This document shows positions 1 through 51,551 of a stretch of DNA of 51,551 bases, piece after piece. Location of the stretch: the NCBI GenBank assembly GCA_050872805.1, contig JBNMHN010000002.1:1-51551 (forward strand). Reading direction: 5' to 3'. Under the pieces are notes generated by a model, which worked only from the letters and a program-made list of their open reading frames with translations, ran no database searches and was not told where the DNA came from. A program made the translations under genes and the position numbers. How positions within the stretch are numbered: the stretch's first letter is position 1; the number at the start of each line of letters is the position of its first letter. This DNA comes from Clostridia bacterium. GTDB lineage: Bacteria; Bacillota; Clostridia; Christensenellales; UBA1242.

Positions 1-141
1 ATCACGTCAAGAATATTTTTGCTCGCCTCTGCTGGTGAAGTTATGCTAAGTATGTCCATTGAAGCGTCATATGCGACTGTACACCTCATAGTCTTTTTCA
101 CGAGTTGATATGTCTTTCCGCCGCCACCTGAGCCACTTCCG
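1..141. repeat. 141-bp terminal direct repeat identical to 51411..51551 (circular contig overlap; unit genome 51,410 bp)
   Basis: Bases 1-141 and 51411-51551 read identically base for base. Confidence 0.95.
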
Positions 142-353
142 TCCAAAGCCGCATATCCTGTGCCGTTGTAGTAGTAAATGACACCTTGTGTGAACGTGTC
201 TGTCGTTGCGCCTGTATGTCGATAATAGGTATTCGCAACGGGTGTGAAATCTGTAGCAGACAAGTCTTGATTGATAACTGGGATATTCGGCAAGTCGTTG
301 TAATCTTCAATAGGTTGCGGGGGAATGTACCCCCCTACTCTCACATAATTCAT
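1..353 (-). CDS. 5' part of a 177-aa fibre/receptor-binding cassette gene that wraps the contig junction (ATG at 353, continues 51410 down to stop at 51230)
   Basis: Manual minus-strand translation from ATG 353 (GGAG 10 nt upstream): MNYVRVGGYIPPQPIEDYNDLPNIPVINQDLSATDFTPVANTYYRHTGATTDTFTQGVIYYYNGTGYAALDGSGSGGGGKTYQLVKKTMRC, in frame with track ORF 51230..51511. Confidence 0.7.
   Translation of the reverse strand, partial: MNYVRVGGYIPPQPIEDYNDLPNIPVINQDLSATDFTPVANTYYRHTGATTDTFTQGVIYYYNGTGYAALDGSGSGGGGKTYQLVKKTMRCTVAYDASMDILSITSPAEASKNILDV
117..302. repeat. Fibre adaptor module, direct repeat of 1988..2173 (56 nt perfectly identical at 124-179 = 1995-2050)
   Basis: Nucleotide comparison by eye. 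Both copies encode YND.NIPVINQDL.A..FTPVANTYYRHTGATT...GVIYYYNGTGYAALDGSGSGGGG on the minus strand. Confidence 0.85.
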
Positions 354-359
354 ACTTTC

Positions 360-1169
360 TTACTCCTGTTTAGAATATTCTACAAATAGTGTCAAGGCTC
401 TATATGGTTTATCAACGACATAAATAGAAAGCTCTTTCCCTCTTACTTCGCCGACAGTCAAACCGCACCTAGCGCATAGGTCAATATCTTCTTCTTTCGC
501 GCTATCGCATAATAATGAAATTTCCGAATCCTCTGCTGGTGTAGAACTTAACTGTATTCTTAGTTTGTCATCATAAGGACTACCATCTGTTTCCCTTGTG
601 TTTTTCCACAACCATTCGCCAGTAATATAATTTCCCCAAATATCTTGGTGTTCAATATTTGTTATAGTACCGTGTATTGGCAATTGACCGTAATTAGCAT
701 ACATATCTATGGTAGAAACCCAATAATTATACCACCTTTTTGTGTAATTAAGTACATCGGGGAGTGCGGCTTGTACATAAGAATCTGCCCATATCGGCAA
801 TATCCCCATTGCAATGCAAGTGCCGCCATTGGTAAGCGTAGTATTTATTTCTGGGTATACTGCTCCATTTTCAAATACTACAAAACAGACATCATCTACT
901 TGTTGTTGACCGTCCATCATATACGATATTGTAAAAAGTCTAATTGCTTTTGTTTTTTCTACACCATTCCAGGTTCCAGCATTAGTCCAATCAAAATACT
1001 TTTTATTAGGCGTTACTCTCACATCAACATATAAATAACCAGCATAACCATTTTCAAGAGGTTTTCTTGGTTTATGCATAATACCAGACCATCCCGAAGT
1101 GTATGGTGATAATGTTACCTTTTCTATTGTTTTGTCTGGCGCATATATTCCGCCTTTAATTACCGCCAT
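360..1169 (-). CDS. hypothetical protein, fibre-associated by position (269 aa)
   Basis: Long ORF packed tightly between two fibre genes on the same strand; no motif recognised. Confidence 0.55.
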   Translation of the reverse strand: MAVIKGGIYAPDKTIEKVTLSPYTSGWSGIMHKPRKPLENGYAGYLYVDVRVTPNKKYFDWTNAGTWNGVEKTKAIRLFTISYMMDGQQQVDDVCFVVFENGAVYPEINTTLTNGGTCIAMGILPIWADSYVQAALPDVLNYTKRWYNYWVSTIDMYANYGQLPIHGTITNIEHQDIWGNYITGEWLWKNTRETDGSPYDDKLRIQLSSTPAEDSEISLLCDSAKEEDIDLCARCGLTVGEVRGKELSIYVVDKPYRALTLFVEYSKQE

Positions 1170-1183
1170 ATTTTGCCTCCTTG

Positions 1184-2731
1184 TTATGCGTTTGTGGTAG
1201 TTTCACTAATCTCTACTACCAAATTAACTGCTTGTGTTGGTTTAGTGACAGAATAGAAAATTATGCCGTTGCCAGAATCGGTCGGCACTTCGCCAATCGC
1301 CACGCCCGCACTCGCGCACTCTCTCATACTCGCACTATCGCTGTACCCAAGTGACACCGCAGAGTTTGCTCCCATTACTGCGCTCAAAGTCTTGCTCGCA
1401 CGGTATGTAAACGGAGGAATCGTGGACGAGCCAACTGGCACTTGTTCCCATTTCCCGTCTTTGGATATATACTCGTCCCAGTAAAAGAATCCGCGACCAG
1501 CAGCATTAGAAAAATAATTTTCAGTGTTTTTTACAAATAAAGTATCCATATCGATAAACCTTGCAGTCTGCCAACCAGATGCTGCAAAACCAAGCGCGGT
1601 GGAAAGTTCATCCGTTGCATAAAAATATGTGTCAACTTCTTCATCGGGTGACCGTTTGTAATATTCAATTCCCCATTGTCTACTTGTAAAAGCAGTCCCA
1701 TTCATTGTCCTCCCCGCACGAAAACTTCTAACAGCAATATGAAGTTCTGGATTATACGGATTGCTCCTTGAGCCTGCGTTGGATATTATGCTAAGCCCAA
1801 AATCTTCGTTCTCACTAAGCACTGCATTAATTGCTGAAAAATCAGGCGTTTTTGTCGTATCAAAACACAACACACCAACGGAATCTCCGTTCTCAATAGG
1901 ATTCACAGGCACCTGTTTGTAAGTTGTGCAATCCAGCACCCAATCGTCTGCAGCAACCGTCACTTGTTCAGTCACCGCAGTGCTTCCTCCGCCACCACCT
2001 GAGCCACTTCCGTCCAAAGCCGCATATCCTGTGCCGTTGTAGTAGTAAATCACTCCGTTGGTGTACGAAGCCGTGGTCGCGCCAGTGTGTCTATAATAAG
2101 TATTTGCAACTGGTGTAAAGCCGCTCGCCGTTAAGTCTTGATTTATAACTGGGATGTTTGACACGTCATTATATGAACCAGAAGTCGCGACTGTCGCCAA
2201 ATCTGCACTATTTGCTTTCTGATTTATTATCTCCTCATAACCGTCATATTTTGTGCGCTTTGCTTCTGTTATACCCGAATTGACAGCCGCAAGTTGTGTT
2301 TCCGTGAGAGCATTTTGTTTTGCATTTACTTCATCTTTTGTAGCAAGCCCAGTTACATCACCAGTCTTTCCATTGACTGATGTTACTGGCGCGCTTTGCA
2401 ATGCTGAATCCGCTTTCCCCAAAGAGGTTTTTACATCTTCTGACAATTTAACAGTTATATCTTTGCCAGAACTGTAATCATATGCGAAATCGTCTGCGCT
2501 AAAATCAAGACTCGCAGCTTCACTGCCGTCATACGTAATAGGAACGACTGTGCCTGCCGTTTTGTTGTGCGCTTTGTATGTAAACGCATTCTTGACCTTT
2601 TTTGCAGTGTCGGCTGAAGTTGCATTATCGACTTTTATGCCTTTGATATGCTCATCAGTCGGAACTTTGTTGTCCACGTACTGCTTCGTAACCGCGTCGA
2701 AATTGTCTATTACTGTACCGAAATTTTTCAT
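1184..2731 (-). CDS. tail fibre protein (515 aa) with shared adaptor module and divergent C-terminal domain
   Basis: ORF track. N-terminal YDGS..LDF..DDF motif resembles the 3830..5266 product. Internal Gly/Ser linker follows the module shared with the wrap-around gene. Confidence 0.7.
   Translation of the reverse strand: MKNFGTVIDNFDAVTKQYVDNKVPTDEHIKGIKVDNATSADTAKKVKNAFTYKAHNKTAGTVVPITYDGSEAASLDFSADDFAYDYSSGKDITVKLSEDVKTSLGKADSALQSAPVTSVNGKTGDVTGLATKDEVNAKQNALTETQLAAVNSGITEAKRTKYDGYEEIINQKANSADLATVATSGSYNDVSNIPVINQDLTASGFTPVANTYYRHTGATTASYTNGVIYYYNGTGYAALDGSGSGGGGGSTAVTEQVTVAADDWVLDCTTYKQVPVNPIENGDSVGVLCFDTTKTPDFSAINAVLSENEDFGLSIISNAGSRSNPYNPELHIAVRSFRAGRTMNGTAFTSRQWGIEYYKRSPDEEVDTYFYATDELSTALGFAASGWQTARFIDMDTLFVKNTENYFSNAAGRGFFYWDEYISKDGKWEQVPVGSSTIPPFTYRASKTLSAVMGANSAVSLGYSDSASMRECASAGVAIGEVPTDSGNGIIFYSVTKPTQAVNLVVEISETTTNA
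1988..2173. repeat. Second copy of fibre adaptor module (see 117..302)
   Basis: Same orientation, offset 1871 bp, 56-nt perfect core, diverging outward. Confidence 0.85.
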
Positions 2732-2743
2732 ATTACACCTATA

Positions 2744-3808
2744 TTAAATTGCAAAGATTGGTGCGAGATTATTATCAAATATTGGTCTAGATAATACTAT
2801 ATATCCATCCATCGAAGTGCTCAACCACGAGTGGTTGTCTGGACTATTTTTTACTGGTGAACGTTGCCACCACGAGCCAGTATTACTTGAATCAACTATA
2901 TATTTTATTCTTAATCTTCTGCTATTAGCAAAATCAGAATAATAATCGAAATGACCAAGAGGTGATTCTGTTACTCCAATTGAATGGTATGGTGAAAGAT
3001 ATCCTAACTCAATTTCAGCTGGCAAAAATAATATGTTATTGCTTGAAGATGCGACTGTCGTGGTTTTTCCACCTATTCCACTTAAAACTTTAACTTGTGA
3101 CATAGCTGCAACCATATCATCGGGCAAATCTGCAAGAATTGTTGGCATTATTTCCTTTCTCATTTTGGAATTTTCCCAACCACCGTCATTAGTGTCTGTT
3201 GAATTCATTGACCACCCTGTTCTACCATTAAGATTATAACATTCAACGAATTCAAACACAGCTTTAGAACTACCGCTACCGTCTGAATATTCATATCGAC
3301 CATCTTGCATATCTACTAATCTTATTGTATAGGTTTTACCCGATTTAGAAGTTATCGATTTTGTATCGCCAACACTCCAATAATCAGCTGCTTTCCCTGC
3401 CAAAACTACTTTACGAATAGTATCCCAAGAATTGTCGTTGAGCACTTTAGATGGAGCGTGTTCAACTCCAGTTATAACTACCTTAAACTTCATATCCGAA
3501 GACGGCGCGGAAGCGAACACGAGCTTGACTTTATTGAGTTTTGTATAGACATCAACCATTACTAGTTCGTCCATTATCTCACCGAAAATCGATTGCACCA
3601 TAAGATAAACCGACACGTTCACATCTGCGCCAAACGGGTGTTCGATATCATAACTCGCGTGTTCTCCGTCACCTGTCACGTAATAAGCATAGGTTTTTGA
3701 ATATGCAGATATATCTGGTGCGCCATAAATAACGGAATATGGTATTTTAATGTCATCAGTGCTGTTTGTGCCAGTCCTAACCTTTGGTTTTACTATTCTT
3801 GTCGCCAT
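2744..3808 (-). CDS. fibre / receptor-binding protein candidate (354 aa)
   Basis: ORF within the fibre gene block; beta-rich C-terminal half with a WWQRSP-type motif; no catalytic motif seen. Confidence 0.55.
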   Translation of the reverse strand: MATRIVKPKVRTGTNSTDDIKIPYSVIYGAPDISAYSKTYAYYVTGDGEHASYDIEHPFGADVNVSVYLMVQSIFGEIMDELVMVDVYTKLNKVKLVFASAPSSDMKFKVVITGVEHAPSKVLNDNSWDTIRKVVLAGKAADYWSVGDTKSITSKSGKTYTIRLVDMQDGRYEYSDGSGSSKAVFEFVECYNLNGRTGWSMNSTDTNDGGWENSKMRKEIMPTILADLPDDMVAAMSQVKVLSGIGGKTTTVASSSNNILFLPAEIELGYLSPYHSIGVTESPLGHFDYYSDFANSRRLRIKYIVDSSNTGSWWQRSPVKNSPDNHSWLSTSMDGYIVLSRPIFDNNLAPIFAI

Positions 3809-3829
3809 ACCACCTCTCCTTTTTTGGCG

Positions 3830-5266
3830 TCATTCTGTGGCTTCAAATATCAAACCGCCAATCATAACGTCACTCGGTATTGCCGCGCCAGCCTCTATAA
3901 ACGCAAACGCCCTATTTCCAGCTTGAACAACCCCTTTCTGGTTTACCATAACAGCAGTGTAAGTACCAGCAATCGTTTGCGAGAGGTCTGGTTTCGTATA
4001 AACAGTTGAGAGTTCTACATCATAAGAATTGCTTGTCTTAACTGCAGTGAAATCCGTCGGGTCAAAAGAAAGCTCTTTATTCTCAGAACCATTAAACGAA
4101 TCTGTTTCTTCAGCTCCTATACTGTTTTGCCCAACAATCTTGAGAGTTCCTTTTGTTTTGTCGGCTGAATAAGAACGTTCTGCAACGTGCACAACGTCTG
4201 TTTCGAGCACGATGTTTTGTGGTTCGGTTTTCCCATATCCTAGATATTGTGGGTGTGCGCTTTTGCCAACAAGTTTGACATCTCTTGAAGCCGTGCCAAT
4301 TTCGTACTTTGCGTTCTCAGCATCTTCTTTGAATATTTGTTCGCCACCAAGAGTGTGAATTTCGTCAAGTCCAATACCGCTTGCGTTTGAGAATTTTATA
4401 AACTCGTCGATTTGGTCTCCAGTATTTACAGGAACGAGCGTTTTGTTTGTGCCGTCATACTTAACAAGCGAGCCATCAACAAGTCCGTCCCGTGTCGCAA
4501 GTGGTTGCAAGTCGCTTCTAGCAACATCTATGTTCCCAGCCGCGTCAAATACAACATCGCCAACCGAAGCAATACCATCTCCGTCGAACACCAATGCGCC
4601 AGAGTTTGTTCCGTCATATTTAGGTGCAACAAGACCAGCGGGCGTCGCGAGTTTTTCCGTGTTGCCGTGCGCCACCTCAATGAGTTTATCTTTAACTTGG
4701 AGTGTAGTGCTATCAACCGTTGTGGTCGTGCCACTTACAGTCAAGTTGCCACCAATTGTGAGGTCGCCAGTAACAGCACCGCCCGCCTTGTCGAGTTTCT
4801 TGTTATCTTGTGCATCAACATATGTTTTCGTAGCATAGCCTTTGTCGACCAGCGAGATTTTCATTCCCTTTTCAATGCTTTCGGCGGTGAAGTCGTTTAC
4901 GTCAAAATCAACTTGCGGGTCTAAGCTTCCGTCGAATGAAACGGTTCTTGTTCCAGTGACACCATTGTGGGCTATAATTTCAAGAGCATTTGTTACCTTG
5001 CCAGCTTCTTTGACGACAGCATTTTTAAGTTGAGCAATCTTTTTATTGTCGACAATAGACGTTCCGTCAGCATTTACAACGTCATCGACCTTTCCCGCGA
5101 CCGAAAGTATTTCATCAAACGCCCCTTGAACATTTGTAGCTGTTAATCCATCAACTTTTTCAAGCGTAACTTGGTCAGCTGTGGTTTCTGGCAACACCTG
5201 CTTTGTGTTTTGGTCGTCTATTACTACAAGAATTTTTCTTTTATCTTTGCCTGATATTGTAGCCAT
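3830..5266 (-). CDS. tail fibre protein (478 aa)
   Basis: YVDAQDNKKLDKAGGAVTGDLTIGGNLTV shaft-type motif; repeated FDGS..DF..DFTA modules; position downstream of baseplate genes. Confidence 0.65.
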   Translation of the reverse strand: MATISGKDKRKILVVIDDQNTKQVLPETTADQVTLEKVDGLTATNVQGAFDEILSVAGKVDDVVNADGTSIVDNKKIAQLKNAVVKEAGKVTNALEIIAHNGVTGTRTVSFDGSLDPQVDFDVNDFTAESIEKGMKISLVDKGYATKTYVDAQDNKKLDKAGGAVTGDLTIGGNLTVSGTTTTVDSTTLQVKDKLIEVAHGNTEKLATPAGLVAPKYDGTNSGALVFDGDGIASVGDVVFDAAGNIDVARSDLQPLATRDGLVDGSLVKYDGTNKTLVPVNTGDQIDEFIKFSNASGIGLDEIHTLGGEQIFKEDAENAKYEIGTASRDVKLVGKSAHPQYLGYGKTEPQNIVLETDVVHVAERSYSADKTKGTLKIVGQNSIGAEETDSFNGSENKELSFDPTDFTAVKTSNSYDVELSTVYTKPDLSQTIAGTYTAVMVNQKGVVQAGNRAFAFIEAGAAIPSDVMIGGLIFEATE

Positions 5267-5281
5267 TATATTCCCCTTTGC

Positions 5282-5623
5282 TTATTGTTTTATATAAATG
5301 AAATCGCCTGCAACGAGTTTGTCAAAATTTACTTCGGACAATTCGTCGGCGCAAACAATTTTTGTGTTCATTTTTTTGAGCGTGTCAAGACCTAGCCTGT
5401 AACTGTTTTTGCCGTCGTCAACATACAACAATCCGTTCTTTGTAAAGCCGTCGCTCTCCCTTAAATCGCCAAGCCGAAGCGGAACAAACTGCACAGTCGG
5501 TATTAGACGCCCTGAAACGCCAGCTTTTACGCTGTTGGCTTGTGCCTCGACTGACGCTTCAACCGAGGACACACTAGCCGTTATTTTGGCTCTCACGCCG
5601 TCGATGTCAGTTGTCAGTGGCAT
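5282..5623 (-). CDS. small baseplate/fibre-associated hypothetical protein (113 aa)
   Basis: Track ORF 5282..5689 trimmed to ATG 5623 (MPLTTDIDG), which has a GGAGGT RBS. Confidence 0.5.
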   Translation of the reverse strand: MPLTTDIDGVRAKITASVSSVEASVEAQANSVKAGVSGRLIPTVQFVPLRLGDLRESDGFTKNGLLYVDDGKNSYRLGLDTLKKMNTKIVCADELSEVNFDKLVAGDFIYIKQ

Positions 5624-6003
5624 TGTTCGACCTCCGCGTCTGCGTTGTCCCATATTGTCGTCACGTAAGTCCCGTAGTATGTCGTGCAATAATTATACTT
5701 GCCAACCGCGAACTTCGCACTAACTTCGTCCGTGAAATTCATTACGACTTCAACATACTTCTTGCCGCCAACCTCGTACATCGTCAAGTTCTTGAACTCA
5801 AACTCGTGAACTAGGTTATTTCTGCGGTCGTAAAATCTGACAACTATATAATCATCTTCGCCAAGCACGATTGGTTCGCCTGTTTCGCCGTCAATAAGCT
5901 CAATTTCAAGAGAGTATGGGAACGTATTGCCAACGAACCATTTGAGAGTTCTACCGTCAAATCTCGGGCTTGCTTCTGAATTTATTTGTACTGAATCAGC
6001 CAT
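5614..6003 (-). CDS. small baseplate/fibre-associated hypothetical protein (129 aa)
   Basis: Track ORF 5614..6021 trimmed to ATG 6003 (MADSVQ) with a GAGGAAG RBS; overlaps neighbours by a few nt. Confidence 0.5.
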   Translation of the reverse strand: MADSVQINSEASPRFDGRTLKWFVGNTFPYSLEIELIDGETGEPIVLGEDDYIVVRFYDRRNNLVHEFEFKNLTMYEVGGKKYVEVVMNFTDEVSAKFAVGKYNYCTTYYGTYVTTIWDNADAEVEQCH

Positions 6004-6271
6004 CTTGTTCTTCCTCGCCACCTTGTTCTTGGTCTTTTACCTTGAACCGACCGCTATATTTTGTTTCTCCATCGGCTCGAATCTCAAATTTGTATTCGCC
6101 AACCACCATTTGCTCGGTCTCATATGCACTAAACACGATAAGATTGTCATATTCGCTGAACGAACGCGTGATTCCAAGTTCTTTGCACACAAATACAACC
6201 ATACCGCAATCAACGTTTGTCGACCACGCAATTCTTGTTTCTTTTCCTCTTGTCAATTCAAAATCATACAT
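5996..6271 (-). CDS. small hypothetical structural protein (91 aa)
   Basis: ORF track; same strand and tight coupling with flanking tail genes. Confidence 0.5.
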   Translation of the reverse strand: MYDFELTRGKETRIAWSTNVDCGMVVFVCKELGITRSFSEYDNLIVFSAYETEQMVVGEYKFEIRADGETKYSGRFKVKDQEQGGEEEQDG

Positions 6272-6322
6272 ATCTATACCTCTTACATAGAATATACCAA
6301 GATGATAGAATTGTCAATAGGT

Positions 6323-8776
6323 TTAATAAAATTGCTCTATTTCATCAATAGTAATGCTTTCAACATAACTTTTACGCGCAACACCTGCAATCTTGTTGTA
6401 TTTTTCATCAGCCGTATAAGTGATAGTGCCAGTTGACCAGTTCGCACCAATATAGCAATTACAAGTGTGTATGCCGAGCCCATTATATTTAGACGCTTCA
6501 ACGCTATTAAAACCAGCCCTACTTACTGTTTTTGTATTACCGTTTATATTAAAATTCACGGTTACAGCAAAACCAGTAGTGTGCGCAGAATAATCCTCTT
6601 TGGGCAGTGTTATAGTCCCTGTTTTTGTGCCATTTGCCGTAAAATCGCCAGTACTAATTGTGCCAGAACTAATATGACCAGTAATATAGTGCCAATCTTT
6701 TGTTTTTTGTTCTTGCAATTCTAAACTCAAAGTTGGCGAACCATTATATTTGAATGTGCGCCCAGTTACTCTCCAATATCCGTTTTCGCCATCTATCGTT
6801 AAAACGTCATTCGGTTGTATTATCTCGCCATTTTCCCAGTCGTTTAACCCACAAAACAAATCTATTGACGCGGTCGATACACCGTTTTTATAATCATCAA
6901 GAATATTATATCTAATTGATGTGGCAGTTTCTTCCTCTTGTATCAATTCGTTTGTTTGGACTTGTGTCGGAGTGTTTGCAGAATCAATATTATCACTACT
7001 GCAATCGGTTTCCGTGAATGTCAGTTTTGTTCCTCCAGCATATAATTCAATTGTAAAAGAAGAAGCAAGATAAGTGTGGCAAATCTCGTCGTGGACTTCA
7101 TAATTTGTTGTTGGCTTATATTGGTATTTTTGTCCTGTATATGCTTTTGTTATTGTGCACTCTATTGAGTTGTCGGCAGTAAGCCAGTACCCAAACTCTG
7201 GCGAACTTCCCATATTTATCCATTGTGAAAAATTGGTAACTTTTTCTGCTTCTGGTGCGAGAGGCATTGGAATTTCCCAAGTTTCATCAGCCTCACTAAT
7301 TGTTTCATACGTATATTTCCCAGTATCATAGTCAAAACCAGTTGCTTTTTGTATTGTATGTCGCCCATAGCAAATGCAATGCACATTATCAATCTTGTTT
7401 ATATCTATTGTATTTTGTTCAAGTTTTTTTGGTGCTGTTAGTGTAATATTTTTTACATAATATAGTTCATTGAAAGAATTAGGCACAGTATTGATGCCGT
7501 CTGTTTGGTCTTCAGTGTATCTTGTATAGTCTGTTGCAGAAAACTTTTTGCTCGCAGCAAAAACGCCAGATACATCTTCTTTTGTCACAGCACTATAAGA
7601 TATAGAAACCCCGTCTATTTTATTCTTCAAGAAAATAGTTTTATTTAGGTTACTTATTTTGTATTTGTTTGGCACTGCAAAAACAACGTCGTCATTGCGC
7701 CTTATTGGTTTTGCACAAAAGAACTCCAACTTCCCATTCTCATTAAGTGCGCAAGTAAGCTGCCCTACTGTACAAAACTTTTCAATCGTTTCACGGAACG
7801 ACGCTTTTGGCAAATATGGGTATTTAATTACTATTTCGGACAAATGTTCGGCTATGGTGTCTGAATAATCATTAAAGTCATTGTAGAGAATAGTTGGCTT
7901 TATTTCATAATATTTAGATGTTGCATCATTAAGAGACCAGTCGTCTATCCTTAAAGAGTTTATGCTAACAGAAATGCTTTGGTTGGTATTTGCATATCCA
8001 AAAAACAGCACAAAATATACAATATTTGTTTTAGGTGTAAAATCAAGCGTTCCAATGTTGGTAGATGTACTTGTCGAGAGATATGCCTGAGTAACATAAC
8101 CGTAATTACCAACTGGCGGTTTCCTGCCCCAAATCTGCACCGCTATACCGCGCCCGCTAACAGATACAGTATAATCGTTATTTGTTGAAATAGAATAATT
8201 TATACTATATTTTTTGTTTTTCTCAACTTTTACGGGAACACCAACAACCAATGGAGCTCCAAGCAAAGAAGATATTTGCACTGTAATTGAGTTTGAAGCG
8301 CCTCTTTTTATAAACTTGTCCGACCCGCTATAAATCTCCCAGTTTATTACCTTATTCTTAATATAACCAGTATATGAACCAATTACGTCATCAAGCATTT
8401 CATACGCAGTCATCGAATAATCTCTCAAAGGCATACCAGCATAATTTACAGTATCGAGCAAAGAAAGCCTATCGCTAAACTGCAAGTTAAGCTCTCGGTC
8501 AATAATGTCATAATCGCCATCGCTTGTTATATGCTCTTGTACCTGTTTTCCGTTGATTATTACCGAAGTCGGCGCATTAGAAACAGGCAGCACACCGCTT
8601 TCGATGTCTGCCCTAATTCCTCCGTCAACGTCACGAAGTTTCGCGCTTCCAGTGCTTGGAATAACGCCATAATTTATGCCAGCTGGGTCAGTAGAAATCT
8701 GCGAAGTGCTTGAAATGTCGTCAACACACTTCCTGTTGTATGTCTTGTCTCCAATTTTAAGTTCAATATTTGCCAT
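6323..8776 (-). CDS. tail-associated (Tal-like) baseplate hub protein (817 aa)
   Basis: Large ORF directly after the Dit-like and tape measure genes; start set at ATG 8776 (MANIELK), overlapping the upstream stop as TAATG. Confidence 0.6.
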   Translation of the reverse strand: MANIELKIGDKTYNRKCVDDISSTSQISTDPAGINYGVIPSTGSAKLRDVDGGIRADIESGVLPVSNAPTSVIINGKQVQEHITSDGDYDIIDRELNLQFSDRLSLLDTVNYAGMPLRDYSMTAYEMLDDVIGSYTGYIKNKVINWEIYSGSDKFIKRGASNSITVQISSLLGAPLVVGVPVKVEKNKKYSINYSISTNNDYTVSVSGRGIAVQIWGRKPPVGNYGYVTQAYLSTSTSTNIGTLDFTPKTNIVYFVLFFGYANTNQSISVSINSLRIDDWSLNDATSKYYEIKPTILYNDFNDYSDTIAEHLSEIVIKYPYLPKASFRETIEKFCTVGQLTCALNENGKLEFFCAKPIRRNDDVVFAVPNKYKISNLNKTIFLKNKIDGVSISYSAVTKEDVSGVFAASKKFSATDYTRYTEDQTDGINTVPNSFNELYYVKNITLTAPKKLEQNTIDINKIDNVHCICYGRHTIQKATGFDYDTGKYTYETISEADETWEIPMPLAPEAEKVTNFSQWINMGSSPEFGYWLTADNSIECTITKAYTGQKYQYKPTTNYEVHDEICHTYLASSFTIELYAGGTKLTFTETDCSSDNIDSANTPTQVQTNELIQEEETATSIRYNILDDYKNGVSTASIDLFCGLNDWENGEIIQPNDVLTIDGENGYWRVTGRTFKYNGSPTLSLELQEQKTKDWHYITGHISSGTISTGDFTANGTKTGTITLPKEDYSAHTTGFAVTVNFNINGNTKTVSRAGFNSVEASKYNGLGIHTCNCYIGANWSTGTITYTADEKYNKIAGVARKSYVESITIDEIEQFY

Positions 8777-9567
8777 TACATCCACCTCGGGTAGAACGTC
8801 ATATCGCCCCAAACCGTAACTGCCTGTTTTGCGCCATAATATGAACTTGTGTTTGGAAACAAATACCAGCCATAAAATGAGTGCCCAGCTTTATTAGTAA
8901 AACCGTTGTCGGTAGGCATAGAACAAGCACCGCCCCATTCAATTTCTTGCGGGTTATTATATATTGTATTGCCGTTTTCGTCTTTCTTTTCAGTTCCGTC
9001 TGGATTTAGCTGCGCAAGGTCTTTGATTGTTCCAGTTGCATCCTTACCAAGCTTCCATTCTACCTTGAATTTCTTGCCAATCTTATTTTCTACCATATCT
9101 CGGTTAGTCGCAACAAGTGCAATAGAAATGTCGCGTGCGCCGAAATACGACGAGCCAAACGCGTAGAGTTGTTTCAACGACTGACTGGTAAACGCAAATT
9201 CTTGGTCTTTTACCCAAGTCGCTGTCTCGCGGTTGAAGTATGTGACATAGCAAACACGCTCTTTAGACATTTTGCACAACACTTTGTAGTCGGCAATGTT
9301 CATATAGGCGTATGAGATTTCGACACGAGCCACAAGACCATAGTCTACGTCAAGAATGTTGGTCAACACGAAGTCCGTGCTTCGAGTGAGGTCAGCACCC
9401 CAAACAGGTTCGTCCCACCCCAAGTCGCTGTCTGGCGTAGCACACCTAAACGGGTAACGTCTGTACCCTGCTGCTGTTATATATATTACGTCCGCCCCGT
9501 CATCAGTGCTGATAGGGTTTATTTTTCTTACGTTTATTGCATTTTTGGTGTCAACTATAGCTCCCAT
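8776..9567 (-). CDS. distal tail protein (Dit-like) candidate
   Basis: 263-aa ORF immediately downstream of the tape measure gene, the canonical siphovirus position. Confidence 0.55.
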   Translation of the reverse strand: MGAIVDTKNAINVRKINPISTDDGADVIYITAAGYRRYPFRCATPDSDLGWDEPVWGADLTRSTDFVLTNILDVDYGLVARVEISYAYMNIADYKVLCKMSKERVCYVTYFNRETATWVKDQEFAFTSQSLKQLYAFGSSYFGARDISIALVATNRDMVENKIGKKFKVEWKLGKDATGTIKDLAQLNPDGTEKKDENGNTIYNNPQEIEWGGACSMPTDNGFTNKAGHSFYGWYLFPNTSSYYGAKQAVTVWGDMTFYPRWM

Positions 9568-9568
9568 A

Positions 9569-12355
9569 TTACCTCCAATTCAAGCCAGTATTGCGTCTGT
9601 TCGCCTCTCCGCGGAATCCAGCACTTGCCGCCACATAGCGACCAACCTTGTTTCCATCCAAGTAAACCGCTGCTTCATCAGAGCCGCTTCCAGCCCTCGA
9701 AATGTCACCATAAGCCGAAGCCATACCGCTCTTAACTCCTTGTGCCACGCTTTCACGCATAATGTCGCTCATTTGAGTGTCGTTCACAATCGTGCTAGTG
9801 CTTCCTTGTCTGCCGACCCACTCTGCGCCTTTTTCGCCAGCATAGAACAAGCCACCAGTCTGGAAACCGCCGTCTGCGTGCTCTTTTGCAGAATCTATAA
9901 GACCTTTAATACCAGCGATTCCAACGCCAACCGCTGCAGTAATAATAGGCACTGCTATGCCAACAGTGAGTGCGCCTTGATAAGCCATTACAGCCGCCGC
10001 CAACGCCGTAAATGCGCCAACGGCAAGAAATACTGCGGAAACAATTTTTTTCGTTTTACCCTCAAACTGGTCGAGAATAGCCATTCCGAGCAAAGCACCA
10101 AGAGCGAGTGTGCAAGCACTTAGCGCGAGCGTAGTGCCGTTTATCTCGCTTGCCATTTGTTTGATTCTAGGGATTCCACTTGTTATTTCGCCTTGAATAA
10201 GCGTATTCACCGCGGGATTAAGTTTGCTGCTTATTACAGAACCCAATTTTGTAAACACCCCGAGCAATTTTTCGTGTTCAAGAATAAAGTTCGCAATCTT
10301 GAAACCAGACATAACGCTCATATATGTTACTATTGCTGGGATAAGCAATTTTGTGTCGCTTAAAAATTCGACTATTTTGCCAAGTGCAGTAACAGTCTTA
10401 CCCAAGAAGTCTGTAAACTGGTAGAAAGCGTCTGGGTCTTCAATAATTGTTTTAGCAACAATTCCAGCCAAAGCGAGAATAGGACTTTTTAGCGCAAGAA
10501 CCAACTCTAATACGCCAAACAAACCGTTTTTGAAAGCGCCAACTTCACCCGCAAGAGTTTTTGTTTCTTTTGCCCACTCGGCGAATGTTCCGTTTTCATT
10601 TTCTTGAAGCCAAGTGCCATATTTGGGGTACAATATCTTCAATATGTTGTCCGCTATCTTGCGCGAATACATATTGATTGACTTCATACTTTCTTCAAAT
10701 TTTTCTATATACTCTTTATATTCTTTGTCGAAAAGTTGAGATAGCCCACCAGCCAAGTCCAAACCACCAGAACCACCAGATAATGTGTTGAACTTATCAA
10801 AACTTGCAAGAGAACCGTTTACTGCGCTTGTAAGTTTATCGTAATCGTCTACTGCGTCGTCAACGCCAGTTGCAATACCGCCATTTAGTTCTTCTGCTTG
10901 AGGAATTATCGCGCCCAGAATATCGTTTAGTGCAAGTAAAGCACCATTGATATACCAAATAGCTTTTTGTGCAATTCCAGCCGTCTTGCTTGCTTCCTCA
11001 AAACTATCTGTGAGCTTGAATGTGCCAATAAGCAAAGTTCCAACCAAACGCTTTGTGGTTTCCCACTGGTCATTCATAACGCGTTGTTGGTTCGCAAATG
11101 TGTTTATTGTTTTTGCCATATCGCCCCAAGCGTCTTTTGATTGGCGAATTAGCAATATTGTACGAGCAAGTTGTTTGTTCGCTTGTGTTAGGCTCGAACT
11201 TGAACCGCCACCTATTTCTTTAAGAAGCGCATCAATACTGCTTTCAGTGATATCAAAGCCGTATTTTCGCACTGGCTTAACTTGACCAGCAATACCGCTT
11301 GCCAAGTCGCTTGCCGCTGTTTTCATATCTACGTTGCGCAATGATGAAATATCCAGTGCCAAGTAGGTCAACGCCTGAGCCATTTGCGTGCCTGTTTCTG
11401 AAGCCTGCCCCATAGCATTAGCCATCTGCTTAAATGTGGAGACATATTGTGCGAGAGCGTTTGCGTCAAGTCCAAAATTGTTTGAAGCAGTCTTTACGAA
11501 ATCTTTTGCTTCATCAGCAGTATCTGCGAAAACTACTTCCAATAAGTTTAAGTTTTCAACCCAACTCGAAGATGCTTCTGTAAATCTCAAAACTTGATTC
11601 CAGACACGAGAAAGAATATAAACTTGAGAAACGAGTCTAAACAAGTCTATTTGTTTTATTCTGTCGCTAATTGACTTAAGTTTGTTCGGAATTTTGTCTA
11701 AATCAAGCTTTTTTGTGCTTTTGGCAATGAGCTCTTGTTGTTCCGCAGTAAGCCCAAGTTCTTTGTTTAACTGTTTTAGGTGCGCCTTGTCATTTGCTTG
11801 CGCAGTGCCAAGAAGTGAATTTTTGTATGAATTTTCCGCCTGTTGTAGGCTTAATGTAACGTCTTTTTGAGCAAGCCTTGCCATTTTGAGCCGCTCTGAC
11901 GCAGCAACAAGTCTTTTTGTCGCTTGTTCATCAACAATTTCGCCTTTTCTTGTTTTTCTGTAAACAGTAGTTCCGTCAACGCGAACATTTTTCCTTGCGT
12001 TGCCCGCTTTTGTCAATGAAACTGAGTTCCTAACACTTGCAAGGTTTTGTCGGGCAACTTTTATTTGGCTTTGAGTACGCTTGTACGCATTTTGTGCCTT
12101 TGTAATAGCCTCATATGCTTTTTGTTGACGCTCTAATGCCTTTGCAACCTTTTCATTATCTTTATAAAGGTATTGAGCCATTGACTGACTCGCTGCAATA
12201 AGGGCTTTGATGTTCTTTTTTGTTTGGCTAATTCCACGCTCTGTTTGCGTGTCAACTTTTTCAATGTCCGCTACGGCTTTTTTCAACCCAGACGAATCGT
12301 ATTTGTATGATATATCTATCTTAATACCATTGTTCTTGTTGTCTTTATCTGCCAT
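9569..12355 (-). CDS. tail tape measure protein (928 aa)
   Basis: Largest ORF; coiled-coil N-terminal half; Gly/Ala-rich hydrophobic segments; follows the tail chaperone pair. Confidence 0.85.
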   Translation of the reverse strand: MADKDNKNNGIKIDISYKYDSSGLKKAVADIEKVDTQTERGISQTKKNIKALIAASQSMAQYLYKDNEKVAKALERQQKAYEAITKAQNAYKRTQSQIKVARQNLASVRNSVSLTKAGNARKNVRVDGTTVYRKTRKGEIVDEQATKRLVAASERLKMARLAQKDVTLSLQQAENSYKNSLLGTAQANDKAHLKQLNKELGLTAEQQELIAKSTKKLDLDKIPNKLKSISDRIKQIDLFRLVSQVYILSRVWNQVLRFTEASSSWVENLNLLEVVFADTADEAKDFVKTASNNFGLDANALAQYVSTFKQMANAMGQASETGTQMAQALTYLALDISSLRNVDMKTAASDLASGIAGQVKPVRKYGFDITESSIDALLKEIGGGSSSSLTQANKQLARTILLIRQSKDAWGDMAKTINTFANQQRVMNDQWETTKRLVGTLLIGTFKLTDSFEEASKTAGIAQKAIWYINGALLALNDILGAIIPQAEELNGGIATGVDDAVDDYDKLTSAVNGSLASFDKFNTLSGGSGGLDLAGGLSQLFDKEYKEYIEKFEESMKSINMYSRKIADNILKILYPKYGTWLQENENGTFAEWAKETKTLAGEVGAFKNGLFGVLELVLALKSPILALAGIVAKTIIEDPDAFYQFTDFLGKTVTALGKIVEFLSDTKLLIPAIVTYMSVMSGFKIANFILEHEKLLGVFTKLGSVISSKLNPAVNTLIQGEITSGIPRIKQMASEINGTTLALSACTLALGALLGMAILDQFEGKTKKIVSAVFLAVGAFTALAAAVMAYQGALTVGIAVPIITAAVGVGIAGIKGLIDSAKEHADGGFQTGGLFYAGEKGAEWVGRQGSTSTIVNDTQMSDIMRESVAQGVKSGMASAYGDISRAGSGSDEAAVYLDGNKVGRYVAASAGFRGEANRRNTGLNWR

Positions 12356-12359
12356 TGCG

Positions 12360-12818
12360 TTATTCCTTAAATTTATTATTCACAGCCCGTGCCATTCGCA
12401 TAAACTTGCCCATAAGCGGGTGCGGACTGTCTATTTCAGTTTTAGCAGTTTCTTGTTGTTTTGTCAAGACATTTGGTTTGTCGGGGAAGATTTTTTTACT
12501 CGAACCTTTCTTGCCCCAAACCTCGGACATAACTTGTCGGTAAGCCAACAGATTGTATTGCCCGAACAGCCAAGCCTTGATATCGTCATCGTCGTGCTGT
12601 ATCTTTATTTTATCGACAAAAGCGTCTTGATATACGAAATAGTCTTGTGGGTCACCGAACCAAAATTCGGCACTTGACATTCCATAGGTGAGAGCACACT
12701 TGAACATATTGTCGAAAAACTCAACTACGTCAAGCACGCTCTCATCTTCTGGTTCGCCGTTTATTTCAGACTCATCTTGACTTTCGCTTTCTTTTCGCTT
12801 CTGTCGGCGGTAAAACCC
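12360..12818 (-). CDS. -1 frame extension of tail assembly chaperone (GT-type fusion product)
   Basis: The -1 frame is open from about 12845 through track ORF 12360..12737 and overlaps the 3' end of 12761..13180; slippery GGGTTTT at 12818-12812. Confidence 0.5.
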   Translation of the reverse strand, partial: GFYRRQKRKESESQDESEINGEPEDESVLDVVEFFDNMFKCALTYGMSSAEFWFGDPQDYFVYQDAFVDKIKIQHDDDDIKAWLFGQYNLLAYRQVMSEVWGKKGSSKKIFPDKPNVLTKQQETAKTEIDSPHPLMGKFMRMARAVNNKFKE

Positions 12819-13180
12819 AGCATTGCGAATTGGAAAATCGCGTAATTAAACTCGTCGTCGACCTCATTGTCAACAATGTACTTGTAGAACGCGTCGAGGT
12901 CAATATTTTCGCCAGCAAGTTCAAGCATTTTGGGGAGTACATATGCAACATATTTCGGAGTTACTTCCTCTATTATGTCGTTTGCCTCCAATAGGTCTGT
13001 GAACGCAGAAATATCTTCAAGTGCATCAACGTTCCCGCTATACTTGCTGTTGCGTGCAACAACTTTCCAAAGGCTGGGGAATTGTTTGAACCCGTCCAAG
13101 ACGATTTGTCTGTTGATTGCTACGTCGAAGTCGTACTCTCCGACAGAGCAGTGTTTAGTGTTTTTTCTCAAAGTTTCCAT
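12761..13180 (-). CDS. tail assembly chaperone (G-like, 139 aa)
   Basis: Acidic small ORF between the major tail and tape measure genes. Confidence 0.6.
   Translation of the reverse strand: METLRKNTKHCSVGEYDFDVAINRQIVLDGFKQFPSLWKVVARNSKYSGNVDALEDISAFTDLLEANDIIEEVTPKYVAYVLPKMLELAGENIDLDAFYKYIVDNEVDDEFNYAIFQFAMLGFTADRSEKKAKVKMSLK
12812..12818 (-). promoter_or_regulatory. candidate -1 programmed frameshift heptamer G GGT TTT
   Basis: X XXY YYZ pattern in the zero frame of the G-like gene (ctG GGT TTT acc), 17 codons before its stop. Confidence 0.5.
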
Positions 13181-13218
13181 ATATTCCTCCTAACAGTTGT
13201 TTGAGATTCGTTTTGTTG

Positions 13219-13701
13219 TTATGCAGCGGGCTTCTCGTAGGTAATCGGTGTCGAGGGTGAAATGCTTATTGTGCAAGAAACAACCTCGTCAACGCCGCCG
13301 CCATTAACCCAAATTGAAAGCTGACCAGTCCATTTTGCGCGAAGAAGAACAGTACCGCCCTCTGCTTCGCCTGCTTTTCCTGTTCCAGTCGGGTCTTTTA
13401 CGAAGTCAATAGCGAACTCGTGAGAATCGCTCGTTGAGTCGTAAGTCTTTTTAATATACAGGAACGAGCCTTTTGTGGTTTCATCGCCAAAGTAAAGGTT
13501 GGTCGTAAATGTAAGAGCGTCCATAGACTGAATACCCTCAATGTAGGTGTGAGCCTTGTCGCCGAGAGTCGTTGTTTGCAACATTTCTGGTTCTCCGCCG
13601 AGGTCAGGAAAATCCGTAATGGGGCAAAGAATTTCGTAGTCGGTCGCTTTTACTTTCAAATAAGTGCCGTATGTTGATTTTACAGAAACAGTATCTGGCA
13701 T
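13219..13701 (-). CDS. major tail protein (160 aa)
   Basis: Position upstream of the chaperone pair; DFPDLGGEPEMLQTTTLGD motif resembles phi13/TP901-type major tail proteins. Confidence 0.65.
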   Translation of the reverse strand: MPDTVSVKSTYGTYLKVKATDYEILCPITDFPDLGGEPEMLQTTTLGDKAHTYIEGIQSMDALTFTTNLYFGDETTKGSFLYIKKTYDSTSDSHEFAIDFVKDPTGTGKAGEAEGGTVLLRAKWTGQLSIWVNGGGVDEVVSCTISISPSTPITYEKPAA

Positions 13702-13712
13702 TGTAATCTCCT

Positions 13713-14159
13713 TTATCTATAAAAGATTTTGTTTTTATTATCAAAAATTGTGTAGCCCTCGATTCTGCGCCTATAAATGCTTTCGTCTGGGCTTTCCAAC
13801 TGTTGGTTCATAGTTATGTGCGGGTTAATTGCTTGTTTAAGCGCGGTCATAAGTTGTTTGTTAATTGCGAGTCCTATTTCACGCTTCGTTTTTTTGCCCG
13901 CTTCTTGGTTATAACACTCGACCTCAAATTCGACGTCTGTGTATTGCTCGTCGCCAGAATTATCGTAAGTGCCATCTGCTTGTGTGCAATCAGATACTCC
14001 AACGTAGACAACGGGGAATGAAGTTTGCTCACCAAAATTCTCGTCGACAATTTTCATATTCTTGCCACCAAAAATAGTGCGCCACTCTGGGCTTTTGAAC
14101 GCATTTTTCACAACGCTTTTCAAATAGTCTATTACTTCTTGCTCGTCGAATACTATCAT
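13713..14159 (-). CDS. tail terminator / completion protein candidate
   Basis: 148-aa ORF between neck genes and the major tail gene; call by position only. Confidence 0.4.
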   Translation of the reverse strand: MIVFDEQEVIDYLKSVVKNAFKSPEWRTIFGGKNMKIVDENFGEQTSFPVVYVGVSDCTQADGTYDNSGDEQYTDVEFEVECYNQEAGKKTKREIGLAINKQLMTALKQAINPHITMNQQLESPDESIYRRRIEGYTIFDNKNKIFYR

Positions 14160-14722
14160 TTCTTGTATCTGTATATTGCTGTATTTATGTTTCGGCTAAA
14201 ATACTTGTTCCAATTTCTTCGGATAAATATTCTTGCTTTACGCATATAGTGTGCTGGTTTACTCCAGTTTGTTACGCCAATCCAACCTTTTTTCGGGCTG
14301 AAATACTTGTATGGCGGGATTCTGCTTCCACTAACACGGCTTCGGCTGTCAAGTTCTCGAATTGGGGACGGGTCGGCTGGTGTTGTCGGGTAACGCCAAG
14401 TTCTTTTTGCCCCATATGTACCTGCCCCATATTCTGCGAAGTACATATTTTCGGAAACTGTTTTTGTCGTGTTCCTTACTGGCGCGGCTACCTCGTACCC
14501 ATTTGGTATCTTGCGAAGTCCAATCTCATCAACGAGGTTAAGACCATATCTTTGCGTGAACCCAACAGTATTAGCAACGAGTGCCAGTTGAAATTGTGCT
14601 TCAGTTACGGCTTCTTGACCTAGTTGCTGAATCGAGTTGTCGGCAGCTTCAACAATGTCTTTGTCGAGATTTTGTAATGACTTCACGACTTTTGTTGTGC
14701 CTTTGACAAATTTGTTGCTCAT
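14156..14722 (-). CDS. neck/tail component candidate (HK97 gp10-like by position)
   Basis: 188-aa ORF overlapping neighbours by 4 nt; call by position. Confidence 0.4.
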   Translation of the reverse strand: MSNKFVKGTTKVVKSLQNLDKDIVEAADNSIQQLGQEAVTEAQFQLALVANTVGFTQRYGLNLVDEIGLRKIPNGYEVAAPVRNTTKTVSENMYFAEYGAGTYGAKRTWRYPTTPADPSPIRELDSRSRVSGSRIPPYKYFSPKKGWIGVTNWSKPAHYMRKARIFIRRNWNKYFSRNINTAIYRYKK

Positions 14723-15297
14723 TTCAGTTCTACCGTGTATTCAATGTTGCCGTTCACTTCTTCTTTGTCTACAAGCTTCATTAAAAACTCGGTGTCGTTC
14801 GTATCTTCGGGTTCATCATACCAAAGTTTTGTGTCGAAGTCAATAGGCAAATACATATTTATTGGGACGATGAATTTTAGATTTTCGAGGTCATCGACTG
14901 CCATAAATCTCAAAACTTCACCGTTGTGTTCGTAGTAAAATTCTGATTTGTTCGTCGCCGTGCTTCTACAAGAAAACTGAAGTTGCCCGTTTCTGCGTTC
15001 TGGCGATGAAATAATCTCATAGTCTGGCTTGTCGTCGCTCGTTCTGGGAGTCATTTTGAGCCAAACTCTCGTGTATTCATCAATTAACGATGTGTTCTCG
15101 TCTGCGTTCACTATAAACTGAACGTCGTATGATGTTTCAGTACCCATTCGGCTGTCAAAAGCAGTGCCAGACTTGTCGGCAACAAACGCGCTAACGCTTT
15201 TTACCTCACCAAACACTTCTTGGTTCTTGGAGTTAATTCCGAGCCTGTAAGCGTAGTAGATGGTGGAACAGTCTTTTAATGCCAATCTTCTTGCCAT
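14719..15297 (-). CDS. head closure / neck protein candidate (192 aa)
   Basis: Track ORF 14719..15336 trimmed to ATG 15297 (MARRLALKD), just after the upstream stop at 15299. Confidence 0.4.
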   Translation of the reverse strand: MARRLALKDCSTIYYAYRLGINSKNQEVFGEVKSVSAFVADKSGTAFDSRMGTETSYDVQFIVNADENTSLIDEYTRVWLKMTPRTSDDKPDYEIISSPERRNGQLQFSCRSTATNKSEFYYEHNGEVLRFMAVDDLENLKFIVPINMYLPIDFDTKLWYDEPEDTNDTEFLMKLVDKEEVNGNIEYTVELK

Positions 15298-15298
15298 A

Positions 15299-15652
15299 TT
15301 AGTCGGGGTACTTGGTTCTGTCGGCGGGGTAAACATACCCAGTCGGTTTTATATATTGCGGGAAGTTAGCTACAATGAAGCTCGCAATAACGTCAGTATT
15401 GTCAAACGAGTCAGAAACGCTCAATGAACTGCGGGAGGTTGAACCCTCTGTGCCGATGTTGTTATAGAGCATTGCAACGCACCTAACCAGTTTTTTGTCC
15501 CAGACCGTGTTGTATGAGTCGGCGTTGGTATATTGCATAATGCTTTGGAACGCGTCATCAATGAGGTCTTCGAGCAAAAACTCATTATCGTCGCCTGCAA
15601 GTTCTGGAACGCGCCTTATAGTCATTTCTTTAATATTATCAAGCCAACTCAT
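15299..15652 (-). CDS. head-tail connector (gp6-like adaptor) candidate
   Basis: 117 aa; acidic helical N-terminus (LLEDLIDDAFQSIMQYTN) typical of head-tail adaptors; position after the capsid gene. Confidence 0.5.
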   Translation of the reverse strand: MSWLDNIKEMTIRRVPELAGDDNEFLLEDLIDDAFQSIMQYTNADSYNTVWDKKLVRCVAMLYNNIGTEGSTSRSSLSVSDSFDNTDVIASFIVANFPQYIKPTGYVYPADRTKYPD

Positions 15653-15890
15653 TTTTTACAGTCTGTTTTTTGCCTTTCTTGGGCGTGTGTTGTATATCAT
15701 TCTCCCCGTTTGGTTTTTCCACCCGTTCTGGCGCAGGAGTTTCTACGCCAGTCGGGGTTAAGTCGACAACTGCGGGAGCGATGTGTTGCCACTCGTTGTC
15801 CGAAATGTCAACTGTTCGCACCGCTCCCCGTCGGAGGAATATGCCGTTGGAGAGTACGACATCGTTTTTTGGTTTGACCACTCTAATCAT
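15639..15890 (-). CDS. hypothetical protein (83 aa)
   Basis: ORF track; overlaps the capsid gene stop by 1 nt. Confidence 0.4.
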   Translation of the reverse strand: MIRVVKPKNDVVLSNGIFLRRGAVRTVDISDNEWQHIAPAVVDLTPTGVETPAPERVEKPNGENDIQHTPKKGKKQTVKNELA

Positions 15891-16906
15891 TACGCTTCAG
15901 TCGTGAGGTTCGCAATGAACATCTTGTTGATTGCAATCGGGGCGGGCAAATACATACCAGTTGCTTTCGTCCACGTGACTGCGGGGTCGTCTTGTGCCCA
16001 CATAGTGAGCGTGCAGAGCGAAGATTCTTTGATGTTGTGACCAACTTTGTCGCGGAGTTGGATTTCCTCGGGCGTTACGCCGAAGAAGCCTCTGCCAAGA
16101 GAACCTTTCGTCGAGAGGAAGCAAATTGCCTTTTCGTCGAAGAAACGTTTGGTCGTGGCGTCATTGACGTTGACTTTGTACACATCGTCGTTCACAACGA
16201 ACTCAATGCCGTAGTAGTCGTTAATCCACGCAAGCAATGAAGTTTGTGTAAGCGGAGCGGTCTTGTCTTTCCAGAACGACTTTATTTCGGTGTTAGCGAG
16301 CATATAGCCGATAACAGTCGAAGAAGTAATTGCTCTGACAATCCTGAAGCCTTTTGCTTGGGATTTCTTTTGAACGCTGTTGAGGTCTGCGAGGATGCCG
16401 TGTGCGGGTTTTTCCCAGCCAGAGAACGTAAGTTTGTTGTCTGCCTTGAAGCCGTAGTCGACGGTGTATTTCGCATTGTTTTCTTCAACCGTGATTTTAC
16501 CAGTTGAGAGAAGTTCCATATTGGCGACTTCAGTTCTGGTGATAACGCGGGAGAGGAGGTTTGCTGCGTCGTTGAAAATGTAACGCACAACTCCGTCTTG
16601 GTTGCCACCATTGCGGAGGAAGTAGGCGACTCTTTCGGAAACGGGAAGTTTCTCTTTGATGAGAAGTTTCTCGAGTTCGACTTTTTGGAAGTTCGGGCGT
16701 TCGCCAATTCTTGCCTCGGTGTCAAGAGCGTGTACTTGCGCCATCACGGGGAGTTCGCCGCCCTCAACGAGTTGCTCGTAAGAAATTTTCGGGTTTTCGG
16801 TCTTTACAGGAGTAAAGAGTTTTTGTCCCATATAATTTCTGTTGTAAGAATAACTTTCGGTAAATTCCGCGAGTTCTTGCGGTTTAATGAGACTCAATAC
16901 GTCCAT
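15890..16906 (-). CDS. major capsid protein (338 aa)
   Basis: Size and position after the scaffold gene and a small decoration-like gene (lambda D/E-like arrangement). Confidence 0.75.
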   Translation of the reverse strand: MDVLSLIKPQELAEFTESYSYNRNYMGQKLFTPVKTENPKISYEQLVEGGELPVMAQVHALDTEARIGERPNFQKVELEKLLIKEKLPVSERVAYFLRNGGNQDGVVRYIFNDAANLLSRVITRTEVANMELLSTGKITVEENNAKYTVDYGFKADNKLTFSGWEKPAHGILADLNSVQKKSQAKGFRIVRAITSSTVIGYMLANTEIKSFWKDKTAPLTQTSLLAWINDYYGIEFVVNDDVYKVNVNDATTKRFFDEKAICFLSTKGSLGRGFFGVTPEEIQLRDKVGHNIKESSLCTLTMWAQDDPAVTWTKATGMYLPAPIAINKMFIANLTTEA

Positions 16907-16909
16907 ACA

Positions 16910-17257
16910 TTACACCTCCACCGTACCAAAGTCGGGTCTAACTACTGCGCCCTCTGCGATTGCGTAGAGACCTTGTTTTGCAAATGCTTCTGCTTGCGCT
17001 GCCGCGCTTGCAGGGAGTTTTGCGTCGATATAGCTGCCGCGAACCATAAGACTGCCGATTCTATCACCGTCCGTGATGTCCACGTCGTTGAAAAGAAGTC
17101 CAGCATACGGAGACGCGAAGATTGAACCAGCTTTGACAATCTTTCTGCCATTTTCTGTAACAGCACCACTCGCGGAAGCGGGAACGGTAATGGTCTTGAG
17201 AACCAAACCTACTTCACTGCCGAGAAAATTGGGTCTGTTGAGAACGTAATTTTCCAT
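16910..17257 (-). CDS. head decoration-like protein candidate (115 aa)
   Basis: Small Gly/Ala-rich ORF directly upstream of the capsid gene. Confidence 0.45.
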   Translation of the reverse strand: MENYVLNRPNFLGSEVGLVLKTITVPASASGAVTENGRKIVKAGSIFASPYAGLLFNDVDITDGDRIGSLMVRGSYIDAKLPASAAAQAEAFAKQGLYAIAEGAVVRPDFGTVEV

Positions 17258-17288
17258 ATTGGTATGCTCCTATATTAGTATTTTTGTT

Positions 17289-17858
17289 TTATATTTTGAC
17301 GTCAGTTGAATCGCCTTTCAAATCGACATATCCACCTGCTGTCGGTTGTGTTGAAAACTCTTTTGCCAGTTTACTTGCGACACTTTCTCCGCCGCTACCG
17401 TCGCCATCTTTCGGTCTGCTTCCAGAGGTTTGGAATTCCTCTGTGAGTTTTTTCTTGTACTCCTCGTTTGCGGTTCTTCTCGCTTCTGCAAACTTTTGTG
17501 CGGTTTCGATGTTCTTGTCTGAATCATCGCCTATGAGAGTCGTGAGATATTCTATTTCCGCGTCAGAAATGCCAGCGTCTTTGTAAATAGTGGTAATTCT
17601 CTGCTTGTCGAAATCTCTCTTTTGCTGTGCGAACGCTTCCATATCCTTTTTCAGCTTTTCTTCTGCCGTGAGTTTTGCTTCTTCCTCAAGTTTTGCTTTG
17701 AGTTCTTTTTCAATCTCGCCACGAAGTTTTTGTTCTGCGTTCTTACGAGCCGTGTCGCTTGCTTGGGTTCTTTCTCTGTCGAGTGCGGAAGTAAATGCCG
17801 CGTCATCGTACTCAAAAGTTCCGTCACTGTTTTGCTTGATAAAATCTTTAAGGTTCAT
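17289..17858 (-). CDS. capsid scaffolding protein
   Basis: Highly charged coiled-coil (KLRGEIEKELKAKLEEEAKLTAEEKLKKDMEAF) between portal and capsid; start set at ATG 17858 (MNLKDF) with a GGAGGAG RBS. Confidence 0.7.
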   Translation of the reverse strand: MNLKDFIKQNSDGTFEYDDAAFTSALDRERTQASDTARKNAEQKLRGEIEKELKAKLEEEAKLTAEEKLKKDMEAFAQQKRDFDKQRITTIYKDAGISDAEIEYLTTLIGDDSDKNIETAQKFAEARRTANEEYKKKLTEEFQTSGSRPKDGDGSGGESVASKLAKEFSTQPTAGGYVDLKGDSTDVKI

Positions 17859-17882
17859 TGTCTCTCCTCCAACAAAGTCCAA

Positions 17883-19427
17883 TTAGTTTTGTCCGTCGTT
17901 TTTGTCGCCGTCCGAGCTATTGTCCTGTGTTGTACTTGATGTATTTGTATTTTGATTTTTACCTAAATATTCGTCGATTTCTTCTTTCGACTTAATGTTG
18001 TTTTCGTGAACTTCCGCTGGGTCTGTAACAGCGTTTGATGCAATAAGCGAATCCAAGTCGTTCATACCAGCGTTCTTAAACGTTGCATATGCCGTGCTTG
18101 CCGACAATGGGTCGTCACTCAACGAACGCACGAACTTGTTGCGAACATCAAACGGTGTCAAGTTACTCAACTTATCTTTACCGCTTGTTAGGTTGTGCGA
18201 GTATGAAATGCAAATACCAACGAACTCGGTTTCTGCCTTGTCCATTTTAGGTATAATCATTCCAGCATTATTTTCGAGGTCGCGGAATCCGTTTCTATAA
18301 ACTACAGCTTTACCAGTGTCGTGTCCACCACCACTTCTCTCTGCCCTGCTTGGTATGCCAGCAGTCGTTTCAATAAGTTGGTCAATATAGTCACAAAGTA
18401 CTTGGACGCCAGTCTGGTCGAGCGGGTTCTTCAAAATGTCTACTTTTGGCGGGTTTTTAGCGTCTTTTTGTGTCAACGCAAATACTCTGTCGCTTATAGC
18501 TGTCTTTTTATCTTCTTCGTTTTCAAAGTCGCAGTTAATGAGCAACAAAACATAGTCGACTATTTGTTGGACGTCATCAAGTCGGTTGCTGACAAGTTGG
18601 TTTTTGAACGTGAACAAGTCTTTGCAAATTTCCCAGTCGCCCTTGCGGAACGCATTTCTTTCGACTTCAACAAGCGGGATTCTGCCTATTGTGTTTGGTT
18701 CTGCGTCATACACTCTACCATTAATCTCGACTGGCAATAACTTAAAACCAGTTTGGCTCATTGAATCTTCAACAAGTCTATACTTATAGTATTTCGTCCA
18801 AACAGTGTATTCTTTGCCATCAAATTGGTTATCTTTGTCGTAATGATTGCCGATTATTACGCCAAGTACTTTTTCGCCTATAATAGAAGTATTGTATACG
18901 CAAAATGCGGACTGCGGGTTGATAAACTTGTTGTTAATTACGAACGGAACACCGCTGTATTCCAACTCCTCTTTGTTTGAGGGAAGCGAAAGTTTATAAC
19001 CGAGTCCACATACACTGGAAGAAAGCGTCGCCATAATAGTTGAGTCGTGGTTGCCTCTAAAATCGAGGAATTCGCTCAATATTTCCACTTCTTTTTGCTT
19101 GTTGCTTTCCTTATCTGTTTGTCTTGAAACGTACTTAATTGGCTCGCCAAAGCAATACGAATTAATGGTTCTTGTGACAGCCCAAGCGTCGTCAACAGTA
19201 AGTTTGTTGCTGATGTCGTTGCGTTGCTTTTTGTCTTTCGACCAATAAGATGAGTCATTGAAGAAAATTCTAAACAATTCGTCTTCGTCTTGCACGTTTT
19301 GTTGGTGCACTGGAAGCACGTCATTGAGAATCTGCATAACCGTTAGCGCGTCAACAGCAGCATTGCCAGTCAACTCTCGGTTCGTGCATATGATTTTTCT
19401 ACCACAATACTTTGTATCCAACGCCAA
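17883..19427 (-). CDS. portal protein (514 aa)
   Basis: Size, position next to the terminase genes, acidic C-terminal tail. Confidence 0.8.
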   Translation of the reverse strand: MALDTKYCGRKIICTNRELTGNAAVDALTVMQILNDVLPVHQQNVQDEDELFRIFFNDSSYWSKDKKQRNDISNKLTVDDAWAVTRTINSYCFGEPIKYVSRQTDKESNKQKEVEILSEFLDFRGNHDSTIMATLSSSVCGLGYKLSLPSNKEELEYSGVPFVINNKFINPQSAFCVYNTSIIGEKVLGVIIGNHYDKDNQFDGKEYTVWTKYYKYRLVEDSMSQTGFKLLPVEINGRVYDAEPNTIGRIPLVEVERNAFRKGDWEICKDLFTFKNQLVSNRLDDVQQIVDYVLLLINCDFENEEDKKTAISDRVFALTQKDAKNPPKVDILKNPLDQTGVQVLCDYIDQLIETTAGIPSRAERSGGGHDTGKAVVYRNGFRDLENNAGMIIPKMDKAETEFVGICISYSHNLTSGKDKLSNLTPFDVRNKFVRSLSDDPLSASTAYATFKNAGMNDLDSLIASNAVTDPAEVHENNIKSKEEIDEYLGKNQNTNTSSTTQDNSSDGDKNDGQN

Positions 19428-19487
19428 AATTCAACCTCGCTTGGTTCTTGTCTTAAAAATAGCACCTTTTTTTTATGTTGTCAACAC

Positions 19488-20087
19488 CTATTTTAGATTT
19501 TTTTGATAATCTGCCAAAATGTCTTCGAGTTTCATATCTGAACCAATTATGTTGATGTTTGTTTGGCTTCCGTCATCCTCTTTCATTCCGAGAACCGCTT
19601 TGCCTAAAAATGCGCCAGCACGAGAGTCGTATTCACCAGTCAACATACCTTGAACAAGTATAGATTTGAACCAATCTTGGATTTGCCTTGCGACTTCGCC
19701 TTTATCATTGTTTTCGTATGTCCAGTTGTTAAAAGTCTGGGTTGATACGCTTAACATCTTACACAGAGAATAGATTGTTGGTTGGAATCTTGTGCTTTCA
19801 CTCAACATCAATGTGATTTGGCGTAGCGTATCCATTGCTTCCATTAAATCTTCAGCACTAACAGATGTGCTGCCGCCCTTTCGCTCGACAAAATATTGCA
19901 TTGGCTTTATGATTTTCCCCTCAATGAAATTTGATTTGTTGCAACGCAAGTCATCAAAGTCTATTTCAGAGATTTCGCGCCTGATTTTGTCAAGATATTC
20001 TTTTTTACAGGTCTCTAAATCGTTATAGACCATTTCTCGGTTTTTTCTCGGCACTAATTGCGAGTCAAGTTTCGGTTTTCTTGCCAT
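19488..20087 (-). CDS. terminase small subunit-like protein (199 aa), located downstream of TerL
   Basis: PTIYSLCKMLSVSTQTFNNW (HTH-like) and AGAFLGKAVLGMKED resemble Terminase_2-type small subunits. Confidence 0.5.
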   Translation of the reverse strand: MARKPKLDSQLVPRKNREMVYNDLETCKKEYLDKIRREISEIDFDDLRCNKSNFIEGKIIKPMQYFVERKGGSTSVSAEDLMEAMDTLRQITLMLSESTRFQPTIYSLCKMLSVSTQTFNNWTYENNDKGEVARQIQDWFKSILVQGMLTGEYDSRAGAFLGKAVLGMKEDDGSQTNINIIGSDMKLEDILADYQKNLK

Positions 20088-20095
20088 TTTTCACC

Positions 20096-22030
20096 TCAAA
20101 AAGGAAGTTGTTTGTATGTCTTAAGTATATTTTTCGAGTTGACATTGAAAATGAAGTTCTCTGCCACACCACAAATTGAGTCGGGTGCGTCGTCGTGCGA
20201 ATTTTTAGACACGTCAGCGGAGTATTGCGTCATATTGTTCATAAAAACGCCCATTTGGGTTCTTCCAGCGAACCTGCGCTTTGACGGGAACACAATGTTT
20301 TCCTTAACTGTGCCAGCCATAAGCGCGATTCTTTGGGCTTTGTTGACAGTGTTATACTTTGTAACAACCTCACACCAACGGATGTCAAGTGCTTTGAGTT
20401 TCATTTTAATGACTTCTGCCAAGCTTCCATCTACGTTTTCTTCTATAATCAGTTTGACAATCTTGTTTTTGATAATCTTATTGATAATATCTCCATACAA
20501 GTCGATTGACGCTTTTTGCACAAAAATGCAGTCAGTAAGGTAGTAAAGCTCGTCTTTCTTGTTTTGGCGCAGTATTGGCATTGAGAAAAAGTCTTTTGCG
20601 CTTCGCCTTGTCGGGTCGATGTACGAAATAGACTGTTCGTTGAGGTCTTCGGTTGGCAATTCGTCGTATGTTTTCAAGAAGTCGTAGTCGAAAATGAGTC
20701 CCTCGGCTGGAATTGGCTTTTGCCTCCAAATACACGCATAACTGTACGGGTCGAGACCGTTTCGTTTTTGCACTAACGCTTCGGTACTAATAAACTCTGG
20801 GTATGCGCTTTCACCAAACTCGTTCTCGCAGTCGTTTATTATAACTATTGTTTTGTTGTCCGCACTAATATACGTATTCTTGAAGCGTGGGTCTGGGCGT
20901 GCGCCATTCATTGCCAGCCCGATTTCTTGGGCAAACACGTCGTTAGGGTTGAACATTGTGCCAGTAAGCAAAATGAGTTGGTCGTCTTGTTCTTCAAAAC
21001 GGTCTGAAAAGTCGCCCCTAAACAACTGAACAATGTCGTTATGCAGTTTAGAGTTCGTTGCTTCTTGTTGACCGCGAGATGGGTCGTCCATTGCCGCCAC
21101 GCAACAACGCACAGAGTTAATTGCAGAGTCTCTTGTCTTAAAAACAGTAGCCGTAGGCGTGTACTTGACACCATTTATAATCCATTCTTCATCTGATGAC
21201 TTGCTAAAAGGTCTATACATTCCTTTGATTATCAGTTGCCGATTCTCTGGATATATATCAATGATTCTCTTGTTCTCAATTAGGTTCTTCGTTTGCGCTG
21301 ATTGTGCAAAGATGTTGCCCTGTTCGTTGCCTACACGCAGGAATCCGCCTTTCTCATAGATAATCCACGCCAATTCAGAGTACATCTCGTTCATCGTGTT
21401 GACAAGATATGATTTTCCGCTCGATGGGAACGTGGAAAACACTATTTTTGAGGGCGTGAACTGGTAATTTTGGTCTGAAGTCGGCATTTTTAGCCCAAAA
21501 CGACCGAGTAAGCCTTGATTGAACCACCAAATTGCCGATTCGAGTATGCGTTTACGACTTGGGTATGCTTTTTTGGTCTTGTCGCGCTCCAAATATTGTA
21601 TGTTGTACTCAATAAAGTAGCGAGCCGCTATTGCCATTTGCTCCCAGCGCAGTACGTCGTATATATATGCCAAGTGGCTGTACCGTTTTATCGAACCGTC
21701 TTGTTGACGTTGTTCCGTGTTCTCGTCTTGCAAACCGCACCACTCTTTAACCCACGCAGAAGTCGCAAAATACTTGTAACAGTATTCGAGCATTTCCTCT
21801 ATTTTCCGCATTGTATGCGTGTAAGCATAGCAACTTGCCCGAAAATCGTTCAACTTGTACATTAAATTGACGAGCCTACACTCTGTCACCAAAGCATTAA
21901 ACTCGTCTTTTAGTGAATACTTCGCAAAGCTGTACGTCCGCAATGGGTTCTTCCCCGCAACCTTTTTGAAGTTATATTCTATTTCCTTGAGGTCGTCTCC
22001 CTCGTACTTGTGCTTGTCGTGCATATGCAA
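20096..22030 (-). CDS. terL: terminase large subunit (644 aa)
   Basis: Walker A-like FPSSGKS; Walker B-like VAAMDDPS; nuclease-type acidic motifs IDPTRRSAKD and NSHDDAPDSICG near the C-terminus. Confidence 0.85.
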   Translation of the reverse strand: MHMHDKHKYEGDDLKEIEYNFKKVAGKNPLRTYSFAKYSLKDEFNALVTECRLVNLMYKLNDFRASCYAYTHTMRKIEEMLEYCYKYFATSAWVKEWCGLQDENTEQRQQDGSIKRYSHLAYIYDVLRWEQMAIAARYFIEYNIQYLERDKTKKAYPSRKRILESAIWWFNQGLLGRFGLKMPTSDQNYQFTPSKIVFSTFPSSGKSYLVNTMNEMYSELAWIIYEKGGFLRVGNEQGNIFAQSAQTKNLIENKRIIDIYPENRQLIIKGMYRPFSKSSDEEWIINGVKYTPTATVFKTRDSAINSVRCCVAAMDDPSRGQQEATNSKLHNDIVQLFRGDFSDRFEEQDDQLILLTGTMFNPNDVFAQEIGLAMNGARPDPRFKNTYISADNKTIVIINDCENEFGESAYPEFISTEALVQKRNGLDPYSYACIWRQKPIPAEGLIFDYDFLKTYDELPTEDLNEQSISYIDPTRRSAKDFFSMPILRQNKKDELYYLTDCIFVQKASIDLYGDIINKIIKNKIVKLIIEENVDGSLAEVIKMKLKALDIRWCEVVTKYNTVNKAQRIALMAGTVKENIVFPSKRRFAGRTQMGVFMNNMTQYSADVSKNSHDDAPDSICGVAENFIFNVNSKNILKTYKQLPF

Positions 22031-22236
22031 TGTGTATCGTCATTTTCAAGAAAACTTAAATCTATGCCGTGGTAGTTGCTCATCGCCTTGACCATACTTG
22101 GCGACACTCGCCCATTTTCAAGCCGACACATAAAAGCGTGGTAGTTCGCCCCAATAAGCGCGCAATACTCTTTCCACGTCTTGCAACCCGCGGACTCCCG
22201 CAACTTGTCAACCCAATCTACTCTTTCTGTCGACAT
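21979..22236 (-). CDS. small HTH DNA-binding protein (85 aa)
   Basis: KTWKEYCALIGANYHAFMCRLENGRVS helix-turn-helix-like segment; paralogous in layout to 22208..22441. Confidence 0.5.
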   Translation of the reverse strand: MSTERVDWVDKLRESAGCKTWKEYCALIGANYHAFMCRLENGRVSPSMVKAMSNYHGIDLSFLENDDTHCICTTSTSTRETTSRK

Positions 22237-22441
22237 CTTGCAAAAACAGTATGTGGTTCACGCCCAACGCGCGGCAAAACCGCTTAACGTCATTATATGT
22301 CCACTCCGCGTCATCTTTGTGATTCAAGTAAAAGTTCATATTTTGTTTCGTAGACAAGCCGAGTTCGCGCGCCAAGCTCTCGTAGGTGTAGTGGCTTCTC
22401 TTGACTTCTTCTTTAAGCGCAGTCGAAATATACTTACTCAT
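22208..22441 (-). CDS. small HTH DNA-binding protein (77 aa)
   Basis: YTYESLARELGLSTKQNMNFYL helix-turn-helix-like segment. Confidence 0.55.
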   Translation of the reverse strand: MSKYISTALKEEVKRSHYTYESLARELGLSTKQNMNFYLNHKDDAEWTYNDVKRFCRALGVNHILFLQDVDRKSRLG

Positions 22442-22631
22442 CGTCGCCGCCCTCTCCGCAGTAGTTCATCACATAATACTTGCAAACGTCAGCGTGGGCG
22501 CATTCGACTTCATATACCAAGTTCGCCGCTTGCCCGTTGATTATGTCGCCGTACCTGTTGAGTTCAAGTTCCTTGTACGGGCACTGTTTGCAACGTTCGC
22601 TCATTTCAATCTTAAAATTTCCAGTTCTCAT
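22434..22631 (-). CDS. small Cys-rich hypothetical protein (65 aa)
   Basis: ORF track; first ORF downstream of tRNA-Trp on the late strand. Confidence 0.5.
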   Translation of the reverse strand: MRTGNFKIEMSERCKQCPYKELELNRYGDIINGQAANLVYEVECAHADVCKYYVMNYCGEGGDDE

Positions 22632-22661
22632 TGTCGCTTTCCTCCGACTTTATTTTTTTGT

Positions 22662-22735
22662 TGGCACGCAGGCAAGGACTCGAACCTCGACAAACGGTTT
22701 TGGAGACCGTCGTACTACCTTTATACTACCCACGC
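22662..22735 (-). tRNA. tRNA-Trp (anticodon CCA), 74 nt with encoded CCA
   Basis: Manual cloverleaf: D stem GTAT/GTAC; anticodon stem ACGGT/ACCGT; loop CTCCAAA; T arm CGAGG-TTCGAGT-CCTTG; discriminator G; acceptor stem has three G.U pairs. Confidence 0.8.
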
Positions 22736-22840
22736 ATAATAAGGAGGTGTGCCGCCGCCAGTGAGGTAGTCTGGCTTTTGTGTATTTGTTGGCTCGGCAG
22801 GGGAAAAATGTTAAAAACCCATAAGCCAAGCGGCACGTTT

Positions 22841-23125
22841 TTAGTTTTTGTCTTTGAAAACTCGTATAGAATAGTCGTCTTCCGTTATTTCTTTTCGCTT
22901 GTTTAGGCGGTTTATTGTTTCTATGTGCCCGCACTCGGGACACTCCACATACTCTATATTCGATTCGACAGTGCTCGGTATGAACAACGAAAACAAGTCG
23001 TCTCGCAAGTCATACTTTTGAACGTCGCGCTCGTCAAACTCGAACACGCACCTGCACTTCCCGCACGTCACCACTCTGTTGTCTTTGCCACTCGTTATTA
23101 CTTTCACAGCTTTCCGCCTCCTCAT
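22841..23125 (-). CDS. zinc-ribbon protein (94 aa)
   Basis: CGKC...CPEC pairs; track ORF trimmed to the only ATG (23125) because the annotated GTG/TTG lies inside a TTGACA promoter box. Confidence 0.55.
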   Translation of the reverse strand: MRRRKAVKVITSGKDNRVVTCGKCRCVFEFDERDVQKYDLRDDLFSLFIPSTVESNIEYVECPECGHIETINRLNKRKEITEDDYSIRVFKDKN

Positions 23126-23135
23126 TTTCGCTTCA

Positions 23136-23164
23136 AGTTTACCACTTGTTTTTTGTCTTGTCAA
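23136..23164 (-). promoter_or_regulatory. sigma-70/sigma-A type promoter TTGACA-17-TAAACT
   Basis: -35 at 23164-23159, -10 at 23141-23136, 17-nt spacer; predicted start only about 4 nt before ATG 23125. Confidence 0.5.
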
Positions 23165-23214
23165 CACCTTTTTTTACGCCAGAGGGCGACTTTCTTCGCC
23201 ACCACCAGTTTTGC

Positions 23215-23242
23215 TAATAAAAAAGTAGGTTGTTGCCCTACT
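23215..23242 (-). terminator. intrinsic terminator after zinc-ribbon gene 23276..23521
   Basis: Minus strand AGTAGG-GCAACAA-CCTACT followed by TTTTTATT. Confidence 0.6.
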
Positions 23243-23275
23243 CTCCGTCGTAATTACTTGCTTTTACGCTTACTC

Positions 23276-23521
23276 TTACTTTTGTGATTTTTTGCGCTTG
23301 GTGTTTAATATTTGCGCCTTTGTTTTCGCTGAAATCGCACAAAACGCTTCTTCGCGTTCTTTCGGGTTCAAAAACTTCACGTATTTCCCGCAATAACTGC
23401 AATATGCCCCAACATTGAAAGTGTGTTTGTATATGTCCAAGTCTCGACACCCACAATGCGGGCATTCTTTACCAACAAGCCTAATTTTTGCTCCAACCAA
23501 CGTCTTTTTATCTTCTTTCAT
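23276..23521 (-). CDS. zinc-ribbon protein (81 aa)
   Basis: CPHC...CSYC pairs; basic C-terminal tail. Confidence 0.6.
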   Translation of the reverse strand: MKEDKKTLVGAKIRLVGKECPHCGCRDLDIYKHTFNVGAYCSYCGKYVKFLNPKEREEAFCAISAKTKAQILNTKRKKSQK

Positions 23522-23595
23522 ACTTTTACATACTGCTGAACAAGTTATATACGCATACTCTCTATATCTTGTCCCTTTTTAAGAACACGCAACGG

Positions 23596-23627
23596 AAATA
23601 AGTAGAAATCCCCCTACGAGAGGGGGA
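23596..23627 (-). terminator. GC-rich hairpin plus U-rich tract (terminator of the non-coding unit)
   Basis: Minus strand TCCCCCT-CTCGT-AGGGGGA followed by TTTCTACTTATTT. Confidence 0.5.
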
Positions 23628-24085
23628 GAACCACTACTTCCTTGCGCAAAATTTTCAACTTCTTTCTTGCTTTCGCCTTGTCCCATTTTGAAGTTTCCGC
23701 TTTTCGCAAACCCACTGTGTAGCCCTGACATTTCAGCCAGTAAGTCCACTTGCCACTTCGTCCACAAGTATCGGACTCAATCCTCATTCCGAAGACCTAC
23801 AATTCCAACCCGCCGCATTTTTTATAGTGGTATATTAGCGTCTGTTCTCCACTTGACGTCAGCAGAACCAGTGGGTACTCTGCCAAACGGGCGTCATTCT
23901 CGCATTTCGGTTCGCCAAACCAACAGTTGTTAGGGAGTTGTATGCTTGCTCCCGCATATAAAGAAAGAGCATTGCTCCCCACCGAATACATAAGCAACGC
24001 TCTCAATATACATAGTATTTACAATACATAGTACCAGGTTTATGTTGACTCCGAGTTCGTGGGGCAGACTCTTTCGTCTTTTTCT
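23600..24085 (-). ncRNA. candidate ~485-nt non-coding transcript (large ncRNA or late-operon leader)
   Basis: Bounded by a near-consensus promoter (24092-24120) and a hairpin terminator; internal ORFs (62 and 69 aa) use TTG starts and lack an RBS. Confidence 0.4.
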
Positions 24086-24091
24086 ACACCA

Positions 24092-24120
24092 AGTATACAC
24101 CCAGTTTGACCCAATGTCAA
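24092..24120 (-). promoter_or_regulatory. near-consensus promoter TTGACA-17-TATACT with upstream A/T tract
   Basis: -35 at 24120-24115, -10 at 24097-24092, exact 17-nt spacer, A/T-rich 24121-24140. Confidence 0.65.
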
Positions 24121-24593
24121 GCGTTTTTTTCAAAATTTTTTAGGGGACTTTTTGCACCCTCCCAGCCGCCCCGCGCCCCCTAATTCCCGCTCTCCCAACT
24201 GGCAAACGTATAGTTTGGGTTTTACTATAGCTTTCTATTAGAATTGGACGTGGAGGTGACACCCCCCCCACCGAGGCACTTAAAATACCCTGTCCCCCCT
24301 CTCGTATGCGCATATATTGAATCGCGCGCGCGTACGTATACAACGGCGCAAACGGCAACGGCAACGGCGGACGGCGTTTTGACGCTCTACAAGGGGGCAA
24401 AAACGAGCGCAAGCCAACGAGCCGAGCGACAACTCAACCGCGAGCGCAAACGCCGCTTAAAACGCCGCTCACGGCGTCGGCGGTTCAGTTCACGCAAGCG
24501 ACAGCACCGACACACGAGAAAATATACACATTGTACAATAAGAAACACAAATAAGAAAATGTGTGTAAGTTGCAAAAAAGCACTCAAAAACGC

Positions 24594-24622
24594 TCGACAA
24601 CTCTAAAAAAAAGTAGTAGTAT
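24594..24622 (+). promoter_or_regulatory. possible early promoter TCGACA-17-TAGTAT
   Basis: 5/6 match at -35 and 4/6 at -10; 17-nt spacer; about 100 nt upstream of the first early gene. Confidence 0.3.
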
Positions 24623-24720
24623 GTCCACGACGGTTGAGAATAGCAACAACCGCCCCCGCTCAGAGCGAGCGGACGGACAAAAAAACGGACAAAAAAAACA
24701 CAAAAAGAGAGGACAAAAAA

Positions 24721-25383
24721 ATGTTGACATTCAGAAACAAAAACAACGGCAAAACAATAGCACTCGACACGGACAAAAAAGCGTTTTACTACGCGGACGG
24801 CTCGGACGTAAAAGCCGTAAACAAAAACGGTCAAATCAATCCCGTATTCAAAAACGGACTCAATGCGGACGGACAAACGGACAAAAACGCAATATACCGA
24901 GTTTATATTGATGTCGACGAAAACGGACAAAAAACCTCGTACGGACTCGAAAACCTCACCGCCGAAAACCTCGCAATATTGAGCGGTTTGTACCTCGACG
25001 GCGTACACCTCACGGTTGGCAAGCGCAACCCCGAGCAAAACGGCAACGGCAACGGCGACGGACGGACGAAAAAAGCAAAACTCGCAATATTCGAGTTGCC
25101 GAAAACGTACGTACAAAAACTATTTTTGACAGAGTACGCTCAGACAGTCGAAAAGTACGGACAGTATATCGACGTCGCGGACACTCTCAAACTATTCGGC
25201 GACTTGCAAGCGACAACGGCATTGTTTGAGCAAGCGGACAAGGACTATGCCGACACGCTCGCAAGCATTGAGCAAAAACGCAAGGACGAGAGAGCGAGCG
25301 AAAACTTGTTCAACAAATTTGTTGACTTGACGGACGAGCAAAAAGCCGCATTCCTTGCAATGCTCGGACAAAAAGCAAACTAA
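24721..25383 (+). CDS. first early protein, unknown function (220 aa)
   Basis: Track ORF 24634..25383 trimmed to ATG 24721 with an AGAGAGGA RBS; followed by a strong terminator. Confidence 0.65.
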   Translation: MLTFRNKNNGKTIALDTDKKAFYYADGSDVKAVNKNGQINPVFKNGLNADGQTDKNAIYRVYIDVDENGQKTSYGLENLTAENLAILSGLYLDGVHLTVGKRNPEQNGNGNGDGRTKKAKLAIFELPKTYVQKLFLTEYAQTVEKYGQYIDVADTLKLFGDLQATTALFEQADKDYADTLASIEQKRKDERASENLFNKFVDLTDEQKAAFLAMLGQKAN

Positions 25384-25405
25384 ACACGGACGGACTCAGA
25401 CGGAC

Positions 25406-25428
25406 ACGGCGGGCAAAACCGCCGTTTT
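25406..25428 (+). terminator. intrinsic terminator
   Basis: ACGGCGG-GCAAAA-CCGCCGT followed by a TTT...TTTTTTTT tract. Confidence 0.7.
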
Positions 25429-25532
25429 CGCCTTGTCTTTTTTTTCAGACAAAAAGCACGGACAAACGACGGACAAAAAGTGCACCGACGCCAACGGACA
25501 AAAATTATTATTTTGCGAGGTAAATTATTATT

Positions 25533-25733
25533 ATGAACAAAACAATCTCAGGCATCGCAAAGATGATTATTCTACGCCGAGATACGTCGGATGCGGGGGC
25601 AACGGTTCTCAAATCAGATTATCTCAAAGGGCGAGCAGCCGAGGGCGATTATATCTTGGAGCAACTCAGAATATTTTTCCCAGATGAAGTAGCCCAGGCA
25701 AAATCAGAAATTTATGGAGATTCAGACAAATGA
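25533..25733 (+). CDS. hypothetical protein (66 aa)
   Basis: ORF track; GAGGT RBS. Confidence 0.5.
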   Translation: MNKTISGIAKMIILRRDTSDAGATVLKSDYLKGRAAEGDYILEQLRIFFPDEVAQAKSEIYGDSDK

Positions 25734-25879
25734 CAACATCACAGTATTTTTATGTGCATTATTATGATTGCAACAACCACGCAAGATGTGAGGCGGTATT
25801 CGCTGATTCTTTCGAGTCGGCAATCCGCAAACTGTTCCTACGCCACATCGGCGAGGACATCGCGATTTGCGTGAACTGA
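25730..25879 (+). CDS. hypothetical small protein (49 aa, below track cut-off)
   Basis: ATGA start/stop overlap with the upstream ORF; manual translation MTTSQYFYVHYYDCNNHARCEAVFADSFESAIRKLFLRHIGEDIAICVN. Confidence 0.4.
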   Translation: MTTSQYFYVHYYDCNNHARCEAVFADSFESAIRKLFLRHIGEDIAICVN

Positions 25880-25946
25880 TAGCCCTCCACTTTTTGTGAC
25901 GATGTTTTGGGCGGCGTTCATCGTAAAATCAAACCTCCCACCATCT

Positions 25947-26020
25947 GGCGCACTGGTCAAGAAGTAAGACGGTTGATTCTCAGTCAGCAATCGGGAGTGC
26001 AAATCTCTCGTGCGTCACCA
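25947..26020 (+). tRNA. tRNA-like element (would be tRNA-Glu, anticodon CTC) with non-canonical D and T loops
   Basis: Acceptor GGCGCAC/GTGCGTC plus A-CCA; anticodon stem GTTGA/TCAGC; loop TTCTCAG; T stem GGGAG/CTCTC. The T loop reads TGCAAAT and the D loop lacks GG. Confidence 0.5.
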
Positions 26021-26029
26021 CAAACCAAA

Positions 26030-26197
26030 CCGAGTTTGACATCGCAGTAAATGAGTCCTCGTTGTAAGTCGCGATATGGCGCGCCGTAAAAAGTCGAGGT
26101 TGTAAGCCGAGTTTATCATCTCGGGGCGGGGGCTGATGTGTAAGCCACTATCCATCAGCTCGGCGTTCTCACGCTCTCGTCGGGCGCAAAAAGCGTG
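26030..26197 (+). other. cluster of four stem-loops carrying a repeated TGTAAGYC motif
   Basis: Hairpins CCTCG/CGAGG (26057/26095), CCGAG/CTCGG (26107/26120), GCTGATG/CATCAGC (26132/26153), CACGCT/AGCGTG (26170/26192); TGTAAGYC at 26063, 26101, 26139; CCGAGTTT at 26030 and 26107. Confidence 0.5.
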
Positions 26198-26209
26198 AAC
26201 ACCCCACTC

Positions 26210-26677
26210 TATCTATATATATACTCAGTATATCCTTAGTTATTATGTAGGCATAGATACGTGCGTGTGCGTTATTTATCTTCCTATATGTATACATAAG
26301 CGTAGTATATCTAAGTATAAGCTATATACGGTGAGCGATATATATAAGAGTATAAGTGCAGTTACTAATCTAAGAATATAACCGACGGAGAGTATATCAT
26401 AGTGTAGTACGGAGCGATATACGATAGTATAAGTATATAGTGCAGTATCTAAGCTAATAAAGAGTAGATTATACGTCGTTAATAAGTGCAAGTAGTCTAT
26501 ATATAGTGTAGTAGATTATTGAGTGTGCGTTTAATAGCAAAGGCGTATATCGGGCGGGCGGACGTGTGCGCTCGTGCGCGATTAGTTATATAATAAGTAA
26601 ATACAATGATATATAGTGTATTAGTAGTTTTTAGATAAGAGCGTGCGCGATTATCTTGATTATTATGTGCTGTATAT
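26210..26677. repeat. AT-rich iteron-like repeat block (candidate replication origin or regulatory hub)
   Basis: TATATAGTGYAKTA x3 (26434, 26500, 26610); 42-nt imperfect direct repeat 26333-26374 / 26412-26453; GTGCGCGATTA x2 (26574, 26643); no plausible ORF. Confidence 0.6.
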
Positions 26678-26689
26678 GTGGAGGTGGAT

Positions 26690-26938
26690 GTGAAAACTGA
26701 ACTTAATCAAAGAGCGTGCGACAACAAAATGTACGACCGCATAATCTATGCAAATGGGTATGAGGTTTATCGTTGGAACAGTGGATTGTACGTTCTGACA
26801 AGAGAAACCGAGTATGTGTCAAATCCGTTTATGATGATAGACGGCGAGCCTGTTTTTGACTCGATGCTTTATGTAAACCCGACTACAATCAAACTTTGTA
26901 AGTCGGCGTACAAAAAATTGAACGAGGTGAAAAAATGA
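26690..26938 (+). CDS. hypothetical protein (82 aa)
   Basis: Track ORF 26678..26938; GTG 26690 preferred because of the GGAGG at 26680. Confidence 0.55.
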   Translation: MKTELNQRACDNKMYDRIIYANGYEVYRWNSGLYVLTRETEYVSNPFMMIDGEPVFDSMLYVNPTTIKLCKSAYKKLNEVKK

Positions 26939-27162
26939 AATACAAAATCACAACGGAAATATCATTTGACGGACTTCCCGATAGACAAGTAACGGAGCAA
27001 TATAAATCGATTGGATTCGCGATTCAGGCATATGAACTGTACAAAAAACAGTATCGAGGTCTTCCGTGTAGCGAATCGTTTGTCACAAAAGACAAGATTT
27101 TATTCAAAGCGCAGTGTGAAACAATGGCTGCGAGAATCATATTTGAAGTCGTGGCGGAATAG
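26935..27162 (+). CDS. hypothetical protein (75 aa)
   Basis: ORF track; ATGA overlap with the upstream gene. Confidence 0.6.
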   Translation: MKYKITTEISFDGLPDRQVTEQYKSIGFAIQAYELYKKQYRGLPCSESFVTKDKILFKAQCETMAARIIFEVVAE

Positions 27163-27198
27163 CCGTGATTATAAAAAAACATTTTGGAGGGTATCATT

Positions 27199-27801
27199 AT
27201 GCCAAGAGGAGCAAAATCAACAAAACCATCAACAATTAAGAAAATCACAGACTGCAACGAAAGCGTTTATGTGTATGCAAGATATTGCTTGCAAGGCGTC
27301 GAGATTAACAAAGATAAAGTAATCGCACGAGCAAGTTTGAAACACTGCTATGGCGATACTTTTGTGAACATCGGCAGGATAACGGGCAAAATCGTTGGCA
27401 CGGAACTCATTTTTGATACGACAGAACTTCACACGCAGAGCATCCCAGCGATTAAAACAATGGAGCGAGTGTTGGCAGATGTTCTTGCGTGGCTTGCGAC
27501 AAGAGAAGATAATGACGAACCGATTGCGGTTGCGGTCAAAGTTACGAATCCAGAAGACGCAAGCACGGACGACGACGATGACGAGGCGGAAGATGTTTCT
27601 AACGTAAAGCAAGTGTTGGTTATTCCGATGACCAAAGCGAGCAAACTTGTCGGTGCAAAAATCGGCAAAGACACAGTTTCATCTGTAAGCCTATTCACAC
27701 TTGATGGCAAGTGGCACATTGCATTTGCAATAAACGACGGAGATTGTTATGTGCAAGCAAAAACGCTGTTTGGGTGCGATGTCGAGGTGAGCGAGGAATG
27801 A
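27199..27801 (+). CDS. hypothetical protein with poly-Asp linker (200 aa)
   Basis: Track ORF trimmed to ATG 27199 (GGAGGG RBS); STDDDDDEAEDVS stretch. Confidence 0.65.
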   Translation: MPRGAKSTKPSTIKKITDCNESVYVYARYCLQGVEINKDKVIARASLKHCYGDTFVNIGRITGKIVGTELIFDTTELHTQSIPAIKTMERVLADVLAWLATREDNDEPIAVAVKVTNPEDASTDDDDDEAEDVSNVKQVLVIPMTKASKLVGAKIGKDTVSSVSLFTLDGKWHIAFAINDGDCYVQAKTLFGCDVEVSEE

Positions 27802-28052
27802 GAACAGAATTATCGGTTGGAGACCTAATCTTGTTAAAGCCGCTTAAAGATGTGCGTGGAACATATACAATGGATGTTTTGGGATTAAACGAATGGATGG
27901 AAAAACGTTTCGGTAAGTGGCACTTTGTAACATCTGTGAACACCCGCAACAATTTTACAGTTTTTGAAATCGACGACGGTTATATATATGCCAAAGATTG
28001 GATTGAGGCGAGAATAACCGAGAATGATATAGAAAACGAGGTGATTCTATGA
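27798..28052 (+). CDS. hypothetical small protein (84 aa), paralogue of 28049..28285
   Basis: ATGA overlap; shares the MR..., ILKP.KD and DW(I/V) pattern with the next gene. Confidence 0.6.
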   Translation: MRTELSVGDLILLKPLKDVRGTYTMDVLGLNEWMEKRFGKWHFVTSVNTRNNFTVFEIDDGYIYAKDWIEARITENDIENEVIL

Positions 28053-28285
28053 GAATTACAGATTTGCACTCGGGCAGTGCGATAATCCTAAAACCCAAAA
28101 AAGATTGTGTGGAAACCACTTTGTCGATTCCATATATCGGTGTTTTTGACGACAAAATTCACATTGTAAAGCGAATAGCGTTGAACGATAATTGTTTCAA
28201 AGTAATCGGTGATGATTATTGGTATCACATCGATTGGGTAAAACTGATTGTGACAGACGTTGTTGAATCAGAATTAATAATTTAG
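28049..28285 (+). CDS. hypothetical small protein (78 aa)
   Basis: ORF track; ATGA overlap. Confidence 0.6.
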   Translation: MRITDLHSGSAIILKPKKDCVETTLSIPYIGVFDDKIHIVKRIALNDNCFKVIGDDYWYHIDWVKLIVTDVVESELII

Positions 28286-28346
28286 ATTAAAGCGTGGAAG
28301 TCACGATTTAATAAAAAAATAAAAAGCCATACAGGAGGTAGATTTT

Positions 28347-28733
28347 ATGGCAAGAACAAAATCAGTATCAAAATTCACGAAATCCGATTTGAAGTCGGGA
28401 ATGGTTGTCGAGTACGCAAACGGCAAACGCAGATTGGTTGTGCTTGACTTCCTCGATGTTGGCGACGTTCTTTTTGGTTCGGGCGCAGGCGAGAGATTCA
28501 CAAAACTTGCGAATTTCAACGATGACCTCACGCACAAAACAAAAGAATCCCTTGACATCGTTGCAGTTTATGCGCACAGAACGGACAGCAAAGCAGACGG
28601 CAATCTTTACGATGACGACGAGCTCCTTTGCGATTTGACCGACGTGGACGACGATGACGATGACGACGAGGCAGCAGACGTTTCGCTTAAAGATATTTGC
28701 GACACGTTCGGCTTCAAAATCAAGCGTGTATAA
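28347..28733 (+). CDS. hypothetical acidic protein with poly-Asp tract (128 aa)
   Basis: AGGAGG RBS; DVDDDDDDDEAADVS tract similar to that in 27199..27801. Confidence 0.65.
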   Translation: MARTKSVSKFTKSDLKSGMVVEYANGKRRLVVLDFLDVGDVLFGSGAGERFTKLANFNDDLTHKTKESLDIVAVYAHRTDSKADGNLYDDDELLCDLTDVDDDDDDDEAADVSLKDICDTFGFKIKRV

Positions 28734-28809
28734 GAGGCACGCACAAAATTAGATGGGACGGGGTAAAACTCGTCCCATCACACCCCACAAAATTTTCGGA
28801 GGCATCGAA

Positions 28810-31062
28810 ATGATGACAATTAAACAAAAAAGAATCTACCATTGCTCGACCAAATCTGCGGTTCGAGAATTTTTAACACTTGCGAAAAAACAGGGATATG
28901 TTTGGAAGAACGACCGAGAAATCGATGTTGAACGAGACATATCTATTTACGATACATATGAGGCAGAAACTTGCTTCAAGACAAACACGGGCAAACTATC
29001 TTTTGGCGCAATGAGCGGTTATCAAGAAAAAGAGCCCGACCGAAAGATTGACGATTTTTTGGAGTTCCCGAAGTTCGACAAGATTTACACGAGCCACGGG
29101 AGTCAAAAAACGCTCATAAAGATGGTTCACCAACTTTACAAGGACGGATACAAGGCGGTATTGCAAGGCGCACCGCTTACACCCACTGATGTTCTATCGC
29201 TTACAACATCGGCGCAACTGTCTGATGGCTCACCTCGTGTTATTGCGGTTGACACTGAAAACAAAATCATAAGGCTTTCAACCGAGAATAGAATGAGGTC
29301 GAGAGGCTTTGATGGTTTTGATGAATTGGAAATAAATCTTCCGACACTTCCACCGATTGGTTCAATTGTCAAAATCAAAGGCGATCAAAAAAGTAGTGAC
29401 AATGTTTATATGCTTTTGGGCGAGAATGATGATTTAACAGGGGCTGTATACAATCAAGGTTGTTATTCAAAGCGTGTTGCGCCAGAAAACTGCATTTTGG
29501 TTGATGAGTCAGAGGCGAGCGACGACTTTAAGAAGATTGCGGTTGGAGATTTAGTCGCATACAAGTGCGGGATTTTCAGAGTAATAGAGAAAAAACCATT
29601 ATACATCTCGGTGACAACAGTGTATACCAAAGAGTATATCGGCATTGTGGCTCTGAACGGGAAAAATGTGCTTTTCTACAATTCTCCGATACGAGTTTTA
29701 GACGAGAACGACAAAACAAGCAAATATAAGGTCGGCGATGTATACAAAATTAACGGCTACTACTACAAAATCACAGATGCGAACAGCATTTTTGTTTCGG
29801 CAGTAAGGGCAGGGAGCACATCTGCTGAAAATTGGACGAGCGCTGATTTTGAATGTAAGAACCCGATAAGAGTAGAGTACACGCCGTTTAATCAGAATCC
29901 AGATGCAGTGGTTATGCCCGAAAGTGAACTCGGAGATTTGTGCGACAAGGCAGTCACGGTATTCAAGGAACACGGATACGAGGACGCAACTCACGACGGT
30001 GTGATGGCGTGGCTCAAAAAGTGGAACAAATCAAAAGGTTGGCTCGCAAGCATACTCCGACAACATCACGCTTGGGACGAAAAGAATTTGTGCGTATCTG
30101 ACATCTTCGAGGAAGAGCGCACGACAACCGAGAGCAAGAGATGGGATGCGGTTTTGACTTTTGCTAATTGGGTTTATCAAAATTCTACCGACCGCACATT
30201 GTACAATATACTTTGCAGTGGCGATTCAAGTTGGTGCACGCAAAGCAAGAGCGTAACATCTGCATTTAAGGAAAGAGCAGAGAAGTTAATATCTGGCGCA
30301 AAAGTAAGCGTGGGCGCAAAGTACACAAGGGCGATTCGTCAATTGTGTGGTGCGATAGGACTAACAAAGTGCGATGATTTTGAAAAACAATTCGCTACAC
30401 TTTCCGACGCTTTCTCGGACGGAAAAGTTAAGAGAAGATACTGCTTGTCAATCAACCCGCTCGACTTCTTGTTGATGTCAAACGGAAACTCGTGGAGCAG
30501 TTGCCACTTTTTGGAGTACGGAAACTCAAACAAATGTTATCAAGCAGGCACAATGTCGTACCCAATGGACAAAGTGACGATGATTTTCTTCACTATTGAC
30601 AACATTAAAGGAGATGGCGACTTCTATACATACCCGAAACTTCATCGACAACTTTTTATGTACTCGTCGAAGTTCTTAATGCAATCAAGATTGTATCCGA
30701 GCTGGACAGACAAAGCATACTCTACGCTCACGAGAGATACTGTAAGGGGCATAATCGACGAGTGCGAGGGCAACAAGGACAAAGAGGACATTTGGGGAAT
30801 GGTTAGATGGAATGTCACGAGCGGTTCGAGAAAGTTTTTCGTGACCGCACCGAAATCACTTCACTATCCAGATTATGTGTATGAGTACAACATAAATATC
30901 ATACCGAAAGCGGGCGTGTCAATTCCAGAATATTACGACGATGTGAATCCGTTTGAACTTCCCGAGATTGGCGGAACTATCGTGTGCCCTAAATGCGGAA
31001 AAGAACACAACAATAATTCACACTGTTGTTACTGCAACGAATGTCACGACAGATACTATTAA
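28810..31062 (+). CDS. large early protein of unknown function with C-terminal zinc ribbon (750 aa)
   Basis: Track ORF trimmed to ATG 28810 (GGAGG RBS); CPKCGKEHNNNSHCCYCNEC at the C-terminus; conserved-looking SINPLDFLLMSNGNSWSSCH segment. Confidence 0.75.
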   Translation: MMTIKQKRIYHCSTKSAVREFLTLAKKQGYVWKNDREIDVERDISIYDTYEAETCFKTNTGKLSFGAMSGYQEKEPDRKIDDFLEFPKFDKIYTSHGSQKTLIKMVHQLYKDGYKAVLQGAPLTPTDVLSLTTSAQLSDGSPRVIAVDTENKIIRLSTENRMRSRGFDGFDELEINLPTLPPIGSIVKIKGDQKSSDNVYMLLGENDDLTGAVYNQGCYSKRVAPENCILVDESEASDDFKKIAVGDLVAYKCGIFRVIEKKPLYISVTTVYTKEYIGIVALNGKNVLFYNSPIRVLDENDKTSKYKVGDVYKINGYYYKITDANSIFVSAVRAGSTSAENWTSADFECKNPIRVEYTPFNQNPDAVVMPESELGDLCDKAVTVFKEHGYEDATHDGVMAWLKKWNKSKGWLASILRQHHAWDEKNLCVSDIFEEERTTTESKRWDAVLTFANWVYQNSTDRTLYNILCSGDSSWCTQSKSVTSAFKERAEKLISGAKVSVGAKYTRAIRQLCGAIGLTKCDDFEKQFATLSDAFSDGKVKRRYCLSINPLDFLLMSNGNSWSSCHFLEYGNSNKCYQAGTMSYPMDKVTMIFFTIDNIKGDGDFYTYPKLHRQLFMYSSKFLMQSRLYPSWTDKAYSTLTRDTVRGIIDECEGNKDKEDIWGMVRWNVTSGSRKFFVTAPKSLHYPDYVYEYNINIIPKAGVSIPEYYDDVNPFELPEIGGTIVCPKCGKEHNNNSHCCYCNECHDRYY

Positions 31063-31077
31063 TCAGGAGATGCAAAG

Positions 31078-32355
31078 ATGAACAAGAAAACGATTGAAAA
31101 TATATTCAAAGCAACACAAACCGAGTTAAAATCAGCGCTCGAAACATATCTGACAGGCGGTGGGCGAGAGATTTTGTCGCAAGATGGATTCTTGTACTCG
31201 AAAGGCACGCACCCTGTTTTGCTCGTGGCGCATATGGACACGGTTCACAAAGAATCACCAAAAACGATTTTGTACTCAAAAGACGGAAACACTATTATGT
31301 CGTTGGAGGGAATCGGTGGCGATGACAGATGTGGAATAATTATGATTCTCGAGATTTTGCAAAAATACGATTGTTCGGTCGTGTTCTTGGAAGATGAAGA
31401 AATTGGTTGTGTGGGCGCACGCAAGTTTTGCAAGGCTGGAATCGACCTCGGCGACATAAATTATGCGGTCGAGTTTGATAGAAAAGGCGGGAACGACTAT
31501 GTGTTCTACAAAGATTACAACAAAGATTTCGAGACTCACATCAAAAAGTTCGGTTTTGTCAAAGCGACAGGCTCTTGTTCGGACATTTCACACATTGCGC
31601 CCGAGTTCAAGATTGAGGCGGTCAACATTTCGTGCGGATACTATTGCCCACATTGTTGGTATGAGTATGTGAAACTTGATGAGATGTACGACATTATTGA
31701 GCGAGCGACAAAAATGATTGGGACAAAGACCGAGAAGTTCGATTATGTCGAGCCGCAATATTCCAAAAGCGTGGTTACACCAAAAATCACGTACTTCGAC
31801 GATAACTACTACCAAACATCGTTATACGACAAAACGTGGTATCACGACAGCGTACCCAAAAAAGAAGAAGACCCGATTTGGCTCGCTCCCGACCAAGTAA
31901 TTCTCATTGTCGGTATGGAACAAGTTAAGTTCGACAAGATTTATATGGACAGCAGTGGAAAAATCTATAAAGACAAAGACTTGAAGAACGAGATTAAGAA
32001 CGGGTATCTGATAGGAACAAAATACCATTACACGCAATCGTATTGGAGCGTCACGAGAGATTACCCGAAACAAACTTACAAGTTGGGGGCAAAAGTCGAT
32101 TGCGGAAAGAAAAATCCGTACTACGTGGACTATTCACAAGCATTGTTGTGGATAGATGGCGAAGAAAAAAAGTTTGACCGAGTGTTTATTGATTCGAGCA
32201 ACACGATTTACAAGGACATTTGGCTCAAACAAAAGTACGATGGGGCAAAGTTAGTGTCGGTAATCGACGGTGGTTTCCTCGACTACAACGATATTGCAGA
32301 TTTTTATCCAGAACAAACTTATATTCTTGCGAATAACGGAGGAAAGAAAAAATGA
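31078..32355 (+). CDS. MH-clan (M20/M28/M42-like) zinc peptidase domain fused to two ~75-aa C-terminal repeats (425 aa)
   Basis: Metal-ligand-like motifs AHMDTVH, GGDDRCG, EDEEIGCVGA, SDISH; tandem repeats KFD(K/R).(Y/F).DSS..IYKD ... YP.QTY. Confidence 0.7.
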   Translation: MNKKTIENIFKATQTELKSALETYLTGGGREILSQDGFLYSKGTHPVLLVAHMDTVHKESPKTILYSKDGNTIMSLEGIGGDDRCGIIMILEILQKYDCSVVFLEDEEIGCVGARKFCKAGIDLGDINYAVEFDRKGGNDYVFYKDYNKDFETHIKKFGFVKATGSCSDISHIAPEFKIEAVNISCGYYCPHCWYEYVKLDEMYDIIERATKMIGTKTEKFDYVEPQYSKSVVTPKITYFDDNYYQTSLYDKTWYHDSVPKKEEDPIWLAPDQVILIVGMEQVKFDKIYMDSSGKIYKDKDLKNEIKNGYLIGTKYHYTQSYWSVTRDYPKQTYKLGAKVDCGKKNPYYVDYSQALLWIDGEEKKFDRVFIDSSNTIYKDIWLKQKYDGAKLVSVIDGGFLDYNDIADFYPEQTYILANNGGKKK

Positions 32356-32588
32356 GGTTTGAAAGAGGGCAAAAGGTCAAAATAATGACAAAAGATGAAA
32401 TGAAAGAGTCTAACATTCCACGTTCTGAAATCGAAAAGGTTAAGAGATATGCAGGGCAAACAATCACTATGGACGCTGATTATGATATTTGGGTGGGCGG
32501 TATGTTTTGTGCAAAAACAAATGACGAGTGCGAGCGTTTTGTGTGGATATCTGCCCGATTCCTTGATATGAGCGAGGTGGTGTTATGA
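32352..32588 (+). CDS. hypothetical protein (78 aa)
   Basis: ORF track; ATGA overlap with the peptidase gene. Confidence 0.6.
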   Translation: MRFERGQKVKIMTKDEMKESNIPRSEIEKVKRYAGQTITMDADYDIWVGGMFCAKTNDECERFVWISARFLDMSEVVL

Positions 32589-32779
32589 AATATTATGCAC
32601 ATCTTTTCACTTGGGGCGGCGACGAAGATGTTGTCGAGATTGAAAAGCGAGATATAAACGACATTGTTATTGCCGTTGAACGTCAAGCGTATGTTCGTGT
32701 CGGCAACAGAATAATCGACGGAAGTCTTTACCGCACGGTTGACATATTGGAGGCTGACATTGGAACAACGGATAAGTAG
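32585..32779 (+). CDS. hypothetical protein (64 aa)
   Basis: ORF track; ATGA overlap. Confidence 0.55.
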   Translation: MKYYAHLFTWGGDEDVVEIEKRDINDIVIAVERQAYVRVGNRIIDGSLYRTVDILEADIGTTDK

Positions 32780-32969
32780 ACAAGAACACATCTGTCAAAA
32801 GTGCGGGAGGACAATAAAGAAAGGCGAAACAGTGATTTATGCACAACCGAGAGGGCTAAAAGCGTTTTATAGGTGCGTAGATTGCGGTTTGTACCAAGAG
32901 GAGATTTTTGAAATGCAAGCCGAACAATGGCAAAGGAGAGATAACTATGGGCACAGTTGGAAACGATAA
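32739..32969 (+). CDS. possible zinc-finger protein (start uncertain)
   Basis: CQKCG...CVDCG pairs; only a TTG start is available; overlaps both neighbours. Confidence 0.4.
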   Translation: MTYWRLTLEQRISRQEHICQKCGRTIKKGETVIYAQPRGLKAFYRCVDCGLYQEEIFEMQAEQWQRRDNYGHSWKR

Positions 32970-33444
32970 TGAAAGACTCAAAATTTTGTTGTACAATGCG
33001 GTCGAATTGATTTATGACACTTGGTATTCAGATGTTGATTATGCGACATTCGTAGATGGAATAAAGGACGATATCGGAATTACGAAAGCAGAACTTGACG
33101 AAATCGGGTTCACGAGTTGGGAAGTTTGCGACGAAGTTATCGTAGAAGATGAGCCAGCCCCAAAATTTTGGGAAGATTTTACGCAAGCCGAGGCTTTTGG
33201 CACAACAAGCATACGGACGAGGTTTAATTTAGCGTTCGATAAATACAAGGACAACCCAGAGATTATGGCAGACTTAGTATCGACAACCAAAGTGAAATCA
33301 TCTACTCAAAAAGTTAGCAATCACGCTTTTTCAGAGCTTTACGATGAGTTGTGGAAAAAAGCAGAGAATTATGCTACAATGAATTATGACAGCAAAGACA
33401 TTAACGAGTTTTTGAAGTGCTTGGGAGGATATGGACTGTGCTAA
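32947..33444 (+). CDS. hypothetical acidic protein (165 aa)
   Basis: Track ORF 32908..33444 trimmed to ATG 32947 with an AAGGAGAG RBS. Confidence 0.6.
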   Translation: MGTVGNDNERLKILLYNAVELIYDTWYSDVDYATFVDGIKDDIGITKAELDEIGFTSWEVCDEVIVEDEPAPKFWEDFTQAEAFGTTSIRTRFNLAFDKYKDNPEIMADLVSTTKVKSSTQKVSNHAFSELYDELWKKAENYATMNYDSKDINEFLKCLGGYGLC

Positions 33445-33716
33445 AAAGAATAAGAATCGGTGACAGCGTAACAGGCGGTCACGGCGAAGTTTTTACAAAT
33501 GTTGATTGCATTAACGAACTGCGCGACTTCCTCAAAGCGTATGCTAATGCACGCGATGTGAACAACGACGAGGGGAAAACGTTTTTGTTTTTCGGTTGGG
33601 AGTTTGATTCAGAGGACAGACTTGTGGACTTGTTGGACTTTTTTGGTTCGTGCGTTACGGTTAGACCAGATGACATATTCGAGGTCATAGAGTTGGGAGG
33701 TGAAATACAAATATGA
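33438..33716 (+). CDS. hypothetical protein (92 aa)
   Basis: Track ORF 33417..33716; GTG 33438 preferred (GGGAGGA 8 nt upstream). Confidence 0.5.
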   Translation: MLKRIRIGDSVTGGHGEVFTNVDCINELRDFLKAYANARDVNNDEGKTFLFFGWEFDSEDRLVDLLDFFGSCVTVRPDDIFEVIELGGEIQI

Positions 33717-33817
33717 TTAGCGCTCTCGAACAATTACGAGATAAATGTGCTGGGGTTTATGAAGAATATATCCAAAAAATAATATACGAATACATAGAGG
33801 AGTTGGAAGATGAATAG
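33713..33817 (+). CDS. possible micro-ORF (34 aa)
   Basis: ATGA overlap with the upstream stop; translation MISALEQLRDKCAGVYEEYIQKIIYEYIEELEDE. Confidence 0.3.
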   Translation: MISALEQLRDKCAGVYEEYIQKIIYEYIEELEDE

Positions 33818-33977
33818 TAGACATTATGAAACACTATCGGCATTACGGTATGCAAACAGTGTTTTGGAGTATGTAAAGACAGGAAAAACAAACAACTCAC
33901 TTGTAAGACGGGAAGAATTGCGGTACAAAAAAAGAGTAGCCCGTCAGTCAAGACCGAGAAAAACGAGGATGGTGTGA
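33810..33977 (+). CDS. small basic-tailed protein (55 aa), tandem paralogue 1
   Basis: Manual translation MNSRHYETLSALRYANSVLEYVKTGKTNNSLVRREELRYKKRVARQSRPRKTRMV. Confidence 0.45.
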   Translation: MNSRHYETLSALRYANSVLEYVKTGKTNNSLVRREELRYKKRVARQSRPRKTRMV

Positions 33978-33980
33978 AGT

Positions 33981-34160
33981 ATGAAAACGCACGGACATTA
34001 TGAAACGATATCTTCGGTAAAGTATGCGTGTGGCATTGTTGACTGTTTGTACGGCAGGGAAATAAAAAACATAAAGGTAAAACAAAATCTATTCAGAGCC
34101 AAAAAACGGCAATACCGTTCAACAAAACCAAGAAGAACGAGGTGCTATTATGAAAACTAA
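33981..34160 (+). CDS. small basic-tailed protein (59 aa), tandem paralogue 2
   Basis: Manual translation MKTHGHYETISSVKYACGIVDCLYGREIKNIKVKQNLFRAKKRQYRSTKPRRTRCYYEN. Confidence 0.45.
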   Translation: MKTHGHYETISSVKYACGIVDCLYGREIKNIKVKQNLFRAKKRQYRSTKPRRTRCYYEN

Positions 34161-34560
34161 ACAAGAGCAAATCGAAAAACTTGCACAACTGATAGGGCGT
34201 ATAAAAGACGACTGTGAAAACTGCGACTGCAAGAGTTGCGAGGTAAACGGCGAAGATTGTTGTTGCGTGCATTATATATGTGCGACATTTTTGGTTGACG
34301 CAGGTTACGGAGACGTGTCCGAGTACAAAGCCGAGATTGAGCGGTTGAAATCAAATAATGGATTTTTGCAATGCGTAATATCACATAGCAAAGATATTAT
34401 GGACGAAGCGGTCAAAGAAGCGCAAATCGATGTGTTGAACAAGTTGAAAAAGAGAGCGAGGACGTCGTATGTATTGGACGATTTTATACTCGGCAGTGTA
34501 GTTTTCTCGAAAGACATAGACGAACTCATCAAGGAGGTGCAAAATGGGGAAATCTATTAA
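34150..34560 (+). CDS. hypothetical Cys-rich / coiled-coil protein (136 aa)
   Basis: ORF track. Confidence 0.6.
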   Translation: MKTKQEQIEKLAQLIGRIKDDCENCDCKSCEVNGEDCCCVHYICATFLVDAGYGDVSEYKAEIERLKSNNGFLQCVISHSKDIMDEAVKEAQIDVLNKLKKRARTSYVLDDFILGSVVFSKDIDELIKEVQNGEIY

Positions 34561-34609
34561 TGAAAACACGAATTTTATATTAATGAACTTATCAAGGAGT
34601 AGAACAATA

Positions 34610-34831
34610 ATGAAAAAATATGTAATTGTAAACAAAGAATGGAACAGCATTGCCTGCAAGGTCAAAAATGGCGGTAGACATTATAGACGACCTATTGACG
34701 ATATTGGAAAAGGTCTTGTTGTTGTCGAAACCACAAAAGGTAGAGCCGAAAGAGAACGAGATTATCTCAATGCTAACTACAATAAAGGCTGGGAAATCAA
34801 GGAAGTGCAAGATGGCGAAGATAAAGGTTGA
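34610..34831 (+). CDS. hypothetical protein (73 aa)
   Basis: Track ORF 34544..34831 trimmed to ATG 34610 (AAGGAG RBS). Confidence 0.55.
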   Translation: MKKYVIVNKEWNSIACKVKNGGRHYRRPIDDIGKGLVVVETTKGRAERERDYLNANYNKGWEIKEVQDGEDKG

Positions 34832-35000
34832 AATCGAAGTCGAAGTGCCAAGCTGCAGGTACTGTGTGCATAGATATGGCAACACGTGCAAACTTTTTGA
34901 CCGAGAATTAACTTCGTATGGCAATGTCGGAGATGACGATTGGGGGTATATTCGTTGCGACGAATGCAAACAAGCGGAGGTGAAAGATGAAACGATATAA
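34812..35000 (+). CDS. small zinc-binding-like protein (62 aa)
   Basis: In-frame ATG 34812 within track ORF 34650..35000; CRYC...CDEC pairs. Confidence 0.55.
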   Translation: MAKIKVEIEVEVPSCRYCVHRYGNTCKLFDRELTSYGNVGDDDWGYIRCDECKQAEVKDETI

Positions 35001-35145
35001 GATTGAAATCATTTGCGCAGAAGATTTCGCGGACAAAGGTGTTGAAGTGCTCGAACACATCACGGAAACGCTTGAAAACATTTACGGTGACGCTGAATGG
35101 ATAGGATTTGGCGGTTATGTCGATGATGAGGAGGACGAAAAATGA
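34987..35145 (+). CDS. small acidic protein (52 aa, below track cut-off)
   Basis: Manual translation MKRYKIEIICAEDFADKGVEVLEHITETLENIYGDAEWIGFGGYVDDEEDEK; ATGA overlap with the next gene. Confidence 0.45.
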   Translation: MKRYKIEIICAEDFADKGVEVLEHITETLENIYGDAEWIGFGGYVDDEEDEK

Positions 35146-35378
35146 GCAAAGAATACGAAATTATAGAGGCAACTGGCGAGATGTATAAGTGCAACGACCA
35201 CTACCCCGACACATACGCACTCAACATAGAATGGGTTGCAAATGTGATAGGCTTTGGCGAACTGAACATCACATACAACGAAAAGACGGGAAAATGGCAA
35301 AAAGACACCGAATATATGTCGGACGAGTTTTGCCAAGCGGTTCTTGCAAAGTGGCTTGCTGGTATGGAAAGGAGTTGA
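35142..35378 (+). CDS. hypothetical protein (78 aa)
   Basis: ORF track. Confidence 0.6.
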   Translation: MSKEYEIIEATGEMYKCNDHYPDTYALNIEWVANVIGFGELNITYNEKTGKWQKDTEYMSDEFCQAVLAKWLAGMERS

Positions 35379-35380
35379 AT

Positions 35381-35629
35381 ATGAACAAGATGTACTACTA
35401 CCTCGTAAAAGTAAAAGAGTACAGCAACGACTGTATAGATTTCATTGTCAAAGCCGACAGCAAAAAGAAAGCGATTGACGTTGCGTACAAAGAGGTTGTG
35501 CGTATATACCCGCCCGATTATATGCGGTCACGCTTGTATGAGCCGTACCACAAGAAAGACATCTCTGTGTTTCGCATTGACAAGTTGCTGTTCAATGAGG
35601 ACGGACTTACGGACATATATATAGGTTAG
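35381..35629 (+). CDS. hypothetical protein (82 aa)
   Basis: In-frame ATG 35381 (MNKMYYYLVKV) in track ORF 35189..35629; GGAAAGGAG RBS. Confidence 0.6.
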   Translation: MNKMYYYLVKVKEYSNDCIDFIVKADSKKKAIDVAYKEVVRIYPPDYMRSRLYEPYHKKDISVFRIDKLLFNEDGLTDIYIG

Positions 35630-35648
35630 ATTTATAGGAGGAACAAAA

Positions 35649-35726
35649 ATGAATATTTTAGCAATACTATTATCAATTTTGAGTTTTCTTGGATTGACTT
35701 GGCTTTTGGGAGGTGGTATCAGGTGA
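35649..35726 (+). CDS. hydrophobic micro-protein (25 aa)
   Basis: AGGAGGA RBS; MNILAILLSILSFLGLTWLLGGGIR; stop overlaps the next start (GTGA). Confidence 0.3.
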   Translation: MNILAILLSILSFLGLTWLLGGGIR

Positions 35727-35965
35727 AACGGCTTTATTTCAAAGATAACAATGGGAACACGAGGTTGCTCGACTACACAGCAGATACGGAAGAACAAGTT
35801 ATGGTAGGAATCTATGATTTTTGCAAACAGCACAAATTCAAGCCGTTTTATGTGAGGACGTGGAAGAAAAACGAAAAGTGGTATTACGACGTTGGCTCGT
35901 ACACGGAGTTTTTTGTTTGGGCGGACGAAAACGATATGGAGGTGAAAGACGATGCCAACCATTGA
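35723..35965 (+). CDS. hypothetical protein (80 aa)
   Basis: Track ORF 35699..35965; GTG 35723 preferred (GGGAGGTGG RBS). Confidence 0.55.
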   Translation: MKRLYFKDNNGNTRLLDYTADTEEQVMVGIYDFCKQHKFKPFYVRTWKKNEKWYYDVGSYTEFFVWADENDMEVKDDANH

Positions 35966-36284
35966 GTACAAATTCAAAGTGGGGCAACTCGTCACTGTCA
36001 AAAACTGGGGCAAATCTTACTCACATTATACGGACTGGTTTTATGATAACAACGTGAAATATTTGCGAGATAAGTTTGAATACGGCTATTTTGAAACACA
36101 CCACTATCCGCCGAAAACGCTTGTTTTTAGGGTGGTAGCAAGAGGGACAAGTAGAGCGTCAAGCAAAACTATTATTTATGCAATTCAAGCAATAGAGAAA
36201 AACAAAAATATGTCCGACGAGCAAGTCTTTTTGGTCGAGGAATGTGGGCTTGAAAAATGCGCAGGAACGGAGGTGATAATATGA
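35952..36284 (+). CDS. hypothetical protein (110 aa)
   Basis: ORF track. Confidence 0.6.
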   Translation: MPTIEYKFKVGQLVTVKNWGKSYSHYTDWFYDNNVKYLRDKFEYGYFETHHYPPKTLVFRVVARGTSRASSKTIIYAIQAIEKNKNMSDEQVFLVEECGLEKCAGTEVII

Positions 36285-36733
36285 GTTACTTTACAACAAA
36301 ATGTGACTTTTACGATGACGTAGAATCTATGTCGGGCGGTTTTAAGGCTTGGTTTGAACGGCACAACCGAAACGTTGAAATCGAGGTTGACGGCAAACGT
36401 TTTATGGTGTCGTGTCGAGACAATGTTCTTCCGTACTACACAAGAATTGTTTGTGTTATGTGCGCAAACAAAGGACACGCGTACTACAAATTGTCATCAA
36501 CGCCGTACACGCAAGAGATGATTGAGGAACGAAAAAAATGGATTGAAAAGAACAAAAAGGACATTAAACGGTGGAGCAAAAACTCAGATAAAAACCAACG
36601 CAAAATTGCTTGGGCTGAAAAAGACATTCGGTCTTTGGAGAGATGTATAAAGTGGGTTGAGGATTTGGAACAAAAATTTGCGAAATACGTTGAGCTGAAC
36701 AGGGGGAAAGATGAGGAAGTGTGGCTTTGGTAA
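36281..36733 (+). CDS. hypothetical protein (150 aa)
   Basis: Track ORF 36257..36733 trimmed to ATG 36281 (ATGA overlap). Confidence 0.6.
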   Translation: MSYFTTKCDFYDDVESMSGGFKAWFERHNRNVEIEVDGKRFMVSCRDNVLPYYTRIVCVMCANKGHAYYKLSSTPYTQEMIEERKKWIEKNKKDIKRWSKNSDKNQRKIAWAEKDIRSLERCIKWVEDLEQKFAKYVELNRGKDEEVWLW

Positions 36734-36808
36734 CACTATAAAAAACAACAAAACTATTGACTTTGAGCCGATTCTATGGTATAATAAATACAATAAGAGG
36801 AGGCGACG

Positions 36809-36871
36809 ATGGCGATTGCAATATTTTTGACCATTATATTCTTGCTTGCTGATTTTATTAGAGGTAAATAA
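36809..36871 (+). CDS. hydrophobic micro-protein (20 aa)
   Basis: AGAGGAGG RBS; MAIAIFLTIIFLLADFIRGK; its stop overlaps the ATG of the exonuclease gene. Confidence 0.3.
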   Translation: MAIAIFLTIIFLLADFIRGK

Positions 36872-37467
36872 TGGCAAACGTAAAATTTGACAAAGACACA
36901 CACACATACACAATAGCCGACGAGGCATATCCGAGCGTGACCGAGATTTGTGAACCCATAAGTTTCAAGAAATTGGACGCATTGTCGAAGCAAATCTTGG
37001 ATAACGCTGCACGGCGTGGCGAAAAAGTTCACGAAGCGATAAGCGAGTTCGTTCTAACGGACGAGTACGACATAGAAGAAATGGAATCGGACTTAATTCC
37101 ATACTTTGCCGCATTTATCGAATGGTGGAACACTTACCGCCCAACAACGCTGTTTAGCGAGTTCATACTTGGCGACGCTAATCTTGGCTATTGTGGAACG
37201 TGCGATTTTATAGGTCGGGTGGACGGAAAAACAGTTTTGATTGACTTCAAGACAACATCTTCGGTCGACGTAAAATATTTGGCTGTTCAACTTGCTGGGT
37301 ACAAGCGACTGTTAGACGCACGAGGTATAAATATAGACGAGGCATATGTGTTGCACCTAAAAAAGACGGGCGCATACTCATACCGAAAAATTGAGCCAGA
37401 CTACGAATGGTTCGATATTTTACAAGCACACAATAAAAAAATGAGGTGTAAAAATGGCAGAAAATAA
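36871..37467 (+). CDS. PD-(D/E)XK (RecB/Cas4-like) exonuclease
   Basis: GTCDFIGRVDGKTVLIDFKT (D..D/ExK core) and QLAGYKRLL (QxxxY) motifs. Confidence 0.75.
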   Translation: MANVKFDKDTHTYTIADEAYPSVTEICEPISFKKLDALSKQILDNAARRGEKVHEAISEFVLTDEYDIEEMESDLIPYFAAFIEWWNTYRPTTLFSEFILGDANLGYCGTCDFIGRVDGKTVLIDFKTTSSVDVKYLAVQLAGYKRLLDARGINIDEAYVLHLKKTGAYSYRKIEPDYEWFDILQAHNKKMRCKNGRK

Positions 37468-38158
37468 TTTGATAATGTACGAGCAACCAGCAGTTGTTTC
37501 GGCACTTAAACGCAACAATTATGTGGTTGAGATTGGCGATAAGTCGGTATTGCTTAAACGTGACATAGACTTTGGCAAGTACGGAAAAGCAAAATCTCCG
37601 TCTCTTATGAAATCAGGCGCAGAGAAGATTCTTATGGCATTTGGTCTCCCATACGATGTCCAAATTGTAGATTCTTACAAAGACTACAAGTATGGATTCT
37701 TTTACTATGAGTGTAAGGCGACCGCATATTTTAACGGGACGCCCGTGCGAGTTGGTGTTGGTTGTGCAAACACGAGTGAATCGTCAAACGGCACTGCAAA
37801 CGGGTTCAACCAGGCAAATTCGGCACTCAAAAAAGCAAAAAAGAGAGCCGTTGTCGACCTCGCATTGACTTTGGGCAGTTTAAGCGACTGTTTCACGCAA
37901 GACTTCGAGGACGAGAATTTTGTGAGCGACGATGTAGCCAAAAAAGTTCAAAGCGACGATGACTACATCACTACAAAACAAGCGCAACGCATATACGCAC
38001 TTGCTGCAATAAACGACATTTCACGAGAAAAGGCAAAATCTCTGCTCCTTTCGTGGGGTGTCGAATCAACGAAACTAATAAAACTTAAAGACTACGACGC
38101 AATTTGCGAAAAAATGCAAAACTACCGAGAGTCTACGGAGGAACAAAATAATGATTAA
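37454..38158 (+). CDS. single-strand annealing protein candidate (234 aa)
   Basis: Sits between the exonuclease and the SSB-like gene; ALKKAKKRAVVDLALTLGSLSDCFTQDFED-type helix; family not assigned. Confidence 0.5.
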   Translation: MAENNLIMYEQPAVVSALKRNNYVVEIGDKSVLLKRDIDFGKYGKAKSPSLMKSGAEKILMAFGLPYDVQIVDSYKDYKYGFFYYECKATAYFNGTPVRVGVGCANTSESSNGTANGFNQANSALKKAKKRAVVDLALTLGSLSDCFTQDFEDENFVSDDVAKKVQSDDDYITTKQAQRIYALAAINDISREKAKSLLLSWGVESTKLIKLKDYDAICEKMQNYRESTEEQNND

Positions 38159-38498
38159 AGCAAACAAAAGTTACAAGGTTTACGACGTGCGAAAAGGCAA
38201 AACCAACAATTCGCACTACACAATCGTGAAAATCAAAGAGTCGATACCAAAAGGAGATGGCTCGTTTTTATCAGAGTATTACTCGGTATATGTCAACGCA
38301 GATATTGACGTATATGTGAACGCAAACATAATCTTCACAATCATAGACGGAGTTCGCAAGAAAACGACAAACTATAACGGCAAGTTTTACAACGAGTGTA
38401 CGCTGTTTGTTTCACCCGAAAATTTCCGTGTTGAAACGCTTGGGGACGCTCCCTCTGGCGGTGACAAGCCAGCGAGCGAGTCGGATTTGCCGTTTTGA
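38151..38498 (+). CDS. SSB-like protein with acidic DLPF C-terminal tip (115 aa)
   Basis: Gly/Pro/Ser linker then ...ASESDLPF, as in Firmicutes SSB tails; position in the recombination module. Confidence 0.5.
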   Translation: MIKANKSYKVYDVRKGKTNNSHYTIVKIKESIPKGDGSFLSEYYSVYVNADIDVYVNANIIFTIIDGVRKKTTNYNGKFYNECTLFVSPENFRVETLGDAPSGGDKPASESDLPF

Positions 38499-38599
38499 CG
38501 GCGTGTAATAGGGCAAAAACGGGAGTTAGGCTTAAATTCGACTACTTGTTCGGTTTTGGGCTTAACCCCGCTTAAAACGCAAATTAGGCGGTGGTGCTT

Positions 38600-39121
38600 A
38601 TGGCATACATTTTAGTTGACACGCGCGAAAAAGACAACGACTATGTGCTAAAAGACTTCAAACGACTACAATACAACTACGAGGAAATCAAATTAGATGA
38701 GGGAGATTATCAAAGTTCGTTTAATCCAAACTGCGTAATAGATTTGAAAAACGGACTAATCGAGGTTCAATCTAACATTGCTGGTACAAAAAGCGGGAAA
38801 GATAGGTTTCTTCGAGAAGTACAAAGGTGCATTGACAAGGGCAAAAAACTCATTGTTCTCGTCCGTGAGGAAGTCATATATAATGTGTATGGCGTTCAAT
38901 TTTGGCGGTCACCAACCCACGAGGTTTATGACGCACGCAAAGGGAAATACATAGATAAGCCATTCACCAAAGTATCTGGCAAGTTCTTGATGAAAGTTAT
39001 GGAGAGGTACTCCCGAGATTATGGAATTGAATGGAGATTTTGTAAGCGCAAAGACACCGCCACCGAAATCGTAAAACTACTAAACTACAACGGAGGTAAA
39101 ATAAACAAAAATGGATACTAA
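38600..39121 (+). CDS. ERCC4/XPF-type nuclease domain protein
   Basis: ILVDTREK...LDEGDY...IDLK motifs match the ERCC4 nuclease core pattern. Confidence 0.55.
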   Translation: MAYILVDTREKDNDYVLKDFKRLQYNYEEIKLDEGDYQSSFNPNCVIDLKNGLIEVQSNIAGTKSGKDRFLREVQRCIDKGKKLIVLVREEVIYNVYGVQFWRSPTHEVYDARKGKYIDKPFTKVSGKFLMKVMERYSRDYGIEWRFCKRKDTATEIVKLLNYNGGKINKNGY

Positions 39122-39332
39122 AATACCTAAAGATTCAGAGTTTTGGGGCAACAAAATAACCTGGTATGTCATCAAACATAAAATCAGTTATAGGCAGTTC
39201 GCACTTATGTGCGGTTGCCACGAGCAGTCGGTTTATGCGCTTGTGGGTGGGAAAACAAAAAAAGTCAACCCACAAATGCTCGGAAAGTTGCTCCAAGTGC
39301 TTGACACCGAAGAACCGCCGTGCTATAATTAA
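39111..39332 (+). CDS. HTH DNA-binding protein (73 aa)
   Basis: ISYRQFALMCGCHEQSVYALVGGK helix-turn-helix-like segment. Confidence 0.6.
   Translation: MDTKIPKDSEFWGNKITWYVIKHKISYRQFALMCGCHEQSVYALVGGKTKKVNPQMLGKLLQVLDTEEPPCYN
39301..39329 (+). promoter_or_regulatory. perfect consensus promoter TTGACA-17-TATAAT
   Basis: -35 at 39301-39306, 17-nt spacer, -10 at 39324-39329; embedded in the last codons of the HTH gene. Confidence 0.7.
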
Positions 39333-39368
39333 GGGGAACTTTGGGACAAGAGTTCATACCAAACAAAT

Positions 39369-39421
39369 CCTCGTATTATTGAGTAGAGCCGATAACACGA
39401 GAAAAACTTAATAGTACGAGG
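39369..39421 (+). promoter_or_regulatory. 15-bp leader hairpin with two G.U pairs
   Basis: CCTCGTATTATTGAG pairs with CTTAATAGTACGAGG. The loop contains ACGAG, which could pair alternatively with the 5' CTCGT. Confidence 0.5.
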
Positions 39422-39428
39422 AACGAAA

Positions 39429-39475
39429 CCCTCAATCAAGACTGCGCTCTACAATAGGTCAAGATTGGGGGTTTT
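39429..39475 (+). terminator. leader terminator-like hairpin
   Basis: CCCTCAATC ... GATTGGGGG (9 bp) followed by TTTT, 20 nt before the ATG at 39496. Confidence 0.5.
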
Positions 39476-39495
39476 CATATAAAGGAGCAAAAGCA

Positions 39496-40131
39496 ATGGG
39501 AAAAGTTTTGTTAGATACTGAAATATGGGATAGTCTTTCCGAATGTTCGGCTAATAGCAAGTATTTGTTCCTTTGGCTAAAAACGAACCCTATAAGCAAA
39601 AGTTTAATAGGAAACCATAAAATTCCAAGCAAGATAATAGAGTTTTATACTGGGCTATCGCATAACGATGTTAATAACTCTATTAATGAGTTGGTAGAAA
39701 AGGGCATAATATTTGTAGATAATAAAAATATACTTATTCTCGACTCGTATAAAGACTATACAACGTCAATAACATTTCAAACAAAATTAAAGGAAGAATT
39801 GTTGAATATAGACAGTGAAAAAATACGAAATATCGTATTGGAATGGCTAAAAATATTGCAAAAAAGACAAGCGAATAACATCACTAACAATAATACCGCT
39901 AAAAGACTATATTCTATGTTTGGCGGCAAGTGCGCTTATTGCGGAGTAGAGTTAAACACTGATAACTTCACAATAGACCACAAAAATCCAAGAATAAATG
40001 GCGGGGGAAACGAATTTGGCAATCTTTTCCCAAGTTGTAGACATTGTAATTCGCAAAAAAGCGGGCGCACAATTAACGAGTATCGTTTGGCGTTCTTCAA
40101 CAAAAAACATAAATTTTATTTCGAGGTATAA
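39496..40131 (+). CDS. HNH endonuclease domain protein (211 aa)
   Basis: CAYCG...DHKNPRINGGGNEFGNLFPSCRHCNSQK. Confidence 0.75.
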   Translation: MGKVLLDTEIWDSLSECSANSKYLFLWLKTNPISKSLIGNHKIPSKIIEFYTGLSHNDVNNSINELVEKGIIFVDNKNILILDSYKDYTTSITFQTKLKEELLNIDSEKIRNIVLEWLKILQKRQANNITNNNTAKRLYSMFGGKCAYCGVELNTDNFTIDHKNPRINGGGNEFGNLFPSCRHCNSQKSGRTINEYRLAFFNKKHKFYFEV

Positions 40132-40133
40132 TA

Positions 40134-40973
40134 ATGTCGGACGTAAAAGACACAAATTCATTTACAATACACGCTTGGATGGCAACAAAACTAAAACTCT
40201 CGGGCAACGAGTTGTTGTTGTATGCACTGATATTCACTTTTTCGCAAGACGGAAAGTCAGAGTTTTTCGGCAGTCGTTCTTACTTATCGGACTTTATAAA
40301 CGCCTCGAAAAGAACGGTTGACGGGGTTTTAACAAGTTTACAAGAAAAGGGGCTAATAAAAAAACGTGTTCAAGTTACTAACGGAGTGACCAACAACTTT
40401 TACTCGGTGTGTGATGAAGAAATTGCACAGGGGGTGCAAAAATTGCAGGGGGACGGTGAAGAAGTTGCACCCAAATATAAAGAAGAATATAAAGATAAAG
40501 AAAATTATAATAAAAGAAACGAAAACATAGTTCAACCCTCTTTTTTAGCAAACGACGAAAACCAAGTTCAAAACGAAAAGGTTGATTTAGAAACGGAAAC
40601 TCCGACTACTACGTCATCTTTAACAGCACCTAACGAACAACCAAGTTCACGACAAGTTGCTAATAAAGATGATGATAGCAGTGAGTACGATAAAATAATA
40701 AAATACTTTGAACAAACTTGGTTAATATACCCACGCAAAGAGGGAAAGGTACAAGCAAAAACTACATTCACGCACAAAGTATATACGAAAGACGAGGAAG
40801 TTAGTCGCTTAAACGCTTTGAAAATTTACAAAATATTGCAACGGCAAATCAAGGCGTGGGACAACGAAAATAATGGAGGTGGACGAAAAAACCAGTTCAT
40901 ACCGCATTTTAGTAGCTGGCTCAACGACAACTTTGAGGACGTTCCTAAAAAAGAGCGAGGTAAGATAAAATGA
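40134..40973 (+). CDS. winged-HTH replication organiser / initiator-like protein
   Basis: LSGNELLLYALIFTFSQ...SRSYLSDFINASKRTVDGVLTSLQEKGLIKK wHTH pattern; position upstream of the helicase module. Confidence 0.55.
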   Translation: MSDVKDTNSFTIHAWMATKLKLSGNELLLYALIFTFSQDGKSEFFGSRSYLSDFINASKRTVDGVLTSLQEKGLIKKRVQVTNGVTNNFYSVCDEEIAQGVQKLQGDGEEVAPKYKEEYKDKENYNKRNENIVQPSFLANDENQVQNEKVDLETETPTTTSSLTAPNEQPSSRQVANKDDDSSEYDKIIKYFEQTWLIYPRKEGKVQAKTTFTHKVYTKDEEVSRLNALKIYKILQRQIKAWDNENNGGGRKNQFIPHFSSWLNDNFEDVPKKERGKIK

Positions 40974-42040
40974 GCAACAATGTAGTGCGAGAGATAACAT
41001 ACTTGGGGCGCACAAAAAAGTTCACGAATGACTTTGACTTGCTAAGCGAAGACGAATACAACGAAATCGTTGCTAAATGGTATGAAAAAGCCGACCGAGA
41101 CACAGTGAACGAAGAAATATTGTTGTTTGACGAGGGCGGTATTAAGTTCGCGGAAATAACCGATTATTACTTCAGAGATGTTATGGACGACTCAATACGT
41201 ACTGGCGCAAAGTGGAGCATAAACGAGGTTATGTCGAGCCGAGAGTTGTTATCGTCAGTTGTAGGAAAAATAAGGCGCAACCCAAAATTTTTCACAAGCC
41301 CTACACTCGTTGAAAACATCGACACGTATTTTAGAGTCGGTAGCGATGGGACGGCAATTAAAGTGTGTCAATTCCCAACAAAAGTTGCCGACTATATTCT
41401 ATATGAATACAATGTAAACGGCAATTATTATGATTATAGTTGCGGTTGGGGTGCGAGGCTTGCTTGTGCACTGAAAAACCGAGTAAACTATTTTGGGACA
41501 GACCCAAACTATAAATTGGTTGAGTGCTTAAACAAGTTTACAAAAGATTACACCAAACTAATGAGAACGACAACTGGTGTCGAAATTAGGTGTCAAGGGA
41601 GCGAGGATTATGTGCCAGAGTGGGAAAACAAAATGGGGCTTGCTTTTTCAAGTCCACCATACTTTTGCCTCGAAGATTACCGAACGGGCAAGCAGTCGTA
41701 TATCGCTGGCAAAACCTCTTACGACAGCTGGCTGAAAAACTATTTAGAGCCGACAATACAAAACATATACAAATACTTGGTGCACGACGGTTATTTCGTA
41801 TGTAACATAAAGAATTTTGACAAGTACAAAATGGAAGATGATATGGTAAAACTTGCGTGCGACAATGGTTTTGTGTTATACAAAGTTGACAAATTAAAAC
41901 AAGGCAAGAGAGTGTCTGGATTTACGGGTGACACCGATGACATTATGCTTGACGTAAACGAAAATATCTATGTATTTATAAAGCAAGGCGCAACACCGAA
42001 ACAATGCCACCCAGTGCAACTTTCGCTGTTCGATTTGTGA
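40970..42040 (+). CDS. N6-adenine/N4-cytosine DNA methyltransferase
   Basis: SPPY catalytic motif (LAFSSPPYFCLEDY) and SAM-binding-like YDYSCGWGARL. Confidence 0.8.
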   Translation: MSNNVVREITYLGRTKKFTNDFDLLSEDEYNEIVAKWYEKADRDTVNEEILLFDEGGIKFAEITDYYFRDVMDDSIRTGAKWSINEVMSSRELLSSVVGKIRRNPKFFTSPTLVENIDTYFRVGSDGTAIKVCQFPTKVADYILYEYNVNGNYYDYSCGWGARLACALKNRVNYFGTDPNYKLVECLNKFTKDYTKLMRTTTGVEIRCQGSEDYVPEWENKMGLAFSSPPYFCLEDYRTGKQSYIAGKTSYDSWLKNYLEPTIQNIYKYLVHDGYFVCNIKNFDKYKMEDDMVKLACDNGFVLYKVDKLKQGKRVSGFTGDTDDIMLDVNENIYVFIKQGATPKQCHPVQLSLFDL

Positions 42041-42049
42041 GGAGGAAAA

Positions 42050-43163
42050 ATGATAAAATTATTGATTGGCGGTAGCCCGTGTACTTACTGGTCGTGCGCT
42101 CAAAAGCACAACCGAGAAACACAAGCCGAGGGTTTAGGCTGGGAATTGTTCAAAAACTACTTAATAGCAAAAGAAAAATTCAAACCAGACTTCTTCTTAT
42201 ACGAGAACAACAAATCTGCGTCGCAAGCAATAAAAGACCAAATAAAACAAGAATTGGGCGTGTGGGACGGCTCAATTTTAACAGAAGATAGCGGTGTGAG
42301 GTACATAGAAATTAATTCCGCGCTCGTTTCAGCACAAAATCGCCAACGCTTTTACGTGCATAATTGTGGCGAGGTACAACAGCCAATAGACAGGGGAATA
42401 CATATTAGCGATATATTAGAAAGCAATGTAGGAAAGCCTATAAATATATGCGTCAACGAAAAGTCAAGGACAATAAAGGCGCAATACCAACAAAGCAGCA
42501 TAGCGAATTTCGTAACAAATGGCGGTCACAATGCAACTGGTATAGCGCAACGAATACCAACATACGGGAATAAAGAAAAATCTCGTCCAGTAAAAGCAAG
42601 TTATGCAAACAAAGGAGCGGGACAAGGTTCGTTAAATACAGAGTGTTTCCCAGCAGGCACAGTAAAAGAGAAAAGCGACTATATTGTTGAGCCAAGCAGA
42701 GACAAAAGTGGGAGATGTGTACAGGGTTGTAAATGGACTTATTTACATAAGTGGGAAAGAGCACCCAATAGACCTCGAAGATGGAGATTACACAATACGC
42801 AAGTTGACAGTGAAAGAGTGCTGCCGTTTGCAGACAATGCCCGACGATTATATGAAGTCAGTTAGTGCAAGTCAAGGTTACAAAGGTATTGGAAACGGAT
42901 GGACGGCGGAAGTTATAATACACATTCTCAACTATGCGCTTAAAAACGTGCCAAAAGACGAGGAAATAGTTGTGCTGTCAATGTATGACGGAATAGGGAC
43001 TGGTCGATATTGTCTTGATAAAATGGGCTTTACAAACGTAAAATATTATGCTTACGAAATAGACAAGTATGCAATGACTGTTGCAAAAGATAATTACCCA
43101 GACATCATAGAGTGCGGTGACGCATTCCAAGTAAGAAATGAAGATTGGAGGTTATATGACTAA
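42050..43163 (+). pseudogene. circularly permuted DNA (cytosine-5) methyltransferase, frame broken by a 1-nt indel near 42704-42707
   Basis: Motif order IV (GGSPCTYWS), VI (FFLYENN), VIII (SAQNRQRFY), IX (RKLTVKECCRLQTMPDDY), X (GIGNGWT), then I (VLSMYDGIGTG) and II/III (YAYEIDKYA..GD). The two track ORFs overlap at 42684-42865. Confidence 0.75.
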
Positions 43164-43401
43164 AATTCACAACTTAAAAATAAGAGCAGAATATGCGTTA
43201 CCGAAACTTAACTGCGACAAAATGTTCGAGATTCGAAAGAATGATAGAAACTACGAAGTCGGCGACATCGTGATATACAATGTGATTGACGACGTTGAAC
43301 TTAACCGACAGTTCGTGTCGAAGTTCTACAAGATAACATATATAACAAACTACGCCCAGCAAGACGGCTATGTAGTGTTCGGAGAGAAAGAATTTATATA
43401 G
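43156..43401 (+). CDS. ASCH/DUF3850-like PUA-fold protein (81 aa)
   Basis: HNLKIRAEY...KMFEIRKNDRNYEVGDIVIYN pattern; ATG 43156 with a GGAGGT RBS. Confidence 0.6.
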   Translation: MTKIHNLKIRAEYALPKLNCDKMFEIRKNDRNYEVGDIVIYNVIDDVELNRQFVSKFYKITYITNYAQQDGYVVFGEKEFI

Positions 43402-43412
43402 TGAGGAATAAT

Positions 43413-43655
43413 ATGCCGAGAGATTATGATGACACAATAGATTCAATACAATATGGCGTGTTACACATAGGAAGCAATACTGCAAACTCAGATTTTAGAA
43501 TAACATCAGCAATAAAGCGCACATACTTAAACGATGAGTGCGAGGTGTGCGGTGAACCAATATATTATTCGCAATACCACATATGTAATAGGTGTCGTAT
43601 CGCAGCACAAAAATTCAAAGACTGTTTAACCGAGGAGGACGTAAGGAATGGCTAA
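43413..43655 (+). CDS. zinc-finger protein (80 aa)
   Basis: CEVCG...CNRC pairs; ATG 43413 preferred over GTG 43401. Confidence 0.55.
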   Translation: MPRDYDDTIDSIQYGVLHIGSNTANSDFRITSAIKRTYLNDECEVCGEPIYYSQYHICNRCRIAAQKFKDCLTEEDVRNG

Positions 43656-45615
43656 AGATTTTGGACAATACCTCGTGAACATTGCGGACGTTCCGTATGT
43701 GAGAGAAAGTACCGAGCGCGTGCTGACTGGATTCCCAGACCTTGATTTCTTCAATAAGGGGATTGAGGTTGGGTTGACTGAAATACTGGGGCAAACAAAC
43801 TGTGTTGACTGTGATACAGAATATTTTAACGGTAGCGAGTGGAAAAAGATAAGCGAATACACGTACGGCGAAAAAGTTTTGCAATTCACGCAAGACCAAA
43901 GAGCCGAGTTGGTAACACCGCTTGCATACCACAAAACGGCGTGCGATACGCTTACACTTATGCAAAACGGCAGAAAGTCAATAAATCAATGCTTATCGGA
44001 CAACCACAAGTTCATTTATAGAAGTAAAAAATCTGGTAAGATTGTGGATGTTAAGTTCGGAGACATAAAAAAGCGTATTCCAAGCACTGCCGAAGTAATA
44101 ACGGCGTTCAATTTTGACAGTTTTGGCGACTTTGAAATTGACGAGTGGCTTTTGCGACTGTTTATTGCCGTTTCGGCTGATGGACATTTCCCAAAGAACA
44201 ACAGCACTAACTATTGCCAAGTCAATTTGAAACACAAATACAAGAAAGACAGGCTCGAAATGTTGCTCGCAAAGTGTGGCATTGCTTATAGAAAAGTAAA
44301 AAACAACCCAAGAGACCAAGCGTTCGACACATACACTTTTTACCCGCCCGAAAAAATAAAAGAGTTCCCTAAAACGTGGTATAATATGACAAAACACTGT
44401 TTCGAGATTATATACGACGAGGTTTTTAAGTGGGACGGCGAAGAAAAAAGACAAAAGTTATACCGCACGATAATCAAGAACAATGCAGACTTCATACAGT
44501 TTGTATGTTCGGCTCTCGGCAATAGGACAAGCATACACACAGATACAAGGCTCGGTGGCAAGTTTAAGCACTACTGTTACGAGGTAAGAAGTTGCGGTGG
44601 AAACGACTGTTACATCGCTATGAAAGGTGCAAGACCTATTAGTTTTTTGGATTACAAAACGAAAGACGGTTTTATGTATTGCTTTACAGTTCCGAGCGGG
44701 ATGTTGGTGTTGCGCAGAGAAAACGCAATTAACATAACTGGAAATTGTGGAAAGAGTATATTAACATCGTCGTTGATAAGTCGTGCAATCGACCAGCACT
44801 ACAAGGTCGGCGTGTTCGCTGGCGAGCATAGTTTGAAAACCTACAAACAACTGCTGTACCAACAAAATGCGAAGAAAGGTGAGTTCGAGATAATTCCGTT
44901 CCGCGACGCAAACGGAAACGACACAAACATTGCGGACTGGTTCGTCAACGAAAAAGCCGAGGAACGAATCGCCAAGAAGTTCAACGACAACTTGTTCTTG
45001 TTCAATGTTGAAAAGGACGAGAGAGACATAGACACGCTTATCGGAACAATATTGTACGGTTACAAGGAACACGGCATACGCTTTTGGGTAATTGACAACC
45101 TAATGGAAATCGACAACAAGGCGTCAAACCAATGGCAAGAGCAAACGGGTATCGGCAACAAACTACGCAATGTATTCGTGCAAAATGGGCTGTTCGGAGT
45201 TTTGGTAATGCACACCAACAAGAGCGATGTTTTGCGAGTGAATATTCGTGACGCTTTTGGCTCGTCGAACATCACGAACAAAGGCTACCGAATTTGGGTA
45301 TTGTACCGCAAGGACTATATGTTCGCAAAGCAAGGGCAAGAGCGAGAGCTTGACCGCATAAAACGCGATTTGGCAGCGAATGGCTTTGACTACGACCAAT
45401 GTGACGGATTCATTGATACAATTAAAACAAAGGGCAATAGAAACGGAATAATGGGCATTGTATACGACGCCGAAACAAAAACATACAAGCAAGCCCCGAA
45501 AATAAGCCAAACCGAGGCTGACAAAATATATAAAAGAACAGTAAAGCAAGAATCAGTTGACAATATATTCGACGATATGGAGTATGTTGACGAACAAGAT
45601 GATTTACCATTTTAG
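43648..45615 (+). CDS. DnaB/RecA-fold replicative helicase-like ATPase interrupted by an intein
   Basis: Exteins join to GQTN|CGKS (Walker A GxxxxGKS); VIDNLMEID Walker B-like; VLVMHTNK; C-terminal DEQDDLPF. Confidence 0.8.
   Translation: MAKDFGQYLVNIADVPYVRESTERVLTGFPDLDFFNKGIEVGLTEILGQTNCVDCDTEYFNGSEWKKISEYTYGEKVLQFTQDQRAELVTPLAYHKTACDTLTLMQNGRKSINQCLSDNHKFIYRSKKSGKIVDVKFGDIKKRIPSTAEVITAFNFDSFGDFEIDEWLLRLFIAVSADGHFPKNNSTNYCQVNLKHKYKKDRLEMLLAKCGIAYRKVKNNPRDQAFDTYTFYPPEKIKEFPKTWYNMTKHCFEIIYDEVFKWDGEEKRQKLYRTIIKNNADFIQFVCSALGNRTSIHTDTRLGGKFKHYCYEVRSCGGNDCYIAMKGARPISFLDYKTKDGFMYCFTVPSGMLVLRRENAINITGNCGKSILTSSLISRAIDQHYKVGVFAGEHSLKTYKQLLYQQNAKKGEFEIIPFRDANGNDTNIADWFVNEKAEERIAKKFNDNLFLFNVEKDERDIDTLIGTILYGYKEHGIRFWVIDNLMEIDNKASNQWQEQTGIGNKLRNVFVQNGLFGVLVMHTNKSDVLRVNIRDAFGSSNITNKGYRIWVLYRKDYMFAKQGQERELDRIKRDLAANGFDYDQCDGFIDTIKTKGNRNGIMGIVYDAETKTYKQAPKISQTEADKIYKRTVKQESVDNIFDDMEYVDEQDDLPF
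43801..44745 (+). mobile_element. 315-aa intein with LAGLIDADG homing endonuclease domain inserted in the helicase P-loop
   Basis: N-terminal Cys (CVDCD); block B LSDNHKF; LAGLIDADG-like LLRLFIAVSADGHF and FIQFVCSALGNRTSI; C-terminal ...NITGN followed by extein +1 Cys. Confidence 0.8.
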
Positions 45616-45623
45616 GAGCGATA

Positions 45624-46199
45624 ATGGAAGAAATTTGGAAAGACATACCTGATTATGAGGGAATTTATCAAGCGAGCAATTTGGGAAGAATAAGAACCGC
45701 CCCAAACAAAACTACTTATACCGAATTGCGAGGCGTAAGGCATTGGAAGATGCGAATAATGAAAGGGAAAGGCAATAATAAGCACACTGGCGCAAGAGTT
45801 GGTTTGTGGAAAAACGGCAAATGCAAAGATTGGCTTGTTGCGAGACTCGTGGCAATTACATTTTTAGGTAAGCCGAGTCCAGATAAAAACACAGTAAACC
45901 ATATTAACGGGAACAGGCTCGATAATAGAATTGAAAATCTTGAATGGCTAAGTCTTGCAGATAATATACGGCACGCTGTTGATACAAACCTGTGTTCGCA
46001 AAACAAAATAATAACGCTAATTTCTGCTGAAGAAAAGAAAACATTTCGTTCGTTTTGCACTGCATCAAAATTTTTAGGGAAATGCAATGGTTATGTGTCT
46101 AACACAATAAAAGCAAAAAGAAAATTGGTTGGTAGCGATGGAAAAATATGGGACTATATTATAGTCGGAAATAAAAAGAAAAATAAACAGGAGGAATAA
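45624..46199 (+). CDS. free-standing HNH homing endonuclease (NUMOD4-like N-terminus plus HNH_3-like core)
   Basis: WKDIPDYEGIYQASNLGRIRT and VNHINGNRLDNRIENLEWLSLADN. Confidence 0.8.
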   Translation: MEEIWKDIPDYEGIYQASNLGRIRTAPNKTTYTELRGVRHWKMRIMKGKGNNKHTGARVGLWKNGKCKDWLVARLVAITFLGKPSPDKNTVNHINGNRLDNRIENLEWLSLADNIRHAVDTNLCSQNKIITLISAEEKKTFRSFCTASKFLGKCNGYVSNTIKAKRKLVGSDGKIWDYIIVGNKKKNKQEE

Positions 46200-46201
46200 A
46201 T

Positions 46202-46567
46202 ATGCCGACAATGGACGAACTTCGGCTATTGCAAGCACTACCGCTTGAACTAAAAGTCGAAAAAACAAAAGCAAGAATACGAGAGTTTGTGCAACACTAC
46301 GGCGAAGATAATGTCGCTGTCGCATTTAGCGGTGGCAAGGACAGCACAGTTTTGTTGCATATTGTGCGAGAAATTTACCCAGATGTTTTGGCGGTGTTCA
46401 TTAACACTGGACTTGAATACCCCGAACTTCAACACTTTGTGCGCCAATTCGAGAACGTCGAGATTGTACGACCGACAATGCGTTTCGACGAGGTAATCAA
46501 ATTGTATCGATGTTCTCAACAAAATATACGGAAAAGATTTTATAAAATATTAGGAGGAAAACTATGA
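46202..46567 (+). pseudogene. truncated PAPS-reductase / PP-loop ATPase family gene (N-terminal ~105 aa only)
   Basis: PP-loop AFSGGKDS and VFINTGLEYPE are present, but similarity ends after ...FDEVIKLY and the ORF stops at 121 aa. Confidence 0.6.
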
Positions 46568-46860
46568 AAACTTGTTTTGTAATAAAAATGGTTGACACTT
46601 ATGGCGAGGAACACATCGCTGGCGTGACAATGACTGAAGAAAAAGCCGAAGCAAAGGTCGAGGAGTTCAAAAAGCATATACGCGAGACGAGTCGCTACGA
46701 CAAGTGCTGCATTTGTGAAGAAAATGGCTGGAAGATTGACGGGAAACGTCCCGAGTGCTATTATAACGACGGGACTCTTGGTGGCGACGACTGCTGGGAG
46801 CAAGTAATCTTCGAGGACGATTCATATTTTTATATAACCGAGGAGGAATTTTATGGTTAA
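46564..46860 (+). CDS. hypothetical protein (98 aa)
   Basis: ORF track; AGGAGGA RBS; ATGA overlap. Confidence 0.6.
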   Translation: MKTCFVIKMVDTYGEEHIAGVTMTEEKAEAKVEEFKKHIRETSRYDKCCICEENGWKIDGKRPECYYNDGTLGGDDCWEQVIFEDDSYFYITEEEFYG

Positions 46861-47185
46861 TAGTTGTGCGGAAACTTACACTGTTGAGAAATACGCATTA
46901 GAACGCGCTAAAGCCCGTTTTAGCACGCTTTACGCCGTGTTTTGGATTTGGGCACGAGGCGAGGGCTACGACGTCGCTATGGGGGCAATGAAAGAGGCGT
47001 GGCAAAAATACGCCGAAACGGAAATGTCAGAACAAGACAAAGTGCTTTTTGAGGGCGAGTTCGGCGTAGATATACGAAACGAATTCAACAAATTTTGCGC
47101 TGAAAAGTTGGCACAAGAACGAGAAAATAGAAAGGAGGAAATAAAAAATGACAAACGAAATGAAACAAAAACTGCAAAGCATTAA
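46853..47185 (+). CDS. hypothetical protein (110 aa)
   Basis: ORF track. Confidence 0.5.
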   Translation: MVNSCAETYTVEKYALERAKARFSTLYAVFWIWARGEGYDVAMGAMKEAWQKYAETEMSEQDKVLFEGEFGVDIRNEFNKFCAEKLAQERENRKEEIKNDKRNETKTAKH

Positions 47186-47303
47186 CGCTACAATTTCGAG
47201 CTATGAAACTGGCGAGAAGTGGGTTGACTCGGACGGGGCAATTTACAACATAGAAAGAAAACCAATAGACTGGAATCTTATAATCAAAAAAGGAGATAAA
47301 TAG
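47148..47303 (+). CDS. small hypothetical protein (51 aa, below track cut-off)
   Basis: AAAGGAGGA RBS; MTNEMKQKLQSINATISSYETGEKWVDSDGAIYNIERKPIDWNLIIKKGDK; stop abuts the next ATG. Confidence 0.4.
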   Translation: MTNEMKQKLQSINATISSYETGEKWVDSDGAIYNIERKPIDWNLIIKKGDK

Positions 47304-47570
47304 ATGAAAAACGCAGATTTGCAAAAAGCACTTGACACTATGAAATGGTTGGCAAGCGAAGAAATGGACAAAGATATGAGTGGCGAAATGGTGTATTGCC
47401 CGTACTGCTCAATGTGTGACGACGACGGAAATTGTGGACAAACACAAGAACAAAGAGTCGAAAACAACTACTGCGCCAAAGCGTACAACAAAATGAAAAA
47501 GAAAGGTGAGAGCTTTGACGAAGTGGACAAAATTGTGGAGGCGTTAGTAAATGCAAACAAGTGTAAGTAA
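47304..47570 (+). CDS. hypothetical Cys-rich protein (88 aa)
   Basis: ORF track; AAAGGAG RBS. Confidence 0.6.
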   Translation: MKNADLQKALDTMKWLASEEMDKDMSGEMVYCPYCSMCDDDGNCGQTQEQRVENNYCAKAYNKMKKKGESFDEVDKIVEALVNANKCK

Positions 47571-47748
47571 CGATGAATTGATGGTCAAGCTCTACGCTAT
47601 AGAGGGCATACTTAAAGAGTTTTGGAAATATATTATTAGAACCAACGCCGCAATATCAAACAAAGATGAGCAATGCGAGGTTATAAACAAATACTTCGAC
47701 GAAGTTTGCGAGTGGACAAAATTAGCCGAAAAAAGAATAAGCAAGTAA
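47551..47748 (+). CDS. hypothetical protein (65 aa), last gene of the plus-strand module
   Basis: ORF track; followed by a terminator. Confidence 0.55.
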   Translation: MQTSVSNDELMVKLYAIEGILKEFWKYIIRTNAAISNKDEQCEVINKYFDEVCEWTKLAEKRISK

Positions 47749-47749
47749 A

Positions 47750-47844
47750 AAGTAAAAGGGCGGTCGTGCACAAACCGCTCTTTTTTTATCCAGTATTAGC
47801 TCTGGCAACTGCGCACCTATTCTACTGCCCAATATGCGCTGGGC
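47750..47844 (-). ncRNA. candidate ~95-nt small RNA
   Basis: Lies between the TTGACA-17-TATTAT promoter (47851-47879) and the bidirectional terminator; 5' hairpin GCCCA-GCGCATAT-TGGGC; no ORF. Confidence 0.35.
47758..47787. terminator. bidirectional intrinsic terminator
   Basis: GGGCGGT-CGTGCACAA-ACCGCTC flanked by TTTTTTT on the plus strand and TTTTACTTTTT on the minus strand. Confidence 0.75.
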
Positions 47845-47850
47845 GATTAT

Positions 47851-47879
47851 ATAATAAACCGAAACAAACAATTTGTCAA
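47851..47879 (-). promoter_or_regulatory. near-consensus promoter TTGACA-17-TATTAT
   Basis: -35 at 47879-47874, -10 at 47856-47851, 17-nt spacer. Confidence 0.6.
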
Positions 47880-48165
47880 TATGCAATCCAATATCTATCT
47901 ACTAGCATATCTGAACAGCCCCAAAGGTCGTTCAAAACTCTACACGTCGTCTACAACAACCGAAAAAACCGCCAAAACTGACGGTTCTCTCGGGTTTTTC
48001 ATTTGGGAGGTCTATGCCTGTGGCTCAACGTCACAATAGCGTTATAGTTTGTGCTGGGGCTTAAAGGGGCTTTTTCACGTCGTCTCGTGTTATCCTCCCC
48101 AGCCGCCACTCGGTGAGACTTTTTGACCGTCTCGCCTATGGTCGAACCGTTTAGACGAATAGGTT

Positions 48166-48239
48166 TGGCGGGCAATGCTGGAATCGAACCAACATATGTC
48201 GATTAACAGTCGAGCGTTCTACCTTTGAACTAATCGCCC
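48166..48239 (-). tRNA. tRNA-Asn (anticodon GTT), 74 nt with encoded CCA
   Basis: Manual cloverleaf: acceptor GGGCGAT/ATTGCCC; D arm GTTC-AAAGGTA-GAAC; anticodon loop CTGTTAA; T arm GTTGG-TTCGATT-CCAGC; discriminator G. Confidence 0.85.
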
Positions 48240-48297
48240 ATAATCTAACGTGCTTCCAATTCGCACTTAGGTCAGCACATTTTGGCTACGTACATAC

Positions 48298-48326
48298 ATA
48301 TTAGCACATAGCGGTGCAAAAGTCAA
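48298..48326 (-). promoter_or_regulatory. promoter TTGACT-17-TAATAT upstream of tRNA-Asn
   Basis: -35 at 48326-48321, -10 at 48303-48298, 17-nt spacer, about 50 nt before the tRNA 5' end. Confidence 0.6.
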
Positions 48327-48382
48327 TAGAAAATGAGAAAACCGACCAAAAGTTCGGGAAACGGAACGAAAAGTGTAATTAT

Positions 48383-48411
48383 AATGTACTACTCCGTCGT
48401 TGTTTTGTCAA
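48383..48411 (-). promoter_or_regulatory. possible second upstream promoter TTGACA-17-TACATT
   Basis: -35 at 48411-48406, -10 at 48388-48383. Confidence 0.4.
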
Positions 48412-48484
48412 GCACGTTGGCAAACTTTTTCTTGTAACGCCACCTATACTGCCTAGTCTTCTTTATAATAATACTTGATTTTGC

Positions 48485-48517
48485 CTATAAAAAACCCCAA
48501 CCATTGAAGTCGGGGTT
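48485..48517 (-). terminator. intrinsic terminator after membrane-protein cassette
   Basis: Minus strand AACCCCGA-CTTCAATG-GTTGGGGTT followed by TTTTTT, 9 nt after the stop at 48526. Confidence 0.65.
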
Positions 48518-48525
48518 CGGCTTTG

Positions 48526-49461
48526 TTATTTGCGCTCCAAGTAATCAACAAGCGTTCCAGTGAATTCGCCTCTGGCAACAGCCGCTTGGTAATCTGCTTT
48601 GAGTTGCGCGATTTTGGCGTTTCGCTCTGCTTCTTGTTTCTTCGCTTCGGCTGCTTTTTCGGCTTCGAGAATCGCTTTTTTTGCGTCTTCTTCGGCTTGT
48701 TCGTCAGCCTCAATTTGCTTCTTAATAGCTTCTTTTTCTGCTTTCTCTGCTTTTGCACGCTCTTTGTCGGCTTTCTTTATTGACTTTTCAGCAGCCTCGC
48801 TCTCTTTGCGGGCGTCGTACTGTTCTTGTGTTTCAAGCCCTTTGCCATTTACACCGAGTTGTGTAATAACAAACATAACCACAGACACAATAACGCCAAT
48901 AACGTAAACTGACCACTGCGGAATTTGGACGTTACCAACAATAAAACCGCCAGATGTTAATGCGCCAGCACCAAGAGAACTTATGAGGTTCGTGATTGTT
49001 GCGGTGTTTGTCTTTACGTTGCGTTTGAGATATGCGAAAAGATTTATGAAGAAGTTTTTTGCAACAACTTTCTTGTTTTCTTTGTTATCCATTCCAAATA
49101 TGCTCCTAAAAAAAGATACTAATTTTGTGGTTTTGTCGTTACCCTGCCTGTAAGTTATCTTCTTTACGACTGGCTTTATGAGTATCACCAAACCCTTTAC
49201 CGAGTTTTTAGCACTTACTTTTATTATTCCAGTCAAAGCAACCGTCACTGCGAACGATAGGGCTTTCGCCGCTAACGCCGTTATGCTCCAAGCAATAGCC
49301 TCCTCCAGCAATTCCTCAATTATGCCATATGTTAGCAACAAGACTATGCTTTTTACGTAACCCCAGTCAGCTGCCAGCCTGCTGCGCGACGGGAGCACGA
49401 TTTTTTTCACGTTATCCGATGATTCCCACGATAGGTGTTTCTTCTTGCGCAACGGGTTCAT
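48526..49461 (-). CDS. membrane protein with Lys/Glu/Ala-rich coiled-coil C-terminus (311 aa)
   Basis: Several hydrophobic segments (e.g. VYVIGVIVSVVMFVITQLG), then about 90 aa of EAAEKSIKKADKERAKAEKAEKE-type repeats; GGAGGTG RBS. Confidence 0.65.
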   Translation of the reverse strand: MNPLRKKKHLSWESSDNVKKIVLPSRSRLAADWGYVKSIVLLLTYGIIEELLEEAIAWSITALAAKALSFAVTVALTGIIKVSAKNSVKGLVILIKPVVKKITYRQGNDKTTKLVSFFRSIFGMDNKENKKVVAKNFFINLFAYLKRNVKTNTATITNLISSLGAGALTSGGFIVGNVQIPQWSVYVIGVIVSVVMFVITQLGVNGKGLETQEQYDARKESEAAEKSIKKADKERAKAEKAEKEAIKKQIEADEQAEEDAKKAILEAEKAAEAKKQEAERNAKIAQLKADYQAAVARGEFTGTLVDYLERK

Positions 49462-49720
49462 CTTGCACCTCCGCTACGACTTCGGGTTCAACGACACCGA
49501 GCTTGTGCCTCAAATACTCACGATATGCCGTAAGCTTTTCGACATATTCGACATTATCATACTCCGCAAGTGCGCTTTCTGCATTTTCGAGTTCGATTCG
49601 CGCTTGTTCGACTCTTTCAATAGCGGCGTCTTTGCCGTTAAAGAACCTGTCGCATTCGGTGAGTTTGGTTCGCATACGTTCGTCATAGTCGACAATTTCT
49701 ACGCTGTTTACGTTTTCCAT
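49412..49720 (-). CDS. acidic coiled-coil hypothetical protein (102 aa)
   Basis: ORF track. Confidence 0.55.
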   Translation of the reverse strand: MENVNSVEIVDYDERMRTKLTECDRFFNGKDAAIERVEQARIELENAESALAEYDNVEYVEKLTAYREYLRHKLGVVEPEVVAEVQDEPVAQEETPIVGIIG

Positions 49721-49745
49721 ATATCTTAATCTCCTAATGATATTC

Positions 49746-50363
49746 TTATATAATTTTCAGTCCACCCAGTACGCCGAGCGTAATTACGCCAGCCACCAAC
49801 AGACCGAATATAATCCAGACCGCGACCTTAATTCTCGGTCGTGTGCGTTCGTCCGCTTTCTCGTAGCGGCAAATGATACCGTCAATCCCGTCAATCAACA
49901 TTCTTACAAATCCGCACGGCACTTTGATTACAAGTACTCCGATGAGATAGAATGGTGTCAAGAGCGGCACGACTATCATTTGTAACCACTTTGGCAAGTG
50001 CGATATGATGTTGAACGTGTCGAATAGTGCTTTGTTGCTGTCGTATTCAGCCTTTTGCACTTCGGTTTGAGCGTTAATGAAGTCCTTTTGCGTTTTTTTG
50101 ACTTTCGATTGTTGCTCGCCTATGAGTTCGTCTTGTTTGCCTTTTGCAAGTGCTTGGACAGTGGCTTCGTCCTCCACCGCCTTTGCAGTTGCCATTGCGT
50201 TCACAACATCTTTCGCTTGCTGCTCGTAGGTTTGGTTAGAATCGAGTTTGAATTTGACATCTTTCAAAGAAACATCGGCAATCGACTTGTCGGAAGTTTT
50301 GGCTACCGATTGTATCGCCTTTTCTTGCTTCTGCTCTTTTTCAAGTTCGTCAAAATTTGTCAT
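49746..50363 (-). CDS. membrane-anchored coiled-coil protein (205 aa)
   Basis: Track ORF 49746..50459 trimmed to ATG 50363 (MTNFDELEKEQ); two C-terminal hydrophobic segments. Confidence 0.6.
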   Translation of the reverse strand: MTNFDELEKEQKQEKAIQSVAKTSDKSIADVSLKDVKFKLDSNQTYEQQAKDVVNAMATAKAVEDEATVQALAKGKQDELIGEQQSKVKKTQKDFINAQTEVQKAEYDSNKALFDTFNIISHLPKWLQMIVVPLLTPFYLIGVLVIKVPCGFVRMLIDGIDGIICRYEKADERTRPRIKVAVWIIFGLLVAGVITLGVLGGLKII

Positions 50364-50516
50364 CTCAATCACGATATACCTCAATATATTAAGGTTCTCT
50401 TTCGGTCTTGACCTATTCGAGATTTCCCCGCTCAAGTGAACTAATGTCCACAGTATCAACAGGCTCTTCCTCTCTACCTGAGAGTGCTATGTCATTCTTC
50501 TTTTTTTTCAATTTTT

Positions 50517-50544
50517 ATTGTAGCACAATAATCCATAATGTCAA
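50517..50544 (-). promoter_or_regulatory. strong promoter TTGACA-16-(TG)C-TACAAT
   Basis: -35 at 50544-50539, extended -10 TGCTACAAT ending at 50517. Confidence 0.6.
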
Positions 50545-50574
50545 TACTTTATGCCAATTTTATTTGAAAAAGTT

Positions 50575-50973
50575 TCACTTACTTTCCAACTCGGTTTCAA
50601 GTGCGTTGATTTCGTCACGCCACGCTTGTCTTTGCGCTTTTATCGGCGCATAGTCAGTTTCGCTTATGAATCCCTCAAAATACTTGATTGCTTGATAGTC
50701 AGTTTGTGACAGTTTCGCCTTTATTTCGCTAATCTTGCGTTGTACCTCGTCGATTTCGGCTTGTTTTTGAAGTTGTTGCTCGTATTCGAGTTGTGCCAAG
50801 CGCATTGTTTCGAGTTCGGCTTGCGGAATGTCAATCAGCACTCCGTTCTCAAAACGCTTTGTGACTCCAATTTGTGCAAACTCCTCGTCCGTCAACTCGA
50901 TTGTGTCAGGCTTGCCCCTTAATGCCACGCTCTCCATCCAAGTCTTGTCGCTATAAAGTTTTAAGTATTTCAT
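50575..50973 (-). CDS. fibre assembly/chaperone-like protein candidate (132 aa)
   Basis: Follows the fibre cassette genes; coiled-coil middle; call by position and general resemblance only. Confidence 0.4.
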   Translation of the reverse strand: MKYLKLYSDKTWMESVALRGKPDTIELTDEEFAQIGVTKRFENGVLIDIPQAELETMRLAQLEYEQQLQKQAEIDEVQRKISEIKAKLSQTDYQAIKYFEGFISETDYAPIKAQRQAWRDEINALETELESK

Positions 50974-50982
50974 AGTCCCTCC

Positions 50983-51240
50983 TTATTCCGTGACTTCTTC
51001 CAATTCCCACCAAATTAGGTCAGCAATCGTACATTTACCATCTGTATAATTAGTAAAAGAAGAAACTTCAGTAGGTGTAGCCGTTGCAAAATTTACCATC
51101 ATCAGCCTTTTTCTTGCATCATCCACTTTTAATATGTTTGGTTCTGACGGGCTTATGCTGAACGGCGCAGCATACATATTCATCTTTATCATACTAGATA
51201 CAGGTACTTTGGATGGTGGTGTAATAGAGTTATTTGACAT
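50983..51240 (-). CDS. hypothetical protein (85 aa)
   Basis: ORF track; overlaps the upstream gene stop by 11 nt. Confidence 0.5.
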   Translation of the reverse strand: MSNNSITPPSKVPVSSMIKMNMYAAPFSISPSEPNILKVDDARKRLMMVNFATATPTEVSSFTNYTDGKCTIADLIWWELEEVTE

Positions 51241-51551
51241 AAGTATCTAAACCTCCTGTAAAATCATAGTGTATTTTAGTTGTATTACTTCCTTCAGTTG
51301 GATTCGGGGTCTTGTCTTCTCTGCGCTGGTGTGGCTGTAAATCAACATAAAACTCTGTCATAGTATCAAGACCATGATACAACCGCAAAGAACAGTTATT
51401 GTTTTCTTTTATCACGTCAAGAATATTTTTGCTCGCCTCTGCTGGTGAAGTTATGCTAAGTATGTCCATTGAAGCGTCATATGCGACTGTACACCTCATA
51501 GTCTTTTTCACGAGTTGATATGTCTTTCCGCCGCCACCTGAGCCACTTCCG
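51230..51551 (-). CDS. 3' part of the wrap-around fibre/receptor-binding cassette gene (see 1..353)
   Basis: Track ORF 51230..51511 is open to the window edge in the same frame; 51411-51551 duplicates 1-141. Confidence 0.7.
   Translation of the reverse strand, partial: GSGSGGGGKTYQLVKKTMRCTVAYDASMDILSITSPAEASKNILDVIKENNNCSLRLYHGLDTMTEFYVDLQPHQRREDKTPNPTEGSNTTKIHYDFTGGLDTYVK
51411..51551. repeat. terminal direct repeat, copy of 1..141
   Basis: Identical to bases 1-141. Confidence 0.95.

What the first reader, a model, noticed from the sequence alone, without database searches (positions are those of the whole stretch)
23596..24120. Non-coding unit of about 485 nt, bounded by a promoter and a terminator, between the early and late modules
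The 1.2 kb between 23522 and 24720 has no convincing ORF. On the minus strand, TTGACA (24120-24115), an exact 17-nt spacer and TATACT (24097-24092) form a near-consensus promoter, preceded by an A/T-rich tract. About 485 nt downstream a 7-bp GC hairpin (TCCCCCT-CTCGT-AGGGGGA, 23627-23609) is followed by a U-rich run. The only internal ORFs (62 and 69 aa) start at TTG and lack the GGAGG-type RBS that most genes here have. Many short helices are visible, for example CCCCAC/GTGGGG at 23978-23983/24059-24064 and GGGAG/CTCCC at 23933-23937/23949-23953. A 9-nt direct repeat TACTATGTA is also present. I cannot judge the significance of these helices by eye. The unit lies about 0.9 kb from tRNA-Trp at the head of the late strand. 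Large phage-borne structured RNAs such as ROOL and GOLLD are typically found in prophages close to tRNA genes. An alternative reading is a long processive-antitermination or attenuation leader for the late operon. An extended -10 (TGGTATATT, 23828-23836) on the opposite strand also raises the possibility of overlapping antisense transcripts.
Basis: partly seen in the sequence, partly recalled or inferred. Interest (0 to 1): 0.7.

Follow-up and report, generated by a model that had tools for sequence, protein, structure and literature searches.

The report
New large structured phage RNA gene
The gap between the two gene blocks of this human-gut phage encodes a roughly 520-base non-coding RNA with its own promoter; its many helices are kept intact in related phages by matching mutations, and it matches no catalogued RNA family, so it looks like a new class of large phage RNA with an unknown job.

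Summary
No ORF in between is conserved.

The interval is a real structured RNA of about 520 nt (about 24085 to 23567, minus strand). It is present in some 20 related gut-phage contigs.
- On 13 distinct full-length homologues, 87% of cells in 96 proposed pairs form standard pairs, against 36-47% when partners are slid.
- 40 pairs show double compensatory changes, and 0 of 500 shuffles reach the observed values.
- An alignment-free test gives p<5e-5 for seven helices.
- G-U pairs place the RNA on the promoter's strand.

It has two domains that recombine independently.
- The 5' domain (about 130 nt) has two hairpins whose hypervariable loops stay complementary. It ends in a terminator-like hairpin and an invariant U-rich tract.
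- The 3' domain (about 390 nt) is multi-branched.

More distant phages carry a homologue between a TerS-like gene and the portal gene, with its own promoter and terminator. It is therefore an autonomous RNA gene, not just a leader.

No Rfam family matches, including ROOL and GOLLD. The function is unknown. The leading options are a GOLLD/ROOL-like trans-acting RNA particle, or a cis-acting antitermination or attenuation element.

The parts
24092..24145 (-). Promoter of the RNA gene: A/T-rich upstream tract, -35 TTGACA (24120-24115), 17-nt spacer holding the direct repeat TGGGT-N5-TGGGT, and -10 TATACT (24097-24092).
   Evidence: 11/12 consensus match. The exact 29-nt pattern is unique in the window and conserved in 18 fetched loci, which include duplicate fetches of the same contigs. 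More distant homologues each have their own TTGAC-17-TAnnnT promoter.
23567..24085 (-). The whole structured RNA, about 519 nt. The start is inferred 7 nt after the -10. The end is the last conserved stem-loop, SLb. A product ending at the hairpin and U run (about 23600) would be about 486 nt.
   Evidence: nhmmer profile match 24090-23566, E 5e-150, with full-length matches in all relatives with TerL identity of at least 71% whose upstream region was fetched. Pair counts are, RNAalifold. No conserved ORF.
23956..24085 (-). 5' domain, about 130 nt: purine-rich leader GUAGAAAAAGACGAAAG, hairpin H1, hairpin P3, hairpin T, and the invariant U-rich tract CUUUCUUUAUAU (23967-23956). It is exchanged as a block between relatives.
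   Evidence: The mosaics L022, L023 and L020 show the recombination boundary at the U tract.
24047..24078 (-). Hairpin H1 (GAC..GUC and GAGU..ACUC). Its loop carries P2a, CCCCAC (24064-24059).
   Evidence: Cognate versus non-cognate duplex test: 11 variants, -8.8 versus -6.5 kcal/mol, permutation p<5e-5.
23977..23982 (-). P2b, GUGGGG, in the loop of hairpin T. It pairs with P2a (24064-24059) as a loop-loop (kissing) or pseudoknot helix. The two loop segments that carry it are the most variable of the 5' domain, yet they are always complementary.
   Evidence: Ten different helix sequences (CCCCAC/GUGGGG, GAAACGGA/UCCGUUUC, GGUCACGG/CCGUGACU, UCCCACUA/UAGUGGGA and others). Cognate -13.0 versus non-cognate -6.1 kcal/mol; 4 of 88 non-cognate pairs are as good; p<5e-5. 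Segment identity is only 0.40.
24008..24034 (-). Hairpin P3 (GGUAC...GUAU enclosing GUAUU-GUA-AAUAC).
   Evidence: pairs almost invariant. In the divergent types L013 and L019 it is replaced by a simple 5-bp hairpin, GUACU/AGUGC.
23966..24003 (-). Hairpin T: an 11-bp stem, AGAGCGUUGCU/AGCAAUGCUCU, with a 16-nt loop, followed by the U-rich tract. It is terminator-like. Its lowest 3 bp can pair instead with the leader (helix P1b).
   Evidence: Nine variants, -17.7 versus -12.2 kcal/mol, p<5e-5. Six of 9 pairs have double changes (helix 8). The alternative leader:T3' pairing also covaries, AU:5 and GC:5 (columns 25/142).
23933..23953 (-). Hairpin P5 (GGGAG/CUCCC) with the conserved loop CAAGCAUACAA.
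   Evidence: Variants GGGAG/CUCCC, UGGGG/CCCCA, CGAGG/CCUCG, AGAG/CUCU and AGCC/GGCU. Three of 5 pairs have double changes (helix 9).
23813..23926 (-). 3' subdomain I. The long-range helix P8 (CUGU 23926-23923 with GCGG 23816-23813) encloses hairpins P6 (23916-23890), P7 (23889-23857) and P9 (23853-23826), followed by the conserved AUAAAAAAU.
   Evidence: P7 has 11 variants with p<5e-5; P9 p=0.001; P6 p=0.017; helices 10-13 are 75-100% paired with 10 double-change pairs. RNAalifold recovers them independently.
23725..23778 (-). Hairpins P11 (23778-23742, two-part stem with a conserved RAU bulge) and P12 (23740-23725, loop UGAAAU, a GAAA/GAGA tetraloop in distant homologues).
   Evidence: P11 has 9 variants and P12 has 10, both p<5e-5. 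See, helices 14-17. Also present in the L028 and L030 homologues.
23677..23693 (-). Small stem-loop SLa (CUU-CAAAAUGGGAC-AAG) within the conserved GAAACUUCAAAAUGGGACAAG. It is a near-repeat of SLb.
   Evidence: helix 18. The two copies change in concert between types: GGGACAAG twice, GGCAAG twice, GGGAUUGAG twice.
23587..23647 (-). Long terminal hairpin Pterm.
   Evidence: terminator-like. Eleven variants, -14.4 versus -7.5 kcal/mol, p<5e-5. A U run follows in types A, C and E but not in B or D.
23568..23583 (-). Small stem-loop SLb (CUU-AAAAAGGGAC-AAG). It is the last conserved element and lies 46 nt upstream of the first ORF (start codon at 23521).
   Evidence: helix 21.

Best explanation
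What it is. The interval is an autonomous gene for a large (about 520 nt), two-domain, highly structured non-coding RNA. It defines a family not in Rfam, carried by a clade of human-gut siphovirus-like phages.

Shown:
- A near-consensus, conserved sigma-70-type promoter (24120-24092) points into the unit. Transcription itself has not been observed.
- The RNA sequence keeps at least 14 helices through compensatory mutation.
- The 5' domain is a bundle of three hairpins. The loops of the first (H1) and last (T) hairpins form a hypervariable but always complementary 6-8-bp helix. T is followed by an invariant U-rich tract.
- The 3' domain is the conserved core. It has two multi-branch subdomains, a GNRA-type loop, two look-alike small stem-loops and a long terminal hairpin.

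Inferred mechanism. The molecule works as a folded RNA in its own right, as a discrete, probably abundant particle that binds a partner or assembles with copies of itself, in the manner of GOLLD and ROOL. It does not work as a coding region or a simple 5' UTR. The two terminator-like hairpins (T at about +135, Pterm at about +486) would give short and long products and let some transcription run on into the packaging genes.

My estimates: about 0.93 that it is a selected structured RNA on this strand, and about 0.5 that it acts as an autonomous (trans-acting or self-assembling) RNA rather than in cis.
For: Structure.
- 13 distinct full-length homologues: 87.3% of 1177 cells in 96 pairs are standard pairs, against 36-47% for slid partners. 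40 pairs have double changes, against 9-19. The covariation score is 0.324, against 0.08-0.13. 0 of 500 shuffles reach the observed values.
- RNAalifold independently predicts 82 pairs, 33 with compensatory changes.
- The alignment-free cognate versus non-cognate duplex test gives p<5e-5 for H1, P2, T, P7, P11, P12 and Pterm.

Strand. 119 of 771 pairs are G-U, and the helices are weaker on the opposite strand.

Non-coding. No ORF is conserved.

Autonomy.
- L028, L030 and L031 (TerL 62-63% identical) carry a homologue of the 3' domain (nhmmer E 3e-13 to 1e-11; 5.6e-11 for L028 in the larger search). It lies between a 200-aa TerS-like gene and the portal gene, with its own TTGACT-17-TAnTAT promoter and a terminal hairpin followed by U6.
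- L013 and L018 have a second promoter between the RNA and the first late gene.
- L016 and L027 (66% TerL) lack the RNA altogether.
- The domains are shuffled between relatives.

No known family. Rfam is negative at E<=10 and E<=5.

Parallel. GOLLD is phage-borne, has a conserved 3' and a variable 5' region, and has no known function (PMC12286853).
Against: - No expression data. The ends, abundance and timing are all inferred.
- In sequence types B and D no U run follows the terminal hairpin, and the next gene follows within 40-100 nt. There the RNA must be co-transcribed with late genes, which fits a cis role equally well.
- In every phage examined the RNA lies just downstream of a strong promoter, co-directional with and upstream of a 17-23-kb gene array. 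That is also the arrangement expected for a processive antitermination element.
- No partner protein co-occurs consistently, and no complementary target was found elsewhere in the phage genome.
- The family is known from only about 20 contigs of one phage clade. Many of the sequence types are related by descent, so the shuffle statistics overstate independence.
Confidence: 0.5

Rival explanations
1. Cis-acting leader that controls transcription of the packaging and structural genes. The 5' domain is an attenuator. Hairpin T plus the U tract stops most polymerases after about 135 nt, as lambda tR' does for the PR' 6S transcript. Read-through would be set by the alternative leader:T3' pairing or the loop-loop helix, by a phage or host factor or ligand, or by the RNA itself making RNA polymerase termination-resistant as the put and EAR RNAs do.
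For: - A strong consensus promoter drives the RNA and lies co-directional with, and upstream of, the packaging and structural gene array, about 23 kb in this window.
- T is an 11-bp covarying hairpin followed by a 100% conserved U-rich tract.
- Two mutually exclusive pairings for the base of T both covary. Single-sequence folds split between the two conformers.
- The promoter spacer has a conserved TGGGT-N5-TGGGT repeat that could bind a regulator.
- In types B and D nothing separates the RNA from the late genes.
- In the L028/L030 type the RNA with its promoter again sits upstream of the portal and the rest of the structural genes. This resembles the intra-operon position of EAR.
Against: - T has loops of 11-22 nt, beyond usual intrinsic terminators. 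The best-conserved part of the RNA lies downstream of T with no promoter in between, so T cannot be an efficient stop.
- The alternative pairing competes for only 3 bp, and it would have to form after the U tract is made.
- About 390 further nucleotides of conserved structure are not needed for attenuation. Known put and EAR RNAs are 70-120 nt.
- L013 and L018 have a separate promoter for the late genes downstream of the RNA.
- Relatives L016 and L027 express the same operon without the element.
- No Q-, N- or LoaP-like protein was recognised among the roughly 36 window proteins scanned, about 10 of them on both libraries.
Confidence: 0.3
2. The 5' domain alone is a riboswitch-like sensor. It would be a junction of helices P1, H1, P3 and T. 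A ligand would stabilise the loop-loop contact with the regulatory hairpin, as the kissing loop does in cobalamin riboswitches, and so set the ratio of short to long transcripts.
For: - The size (about 130 nt) fits, as does a closing helix between leader and U tract, covarying hairpins, and a loop-loop contact that reaches into the terminator-like hairpin.
- The unpaired stretches are invariant (leader, P3 region, U tract).
Against: - No match to any riboswitch model in Rfam.
- The domain is swapped freely, and in L028, L030 and L029 it is replaced by very different 5' parts. That is unlike a conserved ligand pocket.
- The junction nucleotides are purine or pyrimidine tracts rather than a typical binding core.
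Confidence: 0.07
3. A DNA-level element, with the helices incidental. It would be a packaging site (cos or pac), a replication origin or an operator cluster at the junction of the divergent gene blocks.
For: - It lies next to the terminase genes.
- Several genome-length contigs end 20-600 bp upstream of the promoter.
- TAC-N3-GTA repeats occur in P3, and TGGGT repeats in the promoter.
Against: - The pairing partners are 20-110 nt apart and covary. 15% of pairs are G-U, which would be A-C mismatches on the other strand and have no meaning in duplex DNA. The helices are clearly stronger on the transcribed strand.
- The contig ends are scattered rather than at one site, and they fall in the hypervariable repeat region upstream, not inside the RNA.
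- The homologue in L028 and L030 sits at another genomic position.
Confidence: 0.03
4. It encodes one or more small proteins: the 57-, 62- or 69-aa ORFs.
For: ORFs of 57-69 aa exist on the minus strand. They persist in the closest relatives.
Against: - They are frame-shifted or truncated by 1- and 2-nt indels in L011, L017, L026 and L022. They have no counterpart in types B, C, D or E.
- Two start at TTG, and none has an evident ribosome-binding site.
- There are no family hits.
- The substitutions are compensatory in helices rather than codon-periodic.
Confidence: 0.01

Closest known systems
GOLLD RNA (Rfam RF01998): giant ornate phage or prophage ncRNA
   Same: Phage-encoded, several hundred nucleotides, many covarying helices and long-range contacts. 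It has a conserved 3' region and a poorly conserved, exchangeable 5' region, is often found near tRNA genes, and has no known function (PMC12286853).
   Different: There is no similarity detectable with the Rfam model. This RNA is shorter (about 520 versus over 800 nt) and has a different helix layout. Its tRNA linkage is inconsistent. It is fixed to the packaging module, on the late-gene strand, behind its own consensus promoter.
ROOL RNA (Rfam RF03087)
   Same: Similar length (about 580-660 nt), phage or prophage origin, complex structure with pseudoknots, and no protein partner known (PMC12286853, PMC5737381).
   Different: No covariance-model match and no shared motifs. Oligomerisation is untested here.
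phi29-family pRNA (packaging RNA)
   Same: A phage RNA encoded next to the packaging functions. A pair of loops stays complementary while varying between related phages. In pRNA that pairing is intermolecular and builds the ring on the portal (my own knowledge).
   Different: pRNA is about 120-174 nt. It belongs to phi29-like podoviruses with a gp16 ATPase and protein-primed replication. This phage has a classical TerL, an SPP1-type portal and an HK97-type capsid protein. There is no Rfam pRNA match. Whether the loop pairing here is within or between molecules is unknown.
Processive antitermination RNAs (HK022 put; Bacillus EAR) and the lambda PR'-6S-tR' arrangement
   Same: Placed just after a strong promoter and ahead of a long operon. 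It contains a short, terminator-ended promoter-proximal segment. EAR also lies inside an operon and contains a pseudoknot (my own knowledge).
   Different: put is two stem-loops of about 70 nt and EAR is about 120 nt, whereas this RNA is about 520 nt with a conserved 3' core downstream of the terminator-like hairpin. No Q-like protein was found. Activity on RNA polymerase is untested.
Cobalamin-riboswitch kissing-loop control
   Same: A loop of the sensing part pairs with the loop of the regulatory hairpin.
   Different: No sequence or model similarity, no known ligand, and the loop sequences are hypervariable.

Membership tests
ROOL (RF03087) | Scores against the Rfam covariance model | tested here: not met
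   cmscan of the whole window at gathering score. cmscan of 22500-26500 at E<=10 with permissive filters. cmscan of four other sequence types at E<=5. No ROOL match in any.
ROOL (RF03087) | Encoded in phages or prophages, often near tRNA islands | tested here: inconclusive
   The phage context is met. tRNA-Trp lies 0.83 kb downstream in the window. However L013, L018, L019, L028 and L030 carry the RNA with no tRNA in the fetched flanks, and L016 and L027 have tRNAs without the RNA.
GOLLD (RF01998) | Scores against the Rfam covariance model | tested here: not met
   no match.
GOLLD (RF01998) | Universally conserved 3' region and less conserved 5' region | tested here: met
   This is a resemblance only. 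The 3' domain is recognisable in L028, L030, L031 and L029, while the 5' part is replaced. The 5' domains are also shuffled among close relatives.
GOLLD / ROOL / OLE | Homo-oligomeric assembly (cages or dimers) through intermolecular contacts | not testable with these tools
   Covariation of the H1-loop/T-loop helix cannot tell pairing within a molecule from pairing between molecules. Native gels or cryo-EM are needed.
HEARO / IscB omega RNA (RF02033) | Covariance-model match, and an adjacent IscB-type (RuvC + HNH, about 400-500 aa) ORF | tested here: not met
   No Rfam match. The HNH genes that follow the RNA in L004, L012 and L017 encode only 130-218 aa, and the window has none adjacent.
phi29 pRNA (RF00044) | Covariance-model match, in a phi29-like packaging system (gp16 ATPase, protein-primed genome) | tested here: not met
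   No Rfam match. The phage has TerL and an SPP1-type portal.
Intrinsic (Rho-independent) terminator, for the hairpin at 23627-23609 | G+C-rich stem with a short loop, followed directly by a U run | tested here: met
   7-bp stem, 5 G-C pairs, 5-nt loop, tail TTTCTACTTA. Equivalent U runs follow the terminal hairpin in types C and E but not in B or D. The hairpin is conserved as structure; the terminator function is not universal.
Intrinsic terminator, for hairpin T at 24003-23966 | Stem, then a loop of about 3-8 nt, then a U run | tested here: inconclusive
   The 10-11-bp covarying stem and the invariant CUUUCUUUAUA are present. The loops are 11-22 nt, however, and the conserved 3' domain lies downstream with no promoter of its own.
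Processive antitermination RNA (put / EAR type) | Promoter-proximal, or upstream of terminators within a long operon | tested here: met
Processive antitermination RNA (put / EAR type) | Makes the transcribing RNA polymerase resistant to downstream terminators, in cis | not testable with these tools
   Needs transcription assays.
Lambda-type Q antitermination at a late promoter | A Q-family protein encoded by the phage | tested here: inconclusive
   No such family appeared among the roughly 36 window proteins scanned against Pfam and/or PHROGs, about 10 of them on both. Most proteins of this phage have no annotation, and not all ORFs were scanned.
Riboswitch | Match to a known aptamer class | tested here: not met

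The most novel reading that the evidence does not exclude
The RNA would then assemble into a ring or cage that works with the terminase-portal machinery, or encloses a cargo, during head assembly. That would make it a packaging- or assembly-associated RNA in a classical TerL/portal siphovirus, in some ways a counterpart of phi29 pRNA.

Points in favour:
- In all positions seen, the gene sits inside or at the head of the packaging module.
- The loop pair diversifies far faster than its flanks, which is easier to explain by selection for partner specificity than by folding alone.
- All three large ornate RNAs examined by cryo-EM so far turned out to be homo-oligomers (PMC12286853).
Probability: 0.08. 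Interest if true: 0.95.

Novelty: new variant of a known kind. Interest (0 to 1): 0.72.

Why it matters
Large (over 500 nt), intricately folded bacterial or phage RNAs without a known function are rare. OLE, GOLLD, ROOL, HEARO and raiA are the usual list, and each has led to unexpected biology such as RNA-guided nucleases and RNA-only nanocages.

This one comes from human-gut phages and has a clear promoter. Its two-domain build has natural 'domain swap' variants, and its loop-loop helix exists in at least ten natural sequence versions. That is close to a ready-made set of compensatory mutants.

It is short enough for chemical probing and cryo-EM, and its position makes two sharp hypotheses directly testable: an RNA particle linked to packaging, or RNA-based control of late transcription. 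Either outcome would add a new mechanism to phage biology.

Tried and rejected
- Known RNA families. Rfam searches at the gathering score and at permissive E-values, on the window and on four other sequence types, found only tRNAs.
- Single-sequence folding significance. The z-scores were -1.3 and -2.0, not informative.
- BLASTN against 50,697 GenBank phages. No match.
- BLASTN among relatives suggested that only 23901-24192 was conserved. This was misleading, because the helices covary. Profile and anchor searches showed conservation over the whole unit.
- Collection scans with DNA motifs. Viral contigs returned only the five known contigs plus one chance hit, L021. Genome contigs returned 0 hits. 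Metagenome contigs returned five human-gut contigs.
- TerL-based scan of genome contigs for a host. It gave one 10-kb contig binned in a Christensenellaceae MAG, with TerL 50% identical and no RNA. This is weak host evidence.
- Structure-aware MAFFT (x-insi, q-insi) was not installed.
- Helix P10 (GGUCUUC/GAGGAUU) was proposed from type A only and is not supported across types (p=0.19).
- A pseudoknot between the 5' flank and the loop of P9 (CGUC/GACG versus GUGA/UCAC) fits types A, B and D but not C. It is left out.
- A leader peptide, MYCKYYVY in P3, is not conserved.
- A conserved antisense promoter was rejected.
- Antisense targets of the conserved loops elsewhere in the phage genome were not found.
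- A partner protein that always accompanies the RNA was not found.
- The csRNA catalogue of IMG/VR (PMC10690425) covers only motifs of 29-151 nt, and its supplements were not readable here. I cannot exclude that a fragment of this RNA is listed there.
Full report
**1. Setting**

The window looks like a complete phage genome of about 51.5 kb.
- Genes on the minus strand from 23521 down to 360 include small Zn-ribbon and HTH proteins, tRNA-Trp, TerL (20096-22030), a weakly TerS-like 199-aa protein, an SPP1-type portal and an HK97-type capsid protein.
- Plus-strand genes start at 24721.
- The finding lies in the divergent gap between the two blocks.
- Relatives come from human-gut metagenomes. 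The host is unknown. A distant TerL relative sits on a contig binned with a Christensenellaceae MAG.

**2. The observation**

The promoter TTGACA-17-TATACT (24120-24092, minus strand) is the best sigma-70-like site in the 5-kb scan. The hairpin TCCCCCT-CTCGT-AGGGGGA followed by a T run (23627-23609) is found as described.

The ORFs of 57, 62 and 69 aa exist. They are broken by 1- and 2-nt indels in close relatives and have no counterpart in more distant ones.

Single-sequence folding energies are unremarkable (z -1.3 and -2.0). Chance cannot be judged from this sequence alone.

**3. Relatives**

TerL searches and exact-protein look-ups, together with motif scans, gave about 20 contigs that carry the element.

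BLASTN suggested that only 23901-24192 was conserved and that 23295-23900 had been 'replaced'. Reading the sequences side by side showed otherwise. Short invariant islands recur in the same order over the whole promoter-to-first-gene interval, and between them lie segments that differ in sequence but can always form the same helices.

A profile HMM then matched the full 500-530 nt in every relative with TerL identity of at least 71% whose upstream region was fetched, at E 1e-99 to 1e-150. I distinguish sequence types A (the window), B, C and D. L004 and L012 carry only the 5' domain followed by other sequence and an HNH gene.

**4. Structure**

In RNA coordinates, p = 24092 minus the window coordinate.

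5' domain:
- leader GUAGAAAAAGACGAAAG
- hairpin H1 (p14-45)
- hairpin P3 (p58-84)
- hairpin T (p89-126)
- invariant CUUUCUUUAUAU (p125-136, overlapping the last two bases of T)
- The H1 loop (CCCCAC, p28-33) pairs with the T loop (GUGGGG, p110-115).

3' domain:
- P5, with the loop CAAGCAUACAA
- a long-range helix, P8, that encloses P6, P7 and P9
- AUAAAAAAU
- P11
- P12, with a GAAA-type loop
- small stem-loop SLa
- SLb, a near-copy of SLa

RNAalifold also proposes a leader:U-tract helix (P1) that closes the 5' domain, and a UGGAA/UUUCC helix that closes the second 3' subdomain.

**5. Tests**

(a) Pair counts. On the MAFFT alignment of 13 distinct sequences, my structure of 96 pairs has 87.3% of cells paired, against 36-47% when partners are slid by 1-3 columns. 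40 pairs have changes on both sides, against 9-19. 128 cells have such changes, against 21-49. The covariation score is 0.324, against 0.08-0.13. 0 of 500 shuffles reach these values. The loop-loop helix scores poorly there (49%), but only because MAFFT puts its strands out of register.

(b) Alignment-free test. I cut out the blocks between conserved anchors and computed the best duplex for cognate and non-cognate combinations.

| Helix | Cognate (kcal/mol) | Non-cognate (kcal/mol) |
|---|---|---|
| P2 | -13.0 | -6.1 |
| T | -17.7 | -12.2 |
| P7 | -11.1 | -6.2 |
| P11 | -11.4 | -6.4 |
| Pterm | -14.4 | -7.5 |

- P2 has ten variants, and only 4 of 88 non-cognate pairs are as good as the cognate ones.
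- For these five helices plus H1 and P12, no permutation in 20,000 was as good.
- P9 gives p=0.001. P5 and P6 give about 0.015, with few variants. P10 is not supported.

(c) Strand. 119 of 771 pairs are G-U, and helices H1, T, P7, P11, P12 and Pterm are 3-6 kcal/mol weaker on the opposite strand. The structure therefore belongs to an RNA made from the minus strand, the direction of the promoter, and not to duplex DNA.

(d) Independent prediction. RNAalifold on the same alignment recovers most helices: 82 pairs, 33 with compensatory changes.

Caveat: the sequences are related, so the shuffle numbers are not probabilities. The slid controls and the number of entirely different helix sequences are the stronger arguments.

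**6. Modularity and autonomy**

- L022, L023 and L020 combine the 5' domain of one type with the 3' domain of another. The joint is at the invariant U tract.
- The H1-loop and T-loop segments are the most variable of the 5' domain (0.40 identity, 9-10 variants among 13). The neighbouring leader, P3 and U-tract segments are 0.77-0.95 identical.
- Relatives L016 and L027 (TerL 66%) have no such RNA.
- L028, L030 and L031 (TerL 62-63%) have a diverged homologue of the 3' domain (E 3e-13 to 1e-11; 5.6e-11 for L028 in the larger search). It lies at a different place, between the TerS-like gene and the portal gene. It has its own promoter, a 5' part in which an upstream strand again pairs with the loop of a long hairpin followed by a U run, and a terminal hairpin followed by U6.
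- L029 (58%) has a probable, further diverged copy at the head position.
- In L013 and L018 a second promoter lies between the RNA and the first late gene.

Together these results show an independently transcribed, accessory RNA gene that stays in or at the head of the packaging module, on the late-gene strand.

**7. How it may work**

Shown: promoter, strand, non-coding nature, conserved architecture, modularity.

Inferred: the RNA acts as a folded molecule. I favour (about 0.5) a discrete trans-acting or self-assembling RNA, by analogy with GOLLD and ROOL. My reasons are that it is self-contained in some phages, dispensable in others, far larger than any known leader element, and built like GOLLD with a conserved 3' core and a variable 5' part (PMC12286853).

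The main rival (about 0.3, plus about 0.07 for a ligand-sensing version) is cis control of late transcription.
- For: T plus the U tract looks like an attenuator. The base of T has two mutually exclusive partners that both covary. The element always sits behind a strong promoter and ahead of a long operon, as in lambda PR'-tR', put or EAR.
- Against: T has long loops, the best-conserved part of the RNA lies beyond it, and some phages place a separate promoter after the RNA.

DNA-level and coding explanations are very unlikely.

**8. Comparison with known families**

There is no Rfam match for any sequence type. It is therefore not a ROOL, GOLLD, HEARO, pRNA, riboswitch or other catalogued family.

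The antisense -10 is not conserved.

The nearest analogues in kind are GOLLD and ROOL. In placement, the nearest are put, EAR and the lambda 6S transcript. For the variable complementary loops next to packaging genes, the nearest is phi29 pRNA.

**9. Verdict**

This is a real, previously uncatalogued class of large structured phage RNA. Its structure is well supported and its function is unknown. Interest is high for RNA biology and phage biology. It is tempered by the narrow known distribution and the absence of expression data.

Noticed in passing
window 24140-25400 (+): The hypervariable, partly G+C-rich region upstream of the RNA promoter and the start of the first plus-strand gene are full of short direct repeats. 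ACGGACAAAAA-type units occur many times, and an exact 20-nt repeat, AAACGGCAACGGCAACGGCG, occurs at 24350 and 25038. AT skew is strongly positive from about 24300. Several genome-length contigs of relatives end 20-600 bp upstream of the promoter, within this region. It could be an iteron-like, origin or terminus region, or simply a place where assemblies break.
   Followed up: partly
window 24092-24120 (-); L013 about 5415-5445: The promoter spacer carries a conserved direct repeat, TGGGT-N5-TGGGT, with GGTGT again just after the -10. A near-identical promoter (TTGACATAGGGTAAAGTCGGTGCTATACT) occurs in L013 downstream of the RNA, in front of the late genes. L013's own RNA uses a different promoter. 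This suggests a phage-specific regulator site built into the promoter.
   Followed up: partly
window 23522-23545 (-): The Zn-ribbon gene that follows the RNA (23521-23276) has lost the GGAGG or GAGG ribosome-binding site seen in relatives. L011 reads TAGGAGGTAAAAGTATG, L003 TGTGAGGTAAAAGTATG, and the window CAGTATGTAAAAGTATG.
   Followed up: no
L004 6361-7017, L012 4048-4566, L017 702-1094: Small HNH endonuclease genes (130-218 aa) are inserted directly after the RNA, or after its 5' domain only, in some relatives. In some of them (L017) the HNH gene takes the place of the Zn-ribbon gene. The window has HNH genes elsewhere (39496-40131, 45624-46199). This fits free-standing homing endonucleases moving through the family.
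   Followed up: partly
window 23677-23693 and 23568-23583 (-): The two small stem-loops SLa and SLb flank the terminal hairpin and are near-copies of each other. They change in concert between sequence types: GGGACAAG in both, GGCAAG in both, or GGGAUUGAG in both. The reason is unexplained. They may share a binding partner, or one copy may be converted from the other.
   Followed up: partly
window 19488-20087 (-): The 199-aa protein encoded just after TerL has a weak match to small terminase subunits (PHROG 606, E 0.0097). The small subunit may therefore be encoded downstream of the large one. In L028 and L030 the RNA gene sits right after this gene's homologue.
   Followed up: no
window 22662-22735 (-), 25947-26020 (+), 48166-48239 (-): The phage carries three tRNA genes (Trp-CCA, Glu-CTC, Asn-GTT). 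Relatives carry different sets in the same intergenic slots (Thr, Gln, a second Glu).
   Followed up: partly
window 40970-42865 (+): Two adjacent DNA methyltransferase-like genes, one of the N6/N4 type (below Pfam's cut-off) and one of the C5 type. Their products probably protect the phage DNA from restriction.
   Followed up: no

Follow-up and report, generated by a model that had tools for sequence, protein, structure and literature searches.

A frameshifted phage gene for a cytosine-5 DNA methyltransferase circularly permuted between motifs III and IV

Results

The window analysed here is a stretch of 51,551 nucleotides, the whole of positions 1–51,551 of contig JBNMHN010000002.1 from a Clostridia bacterium (assembly GCA_050872805.1), and all features described below lie on its forward strand. 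Positions 42050–43163 encode a C5 DNA methyltransferase (C5-MTase), a phage gene matching Pfam family PF00145 (E=1e-22). A Shine-Dalgarno sequence, AGGAGG (42040–42045), stands 4 nt 5' of the ATG at 42050, and an in-frame TGA (42038–42040) closes the frame 5' of that ATG, so that the gene start cannot extend further upstream. As an earlier reading made from the sequence only had noted, the gene is interrupted by a frameshift. Its two ORFs, at 42050–42865 and 42684–43163, are in different frames. ORF1 (271 aa) aligns its residues 2–104 to PF00145 profile positions 62–159 (E=3.3e-7); its native part is the N-terminal ~220 residues, which carry motifs IV–VIII and most of the variable region, and past 42713 it runs on for 51 out-of-frame residues to a stop codon. 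ORF2, in the +1 frame, has 159 aa when counted from a TTG and matches PF00145 in two stretches (E=1.5e-13). This ORF covers the last part of the variable region, motifs IX and X, a linker and motifs I–III and closes with a TAA at 43161–43163, and no strong ribosome-binding site precedes it at any candidate start.

Once the frame is repaired, the protein opens at its extreme N-terminus with motif IV (LLIGGSPCTYWS, 42059–42094), which contains the catalytic Cys11, followed by motif VI (FFLYENN, 42191–42211; Glu52) and motif VIII (SAQNRQRFY, 42329–42355), whose Arg98 and Arg100 are invariant in alignment A3. The variable region, or target-recognition domain (42356–42794), is swapped or duplicated in relatives and includes the +1 frameshift lesion, a GGG run at 42710–42712 with one G more than the GG of intact orthologues. 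Motif IX (IRKLTVKECCRLQTMPDDY, 42795–42851) and motif X (GIGNGWTAEVI, 42885–42917) come next, then a linker of five residues, PKDEE (42951–42965), and only after it motif I (VVLSMYDGIGTGRYCL, 42969–43016), the SAM-binding loop, motif II (YAYEIDKYA, 43047–43073; Glu336) and motif III (ECGDAFQV, 43110–43133; Asp357), which lies 9 residues before the protein end. Motifs IV, VI, IX, X and I–III were placed by alignment with M.HhaI; the linker was delimited by comparison with the canonical MT835730 and CRP-9 proteins, and ties the ancestral C-terminus (...ALKNV) to the ancestral N-terminus (IVVLSMYDG...). Every motif string, and the order IV, VI, VIII, variable region, IX, X, I, II, III, was found as the sequence-only reading had given it.

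A profile search, proposed with that reading as a check on domain order, aligned residues 2–294 of the repaired protein with positions 62–320 of the 324 in PF00145 (E=1.1e-22, 81.3 bits; gathering score 22), and each ORF alone also exceeds the gathering score (30.5 and 51.4 bits). Against PDB sequences, phmmer aligned query residues 4–58 with M.HhaI 74–125 (motifs IV–VI), 249–300 with M.HhaI 271–318 (IX–X) and 309–362 with M.HhaI 15–65 (I–III). The catalytic residues (SPC 9–11, YENN 51–54 and QNRQR 96–100) and the SAM-binding residues (DGIGTG 313–318, E336, D357 and GNG 281–283) are all present and are invariant across alignments A3 and A4. The uninterrupted reading frame expected of the PF00145 superfamily is broken here by the extra G at 42710–42712; orthologues are intact. 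At the DNA level, megablast of 41000–44000 against 50,697 GenBank phages gave no match, and protein-level searches alone were informative.

Direct comparison with a canonical relative that is 38% identical, MT835730, reveals a clean circular permutation. That protein reads MRVLSLFDGIS...GNVFDGDFRKFKGYD up to the point of the cut and LLLGGSPCTYWS...HILGGLKNV (stop) from there on, so that the cut falls at the very junction of motif III (GD) with motif IV (GGSPC) and motif X is fused to motif I, just as had been proposed. The Pfam and PDB-sequence alignments, together with the clean cut and join relative to canonical proteins, bear out the view of the gene as a circularly permuted C5-MTase, and one whose order is unlike that of M.BssHII: the N-terminus is at motif IV and I–III are C-terminal.

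The permuted chain opens with the catalytic half, comprising beta4 with the Pro-Cys nucleophile, the ENN glutamate and the QxRxR arginines, and proceeds via the target-recognition region, motifs IX and X and the short linker into a C-terminal SAM-binding half (I–III). As motifs X and I are adjacent in the canonical fold, about five residues are enough to join them, and the SAM pocket would be built from one continuous segment. The enzyme would be expected to follow the ordinary C5-MTase mechanism, in which the Cys would attack C6 of a flipped cytosine before methyl transfer from SAM, and its biological role is presumably to shield phage DNA from host restriction.

Structure prediction is consistent with this arrangement. 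A compact member of the family that is ~53% identical to the window protein (P0285), modelled by AlphaFold2 with a broader alignment, gave pLDDT 93.3 and pTM 0.91 and has all seven class I strands, in the order beta4-5-6-7, variable region, beta1-2-3. The significant Foldseek matches of this model in the PDB are all C5-MTases (DNMT3A/B/C, DRM and M.HhaI), with E down to 3e-11. AlphaFold2 produced a poor model of the repaired window protein itself from a 44-sequence alignment (pLDDT 56), and the Foldseek search with that low-confidence model, which placed DRM2 first at a TM-score of ~0.27, deserves little weight. BFVD yielded no full-length topological twin, the best TM-score there being 0.61 (normalised by query length).

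A survey of relatives for the same permutation, also suggested at the outset, found the order to be common to hundreds of gut phage and prophage proteins. All but two of the 120 best homologues (118/120) start at motif IV within residues 1–12 and end just past motif III, and the permuted order occurs in ~80 of 85 viral loci, in all but six of those within one intact ORF. Searching with the IX-X-I-III fragment (E<=1e-30) returned 170 cluster representatives at 50% identity, and 141 of the best 150 of these have the permuted architecture. A relative is encoded on 136 stretches in GTDB species-representative genomes, the 80 listed being nearly all gut Clostridia. Among isolates, Robinsoniella peoriensis CCUG 48729 has a family member too, and the compact protein of Lachnospira eligens is 300 aa long. 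Many members carry two or more copies of a variable-region module, with lengths of 328–574 aa. Some phage matches had two annotated features beneath them and were considered as possible two-gene canonical forms; this was rejected, as they are single genes with an overlapping neighbour. Judged from these homologues, the permutation extends well beyond this genome and is the hallmark of a large family that is conserved and mostly intact.

How the permutation came about can be sought within the same subfamily, and the origin that had been predicted, tandem duplication followed by end trimming, agrees well with the natural tandem double enzymes and half-trimmed forms found there. Two proteins (P0197, P0236) are tandem I-X, I-X arrangements, the predicted intermediate, and two others (P0261, P0269) consist of IX-X plus I-X, as half-trimmed forms. 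Two tandem MTase genes would have fused in frame, after which the first copy would have lost I–III and the second IV–X. In a tree of the de-permuted core (neighbour-joining, 204 columns, unrooted, with 16 non-redundant canonical sequences) permuted and canonical proteins part at a single split (168/200 bootstraps), and the permutation probably arose once.

The sequence-only reading had placed the frameshift in an A4 run at 42704–42707. Removing one A from this run does restore the ORF; DNA alignment with four intact relatives that are 95–97% identical (L006, L086, L087 and L088), all of which lack the extra G, locates the lesion instead as GG to GGG at 42710–42712, and the A-run repair was rejected on that basis. 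The native reading is ...EPSRDKSGDVYRVVNG..., as against ...DKVGDV... from the A-run repair. Contigs from three runs (X1–X3, one of which is SRR30769985) carry the extra G, and three others (X4, X5 and X8) do not. The X1–X3 contigs, assembled independently in Logan and 9–16 kb long, are identical to the window across 42400–43000 at a word depth of 13–17; they come from one study and are assembled contigs only, in which minority intact alleles would stay invisible. The exact 271-aa product was found on four contigs only, and there are intact orthologues that are 96–97% identical. Relative to the nearest relative, there are 2 synonymous and 5 non-synonymous differences before the shift and 3 and 1 after it, too few to be informative.

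Of the three explanations first offered for the interruption, decay, in the form of a recent inactivating mutation, fits best; sequencing or assembly error is unlikely in view of three independent assemblies, and slippage is unsupported by the sequence. The extra G shifts the frame close to where the variable region ends and parts the catalytic half from IX, X and I–III. Given the missing start signals, the split enzyme is most likely inactive, and the frameshift looks like a recent, lineage-specific loss.

One might suppose instead that the two polypeptides complement each other, ORF1 supplying IV–VIII and the recognition region and ORF2 supplying IX, X and I–III of an active enzyme. C5-MTases bisected near the variable region, naturally or artificially, can complement, and the engineered permutant cp62 M.MpeI, when split at residue 280, yields partly active fragments (PMC5944983), which favours such a reading, as does the persistence of the phage with the frameshifted allele at 13–17x depth in three samples. 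However, the candidate starts of ORF2 are TTG or GTG only (42684, 42687, 42708 and 42717), none with a good Shine-Dalgarno sequence, and the stop of ORF1 lies 155 nt past the start of ORF2, which makes it impossible for stop-start coupling to occur at the right place. Moreover, the variable region is broken at its distal end, ORF1 is left with 51 nonsense residues, and the arrangement is seen in no relative, the allele being limited to four contigs. We therefore regard complementation as unlikely.

The odds are poorer still that the extra G is an artefact of sequencing or assembly and that the real phage gene is intact. Homopolymer indels do occur in other metagenome-assembled members (an A6 run in L010, G8 in L063 and T5 in L071), and the three supporting runs belong to one study whose platform was not recorded; against this, three independent Logan assemblies match the window exactly across 42400–43000, and short-read data are unlikely to give the same majority error, GG to GGG, in each of three libraries. 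It is harder yet to believe that the frame change is put to use, through programmed +1 ribosomal frameshifting or through reversible slippage (phase variation) that regulates expression. The lesion does lie in a short G run, and contigs of two further runs (X6, X7) break exactly around 42696–42724, as a polymorphic site would in a de Bruijn graph, but these breaks are equally explicable by an A/T SNP at 42706 or by low depth (2.9–6.8x), a run of 2–3 nt is far under the tract lengths known to slip usefully, no +1 frameshift signal is evident, and all relatives, the 95–97% identical ones included, make a single-frame protein.

That the permutation itself might not be true, the gene being two adjacent fragments or a misjoin of a duplicated region, has a negligible chance of being right: a canonical C5-MTase gene does lie directly upstream of the permuted gene at some loci (L044, L061), but a single ORF spans the X-to-I junction in hundreds of independent contigs, as it does in isolate genomes (among them Butyricicoccus pullicaecorum DSM 23266 and Lachnospira eligens BIOML-A1), the N-terminus is pinned at motif IV by the ribosome-binding site and the in-frame stop, and both the misassembly and the two-fragment readings were rejected.

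Discussion

We consider it likely that the locus holds a phage orphan C5-MTase of a large III/IV-permuted family, of which this copy has most likely been inactivated by a recent frameshift. The frameshift by itself is an ordinary lineage-specific loss; the wider interest is in the topology. C5-MTases are regarded as topologically almost uniform. A published generalisation, drawn from a REBASE scan, confines the cut of natural permuted C5-MTases to the variable region. The motif I pattern used in that scan requires Phe where the present family has Tyr (SMYDGIG), so that the scan could not have detected the family. In the open-access literature searched we found no C5-MTases permuted between III and IV, only the variable-region permutants of the M.BssHII type and plant DRM being recorded. 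We lean slightly towards the view that the gene represents an unrecognised natural class of C5-MTase, III/IV-permuted and beta-class-like in order, monophyletic, very abundant in gut Clostridia phages and prophages, often multi-module, and with intermediates still extant.

If so, the new class would overturn the variable-region-only generalisation, and a natural cut in the III/IV loop would mean that permutation space has been explored more widely in evolution than had appeared from the experiments of Albert et al. and Peisajovich et al. The living tandem-fusion intermediates make the pathway of permutation by duplication directly testable on natural sequences, and the location of the SAM-binding and catalytic halves at opposite ends of the chain may suit split or targeted methyltransferase scaffolds. 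There is also a consequence for annotation. NCBI's naming model for these proteins, NCBIfam TIGR00675 ('dcm'), has a threshold of 100.65 bits, which the canonical relative P0403 passes (101.7 bits) and which the repaired protein (80.5 bits) and the permuted relatives P0285 (52.5 bits) and P0107 (76 bits) do not reach; its alignment is colinear in permuted proteins over profile positions 63–326 only, and the rotated order brings their scores below the threshold. Database entries of members carry the name 'hypothetical protein' (HAX83229.1 and a CDS of Phage nd4), and with members left unnamed by this model the methylation capacity of gut phages may be under-counted.

Comparison with known enzymes

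Naturally split C5-MTases (M.AquI alpha/beta and M.EcoHK31I) likewise occupy two frames with a break near the variable region, a likeness confined to this frameshifted copy; their splits are conserved and come with translation signals for the purpose, whereas the split here is on four contigs from one study and has no start signals. The multispecific C5-MTases of Bacillus phages (M.SPRI, M.Phi3TI) are also phage-encoded orphans, but of canonical I–X order; the multiple variable-region modules of the present family appear to recall the tandem recognition domains of this type.

The permutants M.BssHII, M.Alw26I, M2.Eco31I, M.Esp3I and M2.BsaI have been termed 'Type H' (PMC5944983), and the same M.BssHII-type permutants 'class F' (bioRxiv 10.1101/2023.12.13.571470). 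They share with the present family rotated bona fide C5-MTase motifs, the joining of X to I and a presumed origin by duplication and trimming. Their termini lie in the variable region and IX–X precede I–VIII, an arrangement that the gene described here does not have; its family has termini in the III/IV loop and runs IV–VIII, recognition region, IX–X and then I–III. Moreover, the M.BssHII type belongs to Type IIS restriction-modification systems, whereas the present family consists of phage or prophage orphans.

Plant DRM1/DRM2 (PDB 4ONJ, 7L4C) resemble the family in their contiguous X-to-I junction. The best structural matches are to DRM and DNMT3, and query residues 271–359 are colinear with residues 195–281 of the DRM2 chain across X-I-II-III. 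The DRM order is reportedly VI–X and then I–V, that is, with the cut between V and VI rather than between III and IV; colinearity with DRM2 is limited to X-I-II-III, and the present protein has IV and VI side by side at its N-terminus. Unlike the phage family, DRM is eukaryotic, carries UBA domains and functions as a dimer during RNA-directed methylation, and the two permutations probably arose independently.

That C5-MTases can accept new termini within the N-terminal SAM-binding region is known from engineered permutants of M.MpeI and M.SssI (Albert et al. 2018, PMC5944983). In the most active engineered class the chain begins between motifs II and III, and tandem duplicates are active intermediates (PMC5944983). 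Permutants of M.HaeIII were engineered by Peisajovich et al. 2006, going by the citation in PMC5944983, whose authors state that no natural enzyme has the engineered pattern. Those enzymes are laboratory constructs, and the natural cut described here lies one loop further on, between III and IV.

Among the beta-class amino-methyltransferases the full order is IV–VIII, recognition domain, X, I–III. For M.PvuII, M.RsrI and CcrM an IV-TRD-I order has been described (PMC7544214). The beta class acts through (D/S)PPY on exocyclic amino groups, whereas the present family, with GGSPC as its motif IV, would act through Pro-Cys on C5 and is not a beta-class family member, sequence kinship being undetectable beyond the common fold. 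What the gene shares with the beta class is the linear order of its blocks.

Motif order and predicted fold

The C5 DNA methyltransferase gene at 42050-43163 on the + strand consists of two overlapping ORFs, ORF1 (42050-42865, 271 aa) and ORF2 (42684-43163, 159 aa, +1 frame). ORF1 opens with an ATG at 42050 preceded by an AGGAGG at 42040-42045, and an in-frame TGA at 42038-42040 rules out a start further upstream. Both ORFs are matched by Pfam PF00145 (C-5 cytosine-specific DNA methylase), and residues 2-294 of the repaired, read-through protein align with positions 62-320 of the 324 in the profile (E=1.1e-22, 81 bits; gathering score 22). Against PDB sequences, phmmer placed motifs IV-VI (query 4-58) on M.HhaI 74-125, motifs IX-X (249-300) on 271-318 and motifs I-III (309-362) on 15-65, and it aligned query 302-361 with the N-terminus of the DNMT3A/3B catalytic domain. 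As every motif string cited in the sequence-only reading was also found in the window at its mapped coordinates, the rotated order described there, IV, VI, VIII, variable region, IX, X, I, II, III, is real; its interpretation is supported overall, except that the frameshift lesion moves to a run of Gs.

GenBank phage records supplied two canonical-order relatives, MT835730 (38% identical) and Roseobacter phage CRP-9, whose protein is 32-53% identical to the window protein over aligned segments. The MT835730 protein reads MRVLSLFDGISCG...EIDKYAI...HHGNVFDGDFRKFKGYD-LLLGGSPCTYWS...IGNGWTVDVIAHILGGLKNV*, and the window protein reads MIK-LLIGGSPCTYWS...GIGNGWTAEVIIHILNYALKNV-PKDEE-IVVLSMYDGIGTG...YEIDKYAM...ECGDAFQVRNEDWRLYD*, with no segment missing and none doubled. 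The window protein is a clean circular permutation: the break falls in the III/IV loop, after the GD of motif III and before the GGSPC of motif IV, and about five residues link what were the C- and N-termini of the ancestor. The III/IV cut and X-to-I join that had been predicted from the window sequence are seen directly in the comparison with MT835730.

The window protein itself gave a poor model (pLDDT 56). A compact family member of 300 residues, P0285, which is 93% identical to a Lachnospira eligens protein, was modelled from a 79-sequence alignment with pLDDT 93.3 and pTM 0.91. Its chain runs through beta4, helix, beta5, helix, beta6, beta7, the variable region and the IX/X helices, and then through the elements that are N-terminal in canonical enzymes (beta1, helix, beta2, helix, beta3), a predicted complete seven-stranded class I methyltransferase fold built from a shifted starting point. 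Foldseek returned 103 PDB matches at E<=0.001, with E down to 3e-11, and all 50 listed matches are C5-MTases (DNMT3A/B/C, NtDRM/DRM2 and M.HhaI); the query-length-normalised TM-scores are 0.5-0.58, the level to be expected of a sequential aligner applied to a permuted chain. Both family alignments (A3 and A4) show no variation at the catalytic Cys, the Glu of ENN, the arginines of QxRxR, the glycines of motif I, the Glu of motif II or the GNG of motif X; the Asp of motif III does not vary in A3 and is conserved to at least 90% in A4.

Extent and origin of the permuted family

The survey of relatives that had been called for showed that the permutation recurs. In a search of 5.8 billion proteins, 118 of the best 120 homologues (55-97% identical) have the permuted order, starting at motif IV within the first 12 residues, mostly at residue 1-3, and ending a few residues past motif III. 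The permuted order is also present at about 80 of 85 phage and viral-contig loci, all but six of them with a single intact ORF. A 151-residue junction probe, covering motifs IX, X and I-III together with the last part of the variable region, was scored against 1.84 billion cluster representatives (50% identity) and gave 170 hits at E<=1e-30 and 2059 at the looser E<=1e-10. In 141 of the best 150 representatives IX-X is followed directly by I-III, with a median gap of 7 residues and a median of 9 residues from I-III to the C-terminus; the IV-VIII block was undetected in 50 of the 141, which are probably partial sequences. The other nine comprise two tandem double enzymes, two with IX-X followed by a full I-X, and five of canonical or fragmentary order. 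By these counts the permutation marks out a large family.

Relatives are encoded in 136 stretches of GTDB contigs (one genome per species), and the 80 listed come nearly all from gut Clostridia (Oscillospiraceae, Lachnospiraceae, Ruminococcus), with isolates including Butyricicoccus pullicaecorum DSM 23266, Lachnospira eligens BIOML-A1 and Robinsoniella peoriensis. An unbroken junction is present in only three of 50,697 GenBank phage records, those of MT836645, MT835543 and Phage nd4 (OR777945). Between VIII and IX, many permuted members (328-574 aa; P0059, P0061, P0074, P0093 and others) have the variable-region module in two or three copies, an arrangement like that of multispecific Bacillus-phage C5-MTases, whose recognition domains are in tandem.

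For phylogeny, the three core blocks were excised, restored to canonical order and thinned to <80% identity. In the unrooted neighbour-joining tree (204 columns), 81 permuted and 16 canonical proteins, the latter a small sample, part at one split in 168 of 200 bootstrap replicates, which favours a single permutation event as far as an unrooted tree with few canonical sequences can indicate. Within the same subfamily are proteins of the kind that permutation by duplication calls for as intermediates: P0197 (618 aa) and P0236 (962 aa) each join two enzymes in tandem and in frame (I-X then I-X), with halves 46-49% identical to each other, and P0261 (556 aa) and P0269 (459 aa) carry an N-terminal IX-X block before a complete I-X unit. 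These four are candidate fossils of a duplication-and-trimming route. In some viral contigs of 100-154 kb, the gene directly upstream of a permuted one encodes a C5-MTase of canonical order (L044:1861-4299 and L061:2009-3894).

A lineage-specific frameshift

The change of frame noted earlier is also real. DNA alignment with four intact relatives (L006, L086, L087 and L088, 95-97% identical) shows GGG at 42710-42712 in the window and GG in all four, the native reading being ...RDKSGDVYRVVNG...; the repair first proposed, dropping an A from 42704-42707, regains the frame but not the ancestral sequence. Logan contigs from X1-X3, three independently assembled runs of one study (9-16 kb, word depth 13-17), are identical to the window over 42400-43000, extra G included, and an exact match to the 271-residue ORF1 product is confined to four contigs, these three and the 51,551-base record. 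The extra G is absent from X4, X5 and X8, runs from three other studies. In the pig-gut runs X6 and X7 the contigs end and restart around 42696-42724, leaving about k-1 bases uncovered, as is typical where a variant bubble was not resolved. The pattern fits a polymorphic site but is uninformative, as it could reflect a GG/GGG polymorphism, an A/T SNP at 42706 or simply low depth.

ORF1 stops 155 nt past the opening of ORF2 and by itself contains none of the SAM-binding half; ORF2 has TTG/GTG candidate starts but no ATG, and none of these candidates follows a good Shine-Dalgarno sequence. The simplest reading is that a recent single-base insertion has inactivated the enzyme in this phage lineage, an ordinary lineage-specific loss. 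ORF1 and ORF2 could conceivably be active through fragment complementation, given that a permutant cut in two near the variable region was partly active (Albert et al., 2018; PMC5944983), but nothing in the sequence here favours it. Among the 85 related loci, the permuted gene is broken in about six from metagenome assemblies (L004, L010, L022, L037, L063, L071), including indels at an A6 run (L010, about 3060-3075), a G8 run (L063, about 3570-3580) and a T5 run (L071, about 3165-3175) and an in-frame stop (L022, 2899); these may be either assembly errors or real decay.

Phage context

The window represents an essentially complete phage genome (about 51.5 kb), with portal (17883-19427) and terminase (20096-22030) genes on the - strand, and its nearest strains come from pig-gut metagenomes. 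The methyltransferase gene lies in the replication module, together with a replication initiator (40134-40973) and a primase/helicase (43648-45615, +, 655 aa); the latter matches a 'PhoH-like' PHROG at residues 48-377 and a primase/helicase PHROG at 354-619, and no Pfam family at E<=0.001. HNH/NUMOD4 homing-endonuclease genes (39496-40131 and 45624-46199) stand on both sides of the module.

Immediately upstream of the C5 gene, a 356-aa ORF (40970-42040, +) contains DYSCGWG (motif I-like) followed by FSSPPYF (motif IV), and looks like a second, unclassified DNA methyltransferase. It scores 22.9 bits against Pfam N6_N4_Mtase, under the 26.7 cut-off, matches PADLOC 'mad2' (E=8e-8), has no match in PHROGs or NCBIfam, and is kept beside the C5 gene in the close relatives L086-L088. 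Downstream, a DUF3850 gene (43156-43401, +; PF12961, E=1.9e-15) probably starts at ATG 43156, behind a GGAGG and overlapping the methyltransferase stop (ATGA-type). This neighbour also occurs in L088 and L171, and a functional tie to cytosine methylation is possible.

Annotation and comparison with known enzymes

The NCBIfam model TIGR00675 (dcm; cut-off 100.65 bits) gives permuted proteins 52-80 bits and the canonical relative P0403 101.7 bits, a shortfall that we attribute to the rotated order. Consistent with this, the permuted members HAX83229.1 and the Phage nd4 CDS (OR777945 32378-34054) are annotated 'hypothetical protein', and canonical relatives are named 'DNA cytosine methyltransferase' in GenBank.

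As natural permuted C5-MTases, Albert et al. (2018; PMC5944983) list M.BssHII, M.Alw26I, M2.Eco31I, M.Esp3I, M2.BsaI and 22 further REBASE entries. The motif-I pattern of their REBASE scan requires Phe at a position where the phage family has Tyr (SMYDGIG or SMYDGMS), and the family cannot match it. For 5mC enzymes, a 2025 topology classification of prokaryotic methyltransferases has two classes only, a canonical class C and a class F typified by M2.Eco31I (bioRxiv 10.1101/2023.12.13.571470). No description of a III/IV-permuted C5-MTase was found in open-access full text, and we provisionally regard the family as undescribed, since REBASE itself lay outside the literature search. What is of interest here is the permutation: a topological variant, within a well-known enzyme family, that is abundant, conserved and apparently undescribed. 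Plant DRM enzymes, ordered VI-X, I-V (PMC3227630, and established knowledge), have only the X-to-I junction in common with the phage family. Beta-class amino-methyltransferases (PMC7544214) have the same linear order as the window protein, which differs from them in its Pro-Cys chemistry.
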